Shown here: in pieces, positions 1 to 64,000 of the stretch | Layout of the letters: every line of letters starts with the position of its first letter | Position numbering within the stretch: the stretch's first letter is position 1 | DNA from: Alphaproteobacteria bacterium | Lineage (GTDB): Bacteria; Pseudomonadota; Alphaproteobacteria; Bin95 | Reading direction: 5' to 3' | NCBI GenBank assembly: GCA_965205265.1 | Contig: CBDBGH010000003.1 | Coordinates: 64,001-128,000, forward strand | Length of the DNA stretch: 64,000 nt | Notes under the pieces: model-generated | Seen by the model: the letters and a program-made list of their open reading frames with translations, nothing else | What the model was told of the DNA's origin: nothing | Database searches by the model: none | Program-made: the position numbers and the translations under genes

Positions 1-421
1 GGTCGGTCCACCGCTTGCGCTTCCGCGGGCGCCGGGCGAGGCGGGTTTCGCGGGTCAGGCCGTGGCGCCTCAGGAAGCGCTGCACCGTGGTCGGGTGGAA
101 CTCCAGCCCCTCGGCGGCGAGCGCATCGCGCAGCCCGTACATGGAAAGCCCCGGCCGCGCCTCCAGAATGCGCAGGATGCGCGCGCGCTCCGGCCCGATC
201 TGCGAGCGGCGGCCGCCCCGCCTGTCGGCCCGCACATGGCCGCGCTCGCGAAACCGCTTCACCCAACCCCAGACACTGCTCTTCGGCAGGCCGAACCGCC
301 GCGCCGCCGCACGTATGCTCATGCCCTCGCGCAGCACGGCCGCCACCGCCGCCGCCCGCAGGTCCTCGCCCACCGCCCGGCCCCGCCGCCGCCCCGGCAA
401 TCCGTCCACGGGTCCGTCCAT
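1..421 (-). CDS. IS630-type N-terminal HTH protein (runs off window start; not in ORF track)
   Basis: Manual minus-strand translation from ATG 421: MDGPVDGLPGRRRGRAVGEDLRAAAVAAVLREGMSIRAAARRFGLPKSSVWGWVKRFRERGHVRADRRGGRRSQIGPERARILRILEARPGLSMYGLRDALAAEGLEFHPTTVQRFLRRHGLTR..., the IS630 OrfA double-HTH pattern; purine-rich RBS upstream. Confidence 0.8.
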   Translation of the reverse strand, partial: MDGPVDGLPGRRRGRAVGEDLRAAAVAAVLREGMSIRAAARRFGLPKSSVWGWVKRFRERGHVRADRRGGRRSQIGPERARILRILEARPGLSMYGLRDALAAEGLEFHPTTVQRFLRRHGLTRETRLARRPRKRKRWTD

Positions 422-639
422 CGCCCTGTCTTTTCCTCTGGCGATTCCGCCGCCGCGAACCGCCCCTTTTCGGCCGAAATCGACCGCCACGTCCGGCCGT
501 CCGGCCGCACCTCCCCTCTGGGTCGGCGGGGGCCCCGGTCAGCGGTCCTCACGCCTTCGGTTTCGGTGCTTCGCAAGGGCGGCGCAAGCCGCCGCCGGTC
601 GGTCAGGTCATGGCCTCTCTCGGCATGTTTTCTTGGTAA

Positions 640-675
640 GAAGGGATATATAGAGAACAAATAGCCTGGAGTCAA
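640..675 (-). promoter_or_regulatory. sigma70-type promoter TTGACT-N17-TATATA with degenerate LexA-like box GTTC-N7-ATCC over the -10
   Basis: AT-rich island; -35 at 675-670, -10 at 652-647; box 644-658 has 2 mismatches to alphaproteobacterial GTTC-N7-GTTC. Confidence 0.55.
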
Positions 676-715
676 GCTGATCGGGGCCGTTTCCTCCCCC
701 GTCATGCCCCCGTAT

Positions 716-803
716 CGTCATGCCCGGACTTGTTCCGGGCATCCCCCGCCGCCGCTTCCACCGCACGGCCGCATGGATACCCGGAACAAGTCCGGGTATG
801 ACG
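716..803. repeat. Alphaproteobacterial REP/RIME-like palindromic element
   Basis: CGTCATGCCCGGACTTGTTCCGGGCATCC (716-744) and its near-perfect inverse GGATACCCGGAACAAGTCCGGGTATGACG (775-803); each arm is itself a hairpin. Confidence 0.85.
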
Positions 804-926
804 GAGGAGAGGCGCTCTTCGACAGGCTCCTTCGATACGCGGCTGCCTGCCGGGCGGCGTTGACGGCGGAAGCGGCGCCGGCCCAGACTGGCGGACGGCG
901 GCAGAGGGGGAGGAGGCCCGCGGCCC

Positions 927-2084
927 ATGAGCCATGAGAAGCCCTATGCGGGGCTGCGCGTCGTCGATCTCAGCCAGGGGATCGCCGGGCCCTATTGCGC
1001 GATGCTGCTGGCGCAGCACGGCGCCGATGTCATCAAGGTCGAGCCGCCCGAGGGCGACTGGGCGCGGGTGCTGGGCCCCCGCTATGGCAGCCACACGGCG
1101 TTTTCCGTCATCGGCAATCTAGGCAAGCGCGGCATCGTGCTGGACCTCAAGCAGGAGGGCGACAAGGAAAAGCTGCGCCGGCTGCTGCGGACCGCGGACG
1201 TCTTCATGGAGGGCTTCCGGCCGGGCGTGGCCGCGCGGCTCGGCTTCGATTTCGAGACCGTGAAGACGCTGGCGCCGGGCATCGTCTATGTCTCGGTTTC
1301 GGGCTTCGGGCAGACCGGCCCGCTCAGCGCCAAGCCCGCGATGGACCCGGTGTTGCAGGCCTTCACCGGCTTCACGCACGAGAACAAGGGCCATGACGGC
1401 ATCCCGCACCGCGCCACCCCGATCATCGTGGACATGTCCACCGCGCTCTACACGCACCAGGCGGTGGCGGCGGCGGTCTATGCGCAGCGCGACGACCGCC
1501 GGGCGCGCTTCATCGACTCCAGCCTGATGGCGGCGGCCGCCAACCTCCAGGCGGTGCGCATGTGTGCGACGGTGATGGAAGGCCGGCCCATGCAGATGCC
1601 GACCTCGCCTTCCGGCGTGTTCCGGACGGCCGATGGCTGGCTGCATCTCGTCGTCCTGAAGGACAGCGACTTCCAGGCGCTTTGCGGCCTGATCGACCGC
1701 TCCGACCTCGCGGCCGACCCGCGCTTCGCAGGCCCGGCGGGGCGGGCGACCCATGCCGAAGAACTCAATGCTGCGGTCGCGGAGCATATTGCGGCAGGGC
1801 CGACGGCGCACTGGCAGGAATGCCTGACCGAAGCCGGGCTCCAGAACGAGGCGGTCCAGGACTATGCGCAGTTCGCCGCGCATCCGCAGACGGAGGCGAT
1901 GGGCCTGATTTCGCATCTGGAGCAGCCCGGCGGCGACCGCCTCTGGCCGGTGCCCAACCCGGCCGGCGCGCCGCCGCTGGTTTCGGGAAGCCCGGCCGCG
2001 ACGGCGCCCGCGCTCGGCCAGCACACGCAAGAAGTGCTGCTGGAACTGGAGGAATCGGAGACCGTCGCCGCCGCCGAGGAGTGA
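927..2084 (+). CDS. CoA-transferase family III (CaiB/BaiF)
   Basis: LRVVDLSQGIAGPYCAMLLAQHGADVIKVEPP, NLGKRGIVLDLK, APALGQHT motifs. Confidence 0.93.
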   Translation: MSHEKPYAGLRVVDLSQGIAGPYCAMLLAQHGADVIKVEPPEGDWARVLGPRYGSHTAFSVIGNLGKRGIVLDLKQEGDKEKLRRLLRTADVFMEGFRPGVAARLGFDFETVKTLAPGIVYVSVSGFGQTGPLSAKPAMDPVLQAFTGFTHENKGHDGIPHRATPIIVDMSTALYTHQAVAAAVYAQRDDRRARFIDSSLMAAAANLQAVRMCATVMEGRPMQMPTSPSGVFRTADGWLHLVVLKDSDFQALCGLIDRSDLAADPRFAGPAGRATHAEELNAAVAEHIAAGPTAHWQECLTEAGLQNEAVQDYAQFAAHPQTEAMGLISHLEQPGGDRLWPVPNPAGAPPLVSGSPAATAPALGQHTQEVLLELEESETVAAAEE

Positions 2085-2175
2085 AGCGCCCGGCCGGGCG
2101 TTGCCGCCCCCGGACGCATCTGCTAAAGGCTCCCCCCGCAAGCGGTCCCGGGACCGCGCGGGAGGGGGGACAGCA

Positions 2176-2946
2176 TTGGACCGGCCGGTTCTCGAAGTCC
2201 GCGATGTCGCGGTGCATTTCGGCGGCATCGTGGCGCTGGACGGCGTGTCCTTCGACATTCCGAAGGACCTGATCGTCGGCCTGATCGGCCCCAACGGCGC
2301 CGGCAAGACGACGCTGTTCAACTGCCTCTCGCGGCTCTACACGCCGAACTCCGGCGAAATCCTGTTCAAGGGCGAGTCGCTGCTGGGCCTGCCGGCGAAC
2401 CGGATCGCCTCGCTCGGCATCGGGCGCACTTTCCAGAACCTCGCGCTCTTCCCGACGCTCTCCGTGCTCGACAATGTGATGATCGGCGGCCATTCGCGCA
2501 CCGGCAGCGACTATGTGTCCAACGCCTTCCGCCTGCCCTGGGTGCGCCGGGAGGAGGCCGGGCTGATGGCCCGCGCGCTGGAACTGATCGACTTCATGGA
2601 CCTCTCCGAGGCGACGCACACGCCGGTCGGCGGCCTGCCCTTCGGCTACCAGAAGCGGGTGGAGATGGCGCGCGCGCTCGCCGGCGAGCCCGAACTGCTG
2701 CTGCTGGACGAGCCGGCGGGCGGGCTCAACCATGAGGAGCTCGACCACCTGATGGGGCAGATCCGCCAGATCCGGGACGAGCGCGGCATCACCATCCTCC
2801 TGGTCGAGCACCATATGAGCCTGGTCATGCAGGTGTCGGACAAGGTCGTGGCCATAGACTTCGGCCGCAAGATCGCCGACGGCACGCCGGAAGAGGTGCA
2901 GCAGGACCCCAAGGTCATCGAAGCCTATCTCGGGACGGCGCACTGA
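2176..2946 (+). CDS. livG: Branched-chain amino acid-type ABC ATP-binding protein (LivG-like), probable TTG start
   Basis: GPNGAGKTT, RTFQN, LLLLDEPAGGLN, VIEAYLG. Confidence 0.9.
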   Translation: MDRPVLEVRDVAVHFGGIVALDGVSFDIPKDLIVGLIGPNGAGKTTLFNCLSRLYTPNSGEILFKGESLLGLPANRIASLGIGRTFQNLALFPTLSVLDNVMIGGHSRTGSDYVSNAFRLPWVRREEAGLMARALELIDFMDLSEATHTPVGGLPFGYQKRVEMARALAGEPELLLLDEPAGGLNHEELDHLMGQIRQIRDERGITILLVEHHMSLVMQVSDKVVAIDFGRKIADGTPEEVQQDPKVIEAYLGTAH

Positions 2947-3656
2947 TGGCGTTCCTCGAGGTCCGGGGGCTGGAAGCCTATTACCGCCAGACCCAGGCGC
3001 TGTTCGGCGTCGATTTCGCGCTCGACGAAGGGTCGATCACGGCGGTCCTCGGCGCGAACGGCGCGGGCAAGACGACGACCTTGCGCGCCATCTGCCGCAT
3101 GGTGCGCACCGAAGGCGAGGTTGTGTTCGACGGGCAGGACCTTTCCGGCCTCTCGACCGAGCGCGTGGTCGGGCTCGGCATCGCGCATGTGCCGGAGGGC
3201 CGGGGCACATTCGTGCGCCAGTCGGTCGAGGAGAACCTCGCGCTCGGCGCCTATACGCGCAAGAACAAGGCCGACATCGCCGCCGACATGGAGAGCGTTT
3301 ACGGCTATTTCCCGAGGCTCGGCGAACGCCGCCGCCAGCAGGCGGGCACGCTCTCCGGCGGCGAGCAGCAGATGCTCGCCATCGGCCGCGCGCTGATGCT
3401 GCGCCCGAAGCTCATGCTGCTCGACGAGCCCTCCTTCGGCCTCGCGCCGCTGATCGTGCAGGAGATCTACGAAATCATGGCGCGCATCCGCGAGCGCGAA
3501 GGCACCTCCATGCTGCTGGTGGAGCAGAATGCGAGCATCGCGCTCGAACTGGCCGACCACGCCTATCTGCTGGAAACGGGCAGGGTGGTGATGGGCGGCG
3601 AATCCAGCCTGCTGCGCGACGACGAAGACATCCGCCGCAGCTATCTCGGTTACTGA
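2946..3656 (+). CDS. livF: ABC ATP-binding protein (LivF-like)
   Basis: GANGAGKTT, HVPEGR, LSGGEQQMLAIGRAL, LLVEQN. Confidence 0.92.
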   Translation: MAFLEVRGLEAYYRQTQALFGVDFALDEGSITAVLGANGAGKTTTLRAICRMVRTEGEVVFDGQDLSGLSTERVVGLGIAHVPEGRGTFVRQSVEENLALGAYTRKNKADIAADMESVYGYFPRLGERRRQQAGTLSGGEQQMLAIGRALMLRPKLMLLDEPSFGLAPLIVQEIYEIMARIREREGTSMLLVEQNASIALELADHAYLLETGRVVMGGESSLLRDDEDIRRSYLGY

Positions 3657-3672
3657 AAGCGCCCGCCCGGAG

Positions 3673-4548
3673 ATGGACCTTTTCCTGCAACTGACGCTCG
3701 CCGGCCTGGCCATCGGGTCGATTTATTCCTGCGTCGCGCTGGCCGTGGTGATGATCTACCAGGCCACCGACCACTTCAATTTCGCCCAGGGCGAGATGGC
3801 GATGTTCTCCACCTATATCGCCTGGACGCTTGTGGGCCTCGGCGCGCCGGTCTGGCTGGCCTTCCTGCTGGCGGTGGGTCTGTCCTTCCTGGCGGGCGTC
3901 ATCATCGAGCGGGTGATCGTGAAGCCGGTCGAGAACGCCCCGGTGCTCAACCAGATCATCGTGTTCATCGGCCTCTTGGTGATCTTCAACGCGGTGGCCG
4001 GCTGGATCTGGGAGTTCACGATCAAGCCCTTCCCGAGCCTCTTCCCGGAGGACCTCGGCTTCAAATCGACGCTGATCGGGCCGCACCATCTGGGCGTCAT
4101 CGCGCTGACGCTGGGCGTGCTGGCGCTGGTCTTCGCCTTCTTCCGCTTCACGCGGGTGGGGCTCGCCATGCGCGCCGCCGCCGCCAATCCGGACTCGGCG
4201 AGGCTGGTCGGCGTTTCGGTCGGCTGGATGCTGGCGCTCGGCTGGGGGCTGGCGGCCTCGATCGGGGCCGTCGGCGGCATCCTCGTCGCCCCCATCGTCT
4301 ATCTGGAGCCGAACATGATGGCGGGCGTGCTGCTCTACGGCTTCGCCGGCGCGCTGCTCGGCGGCGTGTCCAGCCCCGGCGGCGCGGTGCTGGGTGGGCT
4401 CGTGGTCGGCGTGCTGGAGAACTGGGTCGGGCAGTATGTGCCGGGCGGCTCGGAGCTCAAGCTCACCTTCGCGCTCATCCTCATCGTGGGCGTGCTCGTC
4501 TTCAAGCCGGCCGGGCTGTTCGGCCGCGTCGTGGTGCGGAGGGTCTGA
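3673..4548 (+). CDS. livH: ABC permease (LivH-like)
   Basis: NFAQGE, GLAMRAAA, KPAGLFG; hydrophobic. Confidence 0.9.
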   Translation: MDLFLQLTLAGLAIGSIYSCVALAVVMIYQATDHFNFAQGEMAMFSTYIAWTLVGLGAPVWLAFLLAVGLSFLAGVIIERVIVKPVENAPVLNQIIVFIGLLVIFNAVAGWIWEFTIKPFPSLFPEDLGFKSTLIGPHHLGVIALTLGVLALVFAFFRFTRVGLAMRAAAANPDSARLVGVSVGWMLALGWGLAASIGAVGGILVAPIVYLEPNMMAGVLLYGFAGALLGGVSSPGGAVLGGLVVGVLENWVGQYVPGGSELKLTFALILIVGVLVFKPAGLFGRVVVRRV

Positions 4549-5549
4549 TGGCGGCGGATCGTCCCAATCCCGTCACGCCAGGGCTGCTGGCCGGCTTCGG
4601 CGCGGCGGTGCTGTTCGCCGCCATCGTGCCGCACCTCGTGTCGGACTTCACCAGCTTCCAGTTCACCCAGGCGATGGCCTACGGCATCGCGCTGCTCGGG
4701 CTGAATATCCTGACCGGCTACAACGGCCAGTTCTCCATCGGCCACAGCGCCTTCTACGCCGTGGGCGCCTACACGGCGGCGATCCTGCTCTACCATTTCG
4801 AGTGGAACCACTACGCCACCCTGCCGGTGGCGGCGCTGGCAGCCTTCGTCGTGGGCTTCCTGTTCGGCCTGCCGGCGCTCCGGCTGGAGGGGCTCTATCT
4901 GGCGCTCGCGACCTTCGCCTTCGCGGTGGCGACGCCGCAGCTGCTCAAATTCGACGCCTTCGAGCACTGGACAGGCGGCGTGCAGGGCCTCTTCGTGCCG
5001 AAGCCGGAGCCGCTGATCGAGGGGCTGAGCGCCGACCAGTCGCTCTACTATGTGACGCTCGCGGTCATGGTGTTCCTGATGGTCGTCGCCTGGTGCCTGC
5101 TGCGCAGCCGGTCGGGCCGGGCGATCATGGCGATCCGCGACAACCCGATCGCGGCCAGCACGATGGGCATCAACACCGCCCTCTACAAGACGACGACCTT
5201 CGGCATCAGCGCCATGTACACGGGCGTTGCGGGCGCGCTCAGCGTCTTCGTCACCGAATTCGTGGCGCCCGACGCCTTCAACTTCTTCCTCGCGGTCAAC
5301 CTTCTGGTCGGGTCCGTGGTCGGCGGCATCGTGTCGATACCGGGCGTGATCTTCGGCGGGCTGTTCCTGGTGTTCGTGCCCAATTTCGCCCAGGACATCA
5401 GCCGCGCCTATCCGTTCGTGCCGCCGCCCTGGGCGATCTTCGGCATCTTCCTGATCCTTGCGATATATTTCGTGCCGTTCGGGGTCTGGGGCGCGGTGGA
5501 ACGGGCGTTCGCCTGGTGGAAACGCAAATCGGCCGGCTCCGGCGGATAG
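4548..5549 (+). CDS. livM: ABC permease (LivM-like)
   Basis: GLNILTGYNGQFSIGHSAF, LRLEGLYLALAT, AIRDN. Confidence 0.9.
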   Translation: MAADRPNPVTPGLLAGFGAAVLFAAIVPHLVSDFTSFQFTQAMAYGIALLGLNILTGYNGQFSIGHSAFYAVGAYTAAILLYHFEWNHYATLPVAALAAFVVGFLFGLPALRLEGLYLALATFAFAVATPQLLKFDAFEHWTGGVQGLFVPKPEPLIEGLSADQSLYYVTLAVMVFLMVVAWCLLRSRSGRAIMAIRDNPIAASTMGINTALYKTTTFGISAMYTGVAGALSVFVTEFVAPDAFNFFLAVNLLVGSVVGGIVSIPGVIFGGLFLVFVPNFAQDISRAYPFVPPPWAIFGIFLILAIYFVPFGVWGAVERAFAWWKRKSAGSGG

Positions 5550-5583
5550 AAACGGGACTCAACCGAAAGGGAGGTACAGACCC

Positions 5584-6783
5584 ATGCGCATCAAGAACCT
5601 GTTGGCTGCCGCAGCGGCGGCCGCGCTGCTGGCCGGCACGGCCCACAGCGCCGACATGACCGGCATTACCGACACCACGATCAAGATCGGCAACACCAAC
5701 CCCTATTCGGGCCCGGCCTCGGTCTACAGCACCATCGGCAAGACCATCGCCGCCTATTTCAAGATGGTGAACGAGATGGGCGGCATCCAGGGGCGCCAGA
5801 TCGACTTCATCTCGCTGGATGACGGCTACAGCCCGCCGCGCACGGTCGAGCAGGTCCGCAAGCTGGTCGAGCAGGAAGAGGTGGCGCTTCTCTTCCAGAC
5901 GCTCGGCACGCCGACCAACTCCGCCATCCACCGCTATGTGAACGCGAAGAAGGTCCCGCACCTGTTCGTCGCGACGGGCGCGAGCAAATGGGGCCAGCCG
6001 GACAAGTATCCCTGGACCATGGGCTTCCAGCCCACCTATGACGTCGAGGGCGAGATCTACGCGAAATACGTGCTCGAACACGTCGAGGACCCGAAGATCG
6101 CGATCCTGTTCCAGAACGACGACTACGGGAAGGACTACCGCGACGGCTTCCTGCGCGGCCTCGGCGACAAGGCCGACGAACTCGTGGTGTCGATGCTGCC
6201 CTATGAGGTCACCGACCCGACGGTGGACAGCCAGGTTTTGAAGATGAAAGAGAGCGGCGCCAACGTCTTCTTCAACATCACGATCCCGAAATTCGCCGCC
6301 CAGGCGATCCGCAAGTCCTGCGAGATCGGCTGGAAGCCGGTTCATTTCCTGAACAACGTGTCCTCCTCGGTGGGCGCGACGCTCACGCCGGCCGGCCTCG
6401 AATGCTCCAAAGGCCTGATTACGGCCATCTACCTGAAGGATCCGGTGGATCCGCAGTGGAAGGACGATCCGGGCTACAAGGAATGGGTCGCCTTCATGGA
6501 CAAGCACATGCCGGGCTCCGACCTGACGGACGTGAACTACGCCTATGGCTACAGCGTCGCCAAGCTGATGCACATCACGCTCGATGGCTGCAAGGAGCTG
6601 AGCCGCGAGGGCATCATGGCCTGTGCTGCGAATCTCAAGGGCATCGAATTGCCGATGGTCTTGCCGGGCATTACGGTGGACACCGCGCCGGACGATTTCT
6701 ACCCGATCCAGGCCGAGCAGTTGTCGAAGTTCGACGGCGAGCGCTGGGTCGCCTTCGGCGGCATCATCGACGCCAGCAAGTAA
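5584..6783 (+). CDS. ABC substrate-binding protein (Liv/ANF type 1)
   Basis: Signal peptide; IKIGNTNPYSGPAS, DDGYSPPRT, GTPTN; RBS GGGAGG. Confidence 0.9.
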   Translation: MRIKNLLAAAAAAALLAGTAHSADMTGITDTTIKIGNTNPYSGPASVYSTIGKTIAAYFKMVNEMGGIQGRQIDFISLDDGYSPPRTVEQVRKLVEQEEVALLFQTLGTPTNSAIHRYVNAKKVPHLFVATGASKWGQPDKYPWTMGFQPTYDVEGEIYAKYVLEHVEDPKIAILFQNDDYGKDYRDGFLRGLGDKADELVVSMLPYEVTDPTVDSQVLKMKESGANVFFNITIPKFAAQAIRKSCEIGWKPVHFLNNVSSSVGATLTPAGLECSKGLITAIYLKDPVDPQWKDDPGYKEWVAFMDKHMPGSDLTDVNYAYGYSVAKLMHITLDGCKELSREGIMACAANLKGIELPMVLPGITVDTAPDDFYPIQAEQLSKFDGERWVAFGGIIDASK

Positions 6784-6805
6784 CGTCGCCGGCATAACGG
6801 AAACC

Positions 6806-6837
6806 GGCCGCCTCCCTTGCCGGGGAGGCGGCCTTTT
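6806..6837 (+). terminator. Intrinsic terminator
   Basis: GGCCGCCTCCC-loop-GGGAGGCGGCC followed by TTTT. Confidence 0.8.
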
Positions 6838-6890
6838 CCTTGCGCGTACCCAATCTCGGCCTCCGCGTGGGAATGGGCTACTCTCGCCCG

Positions 6891-7523
6891 ATGTTTCGGC
6901 GCGGCGCGACACGGCGGCGGGTGCTGGCGGGGCTGACGGGAGCGGCGGCGTTGCCGTTGCCGTCGTCTGCGCGCTCGACGCTCCTCGGCTACGCTCCTCC
7001 GGAGGCGGCGGCCGACCGCGGCCTCGGGCTCGCACCGCCGCTCGCTTGCACGCCCGGAACGCCTTCCCAGACGGCGGGGCCGTTCTACACGCCCGCCACG
7101 CCGCGCCGCGCCGACCTGCGCGAACCGGGCGCGGGCGGCGAGCTGTTCGTCTTCGAGGGCCTCGTGCTGACGCCGGATTGCCGGCCCGTTCCCGGCGCCG
7201 TCATCGACATCTGGCACAGCGACGGGCGCGGCCGCTACGACAACCGGGGCTTCCGCTATCGCGGCCACCAGTTCACGGATGCGGCCGGGGCGTTCCGCTT
7301 CCTGACGATCAGGCCCGGCGTCTATACGGGCCGCACGCCGCATATCCATGTGAAGGCGCAGGGCAGGGACACCCGCGCACTCACCACGCAGGTCTATTTC
7401 CCGGATCTCGGCGAGGCCAACGCCCGCGATTCGATCTTCCGGGACGACCTGCTGCTGCGCCTCGACCGGACTGCCGCCGGCATGTGGCGCGGGAAGTTCG
7501 ACTTCGTGCTCCGGCCGGCCTGA
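6891..7523 (+). CDS. Intradiol ring-cleavage dioxygenase-like protein with Tat-like signal
   Basis: GPFY, DIWHSDGRGRYD, RPGVY, RTPHIHVK, LTTQVYFP; N-terminal TRRRVLAGL. Confidence 0.85.
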   Translation: MFRRGATRRRVLAGLTGAAALPLPSSARSTLLGYAPPEAAADRGLGLAPPLACTPGTPSQTAGPFYTPATPRRADLREPGAGGELFVFEGLVLTPDCRPVPGAVIDIWHSDGRGRYDNRGFRYRGHQFTDAAGAFRFLTIRPGVYTGRTPHIHVKAQGRDTRALTTQVYFPDLGEANARDSIFRDDLLLRLDRTAAGMWRGKFDFVLRPA

Positions 7524-7581
7524 GCCCGCTCGCCGGCGGCGGGAAACGGGCCGCTCGGGCCCGCCTCTGCCGCCGCCAGGC

Positions 7582-8643
7582 TCAGTTCTGCGCCACCCAG
7601 CGGTTCCAGCGCTCGGTCAGCTCTTCCTGGTAATCCACCCAGAAGTTGATCGCCTCCTGGCTGCCGCCGAAGAGCCCGGTGGCGAGATTGTCGCCCGCCG
7701 GCAGGCTCTTCGCCCGCTCGGGATCGACCATGGCAACGCCTTCCTTGTGCGTTGGCCCGTAGGCATAGGCCTTGGTGAAGGCGGCCTGACGCGCCGGATC
7801 GGTGGTGGATTTGATGAAGGCGTAGGCCGCGTCCTGGTTGGGCGCGCCCTCGATGATGGCCCAGGAGTCGATGGCGTAAACCGTCCCGTCCCAGATCATC
7901 TGCAGGTTCTTGCCTTCCTTCTGCGCATTGGTGATCCGGCCGTTATAGGCGACGCTCAACTCGACATCGCCGGCCGCGAGCCATTCCGGCGCCTGGGCGC
8001 CGGCTTCCCACCACTGCACCAGCGGCTTGACCTCGTCGAGCTTGGCGAAGGCGCGGTCCACGCCCTCCGGCGTGTTGAGGACCTTGTAGATGTCGGCGGG
8101 CGCGACGCCATCGGCCAGCAGCGCATATTCGAGGTTGAGCTTCGGCCCCTTGCGCATGCCGCGCTTGCCGGGCCAGGTCTTCGTATCCCAGAAATCGGCG
8201 AGCGTGGCCGGCGCCGTGCCTACGGTGTCGGCGTTGTAGGCGATGACCACCGACCAGACGAGATTGCCCACGCCGCAATCGGTGACGGCGTCCGGCAGCA
8301 TGTCTTCCTTGGGCAGGAGCCTCGACCAGTCGAGCTGGACGAACACGCCTTCCTCGCAGCCCCGGACGAGCTCCGAGGTCTCGACCTGCACGACATCCCA
8401 GGGGATTTGCCCCGTGTCCTGCATGGCCTGGAACTGGGCCCAGCCGCCGAGATAGACGTCCTCCAGGAAGGCGATGCCCGATTCCTGGCTGAAGGGCGTG
8501 AAATAGACGTCGCGCTGCGCTTCCTGATAGCTGCCGCCCCAGCTTGCAATGGTGAAGTCGCGGGCTTCGGCGGCTCCGGACAGCACGCCCAGCGCCGCGG
8601 CGACCGCGAAAAGGGGTTTGAAACTCCTCCCGATGGTTTTCAT
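7582..8643 (-). CDS. Polyamine-type ABC substrate-binding protein (PotD/PotF-like)
   Basis: Real start ATG 8643 (MKTIGRSF) after GGAGG; SWGGSY, WDVVQ, PGKRGMRK, AYNGR. Confidence 0.9.
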   Translation of the reverse strand: MKTIGRSFKPLFAVAAALGVLSGAAEARDFTIASWGGSYQEAQRDVYFTPFSQESGIAFLEDVYLGGWAQFQAMQDTGQIPWDVVQVETSELVRGCEEGVFVQLDWSRLLPKEDMLPDAVTDCGVGNLVWSVVIAYNADTVGTAPATLADFWDTKTWPGKRGMRKGPKLNLEYALLADGVAPADIYKVLNTPEGVDRAFAKLDEVKPLVQWWEAGAQAPEWLAAGDVELSVAYNGRITNAQKEGKNLQMIWDGTVYAIDSWAIIEGAPNQDAAYAFIKSTTDPARQAAFTKAYAYGPTHKEGVAMVDPERAKSLPAGDNLATGLFGGSQEAINFWVDYQEELTERWNRWVAQN

Positions 8644-8753
8644 GGCTCGCCCTCCTTTCCGCCGCGAACGGCATTTGCAGATTGTCTTGACGGCCCGGTC
8701 TCCCGTTCCGGACCGCAGCGCGTGAGCGGGTTTCACCCGGCGCCGCGCCGCTC

Positions 8754-9584
8754 TCACTCCTCCCGCCGGGAACGCTGCCGGGCGCTTCGCCACTGCAGCA
8801 GCTCGACGACCGCCAGAAGTGCCAGCGAGAAGGCTATCAGAATCGTAGCTATCGCAACAATCGAGGGGTCGAGCTGGTCGCGCAGCCCCGTGAAGAGCTG
8901 GCGGGGCAGGGTTATCTGCGCCGGGCCGCTGACGAAGAGCGCGACGATCACCTCGTCGAGCGAGGTGACGAATGCGAACACCGCGCCGGCCAGCACGCCC
9001 GGCAGGATCAGCGGCAGCGTCACTTGGAAGAAGGCGGCGAGCGGCGGGGCGCCCAGGCTTTCGGCGGCGCGCACGAGGTTCCAGTCGAAGCCCTTGAGCG
9101 TCGCGGAAACGGTGATGACGACGAAAGGCACCGCCAGCACGACATGCGCGATAATCAGGCCGATATGGGTCTGCACCAGCCCGACCCTGGCGAAAAAGAA
9201 ATAGAGGCCGAGCGCGGTAATCACGAGCGGCACGGCGAGCGGCGAGATCAGGAGCCCGAAGACGAAGGGCTTGCCCGGAAAGTCCGCGCGCGTGAGGCCA
9301 TAGGCCGCGAGCGTACCGAGCGCGGTGGCGACGATCGTCGTCGAGACCGCGACGATCAGGCTGTTCTCCAGCGCGAACATCCAGGGGAAGGGCTCGACCA
9401 CCGCATCGTACCAGCGCATCGAGAAGCCGGGCAGCGGATAGCTGAGGAAACTGCCCGCGCTGAAGGAGATCGGCACGACGATGACGATGGGGCCGATCAG
9501 GAACAGGAAGCCGAAGGCGCAGATGAGGCGCAGGCACCAGTACCAGACATGCTGGCCGCGCGTGGCGTTGACCGGAAGCGCCAT
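8754..9584 (-). CDS. Polyamine-type ABC permease (PotC-like)
   Basis: LVRAAESLGA, VTLPLILPG, FVTSLDEV. Confidence 0.9.
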   Translation of the reverse strand: MALPVNATRGQHVWYWCLRLICAFGFLFLIGPIVIVVPISFSAGSFLSYPLPGFSMRWYDAVVEPFPWMFALENSLIVAVSTTIVATALGTLAAYGLTRADFPGKPFVFGLLISPLAVPLVITALGLYFFFARVGLVQTHIGLIIAHVVLAVPFVVITVSATLKGFDWNLVRAAESLGAPPLAAFFQVTLPLILPGVLAGAVFAFVTSLDEVIVALFVSGPAQITLPRQLFTGLRDQLDPSIVAIATILIAFSLALLAVVELLQWRSARQRSRREE

Positions 9585-9593
9585 GCGGCCCGC

Positions 9594-10838
9594 CTATCCG
9601 AACCGGAATCCGGCCGCGCCGCGCACAAGGCCGCGATAGACCGGATAGAGCGCGGCCACGCTCAGCAGCAGCAGGATCGCTATGGCGCTTGCCATGCCCC
9701 AATTGCCGGTCCGGGTCGCGAACTCGGCGATGAGGTAGCTCAGCATCTGGTCCGACGCGCCGCCGATCAGCGCGGGCGTGATGTAGAAGCCGAGCGAGAG
9801 GATGAAGACCAGGATGCAGCCGGCGCCGAGCCCCGGCAGGGTCTGCGGCAGATAGACGGACAGGAACGACGCGACCGGCTTTGCGCCGAGCGAGGCGGCG
9901 GCGCGCATCTGGCTCGCCGGAATATTGCGCATCACCGCGTAGAGCGGCAGCACCAGAAAGGGAAGCAGGATGTGGACCATCGCGATATAGACGCCGGTCC
10001 GGTTGAATATCAGCGTAAGCGGCTCGTCGGTAAGGCCCGCATAGAGCAGGGAATCGTTCACGACGCCCTTGTTCTGCAACAGCACGACCCAGGCGGCCGT
10101 GCGCACCAGCAGCGAGGTCCAGAAGGGCAGCAGCACCAGCGCCAGCAGGATCCGCGACAGGCGCTGGCCGGTGGTGGCGATGAGATAGGCCATCGAATAG
10201 CCGATGGCGATGCACCAGGCGAGCACCCAGAAGCTGATCCAGAAGGTGCGCTCCAGATAGTCGATATAGATGGTGCGCTCGGGCGGGGCGGTGCCGATGC
10301 TGCCGTCCCAGCGGCGTTCGAGATCGACGGCCGCCAGCAGGTAGCGGGTGGTGTAGGGCCCGGCCGAGGCCTTGATCGCGCGCCAGTAGGCGATGTCGCC
10401 CCAGCGCTCGTCGAGCCCGATCAGGGCTTCCTTGTAGGGCGGGCCGGCAATGCGGCGGATCTTGCGGCCGGTGCGCATCACCATGCTGCGGAAGCCGCTG
10501 ATCTCGTAGTTGAGCCGCATGGCCGCCGCCGCAACGGTCCGGTCCTCATAAGCGGTCCGGATTTCCTCGACTACCGTTGCATAGGCCTCTTCGTCCGGCA
10601 GTTCGGCGCCGTCCCATTCGGCGACGATCTCGGCGGTCCGGGGCATGACCTCGGCCAGCTTCGGGTCATCGACGCTGAAATAGAGCAGCGAGAGGATCGG
10701 GCCCGCGAACACCACGAGGATGAAGAGCAGCAACGGCGCGACAAGCAGGAAGGCGTTCAGGGAGCGCCGGCGCTGGGCGCGCCTGAGTTTCGCCTCCAGG
10801 CTGCGGTCGGCGGGGGCGGCCTTCGCTTCGTCCGTCAT
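9594..10838 (-). CDS. Polyamine-type ABC permease (PotB-like, long periplasmic insert)
   Basis: LLPFWTSLLVRT, AAASLGA, GFYITPALIGG. Confidence 0.9.
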   Translation of the reverse strand: MTDEAKAAPADRSLEAKLRRAQRRRSLNAFLLVAPLLLFILVVFAGPILSLLYFSVDDPKLAEVMPRTAEIVAEWDGAELPDEEAYATVVEEIRTAYEDRTVAAAAMRLNYEISGFRSMVMRTGRKIRRIAGPPYKEALIGLDERWGDIAYWRAIKASAGPYTTRYLLAAVDLERRWDGSIGTAPPERTIYIDYLERTFWISFWVLAWCIAIGYSMAYLIATTGQRLSRILLALVLLPFWTSLLVRTAAWVVLLQNKGVVNDSLLYAGLTDEPLTLIFNRTGVYIAMVHILLPFLVLPLYAVMRNIPASQMRAAASLGAKPVASFLSVYLPQTLPGLGAGCILVFILSLGFYITPALIGGASDQMLSYLIAEFATRTGNWGMASAIAILLLLSVAALYPVYRGLVRGAAGFRFG

Positions 10839-11929
10839 GCCGGCGCCAGCACCCGGCAGTGCTCCGGGGCCCAGCCGACCTCGACCGCCGCTCCGGGCGC
10901 GAGCGCATCGCCGGCCGCGCCGGCGGGCGCCAGCGCGATGATGTCGTCCCGCCCGGCCATGGCGAGGCGCACGCGGTTGTGGGCGCCGAAATAGATCACC
11001 TCGACCACCTGCGCCCCGAACCGGTTCGCCATGCCTTGCGCCGCCGGCCCGATAACCAGGCGCTCAGGACGCAGCGATAGCAGGGCCGTCTCTCCGTTCG
11101 CGCGCGCCGCCGCAGACCGGGCATGGACGACATCGCCCGAAGCCAGCCTGACGGCGCAGTCCCGTCCGTCGATGCTTTCGATCCAGCCCTCGAAGGCATT
11201 GTTCTCGCCGATGAAATTGGCGACGAAGGCGTTGGCGGGCGTCTCATAGACCTCATGCGGCGAGCCGACCTGCTGGATGAGCCCGTCATTCATAATCGCC
11301 ACCCGGTCGGACATGGTAAGCGCTTCGCCCTGGTCGTGGGTGACATAGGCGACGGTCATGCCGAGTTGCTCGTGCAGATGCTTGATCTCGATCTGCATCT
11401 GCTCGCGGAGCTTCTTGTCCAGCGCGCCCAGCGGCTCGTCCATCAGCACGATCTCGGGCTCGAAGACGAGCGCTCTCGCAAGCGCAACCCTCTGCTGCTG
11501 GCCGCCGGAAAGCTGGTGCGGACGCCGCTCGCCGAGGCCGGTCAGGTCCACCATGCGCAGCGCAGCCTCCACCTTCTCGCTGACGGCATGCTTCGGAAGC
11601 CGGCGCTGGACGAGCGGAAAGGCGACGTTCTGGAATACCGACTTGTGCGGGAAGAGCGCGTAGTTCTGGAACACGATGCCCATATTGCGCCGGAAGGGCG
11701 GGACATTGCGCAGCGAGCGGTCATTGAGGACGATATCGCCGGCCGTCACCGCCTCGAAGCCGGCGAGCATCAGCAGGATGGTGGTCTTGCCGGAGCCCGA
11801 CGGCCCGAGCAGCGTCAGGAATTCGCCCCTGCGGATTTCGAGATTGAGGCGGTCCACGACATTGACGCGGCCGTCATAAGTCTTTTCGACGTCCCGAAAC
11901 CGGACCAGCACCTCGGAGTCGGGAGCCAT
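10835..11929 (-). CDS. Polyamine-type ABC ATP-binding protein (PotA-like)
   Basis: GPSGSGKTT, VFQNYALFPH, LSGGQQQRVALARAL, TOBE-like tail. Confidence 0.92.
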   Translation of the reverse strand: MAPDSEVLVRFRDVEKTYDGRVNVVDRLNLEIRRGEFLTLLGPSGSGKTTILLMLAGFEAVTAGDIVLNDRSLRNVPPFRRNMGIVFQNYALFPHKSVFQNVAFPLVQRRLPKHAVSEKVEAALRMVDLTGLGERRPHQLSGGQQQRVALARALVFEPEIVLMDEPLGALDKKLREQMQIEIKHLHEQLGMTVAYVTHDQGEALTMSDRVAIMNDGLIQQVGSPHEVYETPANAFVANFIGENNAFEGWIESIDGRDCAVRLASGDVVHARSAAARANGETALLSLRPERLVIGPAAQGMANRFGAQVVEVIYFGAHNRVRLAMAGRDDIIALAPAGAAGDALAPGAAVEVGWAPEHCRVLAPA

Positions 11930-12083
11930 GGCTAGCGGGTCTCCCGGCCCGCCCCGCCAGCCGAATTCCCGCTATCGAGGCGCGCCGCCGGCCGCGTGCA
12001 GCCGGACCGGCCGGCCCCCGTGCCGCAGGGGAACGGCGGCCCGGCAGGCGGCCCCGGCGACAAGGCGCTCAGGCCCTTCGAGG

Positions 12084-13472
12084 CTACGCGACCGCCTTGC
12101 CCTGCTTCGTCAGCAGGTCGAGGCCGGCATCGAGCGCGCGGGCATAGCGGTCGAACATCTCGTCGATTTCGCTCGCGGTGATGACCAGCGGCGGCGCGAA
12201 GCACATGGAATCCCCGACCGGCCGCGTTATCAGGCCCTCCTGCGCGCAGAGGTCGTTGACGAGCGCGCCGACGCCGTCCGACGCCGCGAAGGCCTCCTTC
12301 GTCGCCTTGTCCTTCACCAGTTCGGTGGCGCCGACCAGCCCGACGCCGCGCGCCTCGCCGACCAGCGGATGGCCGGCGAAACCCTGGATGCGCTCCTGGA
12401 ACCGGCCGACCACGCTCTGGACATGCCCGAGCGTGTCCTCCTCCTCGTAGATCTTGAGGGTCTCCAGCGCGACCGCCGCCGCGACCGGATGGCCGGAATA
12501 GGTGTAGCCGTGGCCGAACACGCCCATCTTGGCGCTCTGGTCGGCGATGGCCTGATAGACCTCGTCGCTGATCATCGTCGCCGAGATCGGCAGATAGCTG
12601 GAGGAGAGCGCCTTGGCGCAGACCAGGATGTCGGGCTCGATGCCGAAGGTCTCCGAGCCCCAGAAATTCCCGGTCCGGCAAAAGCCGCAGATCACCTCGT
12701 CGGCCACGAACAGCACATCGTGCTTGCGCAGCACCTCCTGGATTTTCGGGAAGTAGGTGGCCGGCGGCACGATCACGCCGCCCGCGCCCATCACCGGCTC
12801 GGCGAAGAACGCGGCCACCGTCTCCGGGCCCTCGGACTCGATCAATGCATCGAGGTCCTCCGCCATGCGGGTGGCGAAGTCCTCTTCGCTCTCGCCGTCC
12901 TCGCCGAAGCGGTAGTAGTGCGGGTTGTTCGTGTGGATGAAGCGCTCGAGCGGCACATCGAAGCCGGAATGGTTGAGCGAGCGGCCCGTCAGGCTGGCCG
13001 CCGCCAGCGTGATGCCGTGATAGCCGTTGACGCGGCCGATGATCTTCTTCTTCCGGTGGCGCCCGCGGGCGTTGTTGTAATACCAGACGAACTTGATCGC
13101 GGTGTCGTTCGCCTCGGAGCCCGAGTTGTTGAAGAACACCTTGGACACCGAGGTCGGCGCCAGGCCCATCAGCCGCTCGGCGAGGTCGATGCCGGGCAGA
13201 TGCGATTTCTGGCCGAACTGGTGGTAATAGGGCAGGGTTTCGAGCTGCTTCACGGCGGCGGCGACGAGGCGCTTGTGCTGGAAGCCCAGCGAGGTGGACC
13301 ACAGGCCGGCCATGCCCTCGATATACTGCTTGCCGCCCGTGTCCCAGACATAGACGCCGTCACCGCGCTCGATGACCATCGGCCCCTGTTCTTCGTGCTG
13401 GCGGAAATTGGTGTAGGGGTGAAGCAGATACGCGACATCGCGCGCTTCAGGCGAATTCGGCTGCAACGGCAT
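12084..13472 (-). CDS. Class III PLP aminotransferase (omega-amino acid/putrescine-pyruvate type)
   Basis: LHPYT, MAGLWS, SGSEAND, YHG, AEPVMGAGG, DEVICGF, CAK, HGYTYSGHP. Confidence 0.93.
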   Translation of the reverse strand: MPLQPNSPEARDVAYLLHPYTNFRQHEEQGPMVIERGDGVYVWDTGGKQYIEGMAGLWSTSLGFQHKRLVAAAVKQLETLPYYHQFGQKSHLPGIDLAERLMGLAPTSVSKVFFNNSGSEANDTAIKFVWYYNNARGRHRKKKIIGRVNGYHGITLAAASLTGRSLNHSGFDVPLERFIHTNNPHYYRFGEDGESEEDFATRMAEDLDALIESEGPETVAAFFAEPVMGAGGVIVPPATYFPKIQEVLRKHDVLFVADEVICGFCRTGNFWGSETFGIEPDILVCAKALSSSYLPISATMISDEVYQAIADQSAKMGVFGHGYTYSGHPVAAAVALETLKIYEEEDTLGHVQSVVGRFQERIQGFAGHPLVGEARGVGLVGATELVKDKATKEAFAASDGVGALVNDLCAQEGLITRPVGDSMCFAPPLVITASEIDEMFDRYARALDAGLDLLTKQGKAVA

Positions 13473-13580
13473 GGGACGGCCTCCGGGGACGCTGGTGGCA
13501 GGGAGAAACGCCAGTCTAACACCCTGTCGAGGCGCGCCCCAAACATCTTTGTCGGCAGGCTGCGGCGCCGGGCTCCGCCC

Positions 13581-15019
13581 CTACCGTATGCACACATCTG
13601 CCATGGAGAGTGTTGAACGGGGTGTTTCCCTTGTCGGTGTCCTGTGATTCTCCGGTTCTCCGGAGCTGACGGGAACCGGGAGGGTCGGACATGGACAATG
13701 AGGCTTCGCATTTCGGGGACCGCCGGATTGACGAGGCGGGCCGGTTCCTGCACGACCGGCTTGTCAGGCGCGGTCCCCGGGGCATCTCCGTTCGCAGCGT
13801 GGGCGGGACCCGCGCGGGCGAGGTACGCATCGGGCGGTTCCTGCGAAACGGGAGGGTCACGGTGGAGAAGGTGGTGGCGCAGGCCGCGCGGGGCACGGCG
13901 AGCCGTGTCGCTGGCCTGCATGTGCTGGCGATCCAGGACACGACGAACTTCCGCAACAGCGGCGGCGGCACGGGTGTGGTCGGCCACGCCACGATCGCGG
14001 TGGAGGCCGAGGCAGGGGCCCTTCTCGGCCTGGTTGCCACGCAGGTGATCGCGCGGTCCGGCGGCCAGAAGGCGTCGAAGCCGGCGCCGCCCTGCGACAA
14101 GCAGAGCCGGCGCTGGCTCGACGGCATGCAGGAGAGCGCGCGCCTGCTGGAAGCGGGGGCGGCGCGCGTGACGGCGGTGGCGGACCGGGAAGGCGACATC
14201 TACGAGATGTTCGCCTGCCGGCCCGAGGGCATGGATGTCCTGGTCCGGGCCGCGCAGGACCGCGTCCTCGCCGACGGCGGGGGCAAGCTCTTCGACGGCC
14301 TGGAAGGCAGGCCGGAGGAGGAGCATGCGGTGGACCTGCCGGCGCGGCCCGGCCAGAAGGCGCGCACGGCCCGCATCTCGGTGCGCTTCGGCGCGGTCAC
14401 GCTCCGGCGTCCGAGGCACCGGGCCGCAGAGCCCGGCACGCCGGAGTCCCAGCCCGTCTTCCTCGTCGAGGCGCGCGAACGCGACCCGCCTGCGGGGGTG
14501 CCGCCTGCGCACTGGCGGCTGCTGACCAGCCACCGGGTCGAAACGCACGACCAGGCCCGGTGGATCACCCGGCTCTACCGCAGGCGCTGGACGATCGAGC
14601 AGCTGTTCCGCACCGTCAAGACCAAGGGCTTCGACATCGAGGCCGTCTCCATGGAGACCGCCCCGTTCCGGGTCCTGTGCGCCATGACGCTCGTCGCCGG
14701 CGTCTCCTGCCTGCAACTCGTTCAGGACAGGGACGGCGAGGGCGCCCGCCCGCTCAGCGACGTCTTCGACGAGGCCGACAGGACCGCCCTCGAAGCTGTC
14801 TCGGCCACGCTCGAGGGTGGCACCGAAAGGCAGAAGAACCCACATACGCCGGGCTCGCTGGCCTTCGCCGCCTGGGTCTGCGCACGCCTGGGAGGCTGGA
14901 CCGGCTACTACGGCAAACCCGGGCCCGTGGTCATGCTGAAAGGGCTCTACGAGTTCAGGGCCATACAGCTCGGCTATAACCTCGCTCTGGAAAGAGCCGG
15001 AAATGTGTGAATCCGGTAG
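13581..15019 (+). mobile_element. Complete IS4-family insertion sequence (1439 bp)
   Basis: Left end CTACCGTATGCACACAT vs right end (revcomp) CTACCGGATTCACACAT, 15/17 match; 10-bp target duplication GGCTCCGCCC at 13571-13580 and 15020-15029. Confidence 0.95.
13691..15010 (+). CDS. IS4-family DDE transposase
   Basis: AIQDTT, VADREGD, YRRRWTIEQLFRTVK (YREK), ARLGGW; stop lies inside the right IR. Confidence 0.95.
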   Translation: MDNEASHFGDRRIDEAGRFLHDRLVRRGPRGISVRSVGGTRAGEVRIGRFLRNGRVTVEKVVAQAARGTASRVAGLHVLAIQDTTNFRNSGGGTGVVGHATIAVEAEAGALLGLVATQVIARSGGQKASKPAPPCDKQSRRWLDGMQESARLLEAGAARVTAVADREGDIYEMFACRPEGMDVLVRAAQDRVLADGGGKLFDGLEGRPEEEHAVDLPARPGQKARTARISVRFGAVTLRRPRHRAAEPGTPESQPVFLVEARERDPPAGVPPAHWRLLTSHRVETHDQARWITRLYRRRWTIEQLFRTVKTKGFDIEAVSMETAPFRVLCAMTLVAGVSCLQLVQDRDGEGARPLSDVFDEADRTALEAVSATLEGGTERQKNPHTPGSLAFAAWVCARLGGWTGYYGKPGPVVMLKGLYEFRAIQLGYNLALERAGNV

Positions 15020-15300
15020 GGCTCCGCCCCGGGGCCGGCGGCTCGCTCCGGCCGCAGGCGGCGGTTCCGGGGCTTGGCGCGCATCCTGTCCGGCAGGGGC
15101 GGCCGCGCTTCCCTGCAATGCGCGGCCAATCGTTGCGTTGACAGGGTGGCCGGTTGGTGCATGGTCTCCGCATGCCGACAGGGGGCTCCTTCGTTGCCGA
15201 CCGTTGGCATCCGGGCCGCGCCGCTATTGCGCGCCGGGTGCGAACCTTCGGGAGCGGCAGCGGGCCTCCCTGCCGGAAATCAAGCAGGGAGAAGACACGC

Positions 15301-16839
15301 ATGACTTTCAGGAAATTTGCAGGCGTTGCGGCGTCTATAGCCGGCGCGGCGATGCTCGCAACCTCGGCCAGCGCCGGACCGGACGACGATTCGCTCATTA
15401 TCGCATGGGGTTCTACCGGCCCCATCGAGAATGTGGACAACTATTTCAACACCAACCGGACGGGCATCTGGTTCAGCCGCATGGTCTGGGACCAGCTGAT
15501 CTACCGCGAGCCGAAGACCTTCGAATACAAGCCGCTGCTGGCGACGAGCTGGGAGCTGCTGAACGACACGACCTGGCAGTTCAAGCTGCGCGAAGGCGTC
15601 AAGTTCCATAATGGCGAGCCGTTCGATGCCGACGATGTGGTCTTCACGCTGAACTGGATTTCGAACCCGGACAACGGCGTCAAGGTGCAGCGCAACGTCA
15701 ACTGGATCGACCGGGCCGAGAAGGTGGACCGGTACACCGTCAACCTGCACATGAAGAAGCCGTTCCCGCAGGCGTTCGAGTTCCTGTCGGGGCCGCTGAC
15801 GATCTATCCGAACGAGTATTACGCCGAAGTCGGCCCGGAAGGCATGGGCAAGAAGCCGGTCGGCACGGGCCCGATGAAGGTCGTCTCGATCAAGACCGCC
15901 GAGGAATATGTCTTCGAGAAGAACGAGGACTACACCTGGGGCAGCCCGAAGGGCGAGGCGCAGGTCTCCAAGATGGTCGTGCGCGAGATCGCCGATGTGC
16001 AGACCCAGATTGCCGAACTGCTGGCAGGCGGCATCGACGTGACCGCCGACATTTCGGCCGACCATGTGGACCAGATCGGCCAGGTGCCGGGATACAAGGC
16101 CCTCCAGGCCGGCACGATGCGCACCGGCTATATCGGCTTCGACGCCGCCGGGCGCGGCAATTTCGAGCCGACCACGAAGCTGAAGGTGCGCCAGGCGATG
16201 GCCCATGCGATCGACCGCGCTTCGCTCGTGAAGAACCTGATCCGCGGCGATGCCGGCGTCATCCACACGCCGTGCTTCCCGACCCAGTTCGGCTGCGACG
16301 CCGAGGCGGCGGTCAGATACGAATTCGACCCCGAGAAGGCCAAGGCGCTGCTCGCCGAGGCGGGATATCCGGACGGGTTCGAGATCGACTTCTACACCTT
16401 CCGTCCCGCGGACTGGGCCGAAGCGATCATGGGCGACCTGGCCAAGGTCGGCATCAGGGCGACGCTCACGAAAATGCCCTATTTCGCGCTGCGCGACAAA
16501 CAGCGCAACGAGGGCACGACGCCGATGTTTCTGATGGACTGGGGCTCCTATTCGATGAACGACATGTCGGCGATCACCAGCCACTTCTTCAAGAAGGGGC
16601 CGGACGATTTCGCGCTCGACAACGAGGTGGCCGCCTGGCTGGAAGAGGGCGACACGAGCTCCGACCCCGAGGTGCGCAAGGCCGCCTACCGCAAGGCCGT
16701 CGAGAAGATCACGCGCGAGGTCTATTGGCTGCCGATGTTCAACCATGTCCGGAACTACGCCTATCGCGAGGAACTGAACTTCATCCCCTACCAGGATGAG
16801 ATTCCGCGCTTCTGGCAATATGGCTGGGCGAGCAGCTGA
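15301..16839 (+). CDS. Peptide/nickel-type ABC substrate-binding protein (family 5)
   Basis: Signal peptide; PLLATSW, LREGVKFHNG, PVGTGP, VRQAMAHAIDR. Confidence 0.92.
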   Translation: MTFRKFAGVAASIAGAAMLATSASAGPDDDSLIIAWGSTGPIENVDNYFNTNRTGIWFSRMVWDQLIYREPKTFEYKPLLATSWELLNDTTWQFKLREGVKFHNGEPFDADDVVFTLNWISNPDNGVKVQRNVNWIDRAEKVDRYTVNLHMKKPFPQAFEFLSGPLTIYPNEYYAEVGPEGMGKKPVGTGPMKVVSIKTAEEYVFEKNEDYTWGSPKGEAQVSKMVVREIADVQTQIAELLAGGIDVTADISADHVDQIGQVPGYKALQAGTMRTGYIGFDAAGRGNFEPTTKLKVRQAMAHAIDRASLVKNLIRGDAGVIHTPCFPTQFGCDAEAAVRYEFDPEKAKALLAEAGYPDGFEIDFYTFRPADWAEAIMGDLAKVGIRATLTKMPYFALRDKQRNEGTTPMFLMDWGSYSMNDMSAITSHFFKKGPDDFALDNEVAAWLEEGDTSSDPEVRKAAYRKAVEKITREVYWLPMFNHVRNYAYREELNFIPYQDEIPRFWQYGWASS

Positions 16840-16929
16840 CGCCGCTTCGCCTCCGCAAGGGGGCGGCGACAGGGCAGGGCGGGCCGCGTTCCCGCCCTGC
16901 CGTTCCTTCGACCGTCGGAGAGCGGCGGA

Positions 16930-17847
16930 ATGCCGGCCTATACGCTCAAGCGGACCTTCGTTGCGTTCCTGATCCTGATCGTCGTGTCGGGGCTGACCTT
17001 CTCGCTCAGCCACCTCTCGGCCGATCCGGCGCTGACCATCGGAGGCGAACAGGCGAGCGAGGAGGACATCCAGGCGATCCGCAAGCTCTACGGCTTCGAC
17101 CGGCCGATCCATGTCCAGTATCTCGACTGGCTCGGCCGCGCGCTCTCCGGCGATTTCGGCGAGAGCTACCACTACAAGCAGCGCGTCTTCGACATGGTCT
17201 CCGAGCGGATCGGGCGGACCATGCTCCTCGGCACGCTGGCGATCCTGTTTGCGCTGGCCGTCTCGATTCCCCTGGGCACGCTCGCCGCGATGCGGCCCAA
17301 TTCGATCATCGACCGGATCGCCCTGTTCATAGCGGTCCTCGGCCAGGCGCTGCCGACCTTCTGGTTCGCGCTGATGATGATCATCGTCTTCGGCGTCTGG
17401 TGGCGCTGGCTGCCGATTTCGGGCCACACGCAGTGGGCCAACTACGTCATGCCCACCATTGCGCTCGGCTACTACGCCACGCCCGCGCTGATGCGCCTGA
17501 CCCGCGCCGGCATGATCGAGGTGCTGGGGTCGGACTATATCCGCACGGCGCGCGCCAAGGGGCTGAGCCCGGCCTCGGTGCTCTTCAAGCATGCGCTCAG
17601 GAACGCGATCATCCCGGTCGTCGCGCTGGCGGCCGTGTGGTTCGGTTTCATGCTGGGCGGCTCGATAGTCATTGAGACGATCTTCAACCTCAAGGGCATC
17701 GGCTGGCTCTCCTACGATGCGCTGCTGCGCTCGGACTTGCCGGTGGTGCAGGCGATCGTGCTGGTCTTCGCCTCGTTCTATGTGGTGCTGACCTTGCTGG
17801 CGGACCTGCTCAACGCCTATCTCGACCCGCGAATCTCGGTGCGCTGA
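16930..17847 (+). CDS. Peptide ABC permease (DppB-like)
   Basis: GDFGES, DYIRTARAKGL, HALRNA, LDPRI. Confidence 0.92.
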   Translation: MPAYTLKRTFVAFLILIVVSGLTFSLSHLSADPALTIGGEQASEEDIQAIRKLYGFDRPIHVQYLDWLGRALSGDFGESYHYKQRVFDMVSERIGRTMLLGTLAILFALAVSIPLGTLAAMRPNSIIDRIALFIAVLGQALPTFWFALMMIIVFGVWWRWLPISGHTQWANYVMPTIALGYYATPALMRLTRAGMIEVLGSDYIRTARAKGLSPASVLFKHALRNAIIPVVALAAVWFGFMLGGSIVIETIFNLKGIGWLSYDALLRSDLPVVQAIVLVFASFYVVLTLLADLLNAYLDPRISVR

Positions 17848-17856
17848 GGGGCTCCC

Positions 17857-18783
17857 ATGACCGATACCGGCACTGCCAGATCCCTCGCCTTCCGGCAGCG
17901 GCAGACGGCCGAGGAAATCCTCGAACCCTCGCCCTGGTCCAAGCTCCGCAGGCGCATCGTCGGCAACCACAGCTTCCTGATCGGCGCCGTCATCCTCATC
18001 GCCATCTTTGCGGTGGCGGTCCTGGCCCCGCTGCTCGCGCCGCACGACCCCTACGACCAGGACCTCGCGAAACGCCTGACCAACCCGTTCTGGCATGAGA
18101 AGAAGATCGATCCCGAACATGCGCTCGGCACCGACAAGGTGGGCCGGGACTATCTCTCGCGGCTCATCTACGGCAGCCAGATTTCGCTGCTTATCGGGTT
18201 CTCAACCATGCTGATCTCGGGCGTCATCGGCACGGTGCTGGGCGTGACGGCGGGCTATTTCGGCGGGCGCGTGGACATGGTGGTGAACTTCATCATCAAC
18301 ACGCGGCTCGCCATGCCGGTCTTCCTGGTGGCGATGGCGGCGGTGGTGGCTTTCGGCGCCTCGCTCACCGTGGTGATCCTCGTGCTCGGGCTGTTCCTCT
18401 GGGACCGCTTCGCCGTGGTGATGCGCAGCATCACCATGCAGGCGCGCGACCTCGATTATGTAAAGGCGGCGCGCGCCATGGGCTGCTCCACGCCCTATAT
18501 CATCGTGCGCGAGATCTTTCCCAATGTGCTCTCGTCGCTGACCGTTGTTGCGACGGTCGAGATGGCGAACGCGATCCTGCTCGAAGCCGCGCTCTCCTTC
18601 CTCGGCTTCGGCGTGCAGGCGCCGACGCCGAGCTGGGGCCTGATGCTGAACGAGGGGCGCGAATACATGTTCTTTTCGCCCTGGCTGCTGGCGCTGCCAG
18701 GCGTGTGCCTGTTCATGCTCGTGCTTGCCATCAACCTCTTCGGCGACGGGCTGCGCGATGTCACGCTCGAACGGGAACGCTGA
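17857..18783 (+). CDS. Peptide ABC permease (DppC-like)
   Basis: LGTDKVGRD, EAALSFLGFG, PSWGLML, GDGLRD. Confidence 0.92.
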   Translation: MTDTGTARSLAFRQRQTAEEILEPSPWSKLRRRIVGNHSFLIGAVILIAIFAVAVLAPLLAPHDPYDQDLAKRLTNPFWHEKKIDPEHALGTDKVGRDYLSRLIYGSQISLLIGFSTMLISGVIGTVLGVTAGYFGGRVDMVVNFIINTRLAMPVFLVAMAAVVAFGASLTVVILVLGLFLWDRFAVVMRSITMQARDLDYVKAARAMGCSTPYIIVREIFPNVLSSLTVVATVEMANAILLEAALSFLGFGVQAPTPSWGLMLNEGREYMFFSPWLLALPGVCLFMLVLAINLFGDGLRDVTLERER

Positions 18784-18784
18784 G

Positions 18785-19798
18785 ATGGCGTCCCAGACGA
18801 TCCTCGAGGTCGAGAACCTGCGCGTCGATATCCCCGTCGCGGCCGGGATGCTGCATCCCGTGCGCGGCATCGGCTTCTCGGTCTCGCGCGGCGAGACGCT
18901 GTGCATCGTCGGCGAGTCGGGCTGCGGCAAGTCGCTGACCTCGCTCGCGGTCATGGGGCTTCTGCCGAAGACCGCCCGGCGCACCGCCGACCGGATGGAT
19001 TTTCTCGGCCGCGATATCCGCAATTTCCGCGAGCGTGAGATGGCGCGGCTGCGCGGCGGCTCCATGTCGATGATCTTCCAGGAGCCGATGACCTCGCTCA
19101 ACCCGTCCTACACCATCGGCAACCAGCTGGCGGAAGTCTATCTGCGCCATGTGGAGCAGAACCGCGCGGCGGCGCGCGACCGGGCGGTCTTCCTGCTCGA
19201 AAAGGTCGGCATCTCGTCCGCCGCCTCGCGCCTCGGCCAGTATCCCCACCAGCTTTCCGGCGGGCAGCGCCAGCGCGTCATGATCGCCATGGCGCTGATG
19301 TGCGGGCCGGAGCTGATTATCGCGGATGAGCCGACGACAGCGCTCGACGTCACCATCCAGGCCCAGATCCTCCACCTGCTGGCCGAGCTGCAGCGCGAAT
19401 TCCGGATGGGCATGATCCTCATCACCCACGATCTCGGCATCGTCGCGCGCGTGGCCGACAAGGTGCAGGTCATGTATGCGGGCAAGACGGTCGAGGAGGG
19501 GCCCTGCGAGACGGTCTTCGATGCGCCGATGCACCCCTATACCCAGGGGCTGCTGCGCTGCATCCCGGTTCCGGGCCGGACCCGGCGCGGCGAACGCCTC
19601 GGCTCGGTCCCCGGCATCGTGCCGAACCTCGTCGGCGACCTTGCCGGCTGCATGTTCCGCAACCGCTGCGACTATGCGGGCGAAGCCTGCGCCGGCATGC
19701 CGGACGAGCCGACGCGCATGGGCGACGGCCACGCCTATACCTGCCTGCGCACGCCGGAAGAGGTGCTGGGCGAACGGCAGGCGGCGGGGGCGCCATGA
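18785..19798 (+). CDS. Peptide ABC ATP-binding protein (DppD-like)
   Basis: GESGCGKS, QEPMTSLNP, ADEPTTALDV, HPYTQGL. Confidence 0.92.
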   Translation: MASQTILEVENLRVDIPVAAGMLHPVRGIGFSVSRGETLCIVGESGCGKSLTSLAVMGLLPKTARRTADRMDFLGRDIRNFREREMARLRGGSMSMIFQEPMTSLNPSYTIGNQLAEVYLRHVEQNRAAARDRAVFLLEKVGISSAASRLGQYPHQLSGGQRQRVMIAMALMCGPELIIADEPTTALDVTIQAQILHLLAELQREFRMGMILITHDLGIVARVADKVQVMYAGKTVEEGPCETVFDAPMHPYTQGLLRCIPVPGRTRRGERLGSVPGIVPNLVGDLAGCMFRNRCDYAGEACAGMPDEPTRMGDGHAYTCLRTPEEVLGERQAAGAP

Positions 19799-20796
19799 CC
19801 GAGGCCGCCGCGCTCGAAACGGTGGATGTCACCTGCGTCTTCCAGGTGAGCCAGGGACTGCTGCGCGGCTCCAAACCGCTCCGCGCCGTCAACGGCGTCT
19901 CGTTGAAGATACCCAGGGGCCAGGTCGTGGGGCTGGTGGGCGAGTCCGGCTGCGGCAAGAGCACGATGGCGAATATCCTGCTCGGCCTGCAACGGCCGAG
20001 CTCGGGGGATGTGCTCTATTCCGGCAACAGCGCGGCCGGGTTCTCCCGTCGCGAAATCGCACGCCGGATCCAGCCGATCTTCCAGGACCCCTATTCCTCG
20101 CTCAACCCGACCAAGACCATCGAATCCATCATCTCCCAGCCGCTCAGGATCCATAATGTCGGCGCGCCGTCGGAATGGTCCGGCAGGGTCGGCGAAATGC
20201 TCGATGTCGTGGGCCTGCCGCGCCGGGTGGCGTCGAGCTATCCGAGCCAGCTCTCGGGCGGCCAGCGCCAGCGCGTGGCGATCGCGCGCGCGCTCATCAT
20301 GCGCCCGGAGGTGGTGATCTGCGACGAGCCGACTTCGGCGCTCGATGTCTCGGTGCAGAGCCAGATCCTCAACCTGCTGCAGGACCTGAAGGAGGAACTC
20401 GGCCTCACCTATCTGCTCATCAGCCACAATCTGGCGGTCGTCCAACATATGGCCGACAGGGTGGCGGTGATGTATCTCGGCCGCATCGTCGAGGAGGCCG
20501 ACTCGGGCACGCTCTTCGGCGACCCGCGCCATCCCTATACCCGCGCCCTGCTCGGCTCGGTGCTGACGCCCGATCCGCGCCTCGGCGTGCCCGACACGCA
20601 TCTCGGCGCCGTCTTCCCGAACCCGCTGGACCCGCCGCCCGGCTGCTCGTTCCATCCGCGCTGCCCGGAGTGCATGGAGATCTGCAGGTCCGAGCCGCCC
20701 CGGCCGGCCTCGGAGGGCGGCCACAACACCGAATGCCATCTCTATAACGGCGCCGGCGTGTCCCGGACCGCTACCCAGTCAAGGGGGACTCCATGA
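19795..20796 (+). CDS. Peptide ABC ATP-binding protein (DppF-like)
   Basis: GESGCGKST, QDPYSSLNP, DEPTSALDVS, GCSFHPRCP. Confidence 0.92.
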   Translation: MTEAAALETVDVTCVFQVSQGLLRGSKPLRAVNGVSLKIPRGQVVGLVGESGCGKSTMANILLGLQRPSSGDVLYSGNSAAGFSRREIARRIQPIFQDPYSSLNPTKTIESIISQPLRIHNVGAPSEWSGRVGEMLDVVGLPRRVASSYPSQLSGGQRQRVAIARALIMRPEVVICDEPTSALDVSVQSQILNLLQDLKEELGLTYLLISHNLAVVQHMADRVAVMYLGRIVEEADSGTLFGDPRHPYTRALLGSVLTPDPRLGVPDTHLGAVFPNPLDPPPGCSFHPRCPECMEICRSEPPRPASEGGHNTECHLYNGAGVSRTATQSRGTP

Positions 20797-22250
20797 AAGT
20801 CTTCATCGCTTGCCTCGGGACCGAGACCAACACCTTCTCGTCCATGCCGACCGGTTTGCAGACCTTCGAGGACACCATGCTTTTCCGCGGCGACGCCACC
20901 CGGCGCCCCGCCTCTACCTTCAGCCTGCCGCTGCATGTCTGGCGCAAGGCCGCGGAGGAGCGCCAGGGCGAGGTTGTGGAGAGCCTCGCCGCTTTCGCCC
21001 AGCCCGCCGGGCTTACCGTGCGCAGGGTCTATGAGGGCCTTCGCGACGAGATACTGGACGACCTCCGCGCGGCGATGCCGGTCGACATCGTGCTCCTGTC
21101 CATGCACGGTGCCATGACGGCCGAGGGCTATGAGGACTGCGAGGGCGACCTGCTCGCCCGCGTGCGCGGGATCGTCGGGCCGGATGCCGTTGTCGGGGGC
21201 GAGCTGGACCTCCACTGCTCGATCACGCCGAAGATGGTCGAGAACGCGGATGCGCTGGTTACGTTCAAGGAATATCCGCATATCGACGGCGGCGCACGCG
21301 CGGCCGAGCTGTTCGACATCTGCCTCGCCGCCCACAAAGGCGACGCGAAACCGGTCATGGCCGTCCATGACTGCCGGATGGTCGGCATGTGGCGCACGCC
21401 CGTCGAGCCGGTGCGGGGCCTGGTCGGGGACATGCAGGCGGCGGAGGGCAGGGACGGCATCCTCTCCGTCTCCTTCGCGCACGGCTTCCCTTGGCAGGAC
21501 GTGCCGGAAACCACGGCCAGGGTGCTGGTCGTGGCCGATGGCGACGCCGCTCTCGCGGCCGGGACCGCAAAGGCCTTCGGGCAGCGGATCTGGGAGCTGC
21601 GCGACGAGACCGGGCAGGACACCGTGACCGTCGACGAGGCGCTGGACCTGATCGAAGCCGGCCCCGGCCCGGTGGTGGTCGCCGATGTCGCCGACAATGC
21701 CGGCGGCGGCGCGCCCTCGGACTCGACCTTCCTGCTGGCCCGCGCGCTCGAACGCGGCGCGACGGGCCTGCTCTCCGGCTATTACTGGGACCCGGTCGCC
21801 GTGCGCTTCTGCGAGGAGGCGGGCGAGGGCGCCGCCTTGCGGCTCCGGGTCGGCGGCAAATGCGGGCCGGACTCCGGCTGGCCTGTGGACTTGGCCGTGA
21901 CGGTGAAGCGCATCCTGGAGGGCGCTTCGCAGACCTTCGGCGAGGCCACCATGAGCATGGGCACGGCCGTCTGGCTCTCGTCGGACGCCGGCATCGATCT
22001 CATCCTCACATCGACCCGCACGCAGGTCTTCCATCCGGACGGCATGACCCAGCTCGGCATCGACCCGGCGAGCTACAGGGGCATCGCCGTCAAATCGACC
22101 CAGCATTTCTATGCCGGCTTCGCGCCCCTCGCATCGCGGATCGCCTATGTCGCCTGCGAAGGCGCCATCCCGCCCGATTTCGCGACGATCCCCTATGAGC
22201 GCTTCGCCGCTCCCTACTGGCCGAGAGTGGAGAATCCCCGCGAGGACTGA
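20793..22250 (+). CDS. M81 (MlrC-like) metallopeptidase
   Basis: ETNTFS, MHGAM, LDLHC, YPHID, DNAGGG, VKSTQHF. Confidence 0.9.
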   Translation: MKVFIACLGTETNTFSSMPTGLQTFEDTMLFRGDATRRPASTFSLPLHVWRKAAEERQGEVVESLAAFAQPAGLTVRRVYEGLRDEILDDLRAAMPVDIVLLSMHGAMTAEGYEDCEGDLLARVRGIVGPDAVVGGELDLHCSITPKMVENADALVTFKEYPHIDGGARAAELFDICLAAHKGDAKPVMAVHDCRMVGMWRTPVEPVRGLVGDMQAAEGRDGILSVSFAHGFPWQDVPETTARVLVVADGDAALAAGTAKAFGQRIWELRDETGQDTVTVDEALDLIEAGPGPVVVADVADNAGGGAPSDSTFLLARALERGATGLLSGYYWDPVAVRFCEEAGEGAALRLRVGGKCGPDSGWPVDLAVTVKRILEGASQTFGEATMSMGTAVWLSSDAGIDLILTSTRTQVFHPDGMTQLGIDPASYRGIAVKSTQHFYAGFAPLASRIAYVACEGAIPPDFATIPYERFAAPYWPRVENPRED

Positions 22251-22285
22251 AGGGCGGACCTAGCGGAAAGACTTCAGGAGCGGGA

Positions 22286-22361
22286 TGGTGCCGCGCGCAG
22301 GATTCGAACCCGCGGCCTGCCGATTACAAATCGGCTGCTCTACCGACTGAGCTAGCGCGGC
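22286..22361 (-). tRNA. tRNA-Thr(UGU)
   Basis: GCCGCGC/GCGCGGC acceptor stem, AGCTCAGTCGGTAGAGC D arm, GCCGA-TTTGTAA-TCGGC anticodon arm, GGTTCGAATCC T loop, encoded CCA; 76 nt. Confidence 0.97.
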
Positions 22362-22368
22362 ATCGGGC

Positions 22369-23373
22369 CTATTCTAGCCGCTCGCCGCCGCCCGCGATAC
22401 GGCCCGCAGCCGGGGCGAAGCTGCGGCGGTATCGAGCAGGCGTGGTGCCGACGAGGCGGCGGAAATGGTGGCGCAGCGTCTCGACGGAGCCGAAGCCCGC
22501 CTCGGCCGCGATCCGTTCCACCGGGAGCCGCGTCGTCTCCGCAAGCTCGCGGGCGCGGGCGACGCGCTGGCGGATGAGCCACGCGCCGGGCGTCGTCCCT
22601 AGCGTCTGCCGGAAGCGGCGCTGGAACGCGCGGAGGCTCATGCCGGCCCGGCCCGCCAGGTCGGCCACGGTCAGCGGCTCGTCGAGATGGGCCGGCAGCC
22701 AGTCGAGCAGGGCGGCCAGCCGGCCGTTGCCTGCCTCGCGGGCAAGCGGGGTGGCCACGAATTGCTGCTGGCCGCCGTCCCGGTGCGGGGCCAGCACCAG
22801 CCGGCGGGCGACATCGTTCGCGACTGCCGCGCCGTGGTCCCGGCGGACGATATGGAGGCAGAGGTCGAGGCCCGCCGCGCTGCCGGCCGAGGTCAGCACC
22901 AGGCCTTCGTCCACATAGAGGACATCTGGGTCCACCCGGATGTCCGGGTAGCGCCGGGCCAGCAGCTCCGCATAGCGCCAGTGGGTGGTGGCGCGCCTGC
23001 CGTCGAGCACGCCGGCAGCCGCCAGCACGAAGACGCCCGAGCAGATGGAGACCAGCCGCCCGCCGCGTTCCGGGACGCGCCTCAGCGCTTCCAACAGGGG
23101 CCGGGGCGCGGGCGCATCCGCATCCCGCCAGCCCGGCACGACAACGGTGTCGGCGCGCTCGATCAGGGCGAGATCGTAAGGCGCTTCGACGACGAGCCCG
23201 CCGGCGGCGCGGAGCGGGCCGGGCTCGGCCGCGCAGACATCGAAGCGGTACCAGGGGCGGTCCAGCTCCGGCCGGGGCAGGCCGAAGATTTCGTATGTGC
23301 AGCCGAATTCGAAGGTGCAGAGACCGTCATAGGCGAGCGCGACGACATGCGAGTGGGGCGGACGGTCCGGCAT
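22369..23373 (-). CDS. ftrA: DJ-1/PfpI-AraC transcriptional regulator (FtrA/GlxA-like)
   Basis: YDGLCTFEFG, SICSG, TTHWRY, TSAGSAAGLD, C-terminal AraC HTH. Confidence 0.88.
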   Translation of the reverse strand: MPDRPPHSHVVALAYDGLCTFEFGCTYEIFGLPRPELDRPWYRFDVCAAEPGPLRAAGGLVVEAPYDLALIERADTVVVPGWRDADAPAPRPLLEALRRVPERGGRLVSICSGVFVLAAAGVLDGRRATTHWRYAELLARRYPDIRVDPDVLYVDEGLVLTSAGSAAGLDLCLHIVRRDHGAAVANDVARRLVLAPHRDGGQQQFVATPLAREAGNGRLAALLDWLPAHLDEPLTVADLAGRAGMSLRAFQRRFRQTLGTTPGAWLIRQRVARARELAETTRLPVERIAAEAGFGSVETLRHHFRRLVGTTPARYRRSFAPAAGRIAGGGERLE

Positions 23374-23471
23374 AATGGCGCGATCTTACCGAAAATGGGC
23401 AAAAGCGCCACGGGACTGTTCCCCGGCTGCGCTCATCATGGACGCCGGCCCGATAGTCCAAGGAATGGCCG

Positions 23472-24086
23472 ATGTTCCGCCTTTACGACAACCATACCTC
23501 CGGCAATGGCTACAAGCCGCGCCTGCTGCTCGCCCATCTGGGCCGCGAGTTCGAGCGCATCGAGGTGGATATCGACAAGGGGGCCTCCCGCATGCCCGCC
23601 TTCCTGGAGAAGAACCCCAACGGGCGCATTCCGGTGCTGGAGTTCGAGGACGGGACCTGCCTCGCGGAGTCGAACGCCATCCTTTTCTATCTGGCGGAGG
23701 GCTCGCGCTTCCTTCCTTCGGACCGGCTGGCGCGCGCGCAGACCCTGCAATGGATGTTCTTCGAGCAATACAGCCACGAGCCCTATATTGCGGTGGTCCG
23801 CCACTGGCTCCATCTCGGCGCGCTGACGGACCTTCAGCGCGCGCAGCTTCCGGCGAAGCGGGAGGGCGGCCATGCGGCGCTCGCGGTGATGGAGGGCCAT
23901 CTGGGCCGGGCGGACTGGTTCGGCGGCGAGGGGATGACCATCGCCGACATCGCGCTCTACGCCTATACCCATGTGGCCGATGAGGGGAACTTCGACCTCG
24001 ACGCCTATCCGGGCGTACGCGCCTGGCTCGACCGGGTCGCGGCGGAGCCCGGGCATGTCCCGATGGCGGTCGAGGGTTTATCCTGA
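23472..24086 (+). CDS. Glutathione S-transferase
   Basis: SGNGYK, NPNGRIPVL, ESNAIL, FFEQYSHEP, TIADIAL. Confidence 0.92.
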   Translation: MFRLYDNHTSGNGYKPRLLLAHLGREFERIEVDIDKGASRMPAFLEKNPNGRIPVLEFEDGTCLAESNAILFYLAEGSRFLPSDRLARAQTLQWMFFEQYSHEPYIAVVRHWLHLGALTDLQRAQLPAKREGGHAALAVMEGHLGRADWFGGEGMTIADIALYAYTHVADEGNFDLDAYPGVRAWLDRVAAEPGHVPMAVEGLS

Positions 24087-24137
24087 CGGGGAACCCGACC
24101 GGAGCCTGCCGCCCGGCGGCAAGAGAGGGAATGAGCG

Positions 24138-24617
24138 ATGACGAACGACAAGGCGCCGGCCGCCATTGCGGCCGCCGACGTGCCGCCCCGGACGAAGCCG
24201 TCCAACTATCCGGAGCCCTTCGCCGGCCGCATGGCGCGGCGGCAGAAGCGGGCGCTCGGCGATTTCTTCGGCCTCACGAATTTCGGCGTGAACCTGACCA
24301 GGATCGCGCCGGGCGGCGAATCCGCGCTGATGCACACCCACAGCAAACAGGACGAGCTGGTCTATGTGCTGGAGGGCGAGGCGGTGCTGGCGACCCCGTC
24401 CGGCGAAACGCGGCTCACCGCCGGCATGTGCGCCGGCTTCCCGGCCCGGGGCGAGGCGCATCATATCCTGAACCGCAGCGACCGGGACCTGGTGATTCTC
24501 GAAATCGGCGACCGACCGGAAGGCGATGAGGGCAGCTACCCCCAGGACGACATCCAGGCCGTCATGGGCGCGGACGGCAAATGGCGCTTCACCCGCAAGG
24601 ACGGCAAGCCCTACTGA
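24138..24617 (+). CDS. Cupin-domain protein
   Basis: FGVNL, HTHSKQDE, GFPA, HHILNRS, YPQDDI. Confidence 0.88.
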   Translation: MTNDKAPAAIAAADVPPRTKPSNYPEPFAGRMARRQKRALGDFFGLTNFGVNLTRIAPGGESALMHTHSKQDELVYVLEGEAVLATPSGETRLTAGMCAGFPARGEAHHILNRSDRDLVILEIGDRPEGDEGSYPQDDIQAVMGADGKWRFTRKDGKPY

Positions 24618-24653
24618 AACGGGGACGGAGTCGCCGGGCGCACCGGGGGCGGT

Positions 24654-25643
24654 TCAGCGCTCATAGTGTTCGGCCTCGCGCGGGCCGGCCCGCATGTCGT
24701 CGATGGCCCGAGTGACATCCTCGACCGCTGCTTCCAGACGCGCGACGACCGCCTCCGGGTCCGGTTGGAAGGGCAGGGTCTCGATCAGCGCGCCGAGCCG
24801 TCCTTGCGCCCGCCAGGCAGCATGCCTGGCCAGCTCCGTATAGATCGTCTCCTCGTCGTCGATGCCGAAGAGGTCGCGCGCGCGGCTCTGGTCGTCCCGG
24901 CTCCGGTCGAGGGCGACATAGGCGTTGACCATGGTGATGCGCTCGGCCCGCTCGGCGAGGGGGGCGGCGCGATGCACGACCATATTGCCGTGGAGCGCGA
25001 TCGCGTAGCCGGGGCCGGGAAATTCCGGGACGACGACCCGGTCCCGGGGCGGGGTTCTGCCTTCGGCGGCGAGGGCAGCAGCTTCGGCCTTCGTGCCCGT
25101 GAAATATTCGAACCGGCCGCCGGCGATCCGGGCCGGGTCGGTGACCATCATCACGTAGTCCAGCGGGACGGTATCGCGATGCCACTTGTCGACCGCCTCC
25201 GCCGGATCGGCGGGTTCGAAGTTCATGTGTCCGAGATGCACGGGCATGGAATGCGGCGCAACCGGCGCGCCGTAAATCGCGGACATGGCCTCTGCGACCT
25301 CCGGGCTGATGCACAGGTCCCGAAGCCAGCGGGACCGGTAGCAGCCGCCGCGCACGACGTTCTCTATGCGGTTGCCGGCGCGGGTCGCCCAGGGCCGCAA
25401 GCGCCGGGCGGTCTCCAGCATGATCTCCGCGCCCGCCTTGGAGAGCAGGCGGAAGGGCGACGAAACCGCAACCGGCGTGGCCGTCGGCTCGATCTCTTCC
25501 TCGCTGTAGCCGAACTCGGCGAGCCCGGTCACGCTTGCCGGCGGCTCCAGCGCCAGATGCCTGCCGGGATCGAAGGGAACTTCGTCCGGGAGCCACTCAT
25601 AGCCGGCCGGGCGCCGGTCCGGAAACGGTATGGCGACATTCAT
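24654..25643 (-). CDS. Putative Fe(II)/2-oxoglutarate oxygenase-fold protein
   Basis: WHRD ... GGRF ... H(RAAPL) ... RITMV pattern (HxD...H...R). Confidence 0.6.
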   Translation of the reverse strand: MNVAIPFPDRRPAGYEWLPDEVPFDPGRHLALEPPASVTGLAEFGYSEEEIEPTATPVAVSSPFRLLSKAGAEIMLETARRLRPWATRAGNRIENVVRGGCYRSRWLRDLCISPEVAEAMSAIYGAPVAPHSMPVHLGHMNFEPADPAEAVDKWHRDTVPLDYVMMVTDPARIAGGRFEYFTGTKAEAAALAAEGRTPPRDRVVVPEFPGPGYAIALHGNMVVHRAAPLAERAERITMVNAYVALDRSRDDQSRARDLFGIDDEETIYTELARHAAWRAQGRLGALIETLPFQPDPEAVVARLEAAVEDVTRAIDDMRAGPREAEHYER

Positions 25644-25692
25644 CGCGCGGCTGGCCTCTTCATTGCCCTGCATCGGGCGGCGGACCCGTGAG

Positions 25693-26079
25693 TCACCCGG
25701 AGCGGACGGCGATCGCCTCGATCTCGACCTTGAGCTCCGGCATGGCGAGCGCGCTCACCTCGACCAGGGTCGAAACCGGGAAATCGCCGGCGAAGAACTC
25801 CCGGCGGGCGCGCCACACCTCCTCGCGCCGTGAGATGTCGGTGACATAAATCACCACCTTGACGACATCGGCCATCGAGGCCCCGGCTGCGTCCAGCAGC
25901 CTGGCGATCTTCTCGAAGATCGCGCGCGCCTGCCCGTATTCGTCACCGGCCAGGATTTCCGCGCCATTGCGCGCCGTCATGCCGGCGACGAAGATCTGGT
26001 TGCCTGCAACCAGGCAGTTCGACCAGGTCTCCGGCGGCGGTTCCGGCACTTCGGGATGGGTGACGCGCATGGCCGCCAT
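25693..26079 (-). CDS. RidA/YjgF family protein
   Basis: FVAGMT, DVVKV, PVSTLVEV, VEIEAIA. Confidence 0.9.
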   Translation of the reverse strand: MAAMRVTHPEVPEPPPETWSNCLVAGNQIFVAGMTARNGAEILAGDEYGQARAIFEKIARLLDAAGASMADVVKVVIYVTDISRREEVWRARREFFAGDFPVSTLVEVSALAMPELKVEIEAIAVRSG

Positions 26080-26093
26080 GGCACTCTCCTCGG

Positions 26094-27398
26094 TCAGGCT
26101 TTGACGATCCGCGCCGGGCGCGGCCGGTCATCGTAAACATTGCGCGTGTCCACAACCAGCGGCACCGCCGCTGCCAGCGCCTCCCAGTCCACGGCGTCGT
26201 GGTCCGTCACCGCGATGGCGGCGTCGAACCGGGCGAGCGCCTCCGGCGACCGGTCTGTGGAGGGAATGCCCGCGAGGGCGGGATGGGCGCGGGTCGTCGG
26301 GATCGCCTGCACATGGGGGTCGAGATAAGCGACCTCGGCCCCGCGGTCTGCAAGCAGCTCCCAGAGTCGGAGCGCCGGGCTCTCCCGCGTATCGTCTATG
26401 TTTTTCTTGTAAGCGACGCCGACCAGCAGGACGCGGCTCCCGGCAAGCGCTGCCGGGGCGAGCGCTTCGGCGAGCCGGGCGACCACGCGCTCCGGCATTT
26501 CGGCGTTGATCTCGCCGGCAAGCTCGATGAAGCGGCTTGGCAGGCCGACGCCGCGCGCCTTCCAGGAGAGGTAGAACGGGTCGATGGGAATGCAGTGCCC
26601 GCCCCAGCCGGGACCGGGGTAAAACGGCATGTAACCGAAGGGCTTGGTGCTGGCGGCCTCGACGACCTCCCAGATGTCCACGCCCATTGCGGCGTAGATG
26701 CCCTTGAGCTCGTTGACGAGCGCGATGTTGACGGCGCGGAAGACGTTCTCGGTGAGCTTCGCCGCCTCCGCTGCCGCCGGCGAGGAGACGGCATGGACCG
26801 AGGGCGAAACGGCCTCGTAGAGCGCGCGGGCAAGAGCCAGCGCCTCCGGCCCATCGGCGCCGACGACCCGCGGGATGCGCCGCTCGCCGCTGCCGGGAGA
26901 CTCGCGCTCCGGCGCGTAGGCGAGGAAGAAGTCCTGTCCGCTGCGGAGGCCGCCCGCCTCCAGGACCGGCCTGACGACTTCTTCCGTCGTGCCCGGCCAG
27001 GTGGTCGATTCGAGCACGACGAGCTGCCCCGGCCGCAAGGTGGCGGCCACGGCGCGGGCGCTCGCCCCGACGAACCGCAGGTCGGGCTCGCGGTCCGCCC
27101 CGAGTGGTGTCGGCACGCAGATCGCGATGGCGTCGGCCTCGGCCAGGCGGGCGAAATCGTCCGTCGCCTCGAACCGCCCGCCCGCCGTCATCGCCGCGAC
27201 CTCGCTGTCGGCGACATCCATGATGTAGGAGCGCCCGGCTGCAAGCATGGGCGGCTTCTCCGGATCGGTGTCGAAGCCGGTCACGGCGAAGCCCGCCTTG
27301 TGGAAGGCGCGCGCCAGCGGCAGCCCCACATAGCCGAGCCCGATAATGCCGATGCGCGCCCGGCGGTCCCGCAGCTTGCCGAGCAGGTCGTCAAACAC
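26094..27398 (-). CDS. Nucleotide-sugar dehydrogenase (UDP-GlcNAc/ManNAc 6-dehydrogenase type), GTG start
   Basis: GLGYVGLP, CVPTP, ESTTWPGTT, KLTENVFR, GGHCIPIDP, DTRESP. Confidence 0.92.
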   Translation of the reverse strand: MFDDLLGKLRDRRARIGIIGLGYVGLPLARAFHKAGFAVTGFDTDPEKPPMLAAGRSYIMDVADSEVAAMTAGGRFEATDDFARLAEADAIAICVPTPLGADREPDLRFVGASARAVAATLRPGQLVVLESTTWPGTTEEVVRPVLEAGGLRSGQDFFLAYAPERESPGSGERRIPRVVGADGPEALALARALYEAVSPSVHAVSSPAAAEAAKLTENVFRAVNIALVNELKGIYAAMGVDIWEVVEAASTKPFGYMPFYPGPGWGGHCIPIDPFYLSWKARGVGLPSRFIELAGEINAEMPERVVARLAEALAPAALAGSRVLLVGVAYKKNIDDTRESPALRLWELLADRGAEVAYLDPHVQAIPTTRAHPALAGIPSTDRSPEALARFDAAIAVTDHDAVDWEALAAAVPLVVDTRNVYDDRPRPARIVKA

Positions 27399-28344
27399 CG
27401 TAATAGCTCCGGTACCAGGCGGCGAAGCGGGGCAGGCCCTCGTCGATGGCGGTTCGGGGCGCATAGCCGAAATGCCGCGCCGCTTCGCCGATGTCGGCGC
27501 AGGTTTCCAGCACGTCGCCGGGCTGCATCGGCCGGAGGTCGATCCGGGCCCGGGCGCCGAGCGCGGCCTCCAGCGTCTCGATGAAGCGCATCAGCGGCTC
27601 GGCGCGGCCGTTGCCGATATTGTAGATCCGGTGGCCGTCCCCGGTCCGGTCGAGCGCGCCGAGCGTGCCTGCGACCGCGTCCTCCACGAAGGTGAAGTCG
27701 CGGGCAAGCCGGCCTTCGTTGAAAACCGGGATCGGCTCGCCGGCAAGCATGGCGCGCGCGAACAGGGTCGGCGCCATGTCGGGCCGGCCCCAGGGTCCGT
27801 AAACCGTGAAATAGCGCAGCCCCGTCGCGCGGAAGCCGTAAAGATGAGCATAGCTCTCGGTCATGAGTTCGTCCGCGCGCTTGGTGGCGGCGTAGAGGGA
27901 CCGCGGCCGGTCGCCCGGCGCGTCCGCGGCAAGCGGCCCGGAGCCGGCATCCCCATAGACCGAGGAGGAGCTTGCATAGACGAAATGCGAGACTTCCCGC
28001 CGCCGCGCCAGCTCCAGCAGGTTCAGGTGCCCGGCGATATTGGCCCGGACATAGGCGCGCGGGTTTTCCAGCGAGTAGCGCACGCCGGCCTGCGCGGCGA
28101 GGTGCAGGATGCGGTCCACGCCTTCGGGTGCCAGCCGGTCCATCGCTTCGTCGTCGGCGATGTCGGCGCGCAGGAAGGTGAAGCCGGGCAGGCCGCTCAG
28201 GCGCGCGAGCCGGGCGCGCTTCAGCACCGGGTCGTAATATCCGTCGAGATTGTCGATTCCGACGACCGCCTCGCCGCGCGCCAGCAGGGCGGCGGCGGCG
28301 TGCATGCCGATGAAGCCGGCGACGCCGGTGACGAGAATGCTCAT
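27391..28344 (-). CDS. NAD-dependent epimerase (UDP-glucuronate 4-epimerase-like)
   Basis: TGVAGFIG, HLAAQAGVRYS, ASSSSVYG, YAATK, VYGPWGRPDMA. Confidence 0.92.
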   Translation of the reverse strand: MSILVTGVAGFIGMHAAAALLARGEAVVGIDNLDGYYDPVLKRARLARLSGLPGFTFLRADIADDEAMDRLAPEGVDRILHLAAQAGVRYSLENPRAYVRANIAGHLNLLELARRREVSHFVYASSSSVYGDAGSGPLAADAPGDRPRSLYAATKRADELMTESYAHLYGFRATGLRYFTVYGPWGRPDMAPTLFARAMLAGEPIPVFNEGRLARDFTFVEDAVAGTLGALDRTGDGHRIYNIGNGRAEPLMRFIETLEAALGARARIDLRPMQPGDVLETCADIGEAARHFGYAPRTAIDEGLPRFAAWYRSYYGV

Positions 28345-28484
28345 GGGCGGTCGGTTCGCAATTGCGGGCGCGCCGGCACCATAGCCGAGGCGGGACGGCG
28401 TGCAATCGTGGAAGGCGCGCATGCCTCGACCCGGCGCGGCGGGGGCGCTATACCGCGCGCCTGCCCGTCCGGCCGGGGAACGCC

Positions 28485-30071
28485 ATGAACGACAACCGCC
28501 TCTACCTGTTCGACACGACCTTGCGCGACGGCGCCCAGACCCAGGGCGTCGATTTCAATGTCGCGGACAAGGCCGCGATCGCCCGCGACCTCGATGCGCT
28601 CGGCATCGACTATATCGAGGGCGGCTGGCCCGGCGCCAACCCGACCGACGACGGGTTCTTCGCAGACCCGCCGGCGCTCTCCCGCGCCCGCCTCACCGCT
28701 TTCGGCATGACGCGCCGGGCGGGGCGGTCGGCCGCCAACGACCCGGGCCTTGCGGTCACATTGCGCTCGCGCGTCGATACGATCTGCCTGGTCGGCAAGG
28801 CGGACGCCCGCCACGCCGAGTCGGCGCTCGGCGTCTCGCTGGACGAGAACCTGGCGATGATCCGCGATTCCATCGCGGAGATCGTCCGGCGAGGCAAGGA
28901 GGCCCTGTTCGACGCCGAGCATTTCTTCGACGGCTACAGGGCCCGCCCGGACTATGCGCTCAAGGCGCTGGAGACGGCGCTTGAAGCCGGCGCGCGCTGG
29001 GTCGTGCTCTGCGACACAAACGGCGGCGCGCTGCCGCACGAAGTCGAGGCGGCGGTCGCGCGGGCGGGCGATGTCGTGCCGGGAAGCCGGCTCGGCATCC
29101 ATGCCCACAACGATACCGGCAACGCCGTCGCCAACACGCTGGCCGCGGTGCGCGTCGGCGCGCGGCAGGTGCAGGGCACGCTGAACGGCCTGGGCGAGCG
29201 CTGCGGCAATGCCGACCTCGTGACCCTGCTGCCGACCCTCACCCTCAAGATGGGCTTCGAGACCGGGGTTCCGGCGGACGGCCTGGAGCGCCTCACGCAG
29301 GTCTCGCGCGCGTTCGACGAGCGGCTCAACCGCCCGTCGAACCGCCATGCCCCCTATGTCGGCGCCTCGGCCTTCGCGCACAAGGCGGGGCTGCATGTCT
29401 CGGCGGTGGAGAAGGACCCGGCCTTCTACGAGCACATCGCGCCGGAGACGGTTGGCAACAAGCGCCAGATCCTGGTCTCCGACCAGTCGGGCCGCGCGAA
29501 CATCCTCTCGCGCTTCCGGGAGATCGGCCTCGATGTGGACCGGGACGATCCGCGCGTCGCGCGCCTTGTCGATCTGGTGAAGGAGCGCGAGTTCCAGGGC
29601 TATGCCTATGACGGCGCGGTGGCGAGCTTCGAGCTGCTCGCCCGCCGGATGCTCCAGACCGTGCCGGACTACTGGACGCTCGACAGCTTCCGCGTCACCG
29701 ACGAGCGGCGCTTCAACGCAAGGCGCGAGCTGGTGACCATGTCGGAGGCGGTGGTGAAGCTCTCCGTCGATGGGCGCCGGTCCATGCAGGTGGCCGAAGG
29801 CAACGGGCCGGTAAACGCGCTCGACGCCGCGCTGCGCCTCGCGCTGCTGCCGGACTATGCCTGTCTCGAAGGCGTGCGGCTGACCGACTACCGGGTGCGC
29901 ATCCTCACGCCCGGCGACGGCACGGCGGCCGTCACGCGGGTGCTGATCGAGAGCGCCGACGAGACCGGCGCGCACTGGACCACGGTCGGCGTCTCGGGGA
30001 ACATCATCAATGCCTCCTACGAGGCGCTGAACGACAGCCTGACCTACAAGCTGCTCAACACCGAACGGTGA
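28485..30071 (+). CDS. cimA: Citramalate synthase
   Basis: DTTLRDGAQ, EGGWPGANP, FDAEHFFDG, CDTNGG, HAHND, GERCGN, GNGPVNALD. Confidence 0.92.
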   Translation: MNDNRLYLFDTTLRDGAQTQGVDFNVADKAAIARDLDALGIDYIEGGWPGANPTDDGFFADPPALSRARLTAFGMTRRAGRSAANDPGLAVTLRSRVDTICLVGKADARHAESALGVSLDENLAMIRDSIAEIVRRGKEALFDAEHFFDGYRARPDYALKALETALEAGARWVVLCDTNGGALPHEVEAAVARAGDVVPGSRLGIHAHNDTGNAVANTLAAVRVGARQVQGTLNGLGERCGNADLVTLLPTLTLKMGFETGVPADGLERLTQVSRAFDERLNRPSNRHAPYVGASAFAHKAGLHVSAVEKDPAFYEHIAPETVGNKRQILVSDQSGRANILSRFREIGLDVDRDDPRVARLVDLVKEREFQGYAYDGAVASFELLARRMLQTVPDYWTLDSFRVTDERRFNARRELVTMSEAVVKLSVDGRRSMQVAEGNGPVNALDAALRLALLPDYACLEGVRLTDYRVRILTPGDGTAAVTRVLIESADETGAHWTTVGVSGNIINASYEALNDSLTYKLLNTER

Positions 30072-30787
30072 GCCGCCCGCCCGCCATCGTGCTGGTGCGC
30101 CCGCAACTCGGCGAAAATATCGGCATGGCGGCCCGCGCCATGCTGAATTGCGGGCTGGACGAACTCCGGATTGCGGCCCCGCGCGACGGCTGGCCGAGCC
30201 CGGCGGCGCAGGCGGCCGCGGCGGGCGCGGACGCCGTGATCGAGGGGGCGCAAGTCTTCGACACGGCGGCCGACGCCGTCGCCGACCTGCAACTCGTGCT
30301 GGCGGCGACGGCGCGGCGGCGCGATGTCGAAAAGCCCGTCCACGACCCCCGCGAGGCGGTGCGGCTGCTGCGCGAGTCCGGTGCGCGAACGGGTGTGCTG
30401 TTCGGCCCGGAGCGCGCCGGTCTCGACAATGACGAGGTGGGCCTCGCCGCCGGCATCGTCGAAGCGCCGCTCAACCCGAATTTCCCCTCGCTCAATCTCG
30501 CCCAGGCCGTGTTTCTGGTGGCGTGGGAATGGCGCATGGCCGGCCCGCCGCCTGTCCCGCCGCCGCCGAGCGAGCTTGCTTCGGCAGAGGCCTTCGAGGG
30601 CTTCTGGCAGCATCTGGACAGTGCACTCGACGATGCCGGCTATTACCGCGAGCCGAAGCTCAAGCCCACCGTGCAGCGAAACCTCCGCGCCCTCTTCGCC
30701 CGCGCCGGCCTCACCGGCCAGGAAGTCCGCACCCTGCGCGGCGTCGTCGCCCGGCTGGCGGCGGGAAGGCGGGGGAAGGGGCGGTGA
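30068..30787 (+). CDS. trmJ: TrmJ/LasT-family SPOUT RNA methyltransferase
   Basis: PQLGENIG, ATARRR, FGPERAGL, SLNLAQAV, EVRTLRG. Confidence 0.88.
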   Translation: MSRPPAIVLVRPQLGENIGMAARAMLNCGLDELRIAAPRDGWPSPAAQAAAAGADAVIEGAQVFDTAADAVADLQLVLAATARRRDVEKPVHDPREAVRLLRESGARTGVLFGPERAGLDNDEVGLAAGIVEAPLNPNFPSLNLAQAVFLVAWEWRMAGPPPVPPPPSELASAEAFEGFWQHLDSALDDAGYYREPKLKPTVQRNLRALFARAGLTGQEVRTLRGVVARLAAGRRGKGR

Positions 30788-30803
30788 CTGCTTGGTGTAC
30801 TCT

Positions 30804-31916
30804 TTAAGCGCTTGCTTTCTCCACAAATTGGAAACGGACCTTTAGGTCATTCATTTGATGATACTTGAGCAATTTGTCATGCTGGAGGCGGCCGACGACG
30901 ATTCCGGGGTGAATGCCAATACGTTCTGCAAATGCCATGATCGAAGCTTTCCTTGTCAGGCTGTAAAGTTCGGGTGTGTAGCGCTGCGGTATAAGCATAT
31001 CGCTTGCCCAAGCATCCGCCTCAGTCTCCGCTTCATCGATTTCGCCACTTCCCGAATCATCCAACCATACGACCTTTCCATCCTTTCTGTGCAGCAGGAT
31101 GTGGGCCGCTTCGTGGAAAAACGTGAACCAGAAGCGATCATTCGACTTGCCGTATAGCGACAACTGAATCAAGGGACGACCGGGTGCCAGCCACCGGGCT
31201 GCTCCACTAACTCGTGCCCGGGGTATAGCAGGCACCAATACGAAACCGACACCAGCTTGACTAAGTAATTTGCGGATGCGCGGCTCGAATACTTCCGGTA
31301 CCTCTGTTGTTAGCTGGCGAATTTCTTTCATGGCATCTAGGAACGCAGCCGGGTCGTAAGTCCGGTAGTGTAATTCCTCGGCTCGCCGCTCACCCAAGCG
31401 GAGCCAAACGGAAATGGCGCCTGCATCGCATTTCTGTACGCGGCTCTTACGAAAAGCGCCTTCCATGGCGAGACACTTGGCTTGCCATTCATCCGGTGAA
31501 GCAATCCCAAAGAATCGCAAGCAGTCTTCGACTAAGCTCGGTTTTGATTGGGAATCAATGCGGCGCTTCGAAATTGCGCCCGCATTCATTAGTTCCTTGA
31601 TTGGCAAGCTGTCGATCCACCAAACCCACTCCGCATAACAATTCGCTGCCTCCAAGCGAGCACAGCGAGCACGATATTGCGCTTCCCGCGTTAGCCAGAA
31701 GGCGACGCTGCTGCCCAAGACACGCTCAAGCCGGACAGCCGCGCCCTCAGTCACAGTGACTTTCCCTTTGATCATTTGGTTCACATGCTTGCGGCTGTAG
31801 CCAAGCCGGTCGGCCAGTTCAGCCTGCGTCCAGCCACGTTCCTCAATCAAGTCGAGGATAGTGTCCCCGGGCGGAGAGACCCAATCCGGTGCGAACGGAG
31901 CGTTCGTGTCAGTCAT
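30804..31916 (-). CDS. higA: HigA-type HTH antitoxin fused to ImmA/IrrE-like metallopeptidase domain
   Basis: SPPGDTI, WTQAELA HTH; FWFTFFHEAAH (HExxH); GIVVGRLQ; AT-richer than flanks. Confidence 0.88.
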   Translation of the reverse strand: MTDTNAPFAPDWVSPPGDTILDLIEERGWTQAELADRLGYSRKHVNQMIKGKVTVTEGAAVRLERVLGSSVAFWLTREAQYRARCARLEAANCYAEWVWWIDSLPIKELMNAGAISKRRIDSQSKPSLVEDCLRFFGIASPDEWQAKCLAMEGAFRKSRVQKCDAGAISVWLRLGERRAEELHYRTYDPAAFLDAMKEIRQLTTEVPEVFEPRIRKLLSQAGVGFVLVPAIPRARVSGAARWLAPGRPLIQLSLYGKSNDRFWFTFFHEAAHILLHRKDGKVVWLDDSGSGEIDEAETEADAWASDMLIPQRYTPELYSLTRKASIMAFAERIGIHPGIVVGRLQHDKLLKYHQMNDLKVRFQFVEKASA

Positions 31917-32238
31917 GGTAATCTCCTATCTCGTCGATCTGGATCGCAGTCACCTGAGACCAGTCGACGCTGCCGTCGTCATGGCGCGGCACCGAAACGC
32001 TGTCAGGCGAGAACACCAACCGATGACCGCGCGCAAGGTTCAGCGCAAATTGGCCTTCCCTGTCCCCTGTCAGCGGATGAGGATGCCCAGCCTGCAAGTC
32101 GGTCACGCAAGGTGCGGCCTCTATATCGCTCAAGCGTGCACGCAGCTTTCTGGCGCTATCCGGACCGAGACGACGTGTCGCCTGCTGTTCCTGCTCGCAG
32201 AGCTTTCGCAGCCGCCGGTTTCGGAAGCCGATGTGCAT
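31909..32238 (-). CDS. higB: HigB/RelE-like killer toxin
   Basis: LRKLCE, HPLTGDREGQFALNL, RLVF, IGDYHD; lies upstream of and overlaps the antitoxin. Confidence 0.88.
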   Translation of the reverse strand: MHIGFRNRRLRKLCEQEQQATRRLGPDSARKLRARLSDIEAAPCVTDLQAGHPHPLTGDREGQFALNLARGHRLVFSPDSVSVPRHDDGSVDWSQVTAIQIDEIGDYHD

Positions 32239-32247
32239 GAGGACAAA

Positions 32248-32276
32248 ATGTTAAAGCAATTTACCAAACTGGTAAA
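32248..32276 (-). promoter_or_regulatory. higBA promoter TTTACC-N17-TAACAT with operator palindrome TTTACCA-AAC-TGGTAAA
   Basis: Palindrome 32260-32276 overlaps the -35; no SD before the ATG, so the mRNA is probably near-leaderless. Confidence 0.7.
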
Positions 32277-32309
32277 CCATAGAATTCGGCTTAAGCCATT
32301 TTCCGCCCC

Positions 32310-33224
32310 TCACTCCAGCCCCATCAGGCTGCGGGCGAAGTCTCGGGGGGCGAAGGGGCGGAGGTCTTCTTTGCCTTCGCCGACGCCGACGGCGTGGACC
32401 GGCAGGCCGACGGTTTCCGCCAGCGCGACCACAACGCCGCCCCTGGCCGAGCCGTCGAGCTTGGTCACGACCAACCCGGTCACCTCCGCCATGTCGCGGA
32501 AGGCGCGGACCTGTTGCAGCGCGTTCTGGCCCGTGGTGGCGTCCAAGGTCAGCACGGTGTCGTGCGGCGCGTCCGCGTCCTGCTTGGCGATCACGCGGGC
32601 GATCTTGCGCAACTCGTCCATAAGGTTGGCCTTGTTGTGCAGCCGCCCGGCCGTGTCGATCAGCAATATGTCGATGCCGTCCCGGATCGCCTGCGCGTGG
32701 GCGTCGAAGACAAGGCCGGCGGCGTCCGCCCCGGTCGGCCTCGCGACGACGGGGGCGCCGACCCGCTCGCCCCACAGCTGCAATTGCTCCACCGCCGCCG
32801 CGCGGAAGGTGTCGCCCGCCGCCAGCAGCACGGAGCGGCCCTCGGCGCGGAAGGCGTGGGCGAGCTTGCCGATCGTCGTCGTCTTGCCGGTGCCGTTCAC
32901 GCCCACCACCAGGATGACATGCGGCTTGCGGGCCGGATCGGCGACGAGCGGGCGGGCCACCGGCTCCAGCAGGCCGGCGATCTCGTCCGCCAGCACGTCG
33001 CGCACTTCCTCGCCCGACACCTCCTTGCCGAAGCGCGTGCGGGCGAGGCCCGACGCCAGGCGCGCGGCGGTCGCTGGCCCGAGGTCCGCCGTGATGAGCA
33101 GGTCCTCCAGCTCCTCCAGCGCCTCGCCGTCCAGGCGGCGCCGGTTGAAGATGCCCGCAATCCCGTCCGCGAGGCGGTCGGAGGATCGCGACAGCCCCTG
33201 CCTCAGCCGCTGGAGCCAGCTCAC
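32310..33224 (-). CDS. ftsY: Signal recognition particle receptor FtsY (NG domain only), GTG start
   Basis: GVNGTGKTTT, AAGDTFRAAA, DTAGRL, DATTGQN, TKLDG. Confidence 0.96.
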   Translation of the reverse strand: MSWLQRLRQGLSRSSDRLADGIAGIFNRRRLDGEALEELEDLLITADLGPATAARLASGLARTRFGKEVSGEEVRDVLADEIAGLLEPVARPLVADPARKPHVILVVGVNGTGKTTTIGKLAHAFRAEGRSVLLAAGDTFRAAAVEQLQLWGERVGAPVVARPTGADAAGLVFDAHAQAIRDGIDILLIDTAGRLHNKANLMDELRKIARVIAKQDADAPHDTVLTLDATTGQNALQQVRAFRDMAEVTGLVVTKLDGSARGGVVVALAETVGLPVHAVGVGEGKEDLRPFAPRDFARSLMGLE

Positions 33225-34465
33225 GCCGCGAGCACCTCCGCGACCAGCCGCCCGGCCTCGGCCCGGCGGACCCGCGCGCGCCGGACCGAGCCGGGGAGGG
33301 CCAGCCCTTCCAGACGGGCCAGCGCGAACTGCTCCGTGCGTCCGACGCCCTCGCGCTCCACAGCGACGCGCTCGGTCAGCCCGACCCGGCTTGCGAGGAA
33401 GCGCCCGGCCGCGGCCTCGCCTGCGGCGCGGAGACGACAGGCGCGCTCCTTGCGGACCGGCGCGGCCACCTGCGGCATCCGCGCCGCAGGCGTGCCCCGG
33501 CGCGGCGAATAGGGAAAGACGTGCAGCCAGGTGAGCGGGCAGGCCTCCACCAGTTCTAGGCTGCGGGCGAACATCGCCTCGGTCTCGGTCGGGAAGCCGG
33601 CGATCAGGTCCGCGCCGAAGGCGATTTCCGGACGCAGCGTCCGGAGCCGCCCGCAAAGCGATATGACATCGGCAGCCAGATGCCGTCGCTTCATGCGCTT
33701 CAGCACCATGTCGTCGCCCGCCTGCACGGAGAGGTGCAGATGCGGCATCAGCCGGGGCTCCTCCGCCAGCAGCCGGAAGAGCTCATCGTCGATGGCGGCG
33801 GGATCGACGGAGGAGAGCCGGAGCCGCTTCAGTTCCGGGACCTGCGCCAGCAACCGCCGGACCGCCTGCCCCAGCCGGGGCGCGCCCGGCAGGTCCGCGC
33901 CCCACGACGCGATGTCAACGCCGGTCAGCACGATCTCGGCCGCGCCCGCCTCCAGCAGCCGACGGGTCTGCGCGGCGATCTCGCCGAGCGGCACGCTGCG
34001 GCTCGGGCCCCGCCCGTAAGGAATTATGCAGAAGGTGCAGCGATGGTCGCAGCCCTGCTGCACCTGGACGAAGGCCCGCGCCCGGCCGCCGAAGCCGTCC
34101 AGCAGATGCGGGGCGGTCTCCCGCACGCTCATGATGTCGTCCACCAGCGCCGGCGGCGCATCCGGCTTCCACGCCCCGGCGGTCAGCTTCTCGGCATTGC
34201 CGACGACCCGGTCCACCTCCTCCATGGCGAGCCAGCGTTCCGGCGCGATCTGGGCGGCGCAGCCCGTGACCACGATCTCGGCCTCAGGGCGCTCGCGTCG
34301 GGCCTTGCGGATCGCCTGCCGCGCCTGCCGCTCGGCTTCGGCCGTCACCGCGCAGGTGTTGAAGACCAGGGCGTCCTCGAGGCCGGCCTCGGCCGTCAGC
34401 CGGCGCATCGCCTCCGATTCCCAGGCATTGAGGCGGCAGCCGAAGGTGACGATCCCGGCGGTCAC
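33221..34465 (-). CDS. mtaB: tRNA t6A37 methylthiotransferase
   Basis: TFGCRLN, NTCAVT, TGCAAQ, CDHRCTFC radical SAM motif; dapF-mtaB-ftsY synteny. Confidence 0.93.
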   Translation of the reverse strand: MTAGIVTFGCRLNAWESEAMRRLTAEAGLEDALVFNTCAVTAEAERQARQAIRKARRERPEAEIVVTGCAAQIAPERWLAMEEVDRVVGNAEKLTAGAWKPDAPPALVDDIMSVRETAPHLLDGFGGRARAFVQVQQGCDHRCTFCIIPYGRGPSRSVPLGEIAAQTRRLLEAGAAEIVLTGVDIASWGADLPGAPRLGQAVRRLLAQVPELKRLRLSSVDPAAIDDELFRLLAEEPRLMPHLHLSVQAGDDMVLKRMKRRHLAADVISLCGRLRTLRPEIAFGADLIAGFPTETEAMFARSLELVEACPLTWLHVFPYSPRRGTPAARMPQVAAPVRKERACRLRAAGEAAAGRFLASRVGLTERVAVEREGVGRTEQFALARLEGLALPGSVRRARVRRAEAGRLVAEVLAA

Positions 34466-35301
34466 GGCCCCGCCTCCGGCACATGCGCCTCCAGCTCCCC
34501 CCGAAAGCTCACTGCGGCCGGCCCGGTCATAAGCAGATGGCCGTCGCTTTCGCGCCACTCGATGCCGAGCGTGCCGCCGTCGAGCCGCACGTCGATCCGG
34601 CGCTCGCCGAGGCCCCGCCGGACGGCGGCCGCGACTGCCGCACAAGCGCCGGTGCCGCAGGCGCGGGTGATGCCGACGCTGCGCTCCCAGACCCGAAGCC
34701 GCATCGCGTCGCGGCCCTGCATCTCGGCCACGCCCACATTGGCGCGCTCCGGGAAGAGGGCATGATGCTCGACCTCCGGTCCCCAGCGTTCCAGGTCCAC
34801 CGCCCCTGCGTCTTCCACGAAGAAGGTGGCGTGCGGATTGCCGACATTGGTGGCCGTCGGCCCCGCCAGCGGGCCGCAGTTCAGGTCGAGGCGGAGCGTG
34901 TCCGCCGGGCCGGCCAGCGGAATCTCGTCCCAGGCAAGCCGCGCCGGCCCCATGTCCACCCGCACCGCTTCGCCGGGGCCGCGCGCGGCCCGGAGCGTCC
35001 CCGCGACAGTCTCGACCGACGCTTCGTCCCGCCCGCGCTCGTCGAACAGGAGCGCCGCCACGCAGCGCGTGCCGTTGCCGCAGGCCTCGACCTCGCCGCC
35101 GTCGGCATTGCGGATTTCCATGAACACATCGCCATCGTGCATGGGCGGGCGCAGCACCATGAACTGGTCGCAGCCGATGCCGGTGCGCCGGTCCGCCACG
35201 CGGCGGTAGCCCGCCTCGGACCAGTCGAGCGGGCGGGCGCGCGCATCCAGCACGACGAAATCGTTGCCGAGTCCGTGCATCTTGACGAAGGGAATGCCCA
35301 T
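34462..35301 (-). CDS. dapF: Diaminopimelate epimerase
   Basis: KMHGLGNDF, CGNGTRC, GNPH, VWER, ACGTGACA. Confidence 0.96.
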   Translation of the reverse strand: MGIPFVKMHGLGNDFVVLDARARPLDWSEAGYRRVADRRTGIGCDQFMVLRPPMHDGDVFMEIRNADGGEVEACGNGTRCVAALLFDERGRDEASVETVAGTLRAARGPGEAVRVDMGPARLAWDEIPLAGPADTLRLDLNCGPLAGPTATNVGNPHATFFVEDAGAVDLERWGPEVEHHALFPERANVGVAEMQGRDAMRLRVWERSVGITRACGTGACAAVAAAVRRGLGERRIDVRLDGGTLGIEWRESDGHLLMTGPAAVSFRGELEAHVPEAGP

Positions 35302-35463
35302 GGCCTGCCCGCGACCTCCGAACGCCGCTCCCGGCAGCGGCGGGACCCTATCTAGGTCCGAAGCCCGCCCCGCGCAATGGCGGGAACCGCCCGGATTGCC
35401 CGATATGCAGGGTGCATGTATATTTTTGATGTCAATGAAGACGCAGCATCGAAGGCGGTATGG

Positions 35464-35700
35464 ATGGCGCAACTCACGGTTAGGAAGCTGAGTAAGGAAG
35501 TCGTTGGCGCGCTGAGGCGGCGCGCGGCGGCTAACGGACGGTCCGCCGAAGCCGAGCATCGCGCAATCCTGCGTGAAACGCTGCTTGGAACGGAAGAAGA
35601 GTTTGCCACGCGCGCAGCTGCGTTGCGGCGGAGGCTTCGCTCCTCGGTGGATAGCACAGCCGTAATACGAGAGGACCGGGACCGGGAAAGCACAGCGTGA
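35464..35700 (+). CDS. FitA-like ribbon-helix-helix antitoxin
   Basis: MAQLTVRKL...LRRRAAANGRSAEAEHRAIL...DSTAVIREDRD; GTGA overlap with the toxin. Confidence 0.88.
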   Translation: MAQLTVRKLSKEVVGALRRRAAANGRSAEAEHRAILRETLLGTEEEFATRAAALRRRLRSSVDSTAVIREDRDRESTA

Positions 35701-36137
35701 CCGGATATGTCGTCGATGCCAGCGTCGCGGTGAAATGGCTGGTCGAGGAAGTGCTTTCGGACGCGGCCGCCACTCTTCTGGACGATGACTCGGCCCTTGT
35801 CGCGCCGCCTCTCCTGTTCGCCGAGGCCGCCAATGCGCTCTGGGCCATGCGCCGGCGTGGAGATATCGCGGCAGCCGACCTTGCGGAGGCGGTGGAGACC
35901 TTGAGGGCAGCGCCGGTTTCGATACCGGTGTCGATGTCCGACCTCACGTCGGCAGCGACACGCTTGGCGAGCGATCTCGACCATCCGGTTTACGACTGTT
36001 TCTACCTCGCGCTCGCGGTTCATACGCAATATCCGGTCGTGACCGCCGATACGCGCTTCCACGACAAGGTGCGCCGTCACCCCTATCTTTCGGATCGTAT
36101 CCTGCATCTGGCCGACTTGTCGGCGGAGGAAGCGTAG
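35697..36137 (+). CDS. vapC: PIN-domain VapC toxin
   Basis: VVDASVAVKW, EAAN, YDCFYLALA, VTAD. Confidence 0.9.
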   Translation: MTGYVVDASVAVKWLVEEVLSDAAATLLDDDSALVAPPLLFAEAANALWAMRRRGDIAAADLAEAVETLRAAPVSIPVSMSDLTSAATRLASDLDHPVYDCFYLALAVHTQYPVVTADTRFHDKVRRHPYLSDRILHLADLSAEEA

Positions 36138-36252
36138 CAGCGGGTCCGGGAAGCGGAAGGCTGCCTTGACGGGTCCGCAGCCGGCTCATACGACTCTTCG
36201 GGACGGACAGGCCCCCGGCCAGACAGTGTGCAAGACACAGGGAGTTGGATCG

Positions 36253-36582
36253 ATGGCAGACCCCGACGCGAGGCCCTATGTCATCGAGCGCCGCGAGACG
36301 GTGGCCGAGACCGACACGCTGCGCGTCGGCATACTGACGCTCGCGGAGGGACAGGAGGTGCCCTGGCACTACCACAGCGAGATCGAGGACACCTTCTACT
36401 GCCTCGAAGGCACGCTCTCGGTGGAAACCCGTGCGCCCAGGGCGCAGCACCTGCTGGCGGTCGGCGAAAGCTGCGCCGTGCCGAAAATGACCGCGCACCG
36501 CGTCACCGGGAAGGACGGCGCCCGCGCCCGCTTCCTGATCGTGCAGGGCGTAGGCGCCTACGACTTCTGTCCCGTCGGCTGA
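36253..36582 (+). CDS. Small cupin-domain protein
   Basis: PWHYHSEIED, AHRV, QGVGAYDF. Confidence 0.8.
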   Translation: MADPDARPYVIERRETVAETDTLRVGILTLAEGQEVPWHYHSEIEDTFYCLEGTLSVETRAPRAQHLLAVGESCAVPKMTAHRVTGKDGARARFLIVQGVGAYDFCPVG

Positions 36583-36715
36583 GCATCGGTTCGCTGGAAC
36601 TCCGCTTCGGGCTGCGGCGGCAGGCGCCCTAGGGTGACGGCAGCCGTCGAACCGATGCAGAATGGCCGCAACCGAACGGGGAGGCGGCGGTATCGCCGCG
36701 ATCTGGGGGAAGCGC

Positions 36716-37498
36716 ATGGACTATGAAGGCCGGACCGTCATCGTGACGGGCGCAGGCACCGGCGTGGGGGCGGCTGCTGCGCAGCGCCTCGCCAAAGGCG
36801 GCGCGAATGTCATCGTCAACTACGCCCGCAGCCGGGACGAGGCGGAGGCCGTGGCCACCGCCTGCCGGGAAGCAGGCGGCGACGCCGCGGCGGTGCAGGG
36901 CGATGTGGCGGATGACGACGACTGCAAGCGCCTTGCCGGAGAGGCCGTTGCGCGCTGGGGCCGGATCGACGGGCTCATCAACAGCGCCGGCACGACGGTA
37001 TTCAGGCCCGGTAACGACTTCGAGACGCTCTCGCAGGAGGACTTCCAGCGCATCTACAGCGTGAATGTCGTCGGCGCCTTCCTGATGACGCGCGCCGTTG
37101 CGGCGCAGATGAAGGCCCAGGGCAGCGGCAGCGTCGTCAACATATCGTCCATCGCGGGCGTGATGGGCGTCGGCAGCTCCATCGCCTATGCCGCGTCCAA
37201 GGGCGCGCTGAATACGCTGACGCTCTCGCTGGCGCGCGCTCTCGCTCCGGAAATCCGGGTCAACACGGTGGCGCCCGGCTTCATCACCGGCCGCTGGTGG
37301 CGGGAGAAGATGGGCGAGGGCTACGACAAGATGGTCGCCAGCACCGAGGCGGCAACGCCGCTCAAGCGCGCCGGCACGCCGGAGGACATGGCGGCGGCCG
37401 CCGTCTGGCTGCTCTGCGGCGACATCAACGTCACCGGCGAGATCCTGATCTCGGACGCCGGCATGCATCTCGGCGCAGCGCCCCTCAAGGCGCGTTGA
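36716..37498 (+). CDS. Short-chain dehydrogenase/reductase
   Basis: TGAGTGVG, NSAG, NISS, YAASK, VAPG. Confidence 0.92.
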   Translation: MDYEGRTVIVTGAGTGVGAAAAQRLAKGGANVIVNYARSRDEAEAVATACREAGGDAAAVQGDVADDDDCKRLAGEAVARWGRIDGLINSAGTTVFRPGNDFETLSQEDFQRIYSVNVVGAFLMTRAVAAQMKAQGSGSVVNISSIAGVMGVGSSIAYAASKGALNTLTLSLARALAPEIRVNTVAPGFITGRWWREKMGEGYDKMVASTEAATPLKRAGTPEDMAAAAVWLLCGDINVTGEILISDAGMHLGAAPLKAR

Positions 37499-37516
37499 GT
37501 CTCCGGACCGCGAGGG

Positions 37517-39025
<1,509 letters not shown>

Positions 39026-39132
39026 CGTTCGGTCCTCTCCGGAAAACGGGGATGGCGGCGGGCTTGCCTGCGGCCGCCAACCCGATTTTCCTCCATTGCC
39101 GCAACGGGGTGCAAGCCCGTCGTCCCGGCCGC

Positions 39133-42100
39133 TCACCAGGTGTCGATGAAGGCGTATTTCTTGCCCTCGCGCGGCGGCGCGGGCGGCAGGCGCTTCAGGC
39201 TGTTCGCGATCCAGCGCCGCGTCTCCGCCGGGTCGATCACGTCGTCGAGCCCGCCGCCGGCCGCGGCGTTGACGGCACGGGCGCGCTCATAGGCGTCCGC
39301 GACCCGGCGGTCGAACTCGGCCTTGCGCTCTTCCGCGCTTTCGAGGGCCGCCAGGACGGGCCGGAAGCCCAGTTTCACCGCGCCCTCGATGTTCATGCCG
39401 GCGAACTCCGCCGTCGGCCACGCCACCATGCAGAAGCTCACCAGCGCGCTCGCTCCGCACATGGCCTGCACGCCGAGCCCGTAGGCCTTGCGGACGATGA
39501 CGCCGAACATCGGCACGCTGAGATTGGCCCCGGTGTTGAACAGCCGCGTGCAATGGCGGACCAGTGCCGTGCGCTCTTGGTCGGGACCGACCATGATGCC
39601 GGGGCAGTCCATCAGGCTCAGCACCGGAATGTCGAAGGCGTCGCAAAGCTGCAGGAAGCGCGCGCCCTTGTCCGCGCCGTCAGAGTCCACCGCCCCCGCC
39701 AGGTGGTGCGGATTGTTGGCGATGACGCCCATCGGGCGGCCTTCGATGCGGATGAGGCAGGTGATGATGCCGATGCCGAACTTCTCGCGCAGCTCCAGAA
39801 CGGAGTCCTTGTCCGCAAGCGTGCGGACGATCTCCCGCATGTCGTAGAGGCGCACCCGGTTCTCCGGCACCGCGTGGCGCAGCATGCGCTGGTCGCCGCC
39901 CTCCTCCCAGCGGTCTATGGGCCCCTGGAAATAGGAGAGGTAGCGCTTGGCGACATCGACCGCTTCGTCCTCGTCCTCGACCAGGATATCGACCACGCCG
40001 TTCGGCACCTGGAATTCCATGGGCCCCACTTCTTCGGGCGTATAGACGCCGAGGCCGCCGCCTTCGATCATGGCGGGGCCGCCCATGGCGATGGTGGAAC
40101 TCTTCGTGGCGATGATGACATCGCAGCAGGCGAGCAGCGCGGTGTTGCCGGCGAAGCAGCGGCCGTTGTTGATGCCTACCAGCGGCACGAGGCCGCTGAG
40201 GCGCGAGAAGGTGGTGAAGGTGTCGGTGTCGAAGGCGACGCGCGGGCCGGTATTGTCGTCGCCGGGCCGCCCGCCGCCGCCCTCGGAGAACAGGACCACC
40301 GGCAGGCGGAAGCGCTGCGCCAGTTCGAACATCCGGTCCTGCTTGTAGTGGTTGCGCCGCCCCTGCGTGCCCGCGAGCACGGTGTAGTCGTAATGCACGA
40401 CGACGGCCCGCGAGCGGGTGTCGTCGAAGTCGGCGCCGTTGACCGAGGCCGTTCCCGCAACCACGCCGTCGGCGGGATATTTCCGCCTCAGCGTTTCGAT
40501 GTCGTAGCGCTGGTGCTGGAGCGCCGTCAGCAGCGGCCAGTATTCCTGGAAGGAGCCGGGATCGACCAGCCGGTCGATATTCTCGCGCGGCATCCGGTAG
40601 CCCATCCCGTGCCGCCGGGCGACCGCCTCCGGGCGGTTCTCGTCCAGCGTGTGGGCGTGGCGCCCGACAACCTCCTCGAGGTCCGGACGGATGAAGTCCG
40701 GATCGACTTCCCGGCCGCCCTCGGCGAAATCGCCCTCGACCTCCGCCGGCTCGATGAAGGCGATGGGCCAGCCTTCGCGCACCACGTCGCCCTCGTTCAT
40801 CGTCACCCGGCGCACGATCCCGGCCCGTCCGGCCCGGATTTCGTGCTCCATCTTCATCGCCTCGACCACCGCGACCGGCTGGCCGGCAAGAACCCGGTCC
40901 CCCTCCGCGACCAGCAGCGAGACGATGGTGCCCTGGATGGGCGACGCCACGCCGGCGAGGCCCTCCGGCTCGGGCGGCCGCGGCCGGTTTCGCCCGGCCT
41001 CGGCGGCCTTGACCGCGCGGTCGTGGTCGAAGAGAGCCAGCGGGTCCGTGCTGTCCACCCGCGCGCCGGCGAAGCCGTCCTCTCCGTTCGCCGGCGCCGC
41101 GCCTGGCGCGAAGCGGGGCCGCAGTCCTTCCGGCGGGGCGGCGAGCGCGGCGGCGCTCTCCTCCACCCAGCGGGTATGGGTGCGCCCGGCGGCGAAGTCC
41201 TCATGCGCCAGCACATTCAGGAGGAAGGGGATATTGGTGCCGACGCCCTCGATGCGGAACTCGGCGAGCGCGCGCCGGGTCCGCGCCGCCGCGTCTGCAA
41301 AAGCGGAGGAGGGCGCATGGCAGATCACCTTGGCGAGCAAGGAGTCGAAGGCAGTGCTGGTGCGGTAGCCGGCATAGCCGAAACCGTCCACCCGCACGCC
41401 CGGTCCGCTCGGCGCCTCATAGGCCTCGATCAGCCCGGCTTCGGGACGCACGGAGCCGTCCCCAGCCACGGTCTCCATATTGATCCGCGCCTGGATCGCA
41501 TGGCCGCGCGGCCGGACGGCGGCCGGGTCGTCGAGGCCGAGCTCGGCGAGCATGGCGCCGCCGGCCAGCCGGAACTGCGTCTCCACCAGATCGACCCCCG
41601 TCACGGCCTCCGTCACCGTGTGTTCGACCTGCAGCCGGGCATTGGCCTCGATGAAGAAGAATCCCGTTCCTTCGGGGCGTTCGCCGGCGTCCACCAGGAA
41701 TTCGAAGGTCCCGAGATTGACATAGCCGACCGACCGGGCGAGCCGCACCGCGGCTTCGGCCATCTCGCGGCGCAGGTCCGGGTCGAGGCCGGGCGCGGGC
41801 GCGGTCTCGACGATTTTCTGGTAGCGGCGCTGGACGCTGCATTCGCGCTCGCCCAGATGCACGGCATGGCCTGTCCGGTCGCCGAGCACCTGGACCTCGA
41901 TATGCCGGGCGCGGGGGATGAACGCCTCGACATAGACATCGCCGCAGCCGAAGGCGGCCTCCGCTTCCGAACGGCAGCGCGCCCAGGCCGGCTCGACTTC
42001 GCTTGCGTCGAACACGGCGCGCGCGCCCCGCCCGCCGCCGCCGGCAAGCGCCTTTATCATCATGGCGCGGCCGGGCCCGAGCGTGTCGAAGAAGGCCTGC

Positions 42101-42528
42101 GCCTCTTCCAGCGATACCGCGCGGTCTATGCCCTCCAGAACGGGCACACCCGCCGCCCGCGCCGCCTTCCGTGCCTCGGCCTTGTCTCCGAAAAGGCGGA
42201 GATGATCGGGGTCCGGGCCGATGAAGCAAAGGCCGGCCTCGGCGCAGGCGTCTGCGAATTCCGCGCGCTCCGAAAGGAAGCCGTAGCCCGGGTGAACCGC
42301 GTCGTAGCCGCCGTCTTTCGCCGTCCGGACGATCCGTTCGATATCGAGATAGGCCGCAGGGCCCGTGCCGGAGAGCGGGTGCGCCTCGTCGGCCATGCGC
42401 GTGTGCAGGGAGGCGGCGTCGTCCTCGGAATAGACCGCGCCGGCGCGCAGGCCGAGGTCGGCGGCGGCGCGCGCGATGCGGATGGCGATCTCGCCCCGAT
42501 TGGCGATGAGGACGGCGGAAAGCGTCAT
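39133..42528 (-). CDS. Single-chain biotin-dependent acyl-CoA carboxylase (BC-BCCP-CT)
   Basis: LIANRGEIA, HPGYGFLSE, RECSVQRR, NARLQVEH; EAMKM biotin site; DYTVLAGTQG, RKAYG. Confidence 0.92.
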   Translation of the reverse strand: MTLSAVLIANRGEIAIRIARAAADLGLRAGAVYSEDDAASLHTRMADEAHPLSGTGPAAYLDIERIVRTAKDGGYDAVHPGYGFLSERAEFADACAEAGLCFIGPDPDHLRLFGDKAEARKAARAAGVPVLEGIDRAVSLEEAQAFFDTLGPGRAMMIKALAGGGGRGARAVFDASEVEPAWARCRSEAEAAFGCGDVYVEAFIPRARHIEVQVLGDRTGHAVHLGERECSVQRRYQKIVETAPAPGLDPDLRREMAEAAVRLARSVGYVNLGTFEFLVDAGERPEGTGFFFIEANARLQVEHTVTEAVTGVDLVETQFRLAGGAMLAELGLDDPAAVRPRGHAIQARINMETVAGDGSVRPEAGLIEAYEAPSGPGVRVDGFGYAGYRTSTAFDSLLAKVICHAPSSAFADAAARTRRALAEFRIEGVGTNIPFLLNVLAHEDFAAGRTHTRWVEESAAALAAPPEGLRPRFAPGAAPANGEDGFAGARVDSTDPLALFDHDRAVKAAEAGRNRPRPPEPEGLAGVASPIQGTIVSLLVAEGDRVLAGQPVAVVEAMKMEHEIRAGRAGIVRRVTMNEGDVVREGWPIAFIEPAEVEGDFAEGGREVDPDFIRPDLEEVVGRHAHTLDENRPEAVARRHGMGYRMPRENIDRLVDPGSFQEYWPLLTALQHQRYDIETLRRKYPADGVVAGTASVNGADFDDTRSRAVVVHYDYTVLAGTQGRRNHYKQDRMFELAQRFRLPVVLFSEGGGGRPGDDNTGPRVAFDTDTFTTFSRLSGLVPLVGINNGRCFAGNTALLACCDVIIATKSSTIAMGGPAMIEGGGLGVYTPEEVGPMEFQVPNGVVDILVEDEDEAVDVAKRYLSYFQGPIDRWEEGGDQRMLRHAVPENRVRLYDMREIVRTLADKDSVLELREKFGIGIITCLIRIEGRPMGVIANNPHHLAGAVDSDGADKGARFLQLCDAFDIPVLSLMDCPGIMVGPDQERTALVRHCTRLFNTGANLSVPMFGVIVRKAYGLGVQAMCGASALVSFCMVAWPTAEFAGMNIEGAVKLGFRPVLAALESAEERKAEFDRRVADAYERARAVNAAAGGGLDDVIDPAETRRWIANSLKRLPPAPPREGKKYAFIDTW

Positions 42529-42583
42529 GCGGCCTCCTTCGCGCTTGCCGAGCGCGCGCGGGATCGGGTCGTTCGGCGGACAC

Positions 42584-43000
42584 TCAGGGCGTGGGCGCGT
42601 AGGGGTCGTAGGAGCCGAAATTCCAGAGATGCCCCTCCGGGTCGAGCGCGCCGTAGAGCTGCCCGCCATAGGGCTGGTCCTCCGGCGCCATCACGACCTC
42701 CGCCCCGGCGGCCGCGGCGCGCGCATGGTGCGCGTCCACATCGGCCACGATCAGGTAAGGGCACTGCGTCTGCCGGCCGCCGACCTCGCCGGGCGAGACC
42801 ATGCGCGTGTCGTAGTCCCCGTCGCGCGCTTGGCCCAGCATGACCATGCCGTGGCCGAAGGTCAGCTGCGCATGCTCGATCGCGCCGTCCTCGCCCTCGA
42901 CCACGAGATGGCGTTCGAAGCCGAAGGCGCGGCAAAGCCAGTCCAGCGCCGCGCGGGAATCGCGATAGCGGAGCGTCGGAATTACGGTGGGCGTCGGCAT
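42584..43000 (-). CDS. VOC/glyoxalase-family protein
   Basis: LDWLCRAFGF, HAQL, DQPYG, DPEGHLW. Confidence 0.88.
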   Translation of the reverse strand: MPTPTVIPTLRYRDSRAALDWLCRAFGFERHLVVEGEDGAIEHAQLTFGHGMVMLGQARDGDYDTRMVSPGEVGGRQTQCPYLIVADVDAHHARAAAAGAEVVMAPEDQPYGGQLYGALDPEGHLWNFGSYDPYAPTP

Positions 43001-43080
43001 CGGGACCCCCTTCGTGAGCGGCCGGTCGCCGCCATTGGTCGCGCGCCTCCGCCCGCCGGTCAAGCCCGCCCGATAGAGGA

Positions 43081-43126
43081 TTTATTTCTCAAAAAAGCTT
43101 GCAATCCTCCCGTCGCGCGCTATATT
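43081..43126 (+). promoter_or_regulatory. sigma70-type promoter TTGCAA-N16-TATATT with upstream A/T tract
   Basis: TTTATTTCTCAAAAAAG UP-like tract; -35 at 43099, -10 at 43121; no credible sense gene downstream. Confidence 0.65.
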
Positions 43127-43257
43127 CCCTTCCCGGGTGCGGGTTGGAAGCGGGACCATGACTTGGACTTGAGCGGACGGGCGGTCGGGCCCCATGCAGC
43201 GAGAACCGGAAGCGTGAAAGCGCCGCGCGGCGGCAAACGGGGGAGTTGCGTGCGCGC

Positions 43258-43410
43258 GCCGGGGCGCCGGCGGAAATCATGCGGGCAGGTTTCACACGCC
43301 CGCCCCTTGTCCGGAGCCTGCGTCTCCGGCCGGGCGCGCCGGGGCGGCCCGGTCTGCGCCTGCCGGGGCGCCGGCGGAAATCATGCGGGCAGGTTTCACA
43401 TGCCCGCCCC
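43258..43410. repeat. Two 49-bp direct repeats (period 104 bp)
   Basis: GCCGGGGCGCCGGCGGAAATCATGCGGGCAGGTTTCACA(C/T)GCCCGCCCC at 43258-43306 and 43362-43410, one mismatch. Confidence 0.95.
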
Positions 43411-43792
43411 GACGGGGCCGTGCGAGCGGTTTCTTGCGGGGGCGGCCCTTCTTCAGCGTTACACCGTGGCGTTTCAGGAACCCCCGCATGGCGCGGTAGC
43501 CGAAGATCAGACCGCGCCGGGCCAGCACCGAGCGCAGCGCGGTGGCGGTCAAATCCGGATTTTTCGCGACGATGCCGAGGATCGCGTCGCGTTCGGCGTC
43601 GATGCGCCGGGGCGAGCGGTCGCCGCCCATCGGGCGGCGCTCCGGGCTGCCGTTCTCGCGTTCGAGCGCGCGCCAGTTCACGATGGTGTTCACGCTTATG
43701 CGGAACCGCGCCGCCGCCGCCCGGTAGGACAGCCCTTCAGCGACGGCTTCGAGCACGCGAACCCTGAGATCGTAGGAAAGGGGTTTCGCCAT
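43292..43792 (-). CDS. Stand-alone IS630-type HTH protein, no DDE domain
   Basis: MAKPLSYDLRVRVLEAVAEGLSYRAAAARFRISVNTIVNW...PMGGDRS...NPDLT...FLKRHGVTLKK; RBS GGGAGG. Confidence 0.85.
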   Translation of the reverse strand: MAKPLSYDLRVRVLEAVAEGLSYRAAAARFRISVNTIVNWRALERENGSPERRPMGGDRSPRRIDAERDAILGIVAKNPDLTATALRSVLARRGLIFGYRAMRGFLKRHGVTLKKGRPRKKPLARPRRGGHVKPARMISAGAPAGADRAAPARPAGDAGSGQGAGV

Positions 43793-43828
43793 ATCCGCCG
43801 GACCTCCCTTGCCGGCGGGGCCGGTTTG

Positions 43829-43843
43829 GAACAAAATAAGAAT
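43829..43843. promoter_or_regulatory. LexA-like box GAAC-N7-GAAT abutting a TACAAT -10 of the HTH gene
   Basis: GAAC-AAAATAA-GAAT, one mismatch to alphaproteobacterial GAAC-N7-GAAC, about 37 bp upstream of the ATG. Confidence 0.65.
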
Positions 43844-44235
43844 ATTGTAAAGGGCCGAACGCGCCGGCCGCGCAGATCCGGCAAAGCTGCCGCAGACTGC
43901 GCACCGACCTGCGGATCGGACGGAATGCCTCGCGGGCGAGGTCATGGCGATGCGCCGGGAGGAGCCTGCCCGGCCTGTGACGGTGGGAGCGGACATGGCC
44001 CATAATACGGCGGCGTTCGTCGGGACCCGCAAAGCCTTCGGCGCCTGGCCGGCAAGGCTTTCCGTCCGCAAGTCCGCACTGCTGCACCGAAATCCGCTGC
44101 CTCGTTCCCTCCGAAGAAATCCACCCGACCGATACGTTCGCGCCGACAGGCACCCATAGGAATCGCGACTTGCCGCGTTCTTCCGCAGCCTGCCAGGACG
44201 CTACAATCCGCGTCCGATGCACGGAGTTCTGAAAG

Positions 44236-44967
44236 ATGCTCGATCCCGCCCGGTACGACGCAATAACATTCGACTGCTATGGAACACTCATAGATTGGGA
44301 CACCGGCGTTGCGAACGCATTCGGCCCATGGGCTGTGAAGACCGGATTTGCCGGGTCCATCGCTAACCTGGTTGAGCGTTTCGCCCGCCATCAAAGAGAG
44401 AGGCAAATTGTTCGACCGGCGCTCAACTATCGGGATGTGATACTTCAGGCTTTCGAGGGCGCTGCCGGCGATCTGGGGGGCTTCGTGTCCGACGAGGACC
44501 TGGCGGCGTTCAGCCGGAGTGTGGGCACCTGGCCCTGTTTCCCCGACACAATCGACGCACTTCGGAACCTGAAAGCCAGGGGATTCCACCTCGGGATCGT
44601 GTCGAATGTGGACAACGCCTCCTTTGAGGATACGCACAAGCGGTTGGGGGGGATGATCGACACCGTGGTGACCGCGGAGACGGTTGGCGCCTACAAGCCT
44701 GACTTGAAGATGTTCGAGGCGCTCTTTTCAGCCCTTGCCGCGCGCGGGATCGCGCGAAAAAGGATTCTTCATGTCGCCCAAAGCCGCTTCCACGACGTTG
44801 CGCCCGGCAATGAACTCGGCCTGAATGTTGTCTGGATCGACCGCCGGCATGGCCGACCCGGCAAAGGTGTCACGATCCCGTCGGACGCCAGGCCGCTGAT
44901 AAGGTTCGATAGTCTTGAGACGATGGTTGACAGCCTGAACCGTAACTCGCGCACGCTTAATGTTTGA
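44236..44967 (+). CDS. HAD-superfamily hydrolase (haloacid dehalogenase type II-like)
   Basis: FDCYGTLIDW, VSNVD, YKP, HVAQSRFHD. Confidence 0.9.
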   Translation: MLDPARYDAITFDCYGTLIDWDTGVANAFGPWAVKTGFAGSIANLVERFARHQRERQIVRPALNYRDVILQAFEGAAGDLGGFVSDEDLAAFSRSVGTWPCFPDTIDALRNLKARGFHLGIVSNVDNASFEDTHKRLGGMIDTVVTAETVGAYKPDLKMFEALFSALAARGIARKRILHVAQSRFHDVAPGNELGLNVVWIDRRHGRPGKGVTIPSDARPLIRFDSLETMVDSLNRNSRTLNV

Positions 44968-45075
44968 CCGTATGCGGTGCGGGCACCCCACCTTCATCCG
45001 GGCCTGGCGATGTGGGGGTTAGAGCACGATCCGATCCGTATGGATCGAATGTTTGTCGACGGGTAGCCGCGGACC

Positions 45076-45479
45076 TTGAAGACTACAAGACCGGCCCCGC
45101 GCGCGGTGTCGCTCGGCAAGGCGGCGCAGGGGCTGATCGAGACCCTGCCCGGTACCCGCAAGAAGGACGTTCCTGTTTCCGCGTCATGCGGAGAAACGCG
45201 GAACGGGGAGCTTCGACGGCTGGCGGCGCGCGGTCTGCGAGGATGCCCGGCTCGGCAGGCTCCGCCTGCATGACCTTCAGCACACGGCAGCCAGCCAGGC
45301 CGTTGCGGCAGGCGAGAATCTGCCGCTGGTGGCTGCCCGGCCACCGACGGCACCGGATGACAGCGGGCTACGCCCACCTTGCCGACGGATACCTTGTCGA
45401 AGCGGCGGAGAAGGTCGGAGCAATCATCGCTGCCGCGATGGCGAGTCAACGCCCACGACCGATAACGCATCGGCAATAG
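45076..45479 (+). pseudogene. Tyrosine integrase C-terminal relic
   Basis: Frameshifted pieces: YKTGP.RAVSLGKAAQGLIETLPG; RLHDLQHTAASQAVAAGENLPLV; GHRRHRMTAGYAHLADGYLVEAAEKVG. Confidence 0.85.
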
Positions 45480-45521
45480 CACCGCAGCGCTCCGGGCCGC
45501 AGAGCACATCGAAGGCGCGCA

Positions 45522-46163
45522 TCAATCCGGGGCGAGCGTGTCGCCCGTGTAAAAGGCCGCCGTCCGCTGCGCCGCTGCGCGCGCAATGTCGGGGTCCGTT
45601 CCCGCTGCCTCGGCCGCCCGGCCCCACGCTGCGCTGCTTCCGACGATGAGCGCCCTTCCGTCACGAGTCGTGTGGAACGTTGCCGCGTCCAGCTTGGGTT
45701 CGTTCGGCCGCGCAAGATGCAGTTCCATCCCCAGCAGGCCCATCTCCCAACCTACGCCAACGGCGCCGGGACCGAACTCGTGCCAGTGGTCGGACACCAG
45801 CGCGGTATGTGTAATCGCAAGGCGCGAGCGGCCGGTACCGTCGCTGCACAGACGCGCCTCCACCCAGCTCACGTCACCGCCGAACTCCCACGTCAGCCCG
45901 AGATGCGAGGGAGGCTCGCAATGCCCGATCGTGCCGCCTGCGTTTCCCTCCAGCTGGTAGCGCCCGCCGGGTTCCAGGCGGCCGCTGACCGGCAGGAACC
46001 AGCGCGGGATTCGTTCCGCGCTCGTCACGGCGTCCCAGAGGTCCTCCACTGTCGTCACGTAGCTGCGGGCGAGGGTGACCGCGCGCGCGGCCTGTCCGTC
46101 GCGCTCCAGGGACGACACTGTGCGCTCCACGGCGCCGAGAAGGCGTTCGACATCCAGATCCAT
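45522..46163 (-). CDS. SRPBCC/AHSA1-domain protein
   Basis: LWDAVTSAERIPRWF, CEPP, TWEFGG, GVGWEMGL. Confidence 0.85.
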   Translation of the reverse strand: MDLDVERLLGAVERTVSSLERDGQAARAVTLARSYVTTVEDLWDAVTSAERIPRWFLPVSGRLEPGGRYQLEGNAGGTIGHCEPPSHLGLTWEFGGDVSWVEARLCSDGTGRSRLAITHTALVSDHWHEFGPGAVGVGWEMGLLGMELHLARPNEPKLDAATFHTTRDGRALIVGSSAAWGRAAEAAGTDPDIARAAAQRTAAFYTGDTLAPD

Positions 46164-46262
46164 CGCTTCTCCGTTTCGTCAGGCAGGCGGCTATCCAAAT
46201 GCCACTGTGTAAAGCAAATCGAGCCGCGTGGACGAGCACGAGCGCCGACAGGGGGCCCGGCG

Positions 46263-47048
46263 CTACATGCCTTCGCGGACCACGGGGTTGGAGAGGGTGC
46301 CGAGGCCGGTGATCTCGATTTCGCAGAGGTCGCCATGCGCCATGTTCGGCCCGGCGCCCTCCGTTCCCATCCAGACCACGTCGCCCGGCACGAGCGTCAG
46401 ATAGCGGGACATGCGGGCGATGAAGGTCTCGACGGAGAAGATCATCGAATCGGTGGCGAAGCGGATCGTCTCCTCACCGTTCAGGCGCACGACGGTTTCC
46501 GTGCCGGCAGGGTCGAATTCGGTGTCGATCCAGGGGCCCATCGGCGCGAAGCTGTCTGTGTTCTTAGCCCGCCAGAGGGTGCGGTCATGCGCCTGCCAGT
46601 GGCGCTCGGAGACATCGTTGCCGATGGTGTAGCCGAGCAGGTGGCCGCGCACCTCGTCCTCGCGGATATGGCGCGCCGTCCGCCCGATCACCGCCACCAG
46701 CTCCGCCTCGTATTGCACGCGCCCGGTTGCGTCCGCCGGGATCACGATGGGGCATTTGTGGCCGGTGAGCGCGTTGACGGCGCGGTAGCCGATATCCGCG
46801 CTTTCCGGCAGGGAGGGAACCTCGCCGCGCTTGTTCGCGGCCGCCACGGCGTGCTCGGGATAGTTGAGGCCGGCTGCGTAGAAGGTGGGAGGCACGACCG
46901 GCGGCAGGAAGGCGGCGGTTTCCAGCGGGATACGATCCCCGGTCGGCGCATGGTCGCCGAAGGGGGAACCCCTGACTGTCGCGATGCTGTCGCCCTCGAC
47001 AACGCCGTAGCAGGGGCCGTCCGCCGTTTCGATCCGCGCCCAGCGCAT
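46263..47048 (-). CDS. Fumarylacetoacetate hydrolase-family protein
   Basis: GLNYPEH, YEAEL, GNDVSER, AKNTDSFAPMGP, PGDVVWMGT. Confidence 0.9.
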   Translation of the reverse strand: MRWARIETADGPCYGVVEGDSIATVRGSPFGDHAPTGDRIPLETAAFLPPVVPPTFYAAGLNYPEHAVAAANKRGEVPSLPESADIGYRAVNALTGHKCPIVIPADATGRVQYEAELVAVIGRTARHIREDEVRGHLLGYTIGNDVSERHWQAHDRTLWRAKNTDSFAPMGPWIDTEFDPAGTETVVRLNGEETIRFATDSMIFSVETFIARMSRYLTLVPGDVVWMGTEGAGPNMAHGDLCEIEITGLGTLSNPVVREGM

Positions 47049-47184
47049 GGCGCATCCTCCAATTTCCAGGTCGGGCCATTCGTGGCCTGCCCCCAACCGC
47101 CGGTCAAGTCCGCGCTGTGTCCCCGAGGGGCGGCAGCCTGCATAATGGCGGTTCCATCGCTCGCAGGGGAAAGGGCAGAGGCAC

Positions 47185-48777
47185 ATGGTCGATCTCGCGC
47201 ATCTCACGCTTGCCGGGGCCTCGCGGGCCATTGCGGCGGGGCAGTTGTCCTCGGTCGAATTGGTAGAGGCGACGCTCGCGCGCATCGAGGCCTATGACGC
47301 GCGTCTCGACAGCCATGTGACGGTGATGGCGGAGAGCGCGCTGGCGGACGCCGGGGCGGCGGATGCCGAGATTGCGGCGGGGCGCCGCCGGGGGCCGCTG
47401 CACGGCGTCACCGTCGCGCTCAAGGACATCTACGACACCGCCGGCGTGCTGACCGCCGGCGGCTCGAAGACGCAGCAGGACCGCGTGCCGGCCGAAGACG
47501 CCGAGACGGTGCGCCGGCTGAAGGCGGCGGGCGCCGTCATCACCGGCAAGCTCGCCACGCACGAGTTCGCGCATGGCGGCCCGAGTTTCGACCTGCCCTG
47601 GCCGCCCGCCCGGAACCCTTGGAACACCGACCATTTCTCCGGCGGCTCGTCCAGCGGCTCCGGCGTTGCGGTAGCGGCGGGTCTTTGCCTGGGCGCGCTC
47701 GGCACCGACACCGGCGGCTCCATAAGGGGACCGGCCGCGCTGTCCGGCGTCGCCGGGCTGATGCCGAGCTACGGGCTGGTCAGCCGGCGCGGCGTCATCC
47801 CCAACTCCTTCACCTTCGACCATTGCGGGCCGCTCGCCTGGACGGCGGAGGACTGCGCGCTGCTGCTCGATGCGCTGGCCGGCCACGACCCGGAGGACCC
47901 GCGCTCCTCGACCCGCCCGCAGCAGCCCGCGCCGCCTTCGATGGCGGGGCTGCGCATCGGCCTGCTGCGGCACTACTGGGAGGAGGACCTGAAATGCGCA
48001 CCGGAAATGGTCGCCGCCTGCGAGCACATGGCGGCGGTTTTCCGCAGCCTCGGCGCAAGCGTGGAGACGGCGCGCATGCCGCCGGTGCAGGACTGGTACG
48101 ACGTCAAGATCACGATTGCCGAGAGCGAGCTGTTCAACGTCCACCGGCGCGACCTCCAGAGGCGCCCGCGCGACTTCGGACAGGACTTCCTCTCCCGCGC
48201 GCTCGGCGCCGTCTGCTACACCTCGCAGGACTACATCGCCGCGCACCGGCGCTGGCGGCAGCTACGGCGCGCGATGGAGCCGGTCTATGAGCGCTTCGAT
48301 ATATTGATCGCGCCCTCGGCGACAGGCCCCGCGCCGCGCCTCGACGCGCACGACACCGCGAATTTCTGGCTCTATCCCAGCATCACCACGCCCTTCGACG
48401 TGACCGGCGGGCCCGCGCTGACGGTGACGGCAGGCTACTCGGAGGGCGGCCTGCCGCTCGGCGTGCAGATCGCCGCCGCGCCCTTCCACGACCGGACCGT
48501 GCTGGCGGCGGGCCAGGCCTTCGAGGCAGCGACCGAATGGCGGAGCCGCCGCCCGGCGCTGGAGGCCGGCCCGCCGCCGGAGCGCGAGGCGGTCTCCCTG
48601 CCGGCGCCGGTCCTGCCCCCGGAAGGCAAGCTGTTGGACGAGGTGCGGATGCTCGCCGCCGCCGCCGGCCTGCCGGACGACGATTATGTGCTTGCCCTGA
48701 TCGCCGAAGGCGCCCCCCATGCCCGCGCCATGGGCAAGCGGCTGGACAGGGACTACGGCTACGGCGACGAGATTTGA
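47185..48777 (+). CDS. Amidase-signature enzyme with C-terminal extension
   Basis: ALKDIY, GGSSSGS, GTDTGGSIR, DHCGPL, GLPLGVQ. Confidence 0.92.
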   Translation: MVDLAHLTLAGASRAIAAGQLSSVELVEATLARIEAYDARLDSHVTVMAESALADAGAADAEIAAGRRRGPLHGVTVALKDIYDTAGVLTAGGSKTQQDRVPAEDAETVRRLKAAGAVITGKLATHEFAHGGPSFDLPWPPARNPWNTDHFSGGSSSGSGVAVAAGLCLGALGTDTGGSIRGPAALSGVAGLMPSYGLVSRRGVIPNSFTFDHCGPLAWTAEDCALLLDALAGHDPEDPRSSTRPQQPAPPSMAGLRIGLLRHYWEEDLKCAPEMVAACEHMAAVFRSLGASVETARMPPVQDWYDVKITIAESELFNVHRRDLQRRPRDFGQDFLSRALGAVCYTSQDYIAAHRRWRQLRRAMEPVYERFDILIAPSATGPAPRLDAHDTANFWLYPSITTPFDVTGGPALTVTAGYSEGGLPLGVQIAAAPFHDRTVLAAGQAFEAATEWRSRRPALEAGPPPEREAVSLPAPVLPPEGKLLDEVRMLAAAAGLPDDDYVLALIAEGAPHARAMGKRLDRDYGYGDEI

Positions 48778-48968
48778 CGGCGGCGGGACGCTTCGCGCCA
48801 GATGCCGGCGGAGTCATTGTATTCCCCGGCGTCGATGGCGGTCTGTATTGGATCATCGCCATCGAAGAGGTCTTCCGGCAGGTTCAGATGCCCGAGCGGA
48901 GCCGACTCCCGGTCCCCTGCCTCGGTCGCCGAAACCATGCGGGGTTGGAGTTCTTGCCCTTTGGCCAT
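48759..48968 (-). CDS. Small hypothetical protein (possible antitoxin remnant)
   Basis: SD-like GGAGAAGGA before ATG; acidic PLGHLNLPEDLFD segment. Confidence 0.3.
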   Translation of the reverse strand: MAKGQELQPRMVSATEAGDRESAPLGHLNLPEDLFDGDDPIQTAIDAGEYNDSAGIWREASRRRQISSP

Positions 48969-49080
48969 AACGATTCCTTCTCCTGCTTTGGCCCACCCGG
49001 ACCGGCCCGGCGACTTCCGGGCCAACTTACACCACATCTATGTCGGTCGGTGCCAGGTGGAGCGAGCAGTCAAAGACTCC

Positions 49081-49098
49081 AGTTGTCTAGTGACAACT
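49081..49098. promoter_or_regulatory. Operator-like palindrome AGTTGTC-TAGT-GACAACT
   Basis: Perfect 7-bp arms just upstream of the two-gene module. Confidence 0.7.
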
Positions 49099-49120
49099 TT
49101 TATTGCAAGGCTTATATGGA

Positions 49121-49387
49121 ATGAGAGCCCGACACCCGAACAAGGACATCGAAGCAGCACTCTCGCAATTGGAAGCCGCCGGTTGGACAGTGCAGAATGC
49201 CAAGGGCCGTAGTTCGCATGCTTGGGGCTTTGCACTCTGCCCGGCGAATGCCGGGAACCTCTGCCGGTCCGGAGAGTTTTGCCGCATGTCTGTCTGGAGC
49301 ACGCCGAGAAACCCGAGAGCCCATGCCAGAGGTTTGGTTTCGAAGGCCGCCGGCTGCGTATTGAGGGAAGGCGGAGACGATGTCTGA
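49121..49387 (+). CDS. Small Cys-rich HicA-like putative toxin
   Basis: HPNKDIEAAL...GW...SSHAWG...CP...C..GEFC..SVWSTPRNP..HA; overlaps next gene. Confidence 0.6.
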   Translation: MRARHPNKDIEAALSQLEAAGWTVQNAKGRSSHAWGFALCPANAGNLCRSGEFCRMSVWSTPRNPRAHARGLVSKAAGCVLREGGDDV

Positions 49388-49922
49388 AAGGGAATTCGAG
49401 TTCGACCTGATTTTTGCGCTCCCTGTGGGTGGGCTGGACGAAGGCGCGATTCTCGACGCGCTTCACGAAGCCGGATGCGACGATGCGGTAGTTGGCGTTG
49501 GCAGACCGGGTTCAATCGGTCTGGCGTTCATCCGGGCCGGACGGGACCCTGAGGCCGTTATCGTCGAAGCGGTCGGGCAGGCCGCGGCCGCGCTTCCCGA
49601 GGGGGCCGAGCTTCGGGAGGTCCGGCCTGATCTGGTGAGTCTTGCGGATGTTGCGGCCCGGTTGCAGGTGACGCGGCAGGCGCTGCAAAAGCGGCCCATG
49701 CCGCCTCCTTCCCTCGGCGGGCTGTACCGGGCCTCGGAAATGCCTGAACGGCTGCTCGCAGGCCGAAGCAAATTGAGGGACCGTTACCTTGCGTCGCGGG
49801 CATGGTTCGACGCCGCGCCGGGCGCGCAGCGGGTAAATGCGAAGCTTGGCCTTGGGGAGTTCATCCATCGGCCCAAACCCACAGAGACGGATGCAAGGCG
49901 CGTTGGTAGCGCTTCCACCTGA
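49380..49922 (+). CDS. Putative antitoxin / DNA-binding protein with C-terminal HTH
   Basis: EAGCDDA.VG N-domain; PDLVSLADVAARLQVTRQAL HTH. Confidence 0.7.
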   Translation: MSEREFEFDLIFALPVGGLDEGAILDALHEAGCDDAVVGVGRPGSIGLAFIRAGRDPEAVIVEAVGQAAAALPEGAELREVRPDLVSLADVAARLQVTRQALQKRPMPPPSLGGLYRASEMPERLLAGRSKLRDRYLASRAWFDAAPGAQRVNAKLGLGEFIHRPKPTETDARRVGSAST

Positions 49923-49997
49923 GAACGCTGCGTCCGTGGCCCGCCCGCGGGGCTGGGGCTACTCTTGCAACGACGAAGCCGGACGGGAGCACGGGCC

Positions 49998-50609
49998 ATG
50001 GCGATCACGCTTTACCACTGCGCGCAGGCGCGTTCGATGCGCTGCGTGTGGACCCTGGAGGAGATGGGGCTCGACTACAAGCTGGTGACGCTGGAGTTCC
50101 CGCCGCGCGTCCACCACAAGGACTACAAGCAGGTGAACCCGCTCGGCACCGTGCCCTGCCTGATCGACGGCGACGTCTGGATGACGGAGTCGGGCGCGAT
50201 CTGCCATTACCTCGTGGACCGCTACGGCCCGACGCCGCTCCGCGTCGCGGCCGACGAGCCAGACTACCCCCTCTGGCTCGACTGGCTGCACCGCAGCGAC
50301 GCCACCCTCACCTTCCCGCAGACGCTCGTCTTCCGCTACCGCGACCTGGAGCCGGAGGAACGCCGCCTGCCGCAGGTCGTGGAGGACTACCGGCTCTGGT
50401 TCCTCGGCCGGCTGCGGGTGCTGGAGGCGGCGCTGGAGGACCGCGACTATCTCTGCTCGGGGCGTTTCATGATTGCCGATATCGCCATCGTCTGGGCGCT
50501 GCATTTCGCCGGGCGGATCGGCATTGGGGAAGCCTTCACGCCCAATATCCAGGCCTATTGGGACCGCACCACCGCTCGCCCCGCCTTCGCCCGCGCCGCC
50601 GCGCTTTGA
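49998..50609 (+). CDS. Glutathione S-transferase
   Basis: ARSMR, NPLGTVP, ESGAI, FMIADI, ARPAF. Confidence 0.9.
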   Translation: MAITLYHCAQARSMRCVWTLEEMGLDYKLVTLEFPPRVHHKDYKQVNPLGTVPCLIDGDVWMTESGAICHYLVDRYGPTPLRVAADEPDYPLWLDWLHRSDATLTFPQTLVFRYRDLEPEERRLPQVVEDYRLWFLGRLRVLEAALEDRDYLCSGRFMIADIAIVWALHFAGRIGIGEAFTPNIQAYWDRTTARPAFARAAAL

Positions 50610-50686
50610 ACCGGAAACATCCGTCGGGCAAAGAGGGCCTGTTGGACCGGGCGCTGTATCGGCGACCCCGGATGCGGGGAATTTGA

Positions 50687-51412
50687 ATGCGGCTTGTCGC
50701 CTGGAACTGCAATGGTGCGCTGCATCGGAAATTCGAAGCGCTTCTGGCGCTGGGGCCGGATATTGCGGTCATATCCGAATGCGCCGACCCGGAGGTGCTG
50801 GGCAGCAAATGCAGCCTTCCGGCTTTTTCCGCTTCGCCGGTCTGGACCGGTCGGAACCGGAACAGGGGACTGGCGGTCTTCTTCTTCAACGGGTCGCGCG
50901 GATGCATTCACGGTCGATTCAGGACGGATCTGCAATGGATAACTCCGGTCGAAGTCCACGCGCCGCGGCGCTTCAATCTTCTCGCCGTGCTGGCGCATAC
51001 CTTCGGTCTCCGCAAGGCGGAAGCGGGACCGGTGAACGAGGCGCTCGACTTCTACCGTCAGTTCCTGACCGGGGAAGACGCCGTGCTTGCCGGTGACTTC
51101 AACCACAATGTCATCTGGGACAAGCGGGGATGGGCAGGCAATCACCGGGACACGGTTGACGTTCTCGATGGCTGCGGTCTGGTCAGCGCCTATCATGCAG
51201 CGACCGGCGAGCCGCAGGGAGAGGAAGGTGCGGCGACGATCTATTGGCGCGACCGCAGGAAGGACGGACCGACCTATCACATCGACTACATCTTTATCCC
51301 GCGGACATGGGCCGCAAGACCGTTCGATTTGCGGGTTGAGCCGTTCGAGAACTGGGTAGGAGAAGGATTGAGCGACCACGTGCCGCTGGTCCTCGACATT
51401 CGAAACGGCTGA
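50687..51412 (+). CDS. Endonuclease/exonuclease/phosphatase-family protein
   Basis: AWNC, ISEC, AGDFN, HIDYIF, SDHVPL. Confidence 0.88.
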   Translation: MRLVAWNCNGALHRKFEALLALGPDIAVISECADPEVLGSKCSLPAFSASPVWTGRNRNRGLAVFFFNGSRGCIHGRFRTDLQWITPVEVHAPRRFNLLAVLAHTFGLRKAEAGPVNEALDFYRQFLTGEDAVLAGDFNHNVIWDKRGWAGNHRDTVDVLDGCGLVSAYHAATGEPQGEEGAATIYWRDRRKDGPTYHIDYIFIPRTWAARPFDLRVEPFENWVGEGLSDHVPLVLDIRNG

Positions 51413-51552
51413 CCGAGGCTCAGGCCGGCATATCCCGCCCATCGCCCTTCGTTAAACGATGTTGACGAACCCTCGCCGGCGCGGCCGGATATCGCCAGTC
51501 GGTCAACGAGTGCGGGGCGCCGGCGCGCCCGGCCTGCTGCGAGTACACGGCC

Positions 51553-52668
51553 ATGGCTGCTGCGCCCCGTTTCACCCGCCTGGTCGAGAGCCTGCCCTCG
51601 ACGATCCCCTTCGTCGGACCGGAGACGCTGGAGCGCCGCCTGGGGGAGGCGTTCCGCGTCCGCGTCGGCGCGAACGAGAGCGCCTTCGGCATTTCCCCAA
51701 GAGCGGCCGAAGTCATGCGCGAAGCCGTCGGCAATGTCTCCTGGTACAACGACCCGGAGGGCTATGAGCTCCGCAGCGCCATTGCCGCGCTGCACGGCGT
51801 TTCCATCGACGAAGTGCTGCTGGGCGCGGGCATCGACGAGATGCTGGGCAATGTCGTGCGCATGGTCGTCGAGCCGGGGCAGCCGGTCATTACCTCGCTC
51901 GGCGCCTATCCGACCTTCAACTACCATGTTGCCGGCTTCGGCGGGGTGCTGGAAGCGGTGCCCTACCGCGACGACCTGATCGACCTGGAAGCCCTGCTCG
52001 ACGCCGTGCGCCGGCTGGAGGCGCCGCTCGTTTTCCTCGCCAATCCCGACAACCCGATGGGCACCTGGCACGACGCGGCCGCGGTGCGCGCCTTCATCGA
52101 CGAGCTGCCGGAATGGACGCTGCTGGTGCTGGACGAGGCCTATATCGAGTTTGCGCCCGCCTCGGCGGTGTTCCCCATCGAAGCGGATGACCCGCGCGTC
52201 ATCCGCATGCGCACCTTCTCCAAGGCGCATGGCATGGCGGGAGCCCGCATCGGCTATGCCATCGCGCCTGCCCGGACCATCGGCGGCCTCGGGCGCATCC
52301 GCAACCATTTCGGCGTCAACCGCATCGCGCAGGCCGGCGCGCTTGCCTCGCTCCATGACACGGATTTCATCGCCTCCGTGGTCCGGGACGTCGAGCGCGG
52401 GCGCAACGAATACTACGCGCTCGCCCAGCGGCTCGGGCTCTCCACCGTGCAGTCCGCGACCAACTTCGTCGCTATCGACATGGGCGGCGACGGCGAGAAG
52501 GCCCGCGCGGTGCTGGCGCGGCTGCAGGACGAAGGCGTGTTCGTGCGCATGCCGGGCGTCGCCCCGCTCGACCGCTGCATCCGGGTGACGGTGGGAACGG
52601 CGGAGGAACGCGCGCTGTTCGCGGAAGTCTTCGAGGCCGTGGCCGCCGAATTCACGGGGCAAGGCTGA
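51553..52668 (+). CDS. Class I/II PLP aminotransferase (HisC-like)
   Basis: GANES, ANPDNPMG, LDEAY, RTFSKAHGMAGARIGY, RVTVG. Confidence 0.9.
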   Translation: MAAAPRFTRLVESLPSTIPFVGPETLERRLGEAFRVRVGANESAFGISPRAAEVMREAVGNVSWYNDPEGYELRSAIAALHGVSIDEVLLGAGIDEMLGNVVRMVVEPGQPVITSLGAYPTFNYHVAGFGGVLEAVPYRDDLIDLEALLDAVRRLEAPLVFLANPDNPMGTWHDAAAVRAFIDELPEWTLLVLDEAYIEFAPASAVFPIEADDPRVIRMRTFSKAHGMAGARIGYAIAPARTIGGLGRIRNHFGVNRIAQAGALASLHDTDFIASVVRDVERGRNEYYALAQRLGLSTVQSATNFVAIDMGGDGEKARAVLARLQDEGVFVRMPGVAPLDRCIRVTVGTAEERALFAEVFEAVAAEFTGQG

Positions 52669-52741
52669 GCGCCGGGTTTGATTCGATCTTTCGCTCTACG
52701 GTTTTGTTCGCTTATTTATTGTGATAATTCCAACAATATTA

Positions 52742-52769
52742 TTGACATTTGGAAATCATATGTTACATT
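52742..52769 (+). promoter_or_regulatory. Strong sigma70-type promoter TTGACA-N16-(TGT)TACATT
   Basis: Consensus -35 and extended -10 inside a markedly AT-rich island (52680-52770). Confidence 0.75.
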
Positions 52770-52775
52770 AGGGTG

Positions 52776-53045
52776 GAGAAAGGGAGCGGCATCCGGAGCC
52801 GCTTCCCGCCCGCGCCGGTCCGGTGCGGAACGACCCCGATTCAGCCGACAGGCGAAGTGCGTCCGGCGCCTGCCTCGCGCGCGGGGGCGCATGCGGGCAA
52901 TCAGGCGCGCGAACCGCGCCGGCGCGAAACGCGCGCCCGCGCCGGCACAGGCGCGCGCGCAGGATACGCGCGGTAAAGGGTCCCGCTGTTCGGGCAGGCC
53001 GGGCGGCGGGAAGAACGGAACGACGACGGATGGAGAGGAAGGCCC
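52776..53045 (+). ncRNA. Candidate structured RNA / leader, copy A of a dispersed family
   Basis: Collinear homology to 61695-61967 (minus strand); conserved 5' hairpin; 45-nt core with one mismatch. Confidence 0.5.
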
Positions 53046-53250
53046 ATGCCGAAGACACGAAACCCGGGAAACCGGATGGAATACCCGGAACCGCACCTTC
53101 ATGCTCGAAAAGACAATCGCCCATGCACCATGAACATGCGGATCATGACACAACATGACATAGTCGTGGGGTGCCCGGCATCCAACCGGCCGGAACCCGG
53201 CCGCCTGCTCGCCGATTCCTGTCCGCGAAGGTTGGTATAAGCTGTCTGCC

Positions 53251-54894
53251 ATGAGGGGCGAAGCGGTTCTCGGCGACGGGCGGGTCAGGGCGGACTGGAC
53301 GATGACGCATCTGGTCCGCGCCCGTGCCCGCGAGCACGGGCGGCGGGTGTTCGCGACCTTCGAGGGCGGGGCGGCGCTGACCTTCGCGGGCCTCGACAGC
53401 GAGTCGGACCGGTTCGCCGCCGCGCTCGCTGCCTGCGGGGTCGGCCCCGGCGAGCGGGTGATGGCGTTGCTCGGCAACGGGCCGGAAATCCTCGTCGCCT
53501 TTTTCGGCGCGATGAAGGCGGGCTGCATCATCGTGCCCATCAATACCGAGCTGAAGGGCACATTCCTGGAGCACCAGGTCGGGAATGCGGAACCGGCGAT
53601 GGTCGTGGCCGAGGCCGGCCTGCTGCGCGCGTTCGAGAGCATAGACGGATCGGCGCCGGCGCGGCTGGCCGTCGTCGGAGAGGATGCGCCCGCGGTCCCG
53701 CCGGTGCCCTTCGTCGACAGCGCGGTTTCGAGCTTCGAGGCGTTCCTTGCCGCGGGCGACGGCCATCCCGTTCCGGAGACGGCCGCCCGGCCCGGCGATA
53801 TCTGCGCAATCCTCTACACATCCGGCACGACGGGCCCCGCCAAGGGCGCGCTGATACCGCACGGCCATCTCTTCCTCATGTCCGCGTCGACCGCCCGGGC
53901 GACAGGGCTTACGGGCGACGACCTCTACTACGTGTCCATGCCGCTCTTCCACATCAACGCGCTCTGCGCGCAGACGATCGCGGCGCTGACGGTCGGTGCG
54001 CGCGTGCATGTCGTGCGTCGGTTCAGCCCCAACCGATGGCTGGACGAGGTCATCGCCTGCGGCGCGACGCATACCAACCTGCTGGGCGTCATGCCCGAGT
54101 TCCTGTTCAACACGGCCCCCACGCCGCGCGACCGCGACCATCGCCTGCGCGTGACGCTGTCGGTGCCCACCGGCCCCTGGGGCGCGGCGTTCGAGAAGCG
54201 CTTCGGCCTGCGCATCCTCCAGGGTTTCGGGATGACGGAATGCGGCATGCCGTTCTGGTGCCGGCTCTCGGAACCCGTCGAGTCCGGCTGCGCCGGTTAT
54301 GTGGAGGACCGGTGGTACGAGGCTTGCGTCGCCGATCCCGAGACGGATGCACCGCTGCCTGCGGGCGAGGTCGGCGAACTGCTGATCCGCCCGAAAATGC
54401 CCGGCTGCTTCTTCGCCGGCTACTACCGGATGCCGGAGCGCACCGTCGAGGCCTGGCGCAATCTCTGGTTCCACACCGGCGACGCCGCGCGGTTCGACGA
54501 GCGCGGGCGCCTGCACTATGTGGACCGACTCAAGGACTGTATCCGCCGGCGCGGCGAGAACATTTCGGCCTTCGAGGTCGAGCAGGTGCTGAATGCGCAC
54601 CCCGCCATCGCCGAAAGCGCCGTGATCGGCGTCCGGGTGGAGGGCGCGGGCGGCGAGGAGGAGGTGCTGGCGCTGCTGCTGCCGGAGAACGGCGCGCGGT
54701 TGGAGCCCTCGGAGCTGCTGGACTGGTGCGTGCCCCGCATGCCGCGCTACGCCGTGCCGCGTTTCGTGGATTTCGTCGGCGGTTTCGAGAAGACTGCATC
54801 CGGCAAGCTGCGCAAGGGCGAGTTCCGCGACGCCGGCCTGCCGCCCGGCGCCTGGGACCGGGAACAGGCCGGCTACACCATCGCCCGGCAATAG
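53251..54894 (+). CDS. AMP-dependent CoA ligase (CaiC-like)
   Basis: YTSGTTGPAKG, PLFHINA, FGMTE, WFHTGD, RRRGENIS, TASGK. Confidence 0.92.
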   Translation: MRGEAVLGDGRVRADWTMTHLVRARAREHGRRVFATFEGGAALTFAGLDSESDRFAAALAACGVGPGERVMALLGNGPEILVAFFGAMKAGCIIVPINTELKGTFLEHQVGNAEPAMVVAEAGLLRAFESIDGSAPARLAVVGEDAPAVPPVPFVDSAVSSFEAFLAAGDGHPVPETAARPGDICAILYTSGTTGPAKGALIPHGHLFLMSASTARATGLTGDDLYYVSMPLFHINALCAQTIAALTVGARVHVVRRFSPNRWLDEVIACGATHTNLLGVMPEFLFNTAPTPRDRDHRLRVTLSVPTGPWGAAFEKRFGLRILQGFGMTECGMPFWCRLSEPVESGCAGYVEDRWYEACVADPETDAPLPAGEVGELLIRPKMPGCFFAGYYRMPERTVEAWRNLWFHTGDAARFDERGRLHYVDRLKDCIRRRGENISAFEVEQVLNAHPAIAESAVIGVRVEGAGGEEEVLALLLPENGARLEPSELLDWCVPRMPRYAVPRFVDFVGGFEKTASGKLRKGEFRDAGLPPGAWDREQAGYTIARQ

Positions 54895-54920
54895 GGCGGG
54901 CCAAGGGAGGGTTGAGGACC

Positions 54921-56513
54921 ATGCAAGCCGATTATGTGATCGTGGGGGCGGGGTCCGCCGGATGCGTGCTCGCCGAGCGGCTGAGCGCGGGCGGCGCGGA
55001 AGTCGTGCTGCTGGAAGCGGGCGGCAAGGATACGAACCCGCTGATCCATGTCCCGGCGGGCGTGCTCAAGCTGATTACCCATCCGGTCGTCAACTGGAAC
55101 TACTACACCGAGCCGGACGAGAAGACAGGCGGGCGGTCGCTGCATTGCCCGCGCGGCAAGGTGCTGGGCGGGTCGTCCTCGATCAACGGCATGCTGTTCA
55201 TCCGCGGCAATGCCGCCGACTACGACAACTGGGCGCAACTGGGCGCGCGCGGCTGGTCCTACGATGACGTGAAGCAGCACTTCAGGAGCATCGAGCGCTA
55301 CGGGCCGGGCGATCCCGGCGAGCGCGGCAAGTCGGGCCCGATCCTGGTCGAGGACTACCGGACGATCCTGCCGCTCACGCACCGCTTCGTCGAGGCGGCC
55401 CAGCAGGCGGGCCACCCCTTTTCGAGGGATCTGAGCGGCCGGCCGCCGGCGGAGGGCGTGGGCTATTCGCAGATGTCGCGCAACGGGCGCTTCCGGGGTT
55501 CCACGGCGCGCACCTTCCTGCGCGATGCGCGCGGGCGGACCAATCTGCGCGTCGTGACCGACGCCTATGCGACCGGGCTTGCCTTCGACGGCAGGCGCTG
55601 CACGGGCGTCGCCTTCCGGCAGCGGGGCAGGGACCGACAGGTGACGGCGGCGCGCGAGGTGATCGTTTCGGGCGGCACCGTCAACTCGCCGCATCTCCTG
55701 CATATCTCCGGCATCGGCCCGGCGGAGCGGCTCAGGGAGATCGGCATCGAGGTCCGCCACGACCTGCCGGGCGTCGGCGCGAACTATTCGGACCACTACA
55801 CCGTGCGCATCTCGCACCGGGTGCGCGGCCAGCAGTCGATCAACCGACTTGCGCGCGGCTGGCGTCTGGCGCGCGAGATGGCGCGGTTTGCGCTGTTCGG
55901 CAACGGCGCGCTCACCTTCGGCGTCTCCAGCGCGCAATGCTACACGCGCTCGCGCGAGGGGCTGGCCTCGCCCGATATCCAGCTCCTGTTCACGCCGGCG
56001 AGCTTCGACGAGAACGAGTTCGGCGCGCTGGAGCGCGAGCCCGGCATGTCGGTCGCGGTCTCGATCGCGCGCCCCTCCTCGCGCGGGGAAATCATGGCGG
56101 TGTCCTCAGATCCCTTCGAGCGGCCGGCGATCCGCCCCAATTTCCTCGACGACCCGGACGACATGCGCGTCGCGCTGGAGGGCATCCGCCAGACGCGGGA
56201 AATCCTCGCCCAGCCGGCCTTCGAGGGTGTCACCCAGGGGGAGGTATCGCCGGGGCCGGAGGTGGACGGCCAGGAGGCGCTTGAGGACTTCGTGCGCCAG
56301 ACCGGGCGGACGATCTACCACATGGTCGGCACCTGCCGGATGGGCGAGGACCCGATGGCGGTGGTCGATTCGCGCCTGCGCGTGCGCGGGCTGGAAGGGC
56401 TCCGCGTGATCGACGCCTCGGTCATGCCCGCCGTCACCACCGCCAACACCAACGCCCCCACCATCATGATCGCCGAAAAGGGTGCGGGGATGATTCTGGA
56501 GGATAATCGTTAG
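54921..56513 (+). CDS. GMC oxidoreductase (choline dehydrogenase-like)
   Basis: Real start ATG 54921; [37 protein letters not shown]. Confidence 0.93.
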
Positions 56514-56519
56514 GGCGGG

Positions 56520-57878
56520 CTAACCTCCGTCGGGATGCCCGGACGCCCTGTCGGTCGCGAAGGCGAGCGCCAGGGCGGCCAGGACCGGCACGGCAGCGGA
56601 GCCGAGGAACACGGCGGCGAAGGCGTAGAGGAACCCGCTGCCGACGGTGTTGAAGGCGAGCATCAGCCCGGTTGCGCCCAGCACCACGCCGAGCGTGCGC
56701 GTCATCATGACGAGGCTGCCGGCCACGCCCCGGTCCGCCAGCGGCAGGCTCGCGCTCGCGACCTCCAGATAGGCGACCTGGAAGATGCCGAGCCCTGCGC
56801 CGTGGAGCAGCAGTGCGCCCGCGACGAAGGCCATGCCGGGCGCCGCGCCCCAGAGGCCGATGCCGGCAAGCCCGACCGCCACCGCGAGCGCGCCCGCCGC
56901 CGCAATCGACCTGCCGTCGCGGCGCTGCGCCCACCGCCCGGCGAAGGGCGAGGCGAGCGCCATGCCGAGCGGCGAGAGGGCGAGCAGGGCGCCCGCGGTC
57001 AGCACGTCCAGCCCGGCCACCCGGTCAAGCCAGAAGGGCACGAGCAGCATCACCGCGAAGCCGACCAGATTGACCGCGATATTGCTCGCCGCCGGTATGG
57101 AGAAGCCCGGCCGGCGGAAGGGCGCCAGGCGGATGATGGGCGAGGGATGGCTGCGGAGCGCGAACCAGGCCCCGGCGGCGAGCGCCGCCAGCAGCAGGGC
57201 TGCGCCGAACCAGCCGCCGCTCGCCGCCCGGTTGATGCCGAGCAGGAGGCAGCCGAGCGCGAGGACCAGCAGCAGGGCGCCCACCGCGTCGAACCGGGGC
57301 ACGCCTCCGCCTGCGGCGGCCGCGGGCGGCGCGCGGAACAGTAGCAGGGCGGCGAGCGCGATCGGGGCGCGGAACCAGAACACGCCGGCCCAGCCCATCG
57401 CGTCCACCAGCAGGCCGCCGAGCGAGGGGCCGACGGCGCCGCCGAGCGCGAACAGCAGCGTGTAGGCGCCGAGCACCCGCGCGCGGGAGGATTCCGGGAA
57501 ATAGGCCGTCGCCAGCGCCGGGCCGACGGCGAGCACCATCGCGGTGCCGACGCCCTGGGCGACGCGCGCCGCGAGCAGGATTTCGAAGGCGGGCGCGAGC
57601 GCGCAGGCGATGAAGGCCGCCACGCTCCAGGCAAGCCCGATGCGGAAGAGCCGCGCATGGCCGAATAGGTCGCCGAGGCGCCCGCAGACCAGCATCAGGC
57701 TCGCATAGGTCAGCACGTAGCAGATGACGACCCACTGGATGTCGCCGAGCTCGATGCCGAGGCTGCGGACGATGTCGGGGAAGGCGATGTTGACGGCCGT
57801 GTCGAGCGAGCCGATGGCCGTGCCGAGGCCGACGACGGTGACGCCGAGCGCCGGCCGCATGCCGGGAGCCGTCGTCAT
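56520..57878 (-). CDS. MFS transporter (DHA2-like)
   Basis: LDTAVNIAFP, GRLGDLFG, ARVAQGVG, GPSLGG. Confidence 0.88.
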   Translation of the reverse strand: MTTAPGMRPALGVTVVGLGTAIGSLDTAVNIAFPDIVRSLGIELGDIQWVVICYVLTYASLMLVCGRLGDLFGHARLFRIGLAWSVAAFIACALAPAFEILLAARVAQGVGTAMVLAVGPALATAYFPESSRARVLGAYTLLFALGGAVGPSLGGLLVDAMGWAGVFWFRAPIALAALLLFRAPPAAAAGGGVPRFDAVGALLLVLALGCLLLGINRAASGGWFGAALLLAALAAGAWFALRSHPSPIIRLAPFRRPGFSIPAASNIAVNLVGFAVMLLVPFWLDRVAGLDVLTAGALLALSPLGMALASPFAGRWAQRRDGRSIAAAGALAVAVGLAGIGLWGAAPGMAFVAGALLLHGAGLGIFQVAYLEVASASLPLADRGVAGSLVMMTRTLGVVLGATGLMLAFNTVGSGFLYAFAAVFLGSAAVPVLAALALAFATDRASGHPDGG

Positions 57879-57905
57879 CGCACCGCGTGTCCCTTCGGAC
57901 CCGGC

Positions 57906-58991
57906 CTAGCGGAACTTCGGCATGATCTCTTCGGCGAACCGGCGGAAATTGCGCCGGTCCACGGCCTTGGGCGGCAGCAGCACGATCTCCCGGCAGCCGG
58001 CGGCCTCCATCGCCCGGATGCGCTCGACGATCAGGTCCGGCTCGCCGACCAACCCGCCCGTCGCCTGCACCGTGGCGGGCGTAACGAAGCGGTGCTCCGC
58101 CTCCGGCAGATAGGAGCAATGGCCCCGGTGGACGCGGAGATGCATCCGGTCGTCGGGGATGCCGAGGTCCTTCAGGAAGCGGTTGTAGAGCTCCCAGTCG
58201 TCGCGGGCGTAGTCGGGGACGAAACCGTCATGGCCGACGATGCGCGCATGCTCCCACCAGTAGTGCAGGGTCGCGCCCACCTGCGCGCCGATTTCCTCGA
58301 CGATATGCGGGTCGCTCACCTTCTCGCCGGGCTTCATCGCGCAGTAGAAGGTGAGCGTCGAGGCGTGGAAGTCCTCCGGCAGCCTGCGGCCCGCCTTGTC
58401 CGCGCCGGCCTTCACCCGGTCGAGATTGCGCACCATGACGCCGAGCGGCTCCGCGCCCGCGCAGATGCGCCCGTCGCCGAGCTCGCCCGCGATCTCCAGC
58501 GCCCGCGGCCCGTTGGCGGCGACATGGATCGGCACCGGCGGCTCGAAGCCGATGAAGCCCATCTCCCGGTTCTGGAACCGGATCGGCCGCGTCACGCCGT
58601 CATGGGTGAATTCGACCTCCTCGCCGTGGAGGAGCCCGCGCACGACGCGGAGATACTCCCGGAAGGCGGCGGGCTTCATCGGCTTCAGGCCCATGATGCG
58701 CATGGCGGTGTGGCCCGTGCCGATGCCGAGAAAGGCGCGGCCGGGCGCCAGGCGGTTGACGGACGCGATCGAATGCGCCGTCACCGGGGCGAGCCGCGTG
58801 CCCGGTATCGCGACGCCGGTGCCGAGGCGGATGCGCGAGGTGTTGGCGGCCGCCAGCGCCAGCACGGCGTAGCAGTCCGACCAGATCATCTGGCTGTCCG
58901 GCGCCCAGCCTGAGTCGTAGCCGAGCTCCTCGACGAGCTGCAGCGTCTGCCACTCGTCGATCTTGGTGTTGACCATCGCGCCGAACTGCAT
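57906..58991 (-). CDS. LLM-class flavin-dependent oxidoreductase
   Basis: ELGYDSGW, TSRIRLGTGV, LGIGTG, AANGPRALEIAGELGDG, FAEEIMP. Confidence 0.9.
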   Translation of the reverse strand: MQFGAMVNTKIDEWQTLQLVEELGYDSGWAPDSQMIWSDCYAVLALAAANTSRIRLGTGVAIPGTRLAPVTAHSIASVNRLAPGRAFLGIGTGHTAMRIMGLKPMKPAAFREYLRVVRGLLHGEEVEFTHDGVTRPIRFQNREMGFIGFEPPVPIHVAANGPRALEIAGELGDGRICAGAEPLGVMVRNLDRVKAGADKAGRRLPEDFHASTLTFYCAMKPGEKVSDPHIVEEIGAQVGATLHYWWEHARIVGHDGFVPDYARDDWELYNRFLKDLGIPDDRMHLRVHRGHCSYLPEAEHRFVTPATVQATGGLVGEPDLIVERIRAMEAAGCREIVLLPPKAVDRRNFRRFAEEIMPKFR

Positions 58992-59118
58992 GGGGGCTTC
59001 CTTCCATCGGACGGCGGGGACTATAGCGCGCCGTTGCCGGCGCGGCGGAATTCCGGTTTCTTCGGGGCCCGTATATCCTTGTGCGACGAACGGCTCCCGG
59101 AGGCGGAGGGACGGACCG

Positions 59119-60258
59119 ATGGCGATTGCCGAGCCCGCATTCACCCTGGGCGTGGAGGAAGAATATCTCCTGGTCGATGCGGAGACGGGCGCGCTCGCTT
59201 CCGACCCGCCGGAGGGCCTGATCGACGAATGCGTGAGCGCGCTCGGCGACCAAGTGACGAATGAGTTCCTCCAGGCCCAGGTCGAGATCGGCACGAAGGT
59301 GTGCGGGGATATCGGCGGGGTGCGGGCGGAGCTGCGCCGGCTCAGGAGCGGCGTCGCGCGGGCCTGCGGCAATCACGGCCTCGCCCCGGTCGCGGCCTCG
59401 ACGCACCCGTTCGGCGACTGGCGCCAGCAGGACTATGTCCACAAGGAGCGCTATGAGGGCCTCGCCCATGACATGCAGGCCGTGGCCTACCGCATGCTCA
59501 TCTGCGGCATGCACGTCCATGTCGGCATAGAGGACGAGGAGCTGCGGATCGACCTGATGAATCAGGCCCGCTACTTCCTGCCGCACCTGCTCTGCCTGAC
59601 GGCCTCCTCGCCCTTCTGGCAGGGGCAGGATACGGGGCTGGCGTCCTACCGGCTGACGGTGTTCGACGCCATGCCGCGCACCGGCCTGCCGGAGCCGCTG
59701 GTGAGCTGGAGCGAATACCAGCGGCTGATCGAACACATGACGAGCTCGGGCCTGCTGGAGGACGGCTCCAAGATCTGGTGGGACCTCCGCCCGAGCTCGC
59801 GCTTCCCGACGCTGGAAATGCGCATCTGCGACGTCTGCCCCGACATGGAGGACGCGCTCACCGTCGCCGCGCTCTTCCAGTGCATCCTGCGCATGCTCTA
59901 CCGCCTGCGGCTCTCCAACCAGCGCTGGCGCGACTACCCCAACATGCTCATCCAGGAGAACCGCTGGCTGGCGCAGCGCTACGGCAGCCGCAGCCGGCTG
60001 GTCGATTTCGGCAAGCGCGCGCTCGTCCCCTTCGCCGACCTTGTGGAGGAGGTGCTGGAGCTGGTGCGCGAGGACGCCGACGCGCTCGGCTGCACCGCGG
60101 AGGTGGAGCGCGCGCGCCGGATCGCGGCCCGCGGCACCTCGGCCGAGCGCCAGCGCGCCGCCTATGCGGCCGCCGGCGGCGATGCCGACAGCGATGCGGC
60201 GCTCCGCGCGGTGGTGCGCGCGCTGGCGGCGGAAACGGTGAGCGGCCTCGACGGCTGA
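59119..60258 (+). CDS. Carboxylate-amine ligase (YbdK/GCS2 family)
   Basis: GVEEEY, QVEIGT, STHPF, GMHVHVG, WWDLRP, EMRICD. Confidence 0.92.
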   Translation: MAIAEPAFTLGVEEEYLLVDAETGALASDPPEGLIDECVSALGDQVTNEFLQAQVEIGTKVCGDIGGVRAELRRLRSGVARACGNHGLAPVAASTHPFGDWRQQDYVHKERYEGLAHDMQAVAYRMLICGMHVHVGIEDEELRIDLMNQARYFLPHLLCLTASSPFWQGQDTGLASYRLTVFDAMPRTGLPEPLVSWSEYQRLIEHMTSSGLLEDGSKIWWDLRPSSRFPTLEMRICDVCPDMEDALTVAALFQCILRMLYRLRLSNQRWRDYPNMLIQENRWLAQRYGSRSRLVDFGKRALVPFADLVEEVLELVREDADALGCTAEVERARRIAARGTSAERQRAAYAAAGGDADSDAALRAVVRALAAETVSGLDG

Positions 60259-60294
60259 TATAGTCGCCACCGACCGCAAGGAGCCCGGTCCCCC

Positions 60295-61341
60295 ATGCGC
60301 ATCCCCGCCGGCCTCGTCCTCGCCGCCCTCATCGCGCTTGCCGCCGCGCCCGCGCCCGCCGCCGATGCCGGCCCCGACCCGTTCTGGCGTAAGGCCTGGC
60401 CGAACACGGATTTCAGCCGCCATTCCGTGCCGTTCGAGGAGATCGCGTCGGGCGGCGTCGCGCGCGACCAGATCCCGCCCATCGACGATCCGGTCTTCGT
60501 CTCCGTGGCGGAGGCGGAGAAGCTGATCGCGCCGACCGAGCCGGTGATTTCGCTGGCGGTGGACGGCGCGCGCCGCGCCTATCCGCTGGCGATCCTGATC
60601 TGGCACGAGATCGTGAACGACACCATTGCCGGCAAGCCCGTGGCGGTCACCTACTGCCCGCTCTGCGATGCGGCGCTGGTGTTCGACCGGCGGGTCGCGG
60701 GCCGGGTGCTCGATTTCGGCACGACGGGGCTCTTGCGCTTCTCCGACCTCGTGATGTGGGACCGGCAGACGGAAAGCTGGTGGCAGCAGTTCCTGGGCGA
60801 GGCGATGGTGGGCGAGCTGACGGGCGAGCGGCTGACCATGCTGCCCTCGCGCGTCGAGAGCTTCGCGCGCTTCGCCGCCGCCGCGCCGGACGGCGAGGTG
60901 CTGATGCCGAACGACAACACGCTGCGCAGCTACGGCTCGAACCCCTATGCCGGCTATGACGGCGCGCACTGGCCGTTCCTCTACCGGGGCGCCTATCCGC
61001 TGGCGGCGGTGCCGCCGCTGGCGCGCGTCGCCATGGTCGGCAGGCAGGCCTGGACGGTGGAGCTGCTCAAGCAGGAGAAGCGCATCGAGGCGGGCGACCT
61101 CGTGCTGGAATGGGCGCCCGGCCAGAACTCGGCGCTCGACAAGGGGGTGATCCGCGAGGGCCGCGACATCGGCAATGTCACCGTGCGGCGCCGCGCGGCG
61201 GACGGAAGCCTGGTCGATGCCGTCCATGACGTCACCTTCGCCTTCGCCTTCCTCGCCTTCGTGCCGGACGGCGTCATCCGCACCGTCTGCGGCCCGCATG
61301 TGAAGCAGGAAAACCTGCCGGAGAACCTCGCCTGCGGGTAG
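60295..61341 (+). CDS. Secreted DUF3179-like protein
   Basis: Signal peptide; IPPIDDP, RAYPL.IL.WHEIVND, YCPLC, DRQTESWWQQ. Confidence 0.85.
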   Translation: MRIPAGLVLAALIALAAAPAPAADAGPDPFWRKAWPNTDFSRHSVPFEEIASGGVARDQIPPIDDPVFVSVAEAEKLIAPTEPVISLAVDGARRAYPLAILIWHEIVNDTIAGKPVAVTYCPLCDAALVFDRRVAGRVLDFGTTGLLRFSDLVMWDRQTESWWQQFLGEAMVGELTGERLTMLPSRVESFARFAAAAPDGEVLMPNDNTLRSYGSNPYAGYDGAHWPFLYRGAYPLAAVPPLARVAMVGRQAWTVELLKQEKRIEAGDLVLEWAPGQNSALDKGVIREGRDIGNVTVRRRAADGSLVDAVHDVTFAFAFLAFVPDGVIRTVCGPHVKQENLPENLACG

Positions 61342-61450
61342 CGGCCGGCGGCCCGCGGTTAGTGGATAGTGGCCGGTGGATAGCGTTTCTGCCGGCCTGC
61401 ATATCCACTGTCCGCTATTCGCTAACCACCGATCGCTGGCCACCGGCCTC
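61334..61450. repeat. Inverted arrays of degenerate 7-mers
   Basis: Seven G(C/T)GGNNN units (61334-61382) then seven mostly inverse units (TATCCAC TGTCCGC TATTCGC TAACCAC CGATCGC TGGCCAC CGGCCTC, 61402-61450). Confidence 0.75.
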
Positions 61451-61461
61451 CCCTTCGCCTG

Positions 61462-61531
61462 TGTCATGAGATGTCATGATGTGTCATGAGGCGCGCCGGG
61501 CCTCCCCCGCAATGTGTCATGGGATGTCATG
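61462..61531. repeat. TGTCATG array with 10-bp phasing
   Basis: Copies at 61462, 61472, 61482 and at 61515, 61525. Confidence 0.9.
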
Positions 61532-61627
61532 TTTTGCATGCGGACGGCGCATAGCCTGTAACCGTTTCGGGCATGGGGCCGCCCTTCCCGGAATCCCCCG
61601 CCTTCGCCCGGCCGGGGCGGAAGCGGG

Positions 61628-61660
61628 CCCTCACCCGGCCTCTCCCGCGAGCGGGAGAGG
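61628..61660. repeat. Proteobacterial REP-like palindrome
   Basis: CCCTCACCCGGCCTCTCCCGCGAGCGGGAGAGG. Confidence 0.75.
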
Positions 61661-61694
61661 AGAGTTTGAGCCTCCTGCCTGCCTCCTGCATGTC

Positions 61695-61967
61695 GTTCCT
61701 CCATCGCGTTTCGTTCCCTCGTCGCTCCGTTCTCCCCGCCGCCGTGTTTGGCGCGGCGGGACCCTGATTCGCGCGTAATGCGCGCCCGCGCCCCCGCGCC
61801 CGTGGGCGCGCGTTTCGCGCCGGCGCGGTTTGCGCGCCTGATTGCCCGGGTGCGCCCGCGCGCGCGAGCCGGACGCAGGGCGCACCTCGCCCGCTGGCCG
61901 AATCGGGGGCTTTTCCGCGCCGGCGCCGACGCGGGGGGAAGCGGCCTCCGGATGCCTCTTCCCCCAT
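61695..61967 (-). ncRNA. Candidate structured RNA / leader, copy B of the dispersed family
   Basis: Homologous to 52776-53045. Confidence 0.5.
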
Positions 61968-61971
61968 GTTT

Positions 61972-62010
61972 GTTCCTGATTTATTCTAACATGGCTTGGC
62001 CGAAACGCAA
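61972..62010 (-). promoter_or_regulatory. Promoter TTGCGT-N16-(TGT)TAGAAT with LexA-like GAAT-N7-GAAC overlapping the -10
   Basis: -35 at 62010-62005, -10 at 61988-61983, box at 61972-61986 (one mismatch). Confidence 0.7.
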
Positions 62011-62066
62011 GTCTATCGAACCAATTTTTCCTGTTTTCCTGTCATGAGGTTGACATTGAAAGAAAA

Positions 62067-62260
62067 ATTACCGAGTGCCGTATCCATCCTTCCCCGTCCA
62101 GCCGCCCCGCTTACGGGCGGCCGGCTTCTTCAAGGTCCGCAAGCATCTCTTCGACGGTGGCGAAGCGCGCCCTGCCGGCCTTCACGATGTCATCGGCCTC
62201 GACCATGGCCGCACGGGTCCCGGCGCCGAGTTGCACATAGAGCGGAGAATGCGGCAGGCG
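62067..62260 (-). pseudogene. Relic of RelB/DinJ antitoxin C-terminus plus first codons of a YafQ-like toxin
   Basis: ...GAGTRAAMVEADDIVKAGRARFATVEEMLADLEEAGRP* (stop 62111) with overlapping LKKPAARKR start. Confidence 0.6.
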
Positions 62261-62287
62261 GTAGTCGCCACCTGACAGACCAGTGTT

Positions 62288-62630
62288 TCAGTCGAACAGG
62301 TCACCAGTGGTATCGACTGTTGGCCACCTTCGTTGATATCGGACTTCCTCGTAGCGATCCCGTGCTAACGCTCTGGCGTGTTGTGCCAGCCGTGCATCAT
62401 GCATCCATCGCGCTTTCCGGTTCTCTTCGAACAATCCCTTCATGGTCAACTTCGCGCCCTTTCGACCATTGCAGGGCCGACAAAGCAGGACACGGTTGGA
62501 AATGTCGTTCTCGCCGCCATCCGCACGAGGCTGGATGTGATCAAGCTCCATGAAGGGCGTCTCCAGCTCCCGGCCGCATCCAGCGCACAAGATAAGGCCC
62601 TCGGTAATGCTCTGCGCCTCGGTCAACTCT
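62288..62630 (-). pseudogene. HNH endonuclease domain, 5'-truncated by IS1634
   Basis: CAGC...LDHIQPRADGGENDISNRVLLCRPCNGRKG; frame abuts the IS end at 62631. Confidence 0.8.
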
Positions 62631-64000
62631 CCTGACTTCGACGGTTGGGCTGACTTCTGACCGATCTCGCGTCTGGAGTTTTCAGTAAAGCCAATGAGTT
62701 GGCAGTTGCGGTGCGGTCAAGCTGCGTTGTAGTGCCTAGTAAATCTTTGAGACTGTCAATGCCTCCGCCACGCGCTACACTCCCCCCATGTTCGTGCGCA
62801 TCAAGACCTCCCCCAACAGCCCGCGACGCTCGGTCCAGATCGTCGAGGCCGTGCGCGACGGCGGCAAGGTCCGACAGCGCATCGTCCGCCATGTCGGCGT
62901 GGCCATGGACGAGGACGAGCTCGAGCGCCTGAGGCAGCTCGGCGAGTACGTCAAGGCGAAGCTGGAGGACGAGCGTCAGCCGGCATTGTTTGCGCCCGAG
63001 AAGATCGCTGAGCAGGCGATCCGTGTCGGCCGCCGGGGGGACGGCAAGGAGGAACTCCCGGTCGACCTCAAGCAGCTTGAAGAGGAGCAGCGCCTGATCA
63101 CAGGCATCCACGAGGTCTATGGCGAGATCTACCGGCTGCTGGGCCTCGACGCGCTGCTGCCGCGCTCGCGCTACCGGGCCTCCCATGACGCGCTGTTCCA
63201 TGTGGTGATGGCGCGGGTAGCCAACCCCGACAGCAAGCGGGGCAGCGTGCGCCGGCTCGAGGAGGACTTCGGCGTGAGTCTTCCGCTCGAGAAGGTCTAC
63301 CGGATGATGGATCAGCTCGACGCGACGGTGATCGAGCGACTGCGCACGCGCGTCGGCGAGGCGAGCCGGTCGCTGCTGCCGGAGCCGGTCGCGATCCTCT
63401 TCTTCGATTGCACCACGCTCTACTTCGAGACGGCCGCCGAGGACGAGCTTCGCCAGCACGGCTTCAGCAAGGACGGCAAACACAAGGACTCGCAGGTTCT
63501 GCTGGCGCTGATGGTGACGCGCGAAGGGCTGCCGATCAGCTACGAGGTCTTCCCCGGCGCCACCTACGAGGGACACAGCATGGTCCCGGTCCTGCAGGAC
63601 ATGCAGCGCCGCCACCAGGTGGAGCGCACGGTATGCGTGGCCGACCGGGGCATGCTGAGCGCCGACAACCTCGACGCCATGGACGCCATCGGCGGCGAGT
63701 ATGTCGTCGGCGCGCGGCTGCGCAAGCTGCCGCTCGCGCTGCTGGGGCAGGTTCTCGACCCCGGGACCTATGCCCCGCTGGAGGGCTCACAGGACCGCCG
63801 GGTCGGCGAGTGGGAGTACAAGGGCCGTCGCCTGATCGTCGTCTTCTGCCCCCAGCGCGCACGCAAGGACGCGCACGAGCGCCGCCATCAGGTGGAACGC
63901 CTGCTCGACAGGCTGGCCCGCAGCGACAATCCCAGGGAACTGCTCTCCAATCACGGGGCGAAGCGCTTCATCGCCGTCGAGGGCGACGCACGGCTCACGG
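62631..64000 (+). mobile_element. IS1634-family insertion sequence (left part)
   Basis: End-like sequence CCTGACTTCGAC at 62631, followed by the transposase. Confidence 0.85.
62788..64000 (+). CDS. IS1634-family transposase (runs off window end; not in ORF track)
   Basis: MFVRIKTSPNSPRRSVQIVEAVRDGGKVRQRIVRHVG..., PDSK, FFDCTTLYFE, GFSKDGK, GLPISYEVFPG, VADRGM. Confidence 0.93.
   Translation, partial: MFVRIKTSPNSPRRSVQIVEAVRDGGKVRQRIVRHVGVAMDEDELERLRQLGEYVKAKLEDERQPALFAPEKIAEQAIRVGRRGDGKEELPVDLKQLEEEQRLITGIHEVYGEIYRLLGLDALLPRSRYRASHDALFHVVMARVANPDSKRGSVRRLEEDFGVSLPLEKVYRMMDQLDATVIERLRTRVGEASRSLLPEPVAILFFDCTTLYFETAAEDELRQHGFSKDGKHKDSQVLLALMVTREGLPISYEVFPGATYEGHSMVPVLQDMQRRHQVERTVCVADRGMLSADNLDAMDAIGGEYVVGARLRKLPLALLGQVLDPGTYAPLEGSQDRRVGEWEYKGRRLIVVFCPQRARKDAHERRHQVERLLDRLARSDNPRELLSNHGAKRFIAVEGDARLT

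Follow-up and report, generated by a model that had tools for sequence, protein, structure and literature searches.

The window analysed here, a stretch of 64,000 nucleotides (G000:C3:64001-128000), comes from a genome of 5.7 Mb with a G+C content of 68%. It contains two genes for helix-turn-helix (HTH) proteins, each with a non-coding element beside it. HTH gene 1 (1..421, minus strand) encodes a protein of 141 aa beginning at the ATG at 421->419; its last codons and stop are just left of the window, and its end adjoins tRNA-Cys and tRNA-Asn. HTH gene 2 (43292..43792, minus strand) encodes 166 aa, with a C-terminal tail that is read from a duplicated 56-nt segment. The two genes belong to different subfamilies, here called the H1 type and the H2 type respectively.

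The element beside the first gene, copy A (422..677, minus strand, delimited by repeat comparison and a leave-out profile), supplies that gene with its promoter and 5′ leader. The second element, copy B (43086..43285, plus strand, delimited by profile matches), has no HTH gene downstream on its own strand and is directed instead towards the 3′ end of HTH gene 2. A and B are diverged copies of one non-coding module, which is about 170–200 bp long and specific to the genus. This module probably controls the adjoining HTH genes, rather than working as a folded RNA.

The HTH genes and their distribution

The H1 and H2 proteins match only positions 2-121 of the 299 positions of the IS630 transposase model NF033545, with scores of 61 and 45.8 bits respectively against a cut-off of 100. 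They also match the Pfam domains HTH_23, HTH_28 and HTH_Tnp_Tc3_2, and show weak similarity to the PAI subdomain of Sleeping Beauty and to the Paired domain, the product of HTH gene 1 being a paired-like double HTH. An earlier note on this DNA, made from its sequence, had described both genes as HTH-only. This is borne out: the match is restricted to the DNA-binding N-terminus of the transposase model, and the DDE catalytic domain is absent from both proteins, whose open reading frames stop at 141 and 166 aa. A search for H1-type relatives of 246 aa or more found none, which is weak evidence in the same direction. The candidates L078-L081 for full-length H1-type transposases were rejected, as the four long frames in these relatives arise by chance in GC-rich DNA; the HTH genes themselves stop after about 140 aa.

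A tblastn search of this genome identified about 15 further paralogs of HTH gene 1, of the H1 type, and three H2-type genes, HTH gene 2 included. The H1-type paralogs share 50-81% protein identity and are not near-identical. Only one pair reaches 92% in DNA: A and its gene have a 92% copy at C3:2545589-2544943, and the repeat common to A and this locus (92-95%) starts exactly at position 677 of the window, at the −35 element of A. The H1 family is present in 14 of the 16 genomes of the genus that were sampled, with up to 42 matches per genome, and the HTH-only gene family has 10-42 copies per genome. Outside the genus the H1 family gave weak matches only, in 3 of 24 genomes. Unit A is syntenic, with the same flanking genes, in five other species. 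On this evidence, the units are domesticated and vertically inherited, rather than active insertion sequences.

A contig of a relative that is about 90% identical joins position 43065 to 43176 and position 43219 to 43866, and it therefore lacks the promoter of B, its mini-ORF and most of the unit formed by B and the H2 gene. Gain or loss of H2 modules thus occurs. Among the RNA runs searched, none came from this organism. For a 6-kb stretch, 9% of the words were present in one sponge metatranscriptome. Contigs from it span the gene next door (42584-43063) in a relative of about 90% identity, but do not cover the promoter of B, 43338-43806 or HTH gene 2, a gap that does not speak for an absence of transcripts there.

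Homology of A and B, and the family of modules

The earlier note had proposed that A and B are homologous on the basis of five short collinear blocks, all of which are present where it placed them. The −10 block reads CTATATATCCCTTC in A (minus strand, about 654->641) and CTATATTCCCTTC in B (43120-43132). It is followed by CCATGAC (613->607 on the minus strand and 43156-43162 on the plus strand), which opens a mini-ORF in both copies, then by AACCGAAGGCGTGA (562->549) against AACCGGAAGCGTGA (43204-43217), GGGGAGGTGCG (516->506) against GGGGAGTTGCG (43240-43250), and GGCGGAATC (451->443) against GGCGGAAATC (43269-43278). The AACCGRARGCGTGA block is common only to the subfamily of A and the B-type copies, and is not found family-wide. 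The GGCGGAATC block falls in the variable part of the module and, in B, inside a local 56-nt duplication; its match is probably due to chance.

The pairwise score was compared with 500 dinucleotide shuffles, using three scoring schemes with both local and semi-global alignment. Local alignment gave z=3.19 (3/500 shuffles as high), 0.80 (111/500) and 3.63 (0/500), and semi-global alignment gave z=2.59, −0.66 and 3.98. The shuffle comparison, which the earlier note had named as a check on its proposal, is therefore borderline and dependent on the scoring: A and B score above the shuffles in some schemes, but not with blast-like scoring (z=0.80 and −0.66). Together with a best blastn HSP of E=0.064, the blast-like result is what one would expect if the likeness were a chance one between GC-rich intergenic regions that each contain an AT-rich promoter. 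The decisive test was a leave-out nhmmer profile. It was made from 13 leaders of this genome, with A, the 95% twin of A and B all excluded, and was searched against the whole genome; it finds A (671-473, minus strand) at a genome-wide E=1.5e-9 and B (43120-43276, plus strand) at E=1.2e-5, and a profile that leaves out B alone finds B at E=2.2e-6. The two stretches are therefore both true, distant members of one family, and the homology that was proposed for them stands. In addition, some 80% of B can be aligned with the modules at orthologous H2 loci of two further species, and the linkage to HTH genes described below likewise speaks against chance, an explanation that the leave-out profile refutes and that we regard as very improbable.

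Further copies were located with an nhmmer profile, as the earlier note had suggested, and this identified 21 copies of the module in this genome at E<=7e-5. Nineteen of the 21 adjoin an HTH gene or a remnant of one, 16 of them lying directly upstream of an H1-type gene or remnant. Two to three copies are convergent at the 3′ ends of H2-type genes (B, C3:2470542 and a weak match at C3:1800714), and two are orphan or truncated (C3:801897 and C3:1028905). One H1-type gene downstream of a module is interrupted by a repeat of about 100 nt.

The co-occurrence was also followed from the side of the genes. The mini-ORF motif [AG]TGA[CT]NTG(GAYYTG)A lies within 400 nt upstream at 15 of the 20 loci examined in this genome; the remaining five comprise one with the motif further upstream, one gene fragment and three of the H2 type. 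Both arrangements that had been noticed at the two loci, namely a 5′ leader and a head-on orientation beside IS630-type HTH-only genes, recur across the family. The leader geometry is seen in all 15 of the full or decayed H1-type paralogs in this genome that carry the motif within 400 nt, and in other species the module is upstream at 21 of the 22 strong H1 loci (the exception being L045) and at none of the six loci (0/6) that match H1 weakly. When the H2 protein was used as query, 13 of 23 loci had a convergent mini-ORF 103-264 nt past the HTH stop, each preceded at a distance of about 35-40 nt by a −10-like TATAT. Two of the 23 have the mini-ORF on the same strand, and three of the misses are intact ISX-like insertion sequences.

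A search that started from the module gave a similar picture. It used a sequence-only model of 28 diverse copies to score the best 150 first-look candidates per genome, and its counts are therefore lower bounds. In G011 there are at least 27 module matches, comprising 19 that precede an HTH gene in the same orientation, one convergent, one in tandem downstream, one at 928 nt from an HTH gene and five with no HTH gene nearby. In G008 there are at least seven, of which six are upstream of an HTH gene and one is convergent. Taken together, 28 of the at least 34 matches in these two complete genomes from other species of the genus adjoin an HTH gene. No module was found among the best 150 candidates per genome in G001, G003 and G015, the members of the genus that are without the H1 family. 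Spread throughout the class was considered and rejected: a 16-nt mini-ORF pattern gave five single matches in 400 other genomes of the class, in a sample that included one other member of the genus, compared with six in this genome.

Conserved elements of the module

The module has a constant order of elements: a strong predicted sigma-70 promoter, a mini-ORF, a variable GC-rich stretch of 70-120 nt, and a G-rich box. Alignment of the upstream regions shows three sequence islands that are conserved family-wide, namely the −10 block, the mini-ORF and the GGGGAG (G-rich) box, and these are separated by variable GC-rich sequence. The elements occur in two arrangements. In the H1 type, the module forms the promoter and 5′ leader of a 141-aa IS630-OrfA-like HTH-only gene. 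In the H2 type, it is convergent at the 3′ end of a gene of the second HTH subfamily, as at B.

The promoter of A (644..675, minus strand) consists of TTGACT (675->670), a 17-nt spacer and TATATA (652->647). It was missed by a strict scan because its −10 element lacks a T at position 6. It overlaps a degenerate LexA-like box, GTTCTCTATATATCC (658->644), with two mismatches to GTTC-N7-GTTC. The promoter of B (43079..43126, plus strand) has an A/T-rich upstream tract, TTGCAA (43099-43104), a 16-nt spacer and TATATT (43121-43126). There is no LexA box at B, where the best match has four mismatches. The promoter region of HTH gene 2 (43829..43856, minus strand) reads CTTTACAATATTCTTATTTTGTTCC, and contains ATTCTTATTTTGTTC (43843->43829), which has one mismatch to the LexA box.

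These boxes belong to a wider pattern, in that most members of the family have their −10 element within such a box. A perfect GTTC-N7-GTTC lies over the −10 element in 10 of 41 leaders, compared with 0.07% of random 50-nt windows of the genome, and a version with one mismatch in 13 of 41, compared with 1.9% of random windows; the box is always on the sense strand. The promoters of the H2-type genes follow the pattern CTTTACAAT(A/G)TTC-N7-GT(T/G)C, with no more than one mismatch in 16 of the 21 loci listed. GTTCN7GTTC is the SOS box of Caulobacter in Table 1 of PMC9578287. In the present genome both lexA genes are preceded by GTTCTATAT(A/T)(A/G)GTTC, and recA by a one-mismatch version of the GTTC-N7-GTTC box. 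Only 13 boxes with an AT-rich spacer occur in the chromosome, of which five are in leaders and two at lexA. SOS control would thus be a trait of the family, and is only putative for A, which has two mismatches, and for B, which has no box. The leaders resemble alphaproteobacterial LexA promoters in having a direct-repeat box whose AT-rich spacer doubles as the −10 element, as at both lexA genes here; they differ in the two mismatches of A and the missing box of B, and the match in this genome is one of sequence.

The mini-ORF of A (603..611, minus strand) is ATGACCTGA, read as ATG ACC TGA (MT*), with the purine tract GAGAGAGG before it. That of B (43158..43172, plus strand) is ATGACTTGGACTTGA, read as ATG ACT TGG ACT TGA (MTWT*), and its ATG lies 137 nt past the stop of HTH gene 2, pointing in. 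The longer form of B is an in-frame 6-nt GACTTG duplication of ATGACTTGA, the two-codon form seen in the orthologous modules L056 and L057. Both forms fit the family consensus of two or four codons, ATG-AYN-(TGG-AYY)-TGA. In all 40 leaders, ATG or GTG is followed by ACC, ATC, ACT or ACG and then by TGA, the four-codon leaders inserting TGG and one of ACC, ATC, ACT or ATT ahead of the TGA. The start and the TGA are therefore intact in 40/40, with variation confined to the sense-codon positions 2 and 3. The distance from the first base of the −10 element to the start of the mini-ORF is 35-43 nt in 34 of the 38 leaders with a called −10.

The ATG is preceded by a purine-rich tract of variable sequence that resembles a Shine-Dalgarno (SD) sequence. 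Its calculated duplex energy has a mean of −4.8 kcal/mol in the leaders, compared with a median of −3.8 in control windows, and 65% of leaders reach −4 or below, compared with 49% of control windows, so that the tract is only modestly stronger than in the controls. All 40 leaders have a start, one to three sense codons, a stop and a ribosome-binding tract within the 5′ leader, as in a leader minigene. An extended frame through the first TGA, by way of selenocysteine, tryptophan or readthrough, was considered and rejected: there is no conserved longer ORF, and 0-77 codons follow the stop.

The G-rich box, or motif 3, is CAGAGGGGAGGTGCGGCC in A (503..520, minus strand) and CAAACGGGGGAGTTGCGTGCGCGCGCC in B (43234..43260, plus strand). 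Its consensus is CARACRG-GNGAGSTGCGC, which is SD-like, and it lies 65-125 nt past the mini-ORF. It also marks the limit of conservation. When A is compared with its orthologs, identity is 68-96% as far as the box, 44-98% over the stretch that separates the box from the HTH gene, and 73-90% within the coding region. From the promoter to motif 3, conservation is about equal to that of the coding sequence; beyond motif 3, as far as the HTH start, it falls below this level. The B-type copies consist of exactly the conserved part, and end after the G-rich box. A small protein translated from the G-rich box was rejected as a candidate, as there is no start codon at a usable distance and the indels, judged by eye, are not multiples of three.

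The earlier note had gone further and envisaged a unit formed of an HTH protein and an RNA. The homology and the linkage to HTH genes on which this was built are upheld, but a structured or functional RNA as partner finds no support from Rfam, from folding or from covariation. No Rfam family matched at gathering scores in the whole window, and around A and B there were only sub-threshold chance matches at E<=10. Among these, a match to DUF3800-IV near A scored 28.6 bits against a cut-off of 60.7 and lies in a neighbouring repeat, and the other candidates for a riboswitch or known RNA are implausible. The folding stability of the first 200 nt is ordinary, with a mean z of −0.45 over 40 copies. 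In an alignment of a 12-copy subfamily the covariation score was 0.115, compared with 0.109 in shuffles (90 of 500 as high), and the RNAalifold consensus for the 12 copies had a covariation term of +1.08, with 3 of 38 pairs compensatory. A hairpin before the G-rich box appeared by eye to covary. It was rejected, having a mean stem of 5.7 bp compared with 6.0 bp at random anchors; stems of at least 6 bp are found before 50% of the boxes, compared with 58% at random anchors. No terminator or attenuator hairpin was called at A or B. RNA structure is thus unsupported, by tests that are of low power at 68% G+C and with few alignable copies, and that do not exclude it.

Origin and possible function of the module

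The genome also contains intact elements of the IS630 family, here called ISX (5 copies) and ISY (7 copies). They are about 1.06 kb long, with CTAGAGC termini, and have an orfA followed by a second frame. In ISX the sequence ATGATCTGACCTGA is found 8 nt from the left CTAGAGC terminus. Allowing up to one edit, ATGAYCTGGAYCTGA occurs 12 times in the 11.4 Mb of both strands, at six leaders, five ISX copies and one site elsewhere, and the ISX relatives in three other species retain RTGATCTGAYCTSA at the same place. The mini-ORF box is absent from the right end of ISX and from both ends of ISY. Its position beside the left terminus of ISX indicates that the box is of IS630 origin, and that the module is a domesticated, expanded and promoter-capped left end of an IS630 element. 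More precisely, on the sequence evidence the module appears to be the expanded, terminus-proximal 5′ UTR of an IS630-family element, still attached to the HTH-only gene that was retained from it. No inverted-repeat pair was seen by eye at the H1 repeat boundary (677) or at the conserved ends of the H2 modules. The sequence TAGAG is present upstream of the promoter of B.

In transposases of the IS630/Tc1-mariner group, the terminal repeats are bound by an N-terminal domain that contains two HTH motifs, as described for ISY100 (PMC2170065). The units described here resemble these elements in that the H1 and H2 proteins correspond to the DNA-binding N-terminal part of the transposase, and that ISX has the mini-ORF box at its left terminus as well. 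They differ in having no DDE part, in paralogs that are 50-81% identical, in the synteny of unit A across five species, and in a leader of 190-350 nt where ISX has about 60 nt. In IS1 InsA and IS911 OrfA, too, a small protein consists of only the DNA-binding part of a transposase; the HTH gene here differs from these in standing alone, with an SOS-type promoter, a long conserved leader and 10-42 copies per genome.

As to function, we lean slightly towards the view that the module is an SOS-linked cis-regulatory promoter and leader carrying a translated minigene, and that in the H2 arrangement it fires head-on. In H1 units such as A, it would act as the promoter and 5′ leader of the HTH gene. 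Binding of LexA would make transcription inducible by DNA damage, and the long leader mRNA would have its fate or its translation determined in cis by ribosomes that translate the minigene of two or four codons close to the 5′ end. In H2 units such as B, the module, which there has no LexA box and lies 100-260 nt past the stop, would fire head-on, and the resulting convergent or antisense transcription would oppose an HTH gene that has a LexA-like box at its own promoter.

Two-codon leader minigenes that act in cis have been described for LEE1/ler (PMC3262186) and axe-txe (PMC8708949). These resemble the present leaders: a regulator gene is preceded by a leader of at least about 170 nt, and close to the 5′ end of that leader a start codon is followed by a single sense codon and a stop. 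Unlike them, the distance from minigene to HTH start here is long and variable (109-355 nt), a four-codon variant with Trp exists, and the minigene is predicted from sequence. For the head-on arrangement, symE/SymR and tisB/IstR-1 offer a parallel, being pairs in which an SOS-induced gene is opposed by a constitutive antisense RNA. The likeness is that the H2 gene has a LexA-like box, and the promoter pointing towards it has none. The differences are that the opposing promoter here lies past the 3′ end and not at the 5′ end or ribosome-binding site, that the protein is a DNA-binding domain and not a small toxin, and that the geometry is read from the genome.

Several observations run counter to this view. 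Five of the 27 matches in G011 (among those scored) and two of the 21 in this genome have no HTH gene; neither a terminator or attenuator hairpin nor a conserved RNA fold on which a translating ribosome could act was found; the SD-like tract exceeds the controls only modestly; A departs from the LexA box at two positions and B lacks it; and the mini-ORF box, composed of one or two tandem GAYCTG hexamers and located in a transposon terminus, would equally suit a DNA site bound by protein. In the main rival explanation, the conserved islands would be DNA sites, with the mini-ORF box and perhaps the G-rich box bound by the paired-type HTH proteins themselves. These sites, a heritage of IS630 terminal repeats, would lie roughly at +25 to +40 and at +120 to +160 relative to the transcription start and act as autoregulatory operators or roadblocks, and the intact start and stop codons would be incidental. 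Such binding, which is compatible with LexA control and with a leader, strikes us as rather unlikely. In its favour, intact ISX and its relatives have this box 8 nt inside their left terminus; transposases of the IS630 type bind their ends via the domain that constitutes the H1 and H2 proteins (PMC2170065); the box can be read as one or two tandem GAYCTG hexamers; and the lack of support for RNA structure and the modest SD signal both fit. Against this, the box is absent from the right end of ISX and both ends of ISY, and therefore is no obvious shared transposase site. Moreover the start, the Thr or Ile sense codons and the TGA are kept in 40/40 leaders, in the 13 H2-type copies and in the ISX copies, with a purine tract of variable sequence ahead of the ATG.

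That the orphans C3:801897 and C3:1028905 and the B-type copies consist of exactly the conserved part would also fit a further explanation, in which the first 150-180 nt are a small-RNA gene in their own right, whose product works in trans or as a partner of the protein, and which is merely carried beside the HTH genes, the H1 genes being read through or having start sites of their own. This corresponds to the unit of HTH protein and RNA envisaged in the earlier note. It would account for conservation that stops after the G-rich box, with both length and sequence varying from there to the HTH start, and for a strong promoter that is kept in every arrangement. Against it, there is neither a terminator nor an Rfam relative, and the values for folding (mean z of −0.45 over 40 copies), covariation (0.115 vs 0.109) and stem length (5.7 vs 6.0 bp) are all unremarkable. 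We consider it improbable.

Slightly less probable again is either of two more speculative proposals. In one, the RNA of the module is a partner or antagonist of the paired-type HTH protein, so that an IS630-derived unit of protein and RNA may have spread to 10-42 copies per genome without a transposase. The bridge RNA of IS110 and the omega RNA of IS200/605 are partner RNAs encoded by transposons, and like them the module is non-coding, conserved and placed beside a protein gene, at one end of a unit derived from an insertion sequence; unlike them, it comes with no recombinase or nuclease, and the tests for conserved secondary structure and for covariation were negative. In the other, the minigenes act collectively after DNA damage: by analogy with the bar minigenes of phage lambda, which cause peptidyl-tRNA drop-off, 20-40 SOS-controlled minigenes may tie up ribosomes or tRNA-Thr and tRNA-Ile by the same route. 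The tests described above have little power against either proposal.

Every component of the module is of a known kind, while the combination and the family are undescribed; full-text searches of the literature turned up no account of HTH genes of IS630 origin that form an SOS-linked family. If LexA control and translation of the minigene hold, a whole family of DNA-binding proteins would join the SOS regulon. The leaders would then also be a natural and many-fold replicated case of minigene-based leader control, and a clear example of the end of an insertion sequence becoming a promoter and leader. The sense leader of H1 units and the head-on promoter of H2 units would constitute a natural experiment, in which the same element is used for activation and for opposition.

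Domesticated DNA-binding domains of transposases are well known in eukaryotes and little studied in bacteria. Here, within a single uncultured genus of Alphaproteobacteria, a paired domain of the IS630 OrfA type appears to have given rise to a gene family that is large and passed on vertically, and in which every member would retain part of the old transposon end as its control region, rebuilt around an SOS operator and a two-codon minigene. In public data the HTH family comprises at least 296 protein clusters; the only annotations given to these proteins, in MAG records that are labelled Alphaproteobacteria bacterium, are "helix-turn-helix domain-containing protein", "transposase" and "hypothetical".

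The site of copy B and HTH gene 2

Copy B of the module, a conserved promoter/leader of about 170–200 bp, lies at 43086–43285 on the plus strand and points into the 3′ end of HTH gene 2 (43292–43792, minus strand), an H2-type member of the IS630-like HTH-only genes. Across the interval 43066–43865, a metatranscriptome contig from a relative of approximately 90% identity shows two junctions, 43065/43176 and 43219/43866, and 83 other letters stand in between. The relative thus lacks most of the unit formed by B and HTH gene 2 at this site.

The same place carries a 56-nt direct repeat (43251–43306 and 43355–43410), the two copies being 95% identical and spaced 104 nt apart. The first begins within the G-rich box of B, the third motif of the module, and the second falls within HTH gene 2, at its 3′ end, so that the last 35 or so of the protein's 166 residues are read from duplicated non-coding sequence. 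Contigs of related strains break at the repeat.

The module is not always a 5′ leader, as in copy A (422–677, minus strand), or convergent, as in B. At two H2-type loci, L064 and one in another genome of the genus (G011:C1:740595–740720), it lies 3′ of the HTH gene and in the same orientation, which is a third arrangement.

The surroundings of copy A and HTH gene 1

Directly 5′ of the promoter of A is a repeat of around 100–125 nt (693–817), with two hairpin arms, …CATGCCCGGACTTGTTCCGGGCAT… and …ACCCGGAACAAGTCCGGGT…. It has far more than 80 chromosomal copies, at 82–92% identity, several of which adjoin other HTH units or sit within them. Its match to the Rfam DUF3800-IV RNA is sub-threshold (28.6 bits; cut-off 60.7), and segment 693–817 has no match in the syntenic loci of other species.

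On the other side, directly 3′ of HTH gene 1 and just left of the window, are tRNA-Asn(GTT) and tRNA-Cys(GCA) (L024 1201–1402, equivalent to C3:63702–63903). A further tRNA gene is found at 22289–22361.

IS630-family elements and lexA genes of the chromosome

The genome contains two intact IS630-family elements of about 1.06 kb, both outside the window: ISX, in five nearly identical copies (for example C3:4409230–4408173), and ISY, in seven (for example C3:925313–924257). Both have the termini CTAGAGC. Their transposase is split between two frames, an HTH frame of approximately 140–150 residues and a second of approximately 230, which suggests programmed frameshifting.

Two lexA genes also lie outside the window (C3:193357 and C3:5303876), and the promoter of each contains a perfect GTTC-N7-GTTC box.

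Follow-up and report, generated by a model that had tools for sequence, protein, structure and literature searches.

The DNA-binding domains of Pax proteins, SETMAR, and CENP-B are derived from transposases. To our knowledge, domestication of such domains is well known in eukaryotes and has rarely been documented in bacteria. The short products IS1 InsA, Tn5 Inh, and IS911 OrfA, all encoded within active elements, bind the ends of the element and inhibit its transposition or the expression of its transposase. According to passages of PMC2170065, the N-terminal two-HTH domain of ISY100 binds terminal inverted repeats. LexA represses the Tn5 transposase (as stated in passages of PMC8533742), integron integrases are described as being under SOS control (in parts of PMC3323433), and the SOS box of Caulobacter is given as GTTCN7GTTC (PMC9578287, table 1).

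Here, we analyzed a 64,000-nt stretch of an alphaproteobacterial genome (contig CBDBGH010000003.1, positions 64,001 to 128,000; hereafter, the window), which carries two HTH-only genes related to IS630 transposases: the focal gene, belonging to a lineage termed group B, and copy 1, of the group A lineage, at the left edge (Table 1). No description of such an HTH-only, SOS-linked family was found in the literature searched. The explanation that we favor, and consider reasonably probable, is a stand-alone IS630-derived family in which group A would be released by LexA, while group B would have been derived separately. Domestication of the HTH genes is well supported.

HTH-only proteins of the IS630 type

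Against the IS630 transposase model NF033545 (299 positions; cutoff, 100 bits), the focal protein scored 45.8 bits and the copy 1 protein 61 bits, both below the cutoff and both aligning to positions 1 to 120 only. The Pfam families HTH_23, HTH_28, and HTH_Tnp_Tc3_2 matched both proteins, and the basic tails GRPRKK and RRPRKRKR were confirmed. These results bear out the preliminary description, which had read both genes as an IS630 OrfA double HTH followed by a basic tail. Identity between the two proteins is 40% over 106 aa, and the focal protein is 45% identical to the OrfA of famX, an IS630 family of the same genome.

In the AF2 model of the focal protein, helices at residues 7-18, 23-30, and 34-47 and at 61-77, 83-92, and 99-108 form two three-helix HTH subdomains joined by a linker, with pLDDT values of 86 to 97 inside the bundles. 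Profile matches in the PDB included Sleeping Beauty PAI (E = 1e-6) and RED (E = 5e-5) as well as Prd/Pax (E = 4e-6 to 4e-3). The top Foldseek rows were Pax6, Pax5, Prd, SETMAR, Mos1, and Tc3; their E values were weak (1e-3 or worse), in keeping with the flexibility of a two-domain model. The predicted fold is of the paired-like (PAI+RED) bipartite DNA-binding type.

The focal ORF (43292-43792, minus strand) translates into 166 aa, whereas its orthologues end at 129 to 135 aa. GC content by codon position in the core is of the coding type (0.69/0.53/0.85); in the extension (aa 127 to 166), it is 0.88/0.78/0.72, and pLDDT is 48 to 64. Given the orthologue lengths and these two properties, the extension is probably a read-through of two local repeat copies and is unlikely to be a genuine part of the protein. 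The focal locus is the sole site of the 56-nt repeat in the genome. Public DNA contigs whose sequence is that of the window break off at these repeats. The lost stop codon and a degenerate candidate -10 element could reflect decay of this particular copy.

When OrfB/DDE proteins from IS630 elements of the same genome were used as tblastn queries, no hits (E ≤ 1) were obtained within 3 kb on either side of any of the 18 HTH-only genes. The focal gene reads CTG AAG AAG GGC where the genome's two-ORF IS630 copies carry an A-run. Genuine IS630 copies in this genome end in CTAG/AGC..., and CTAGAGC, the end of these families, does not occur in the window; no inverted-repeat pair was found flanking either window gene. 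The earlier view that the focal gene is devoid of an A-run, a DDE frame, and IS ends is consistent with all of these observations. Of the features that define an IS630 insertion sequence, the HTH domain was found; a DDE domain, terminal inverted repeats with a TA/CTAG target duplication, and near-identical nonsyntenic copies were not. A short end-like motif remains on one side of the HTH genes only.

A catalytic domain to the left of the window, left open for copy 1 in the preliminary description, is absent: the protein ends in ...RKRKRWTDR two codons outside the window (stop at contig position 63996), and tRNA-Cys and tRNA-Asn genes lie beyond. A word-index search for longer fused proteins gave no match, a result that counts as weak evidence. 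An exhaustive HMMER search yielded matches of at least 50% identity that were all short (59 to 262 aa) with two exceptions. P0196 (2,335 aa) is a multi-stretch HTH-repeat protein whose 49% identity rounds to the 50% line, and P0247 (344 aa) is 54% identical over query residues 3 to 82 only, matching at an internal position (112-191). Other long matches were multi-HTH repeat proteins or transposases with at most ~43% identity. A PADLOC search returned nothing meaningful, and PHROGs matches comprised only transposase N termini and an unknown 109-aa family. An integrase fragment suspected from translation at 44964-45476 (plus strand) was discarded, as Pfam found nothing there.

Table 1. Features at the two HTH loci, in window coordinates
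Feature	Position	Strand	Details
Copy 1, group A HTH gene	2..421	-	140 aa; stop codon 3-5 nt left of the window
Copy 1 leader motif GGCCATGACCTGACCGACC	597..615	-	Purine-rich stretch plus ATG-ACC-TGA (candidate upstream mini-ORF)
Copy 1 putative promoter	644..677	-	-35 GCTTGAC; box GTTC-TCTATAT-ATCC (644-658), two mismatches here
Leader-only element, convergent on the focal gene	43090..43260	+	Leader HMM, E = 1.5e-10
Promoter of leader-only element, TTGCAA-16-TATATT	43099-43126	+	Predicted by promoter scan
Motif of leader-only element, ATGACTTGGACTTGA	43158-43172	+	Degenerate box also in the element
56-nt direct repeat, copy 1	43251..43306		With hairpin GCGGGCA-N9-TGCCCGC
56-nt direct repeat, copy 2	43355..43410		Within the ORF extension; 95% identical, 104-nt period
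Focal ORF, probable read-through extension (aa 127-166)	43292..43414	-	Enters repeat DNA
Focal group B HTH gene, core (aa 1-126)	43415..43792	-	Two three-helix HTH bundles plus basic tail (LKKGRPRKKPLARP)
Focal Shine-Dalgarno sequence, AGGGAGG	43803..43809	-	10 nt before ATG
LexA-like box ATTC-TTATTTT-GTTC	43829..43843	-	GAAC-N7-GAAT on the plus strand; one mismatch to GTTC-N7-GTTC
TTTACAAT	43844..43851	-	TACAAT as candidate -10, or TTTACA as alternative -35

Promoters and LexA-like boxes

The promoter of group A genes reads TTGACA-N12-GTTC-TATATAT-GTTC; its -10 element lies inside the box, and operator and core promoter overlap. In the genus, 18 of 18 lexA promoters carry a perfect GTTC-N7-GTTC box, and GTTC-N7-ATTC is found at 12 of 17 recA promoters. 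Five of the 14 perfect boxes with an AT spacer in the genome precede group A genes by 150 to 550 nt in the same orientation, versus ~0.01 expected by chance, an enrichment of ~450-fold. Among the 15 group A genes, five boxes are perfect and three carry one mismatch at the homologous position (8/15 with at most one mismatch), and one paralogue has ATTC-TATATAT-GTTC exactly at the site of its relatives' perfect box. At 27 loci from relatives, the leader was present in 25, the box in 14 (6 perfect), and the motif in 21. A LexA link is strongly supported by these sequences for the group A lineage at the family level, and SOS control of group A is likely. As the -10 element lies inside the putative operator, joint induction after DNA damage would be expected.

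At copy 1, the first half-site and the spacer of the box are kept in 6 of 6 orthologues, with ATTC, ATCC, or TTTC as the second half-site. In three of the five species, the orthologous box reads GTTC-N7-ATTC, as is also conserved at recA. An Rfam search of window positions 1 to 1200 gave two subthreshold chance matches only.

The ribosome-binding site AGGGAGG, the TACAAT hexamer, and the GAAC-N7-GAAT box that had been reported upstream of the focal gene are all present. The 5'UTR around the Shine-Dalgarno sequence shows homology with the 5'UTR of the famX IS630 in this genome. The box abuts TTTACAAT, and its position is kept in orthologues and paralogues. RTTC-W7-GTTC has one match in the 64-kb window and none in 100 shuffles, and just five one-mismatch boxes with an all-A/T spacer exist genome-wide. 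Among the boxes of 10 group B genes, 7 have one mismatch, 3 have two, and none is perfect; the first half-site varies (ATTC, GTTC, ATCC, AGTC, ATTT), and the second is mostly GTTC. A conserved block begins at TTTACAAT in four orthologues and two paralogues. A consensus promoter scan did not call TTTACAAT as a promoter. If TTTACA is taken as the alternative -35, TAnnnC follows 17 nt further on in most relatives. Downstream, the same inverted leader-only element that converges on the focal gene (Table 1) is present at 7 of 10 group B genes. Rfam had no match in window positions 42900 to 44200.

For SOS control of the focal copy itself, these sequences leave about even odds. The best-surviving rival, which we regard as a serious contender though somewhat short of an even chance, holds that the family is domesticated but that the focal gene is not LexA controlled, its AT-rich block being a sigma-70 promoter or an operator of its own protein. 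The absence of perfect boxes and the unconserved first half-site in group B fit this reading, as does the promoter TTTACA-N17-TAnnnC, which, read by eye, fits 8 of 11 sequences; moreover, the second half-site aligns with the famX IS630 5'UTR (TTTGTGATTCAAGA) and may be inherited IS sequence. However, 12 of 17 genomes keep a one-mismatch box at recA in which an A opens one of the half-sites, and ATTC-TATATAT-GTTC occupies the perfect-box position in the group A paralogue mentioned above. Furthermore, 4 of the 6 genomic ATTC-N7-GTTC sites with an AT-rich spacer belong to the HTH family or its leader elements. Of the damage inducibility under LexA proposed in the preliminary description, the part that is supported concerns group A, with canonical boxes over the -10 element; the boxes of the two window genes, with one and two mismatches, are imperfect.

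Distribution, synteny, and selection

The two HTH-only genes first noticed in the window proved to be members of a larger set, with 15 group A and 3 group B genes in the genome. Group A occurs in 12 of 16 congeners at 1 to 38 copies each (none in the rest), and a search of 150 other families of the class returned no group A gene. In a large protein set, the family formed 297 clusters, the best 120 of which span 117 to 171 aa. Its members are currently annotated as "transposase" or "helix-turn-helix domain-containing protein." In a tree, group A falls outside the clade that unites group B with true OrfAs.

Glyoxalase and FAA-hydrolase genes neighbor the focal gene in three species (G006, G002, and G010), and copy 1 lies between tRNA genes and a CoA-transferase gene in five other species. 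The syntenic counterparts of both are intact ORFs of ~130 to 141 aa. Ordinary metabolic genes neighbor most copies, including both in the window.

It is improbable that these genes are selfish elements, whether OrfA-only IS630 derivatives moved in trans by resident full-length transposases or remnants of SOS-inducible long-ended IS630, and hence parasites instead of host genes. Such elements could account for the range of 0 to 38 copies among congeners, for the group B gene of G010 being on the opposite side of the FAA-hydrolase gene, and for the copies that adjoin integrases, tRNA genes, or toxin-antitoxin modules. In addition, the leader motif CATGAYCTG(GAYCTG)A, including its copy 1 form GGCCATGACCTGACCGACC, resembles the left-end tip of famX IS630 (TAGAGCATGATCTGACC); the motif lies in direct orientation upstream of group A genes and inverted downstream at 7 of 10 group B loci, which is where the left and right ends of an IS would lie. 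The leader motif may be a relic of an IS630 left end, an idea that the orientation pattern helps and that we treat as a lead. However, the similarity between leaders and the famX IS630 end is weak overall (p < 0.01 by local alignment in 2 of 10 leaders only), the conserved promoter sits outside the end-like motif, and paired inverted ends were not found at any unit. Synteny of individual copies extends over three to five species; within the genome, copies are 70 to 92% identical in DNA sequence, whereas the real IS630 families comprise 5, 7, and 8 nearly identical copies. RNAalifold predicted no pairs in 33 leader segments, a result of little weight since the alignment is poor beyond the motif.

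Very unlikely, too, are inert IS630 fossils whose ORFs stay open since stops are rare at 68% GC and whose boxes arise by chance in AT-rich promoter remnants. The genes do evolve fast: the focal protein is 57 to 64% identical to its syntenic orthologues (neighbor proteins, ~90%), and pN/pS is 0.5 to 1.0, versus ~0.1 for neighbors (0.09 to 0.14 in flanking genes). Antisense frames are open too, the focal 5'UTR is visibly IS derived, and the focal ORF has lost its stop and reads into the repeat. Nevertheless, pooled pN/pS over ten disjoint pairs is 0.71 (binomial p = 1.1e-6), though individual pairs range from 0.52 to 0.99 and 5 of 10 do not differ significantly from 1; purifying constraint on the HTH genes is weak, yet real. 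Among copy 1 orthologues, dS is low. Decay is further contradicted by the absence of frameshifts and internal stops in 18 of 18 copies in the genome, and of internal stops in almost all of the ~150 listed group A matches in congeners, by the uniform length of ~140 aa across the 297 clusters, and by the coding-type GC3 signature of the focal core. Also, loci have been retained through speciation with promoter and RBS conserved, and perfect LexA boxes are enriched as described above. That these genes are domesticated rather than a decaying IS, as originally suggested, agrees with an expanded family that is stand-alone, indel free, syntenic, and uniform in length and has a pN/pS below 1.

Finally, a role as regulators or accessory factors (third component or excision factor) of adjacent toxin-antitoxin modules or islands is highly doubtful: 4 or 5 of 15 group A genes are followed by VapBC, FitAB-like, or HigB genes in the same orientation at gaps of 41 to 300 nt, and two have divergent tyrosine integrases upstream, but only one such pair was found among the downstream neighbors in relatives (25 ORFs at 17 loci), the module is missing at the orthologous G010 locus, and most copies adjoin metabolic genes; the linkage was rejected, as it fails in relatives.

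Proposed origin and comparison with known systems

Under the favored explanation of a stand-alone family, the HTH proteins would derive from the N-terminal PAI+RED double HTH of IS630-type transposases, and their genes would be chromosomally fixed and vertically inherited within one alphaproteobacterial genus. Each group A gene would be transcribed from a sigma-70-type promoter (TTGACA-N16-TATATA) with the -10 element within a GTTC-N7-GTTC LexA operator; DNA damage would lead to LexA cleavage, and the whole group A set would be switched on together. The transcript would open with a leader of 150 to 550 nt carrying the conserved motif. Group B would have a separate origin from a famX-like IS630, of which the 5'UTR and OrfA would have been retained while the left end and the DDE half disappeared; the conserved AT-rich promoter block with its imperfect LexA-like box would have been acquired. 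We infer LexA binding, damage induction, and DNA binding by the proteins from sequence features. Speculatively, the proteins could target the end-like motif beside their own genes (autoregulation) and possibly resident IS630 ends.

The evidence points to a lineage-specific burst of domesticated HTH genes wired to the DNA damage response. If LexA control holds, no other class in the SOS regulon of the genus would be as numerous as the transposase-derived HTH proteins, which prompts the question of how a cell would benefit when a dozen or more of them are released upon DNA damage. A bolder version, which we consider unlikely, is a genus-wide set of 15 to 38 fast-diversifying IS630-HTH paralogues per genome, all LexA released and each with a transposon-end-derived operator, that after damage would bind IS630 ends or other sites; such a set would be a bacterial counterpart of Pax or KRAB-ZNF-style transposon repressors and would make up the largest block of the SOS regulon in the genus. 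For annotation, HTH-only genes would be miscounted as IS fragments.

The bipartite double HTH with a basic stretch is common to these proteins and to the OrfAs of IS630-Tc1-mariner elements (ISY100, famX, famY). In contrast to the latter, the HTH-only genes have no DDE domain, A-run, inverted-repeat ends, or target duplication, and their copies are diverged, single locus, and syntenic across species. With the Pax paired domain, SETMAR, and CENP-B, they share the predicted PAI+RED-type fold (top matches, Pax6, Pax5, Prd, and SETMAR-TIR) and the same logic, a transposase DNA-binding domain kept without the catalytic core. Unlike those cases, the HTH family is bacterial, restricted to one genus, present as 15 to 38 paralogues per genome, and apparently tied to an SOS operator.

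The group A box equals both the lexA box of the genus and the Caulobacter motif as tabulated in PMC9578287. Whereas the usual alphaproteobacterial LexA regulon comprises repair functions, the putative targets here are transposase-derived HTH proteins, and group A would account for more of the genome's perfect boxes than any other single class (5/14). The genes of the Tn5 transposase and integron integrases are likewise transposon derived, with a LexA operator at their promoters; in contrast to these, the HTH-only product has no catalytic domain and cannot transpose, and the units are immobile. By analogy, the truncated transposase inhibitors InsA, Inh, and OrfA offer a plausible working model for the HTH family.

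Stand-alone helix-turn-helix proteins

The focal gene (group B) and a second gene in the window, copy 1 (group A), encode proteins of 166 and 140 aa, respectively, that are 40% identical and match the Pfam families HTH_23, HTH_28, and HTH_Tnp_Tc3_2. Both align to the IS630 transposase model (299 positions) over its first 120 positions only, at 45.8 bits (focal) and 61 bits (copy 1) against a cutoff of 100. When a profile of the focal protein and 37 relatives was used as the query of a structure search, it matched the PAI (E = 1e-6) and RED (E = 5e-5) subdomains of Sleeping Beauty, as well as Drosophila Paired, Pax-8, Pax-6, and Pax-5 (E = 4e-6 to 4e-3). The AlphaFold model of the focal protein (mean pLDDT 77) has two bundles of three helices each, spanning residues 7-47 and 61-108, and a disordered tail. 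Its top Foldseek rows were Pax6, Pax5, Prd, the SETMAR-TIR complex, Mos1, and Tc3; the weak E-values (1e-3 to 0.2) are expected given two flexibly linked subdomains.

The preliminary description had reported a helix-turn-helix (HTH) region without a transposase core in both genes, and this is confirmed. Genuine IS630 elements are present in the genome as 8 single-ORF copies and as two two-ORF families, famX (5 copies) and famY (7 copies), each ~1058 bp long with nearly identical copies and ends reading CTAG/AGC.... A tblastn search with the genome's own IS630 DDE halves found no match at E<=1 within 3 kb on either side of any of its 18 HTH-only genes, and the end sequence CTAGAGC does not occur within the window. 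The window occupies positions 64001-128000 of a 5.46-Mb contig (C3). As the ORF of copy 1 terminates (...RKRKRWTDR, stop) two codons past the left window edge and is followed by tRNA-Cys and then tRNA-Asn, the catalytic domain previously considered possible beyond that edge does not exist. The basic tails of both proteins, the RBS AGGGAGG, TACAAT, and GAAC-N7-GAAT upstream of the focal gene, and its lack of an A-run slippery site (CTG AAG AAG GGC stands there instead) were all found as described. The HTH-only genes are transposase-derived genes that the host has retained, and they encode stand-alone proteins predicted to bind DNA through a paired-like domain.

The tail of the focal ORF is partly a read-through artifact. 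Residues 127-166 fall within a 56-nt repeat that is present twice, at a period of 104 nt, and was found nowhere else in the genome. The GC content by codon position is non-coding-like in this part (0.88/0.78/0.72) and 0.69/0.53/0.85 in the core, and the focal orthologs end at 129-135 aa, past a comparable basic stretch. The hairpin in the repeat could act as a bidirectional terminator; as it lies inside the annotated ORF, the focal mRNA might then be without a stop codon.

Features of the window discussed in the text
Feature	Position	Strand	Remarks
Copy 1	2-421	-	HTH-only gene, group A
Mini-ORF motif	597-615	-	copy 1; conserved in all group A leaders, e.g., loci L042, L054, L055
Glyoxalase gene	42584-43063		
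Leader-only copy of group A upstream unit	43090-43260	+	TTGCAA-16-TATATT promoter, degenerate box, ATGACTTGGACTTGA
Motif at focal locus	43158-43172	+	
56-nt repeat	43251-43306 and 43355-43410		local 104-nt tandem duplication; carries hairpin GCGGGCA-N9-TGCCCGC, 7-bp stem
Focal gene	43292-43792	-	HTH-only gene, group B
GAAC-N7-GAAT	43829-43843		upstream of focal gene
Extra DNA, ~2.4 kb, this genome	43850-46260		between focal gene and FAA-hydrolase gene; the two adjacent in congener G006
Inverted-repeat element	43917-44068		25-nt inverted repeat pair around ~100 nt, just upstream of focal promoter
HAD hydrolase	44236-44967	+	in extra 2.4 kb
AHSA1/SRPBCC-like gene	45522-46163	-	in extra 2.4 kb
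FAA-hydrolase gene	46263-47285		
recA-type box GTTCCTGATTTATTC	61972-61986	+	in AT-rich stretch, no obvious gene behind; adjoins IS4-type transposase gene

LexA-like boxes, promoters, and leaders

The lexA promoter of the genus carries a perfect GTTC-TAYATTR-GTTC at 18/18 loci, and recA carries GTTC-YTGAAAT-ATTC at 12/17; these boxes agree with the Caulobacter box GTTCN7GTTC as published in table 1 of PMC9578287. A second lexA paralog in this genome (C3 5303211-5303876, L037; 129.8 bits) has its own perfect box, GTTCTATATAAGTTC, and one lexA was seen in each of the 16 congeners searched.

Perfect GTTC-N7-GTTC sites number 120 in the genome, 14 of them with an AT-rich spacer. Five of these 14 precede group A genes, on their strand, by 150-550 nt (chance expectation, ~0.01), two are at lexA genes, and two are IS630 slippery sites. 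The latter, at C3 422090 and 3541462 in another two-ORF IS630 type, read GTTCAAAAAAAGTTC and therefore score as perfect LexA boxes, a trap for motif scans. One-mismatch boxes occur at the homologous position in three further group A genes. The group A promoter context is constant (CTTGACA, 12 nt, GTTC-TATATAT-GTTC), and with this spacing the -10 falls inside the operator. Twenty-nine group A loci were examined, 2 of this genome and 27 of relatives; the leader between promoter and start codon was present at 27 (25/27 from relatives), a box with at most one mismatch at 16 (14/27 from relatives, 6 perfect), and the leader motif at 23 (21/27 from relatives). Judged by these promoter sequences, the copy-1 lineage (group A) very probably belongs to the SOS regulon.

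The LexA case is weaker for the window's own two copies than for group A at large. The box of copy 1 is GTTC-TCTATAT-ATCC, and its orthologs in three congeners (G010, G002, and G011) have the recA-type ...ATTC. The focal box is ATTC-TTATTTT-GTTC; RTTC-W7-GTTC has one match in the window and none in 100 shuffles. In a set of ten group B genes, no box is perfect, seven having one mismatch and three having two, and the first half-site is variable. The second focal half-site aligns with TTTGTGATTCAAGA of the famX 5' UTR, in a homology that begins at the ATG and reaches approximately IS position 51; upstream of this point, a conserved TTTACAAT block replaces the IS left end. This block could be a -10 (TACAAT), as proposed earlier, or a -35 (TTTACA, with TAnnnC 17 nt on in most relatives), and a consensus promoter scan called neither. 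Although its box is degenerate and its tail is read-through, the focal copy may belong to the SOS regulon.

In group A, 150-550 nt separate the promoter and the start codon. About 30 nt past the box, a purine-rich stretch leads into a motif that is either CATGAYCTGA or CATGAYCTGGAYCTGA. As a mini-ORF, this motif gives ATG-ACC-TGA or the five-codon ATG-ATC-TGG-AYC-TGA, the variants differing by one GAYCTG unit. It resembles the left-end tip of famX (TAGAGCATGATCTGACC versus GAGAGGCCATGACCTGACC); the overall similarity of leader and IS end is weak. In group B, the motif is found downstream of the gene, inverted, at 7/10 loci. As these sites are where the left and right ends of an IS would be expected, the motif is likely a relic of a transposon end, and it is a candidate HTH-protein operator. 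At the focal locus, the motif follows its own TTGCAA-16-TATATT promoter in a leader-only unit oriented into the focal gene from its 3' end, a convergent layout shared by 7/10 group B loci; this unit may be an antisense or small-RNA unit. The leader regions matched no Rfam family, and no consensus RNA fold of the leaders emerged. Two solo units consisting of a box-bearing promoter and leader with no HTH gene behind them (L057 and L058; C3 1028815-1028904(-) and 801900-801993(+)) were also observed, one of which ends in a terminator-like hairpin.

Distribution, genomic context, and selection

The 18 HTH-only genes of this genome comprise 15 of group A (including copy 1) and 3 of group B (including the focal gene), and paralogs are 70-92% identical in DNA, essentially just over the gene and upstream unit. 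Group A proteins are ~140 aa long and often end in RLARR..RKRKRWTER. The group is present in 12/16 other species of the genus (E<=1e-20) at 1-38 copies per genome, with internal stops absent from almost all of the ~150 listed matches in congeners, and in 0/150 genomes from other families in the class. A large protein collection contained 297 clusters of the HTH-only family. The best 120 of these 297 are 117-171 aa long (mostly 140-150 aa). Where a name is given, it is "transposase" or "helix-turn-helix domain-containing protein," and the source is alphaproteobacterial metagenome bins. An exhaustive HMMER search gave matches of 59-262 aa at 50% identity or more, with two exceptions. P0247 (344 aa) is 54% identical over query residues 3-82 only, at an internal (112-191) and not N-terminal position. 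P0196 (2,335 aa), whose 49% identity rounds to the 50% line, has five HTH stretches; it and the other long matches are multi-HTH repeat proteins rather than transposase fusions. The closest single-stretch proteins of transposase length (>300 aa) matching from the N terminus are ~41% identical. In a maximum-likelihood tree, group B and true IS630 OrfAs (including famX and famY) form one well-supported clade (97/96), and the placement of group A outside it suggests that the two groups originated separately.

Both window genes are chromosomally fixed. The focal gene is situated between the glyoxalase and FAA-hydrolase genes, which its orthologs also adjoin in G006, G002, and G010; in G010, the group B gene is on the opposite side of the FAA-hydrolase gene. 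The inverted-repeat element near the focal promoter looks like a small MITE-type repeat. A segment at C3 2774297-2774423 matches part of it at 86% identity, and across 43952-44045 the depth of public contigs is raised, with variants. The copy 1 unit (~705 bp from -35 to stop codon) is located between tRNA genes and a CoA-transferase gene in five other species. At L069 (G008) and L085 (G010), a group A unit is directly upstream of a class II (B12-dependent) ribonucleotide reductase gene. In this genome, integrases adjoin two of the 15 group A genes, and toxin-antitoxin modules (VapBC, FitAB-like, or HigB; L042, L040, L044, L053, and L039) are directly downstream of 4-5. This linkage was set aside, as the tested ORFs downstream of group A genes in relatives included just one such pair; in G010, the module is missing at the orthologous site.

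Constraint on the HTH-only genes is real but weak. The dN/dS was 0.42-0.73 between the focal gene and its orthologs, had a median of 0.71 over 105 pairs of group A paralogs, and was 0.09-0.14 for flanking genes in the same genomes. Ten disjoint pairs pooled gave a pN/pS of 0.71 with an excess of synonymous changes (p=1.1e-6); 5/10 were not significant individually. The dS of the copy-1 orthologs (2-421 and L060-L065) was 0.12-0.26, below the 0.35-0.42 of housekeeping genes at the focal locus, which served as the reference rather than the adjacent CoA-transferase gene; recent exchange or constraint at the nucleotide level may be involved.

Searches of a paper library found no description of such a family. 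There are related precedents: Tn5 transposase is described as repressed by LexA (PMC8533742), and the two-HTH domain of ISY100 is described as binding TIRs (PMC2170065).

Follow-up and report, generated by a model that had tools for sequence, protein, structure and literature searches.

The window analysed here, a stretch of DNA of 64,000 nucleotides, contains two related loci that are probably cargo-less, decaying members of a genus-specific, high-copy cassette consisting of a promoter and a leader dispersed over the chromosome. The window copies (about 470–590 nt) are internal-deletion derivatives of full-length units, of which both ends have been kept. This conclusion draws on the architecture, copy number and cargo classes of the family, its insertion polymorphism and restriction to one genus, its 5' hairpin and the near-neutral drift of the window copy. 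The initial annotation of this DNA had proposed two copies of a new structured RNA; the observation was real but understated, and the interpretation is borne out in part, the "candidate new RNA family" being replaced by a defined lineage-specific repeat family. The alternative offered at the time, a non-autonomous mobile unit carrying its own promoter, provides the best fit, given that gene-bearing full-length relatives exist and that congeners have an empty site in place of copy 1.

The two loci in the window

Copy 1 (52680..53160 region) and copy 2 (61462-62010 region) lie in opposite orientation and share their architecture, as initially described: they can be aligned over about 590 nt, with a mean column identity of 76%. 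Each of the collinear blocks named at that time is found in both copies, including a 45-nt core with a single mismatch (52894-52938 versus 61804-61848). The parts of the two copies are listed below.

Copy 1
52702..52774, + strand: AT-rich 5' module (promoter scan, upstream composition)
52703-52709, + strand: conserved edge motif TTTGTTC
52742-52747, + strand: -35, TTGACA
52761-52762, + strand: TG of the extended -10
52764-52769, + strand: -10, TACATT
52776..53045, + strand: GC-rich leader, the 5' UTR of the cassette, from the predicted transcript start to the start codon (nhmmer profile match 52775-53055)
52782..52806, + strand: 5' hairpin P1, GGGAGCGGC / loop ATCCGGA / GCCGCTTCC (MFE and centroid structures)
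52894..52938, + strand: 45-nt core, the best-conserved block of the family, kept across cargo classes and congeners
52980..53010, + strand: predicted pre-RBS hairpin, CCCGCTG... / ...CGGCGGG (MFE and centroid structures)
53032..53048, + strand: purine-rich RBS and conserved start codon (ATG 53046-53048), relic of a cargo start
53100..53160, + strand: 3' module, with the 15-codon frame (early stop), a small hairpin and two CATGACA heptamers
53144-53150 and 53154-53160, + strand: the heptamers, 10 bp apart

Copy 2
61462..61531, - strand: 3' end, five heptamers (TGTCATG on the + strand), direct-repeat families D1 and D2
61462-61488 and 61515-61531, - strand: layout of the heptamers, three in the first interval and two in the second, with a 26-nt spacer
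61532..61690, - strand: rest of the 3' module and small-ORF relic (start codon 61690-61688)
61691..61967, - strand: leader, with P1 at 61933-61965 and the core at 61804-61848
61968..62050, - strand: AT-rich promoter module, read from the sequence
61988-61983, - strand: -10 of the extended -10 TGnTAGAAT
62010-62005, - strand: weak -35, TTGCGT
62040-62050, - strand: additional heptamer of family D2 at the 5' edge, directly oriented

A -35 separated by 16 nt from an extended -10 had been reported for both copies. This holds for copy 1, in which TTGACA-16-TACATT with its upstream TG gave a 10/12 match in the promoter scan; in copy 2, only the extended -10 stands, a simple -35/-10 scan having yielded no match on failure of the -35 criterion. 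The transcript start of copy 1 is predicted from the position of the -10, and P1 sits at this predicted start. The P1 of copy 2 corresponds to inverted repeat I3. Copy 2 also holds a nested insertion of about 60–100 nt (a 62-column gap relative to copy 1) with a perfect 10-bp hairpin, inverted repeat I9 (CCTCTCCCGC/GCGGGAGAGG). As noted initially, no terminal inverted repeats were detected in either window copy: the inverted pairs all lie within the GC-rich leader, and none joins the two ends.

The CATGACA repeats described 100–230 bp further on are indeed present, and are now placed as the 3' end of the unit. The small ORFs downstream of the leader had been considered unrelated to each other; they are homologous remnants, with a conserved ATGCCGAAGAC start, which is also conserved among the long copies, and a 15-codon frame.

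The absence of a known family among the matches was confirmed with Rfam 15: at the gathering score, the whole window yields a single match, a tRNA at 22289-22361, and a search of 52600-53300 at E values of up to 10 returned five chance-level rows, far below the gathering score.

Architecture of a dispersed family

The count of two copies was too low. The genome searched (5.70 Mb in three contigs, 99% complete, with a chromosomal G+C content of 68%) contains about 70. A blastn search with copy 1 gave 79 HSPs, resolved into 73 loci, and an nhmmer profile of the leader gave 80 matches, all chromosomal, 72 of which start at or before model position 14, that is, with the 5' hairpin. The anatomy of the unit, drawn from 16 aligned long copies, 72 upstream flanks and 62 3' ends, follows a fixed order: AT-rich promoter, P1, GC-rich leader, hairpin/RBS/start codon, cargo and 3' module.

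The AT-rich stretch is about 75 nt long and begins near TTTGTTC (TGTTC is found at the expected distance in 51/72 copies); the 70 nt upstream of the copies have a mean A+T content of 64%, versus 32% for the chromosome. The promoter pattern is TTGnnn, a spacer of 15 nt (37 copies) or 16 nt (8 copies) and TGnTAnnnT. An extended -10 is present in 50/72 copies, versus 146 of 1440 dinucleotide shuffles (10.1%), and a -35/-10 pair with at least nine of 12 matches is present in 33/72 copies, versus 127/1440 shuffles. The early description of a multi-copy unit with its own promoter is thus upheld. After P1, the GC-rich leader extends for about 250 nt (about 270 nt overall), with the core in its middle, and it runs into an RBS and a start codon in every aligned copy.

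In the 3' module, the 15-codon frame lies 43 nt before the first heptamer and is followed by a short hairpin. Two CATGACA heptamers with a 10-bp spacing come next, and there are often a further three beyond a spacer of about 30 nt. This layout of two repeats, spacer and three repeats, with the 10-bp spacing of families D1 and D2, recurs in other copies. A same-strand CATGACA cluster occurs 280–1310 nt downstream of the leader in 62/72 units.

Orphan CATGACA clusters were considered as a route to a master element, and most of the 88 found belong to another repeat family ending in CATGACG. A recurring end motif beside the elements, considered as a possible IS, lies in a mosaic of short repeats and not in a gene-bearing IS.

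Cargo genes and the origin of the short copies

A tblastn search with both cargo proteins divided the 72 units into those with an A-type cargo (seven whole and two partial), those with a B-type cargo (nine whole and two partial) and 52 with neither, including both window copies. The seven whole A-type units are about 1250 bp long, 93–98% alike, and carry an ORF of 300–311 aa. In three truncated A-type units, the ORF breaks off at about codon 22 and the heptamers follow at once, which fits the prediction of an internal deletion and links the long and short forms. The leader profile also matches upstream of A-type genes elsewhere, with 52 matches in 50 of the 79 related loci searched.

The A protein matches Pfam Terminase_2 (3.7e-13, 50.7 bits, for a cut-off of 26.1) and PHROG 51, "terminase small subunit" (1e-13), with no match in NCBIfam. 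An AlphaFold2 model built from 108 homologues is all-helical, with long disordered stretches and a mean pLDDT of 65, rising to averages of 87–92 over residues 11–60. The best PDB matches obtained with Foldseek are the small terminase of SF6/SPP1 and its DNA-binding domain (SF6 chains 4zc3 and 2cmp), with a TM-score of 0.82 normalised to the target and 39–40% identity over 50 residues, at weak E-values of 0.14–0.6. By sequence and predicted fold, the A-type cargo (about 305 aa) thus has an N-terminal DNA-binding domain of the SPP1/SF6 small-terminase type; the C-terminal two thirds are unrelated to the SPP1/SF6 small terminase and largely disordered. The model has no beta strands and the A protein is therefore no DDE, HUH, serine or tyrosine recombinase of known fold. 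The B-type cargo encodes an acidic, aromatic-rich protein of 197 aa that matches no Pfam family and for which the best score in the ESM Atlas was 0.85, below the level that counts. Neither the A nor the B protein matched the PADLOC defence models. Each has hundreds of homologues, and these come from one shared set of genomes of uncultured Alphaproteobacteria, with several to a genome. The records that are named are MAGs, several of which bear a label of sponge origin.

The genome has seven Terminase_2 genes, all of which are the A-type copies. A large terminase was sought with four Pfam families (PF03237, PF03354, PF04466 and PF05876; Terminase_6N, TerL_ATPase, Terminase_3 and GpA_ATPase), none of which gave a match; with respect to these families, the A-type gene has no partner large terminase in the genome and is an orphan. 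No transposase was recognised in the longer relatives, which encode only the Terminase_2-type helical protein or the 197-aa protein, and no other enzyme able to move the element was recognised.

The complete copies bear a phage-like DNA-binding gene, and the conserved piece of about 270 nt is the promoter-proximal 5' UTR of the cassette; it is therefore neither an independent nor a stand-alone RNA gene. The promoter would fire, the 5' hairpin would stabilise or insulate the transcript, and the pre-RBS hairpin and purine tract may tune translation of the cargo. The small-terminase-like A protein would bind the heptamer arrays, and the short copies would have been moved in trans.

RNA structure and selection

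A new structured RNA family of about 270 nt had been proposed, and this is not supported as stated: the whole leader folds no better than dinucleotide shuffles, the MFE z-scores (200 shuffles) of copies 1 and 2 being -0.18 and -0.90, respectively, and that of the antisense strand of copy 1 being +0.25. The designation holds for the 5' hairpin only. In 50-nt windows slid along 37 leaders, the mean z-score is -1.67 for window 1–50, with 41% of values below -2, and -1.09 and -0.93 for the windows at 201–260; between positions 21 and 240, the mean z-scores range from -0.49 to +0.39, no better than shuffles. The stability of the core in these sliding windows is not above that of shuffles, and this central block is conserved as a sequence, not as a fold. 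Its strong conservation across subfamilies is not accounted for by the cassette reading.

P1 was found folded in 114 of 114 leaders. A covariance model of this hairpin (R1, built from 14 sequences), applied to 90 loci, gave 42 matches (32 distinct) at E values no greater than 0.001, and therefore misses P1 variants with longer loops. In these matches, 91.5% of 281 cells are paired, versus 44–61% when the partner strand is slid, and double-sided changes affect three of the nine pairs, in 14 cells. The covariation score of 0.206, for a shuffled mean of 0.154, was reached in none of 500 shuffles, in an alignment that, being fitted to the model, favours structure. P1 is thus supported as a conserved 5' stem-loop, and it is the sole part of the leader with compensatory change, in agreement with the initial view of a hairpin kept despite differing sequence. 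A hairpin before the RBS is probable, and is weakly supported by the sliding windows at 201–260 and by its position, which appears by eye to be retained with different stem sequences in other subfamilies. RNAalifold gave poor or empty results for 66 leaders and 43 P1 regions, for which the MAFFT alignments set stems out of register; for the 66 leaders, it returned 22 pairs with a covariation term of -0.55 kcal/mol, two of which changed on both sides. The top pairs by mutual information with APC in 114 leaders reflect subfamilies, not Watson–Crick ladders.

A stand-alone family of structured sRNAs, with each copy producing a trans-acting RNA of about 270 nt from its own promoter, would account for this promoter, for the compensatory changes in the 5' hairpin, for the strong conservation of sequence despite indels that break reading frames and for a high copy number, as in some sRNA families. 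This explanation has little probability: scans of copies 1 and 2 found no terminator after the leader, which instead always ends in an RBS and a start codon, positions 21–240 are no more stable than shuffles, neither RNAalifold nor mutual information reveals ladders of covarying pairs outside P1, and an orthologous copy has drifted almost like four-fold degenerate sites.

This last point emerged from a comparison of copy 1 with its counterpart in the closest genome, G014. The leaders are identical at 231 of 255 positions (0.906), with 17 gapped positions; identity is 0.841 for the promoter module and 0.917 for the small-ORF region and 3' module. The four-fold degenerate sites of the flanking genes are identical at 0.836 (189/226) and 0.863 (272/315). 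Copy 1 has therefore drifted at close to the neutral rate, under weak constraint at most; the value for the leader, slightly above those for four-fold sites, is compatible with weak constraint on this copy.

Conservation at the nucleic-acid level, as first suggested, is supported by the behaviour of indels and codons. Relative to the profile, 389 of 2177 indel events (18%) are multiples of three, the proportion being used here as the count may be inflated by the alignment format. The 15-codon frame is intact in 44 of the 72 units; six have an early stop (including copy 1), 12 have no start and 10 have no heptamer cluster. Column entropies for this frame are flat over codon positions 1, 2 and 3 (12.44, 12.41 and 12.23), giving no sign of coding selection.

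Mobility, range and genomic neighbours

Copy 1 is flanked by a class I/II aminotransferase gene and an AMP-binding enzyme gene (at 53251). According to HSP coordinates from a search of 40 relatives, this gene pair is separated by about 46–105 nt in at least eight congeners, versus 576 nt here, and G014 is the only genome that matches right through copy 1. An alignment of filled sites (this genome and G014) with empty sites (G012, G009, G007 and G016) shows about 530 nt to be missing from the latter. No clean empty sites were found for copy 2 and two other elements, as the intergenic DNA differs from congener to congener and contigs break. The leader family is present in 13 of 16 congeners and in none of the 10 genomes of genus g2 or the 10 of genus g3, two sister genera of the same family. 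Given an empty orthologous site and this restriction to one genus, the family behaves as a mobile element. No flanking direct repeat or target duplication is reported, the exact ends being unfixed because the empty sites are too diverged.

The three congeners free of the family are 100% complete and have the smallest genomes but one (3.4–3.8 Mb, versus 3.5–6.1 Mb), so the family may track genome expansion in the genus. In fragmented relatives, many leader matches lie at contig ends. The family takes up intergenic space and disrupts assemblies; its genus is known from MAGs only, and both the closest records and the sequencing runs in which this genus occurs are largely sponge-derived. A sponge metatranscriptome contains leader-like contigs, with a ratio of leader depth to flank depth resembling that of a probable DNA run (contigs only, from three metatranscriptome runs and one likely DNA run).

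The positions of 61 elements relative to genes were assessed with crude gene calls, based on long ORFs with a high third-position and lower second-position G+C content. By these calls, 55 of the 61 elements are free of overlap with genes. The orientation of the element is shared by the upstream gene in 40 cases, a mild tendency to sit behind gene ends, and by the downstream gene in 30; of the 31 short elements that have a gene within 300 nt, 13 share its orientation. Downstream co-orientation is thus unbiased, and nothing suggests that the promoters have been retained to drive host genes. This bears on the idea that the elements are domesticated mobile promoters, maintained for the expression of the host gene downstream, which for copy 1 would be the AMP-binding gene. 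Copy 1 does lie 90 nt upstream of this gene, in the same orientation and with no terminator inside, and the concept has been published under the title "Promoter reuse in prokaryotes" (PMC3575422). The probability of this explanation is slight, given the even orientation of the downstream genes under these crude calls, the position of copy 2, which faces the 3' end of a convergent DUF3179 gene, and the existence of at least eight congeners in which the gene pair around copy 1 has no element.

A relic of an IS200/IS605-type single-strand transposon (PATE or REP-like), moved by a Y1 (HUH) transposase, might also be envisaged, with a hairpin close to each end (P1 at one, the small hairpin preceding the heptamers at the other), an absence of terminal inverted repeats and of visible target duplication, and elements that tend to follow co-oriented genes (40/61). 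Such an origin is highly improbable, as Pfam Y1_Tnp (PF01797) has no match in this 99%-complete genome, in a search for which the control was positive in six of 14 reference genomes, and the 5' boundary falls within AT-rich DNA, some 80 nt upstream of P1. The IS200/IS605 family is not known to have a counterpart of the heptamer arrays.

Comparison with known repeat families

The cassette copies resemble MITEs in being short, gene-less, high-copy and intergenic, in retaining the ends of a longer, gene-bearing relative, in having a promoter, as judged from the sequence, and in their presence/absence polymorphism between related genomes. They differ from MITEs in lacking terminal inverted repeats and in having a parent that encodes no recognisable transposase, and they are larger (about 470–590 nt) than most of these elements. 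Correia/NEMIS elements are non-autonomous deletion derivatives that also carry promoters. Since the searches for terminal inverted repeats and an encoded transposase, which define MITEs, and for the Y1 transposase of IS200/IS605 elements gave negative results, the cassette is assigned to neither.

The cassette shares with putative mobile promoters (PMC3575422) the occurrence of homologous promoter-plus-leader DNA before unrelated genes at many sites of one genome; homologous promoter regions lie beside unrelated genes in 72 copies here. Unlike in these mobile promoters, the promoter of the cassette belongs to a larger unit that has a cargo of its own and a defined 3' end, and there is no orientation bias with respect to host genes (30/61, crude gene calls). 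No account of such a cassette was found in the open literature (subscription journals not being covered). Annotators would label the seven A-type and nine B-type genes "terminase small subunit" or "hypothetical", and would miss the other 50-odd copies.

A possible link to DNA packaging

The question raised by these findings is what moves a cassette that has neither a transposase nor inverted ends, with a DNA binder of the small-terminase type and phased repeats. The SPP1/SF6 small terminase G1P has a pac site consisting of pacL, pacC and pacR and containing boxes of direct repeats (PMC4737164). The DNA-binding domain of G1P is shared by the A-type cargo, which similarly adjoins two phased blocks of direct repeats with a spacer. 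The A-type cargo differs from the G1P system in being an orphan gene with respect to the four large-terminase families searched, present as seven whole chromosomal copies outside a phage, with a putative binding to the heptamers.

The cassette may be a transposase-less selfish element, combining an orphan TerS-like protein with pac-like heptamer arrays, possibly under SOS control, and acting as a packaging hitchhiker or decoy; this proposal is tentative and rather unlikely to be correct. The A protein would load the large terminase of a phage or gene transfer agent at the heptamer arrays, and the cassettes and adjoining DNA would then be packaged first and so spread; alternatively, the arrays would serve as packaging decoys, blunting infection. 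The short copies, the two in the window among them, would ride along as pac-only units on which the A protein acts in trans. This idea arises from the SF6-type DNA-binding domain of the A protein, from the resemblance of the layout of two repeats, spacer and three repeats to pacL-pacC-pacR, from the persistence of phased CNTNACA repeats beside homologues of about 55% identity and from the clustering of GAAC-N7-GAAC near the A-type start codon or the -10. Against it, the genome has no large terminase of the four Pfam families searched, and the colonisation of new chromosomal sites is left unexplained. If true, it would give genes a new route by which to spread, or constitute a new type of interference with phages.

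The TerS-like genes with about 55% identity are found in other MAGs, several of which are labelled as sponge-derived, and are preceded by a short leader; phased CNTNACA repeats are present in six of the nine distant TerS-like loci printed. A perfect GAAC-N7-GAAC motif occurs in 43 of 147 loci, and corresponds to the SOS box given for Caulobacter in Table 1 of PMC9578287. The box is imperfect in this genome's own copies. In congeners, the motif is concentrated 13–35 nt upstream of the A-type start codon; in the distant short-leader relatives, it follows closely on the -10. These positions suggest that the long leader may be an insertion, specific to the genus, that separates the promoter from the GAAC-N7-GAAC box.

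Insertions and bordering motifs in the cassette family

Two recurring sequences border members of the dispersed cassette family in the genome from which the window derives (G000, contig C3). An IS-like end, ...CGTCGAAGTCAGGAA, is present at 34 sites on C3 (e.g. 690259, 2837655 and 3856192). Two of these sites adjoin CATGACA arrays directly, and in one element the end lies against the promoter module; this suggests that the family is targeted by another element bearing this end. A further motif, CCTGTTGTCAACCT, occurs at 14 sites on C3 (including 840625, 980263, 1205687 and 2926077), 12 of which adjoin family members according to a comparison of coordinates, some of them right against the heptamers. 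An IS with genes around this motif was considered and rejected, the surrounding DNA being a mosaic of short repeats. A roughly 4-kb insertion (C3:2141359-2145945) interrupts one family element; its three ORFs, of 132, 131 and 594 aa, all point the same way, and their order and sizes resemble those of IS66.

The second cargo-less copy in the window contains, relative to the first, a nested insertion of about 60–100 nt with a perfect 10-bp hairpin (CCTCTCCCGC/GCGGGAGAGG), and it has one more heptamer at its 5' edge:
61580-61680, minus strand, nested insertion relative to copy 1
62040-62050, extra heptamer TGTCATGAGGT, oriented like the five 3'-end heptamers

Similar inserts are found in the family copies at C3:220201 and C3:689970. 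The 5' edge of other family copies reads TTGTTCATGAA; the additional heptamer of copy 2 could be a sign of short direct terminal repeats or of insertion beside an older array.

A second repeat family

A second abundant repeat family on C3, unrelated to the cassette, is made up of palindromic units, GTCATGCCCGGACTTGTTCCGGGCATC ... GATGCCCGGAACAAGTCCGGGCATGACG, after which tandem GATATGGGGG(C)GGGCATGACG frequently occurs. Most of the 88 "orphan" CATGAC[AG] clusters belong to this family. Examples on C3:
1080424-1080451, palindromic repeat
1632078-1632105, palindromic repeat
2805239-2805266, palindromic repeat

Duplicated copies and genome context

Some family copies occur as identical pairs, with flanks that are also identical, far apart on the G000 chromosome. 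These pairs, which may reflect large duplications or assembly redundancy, are as follows on C3:
268-521, identical to 4632835-4633088
43120, identical to 5414112
42781, identical to 5413773

The G000 genome has a contamination rating of 7.28%. The three congeneric genomes without the family measure 3.4, 3.6 and 3.8 Mb, versus 3.5–6.1 Mb for the 13 with it. The sole Rfam match in the 64,000-nt window is:
22289-22361, minus strand, tRNA gene

The alphaproteobacterial SOS-box pattern occurs in perfect form, GAAC-N7-GAAC, at a fixed place upstream from the start codon of the small-terminase-like (TerS-like) gene in many related genomes, and is imperfect in the family copies of G000 itself. Its positions in the related loci are:
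about 1466-1488, loci L031-L108
about 1399-1429, loci L076, L078, L081, L082, L091 and L092
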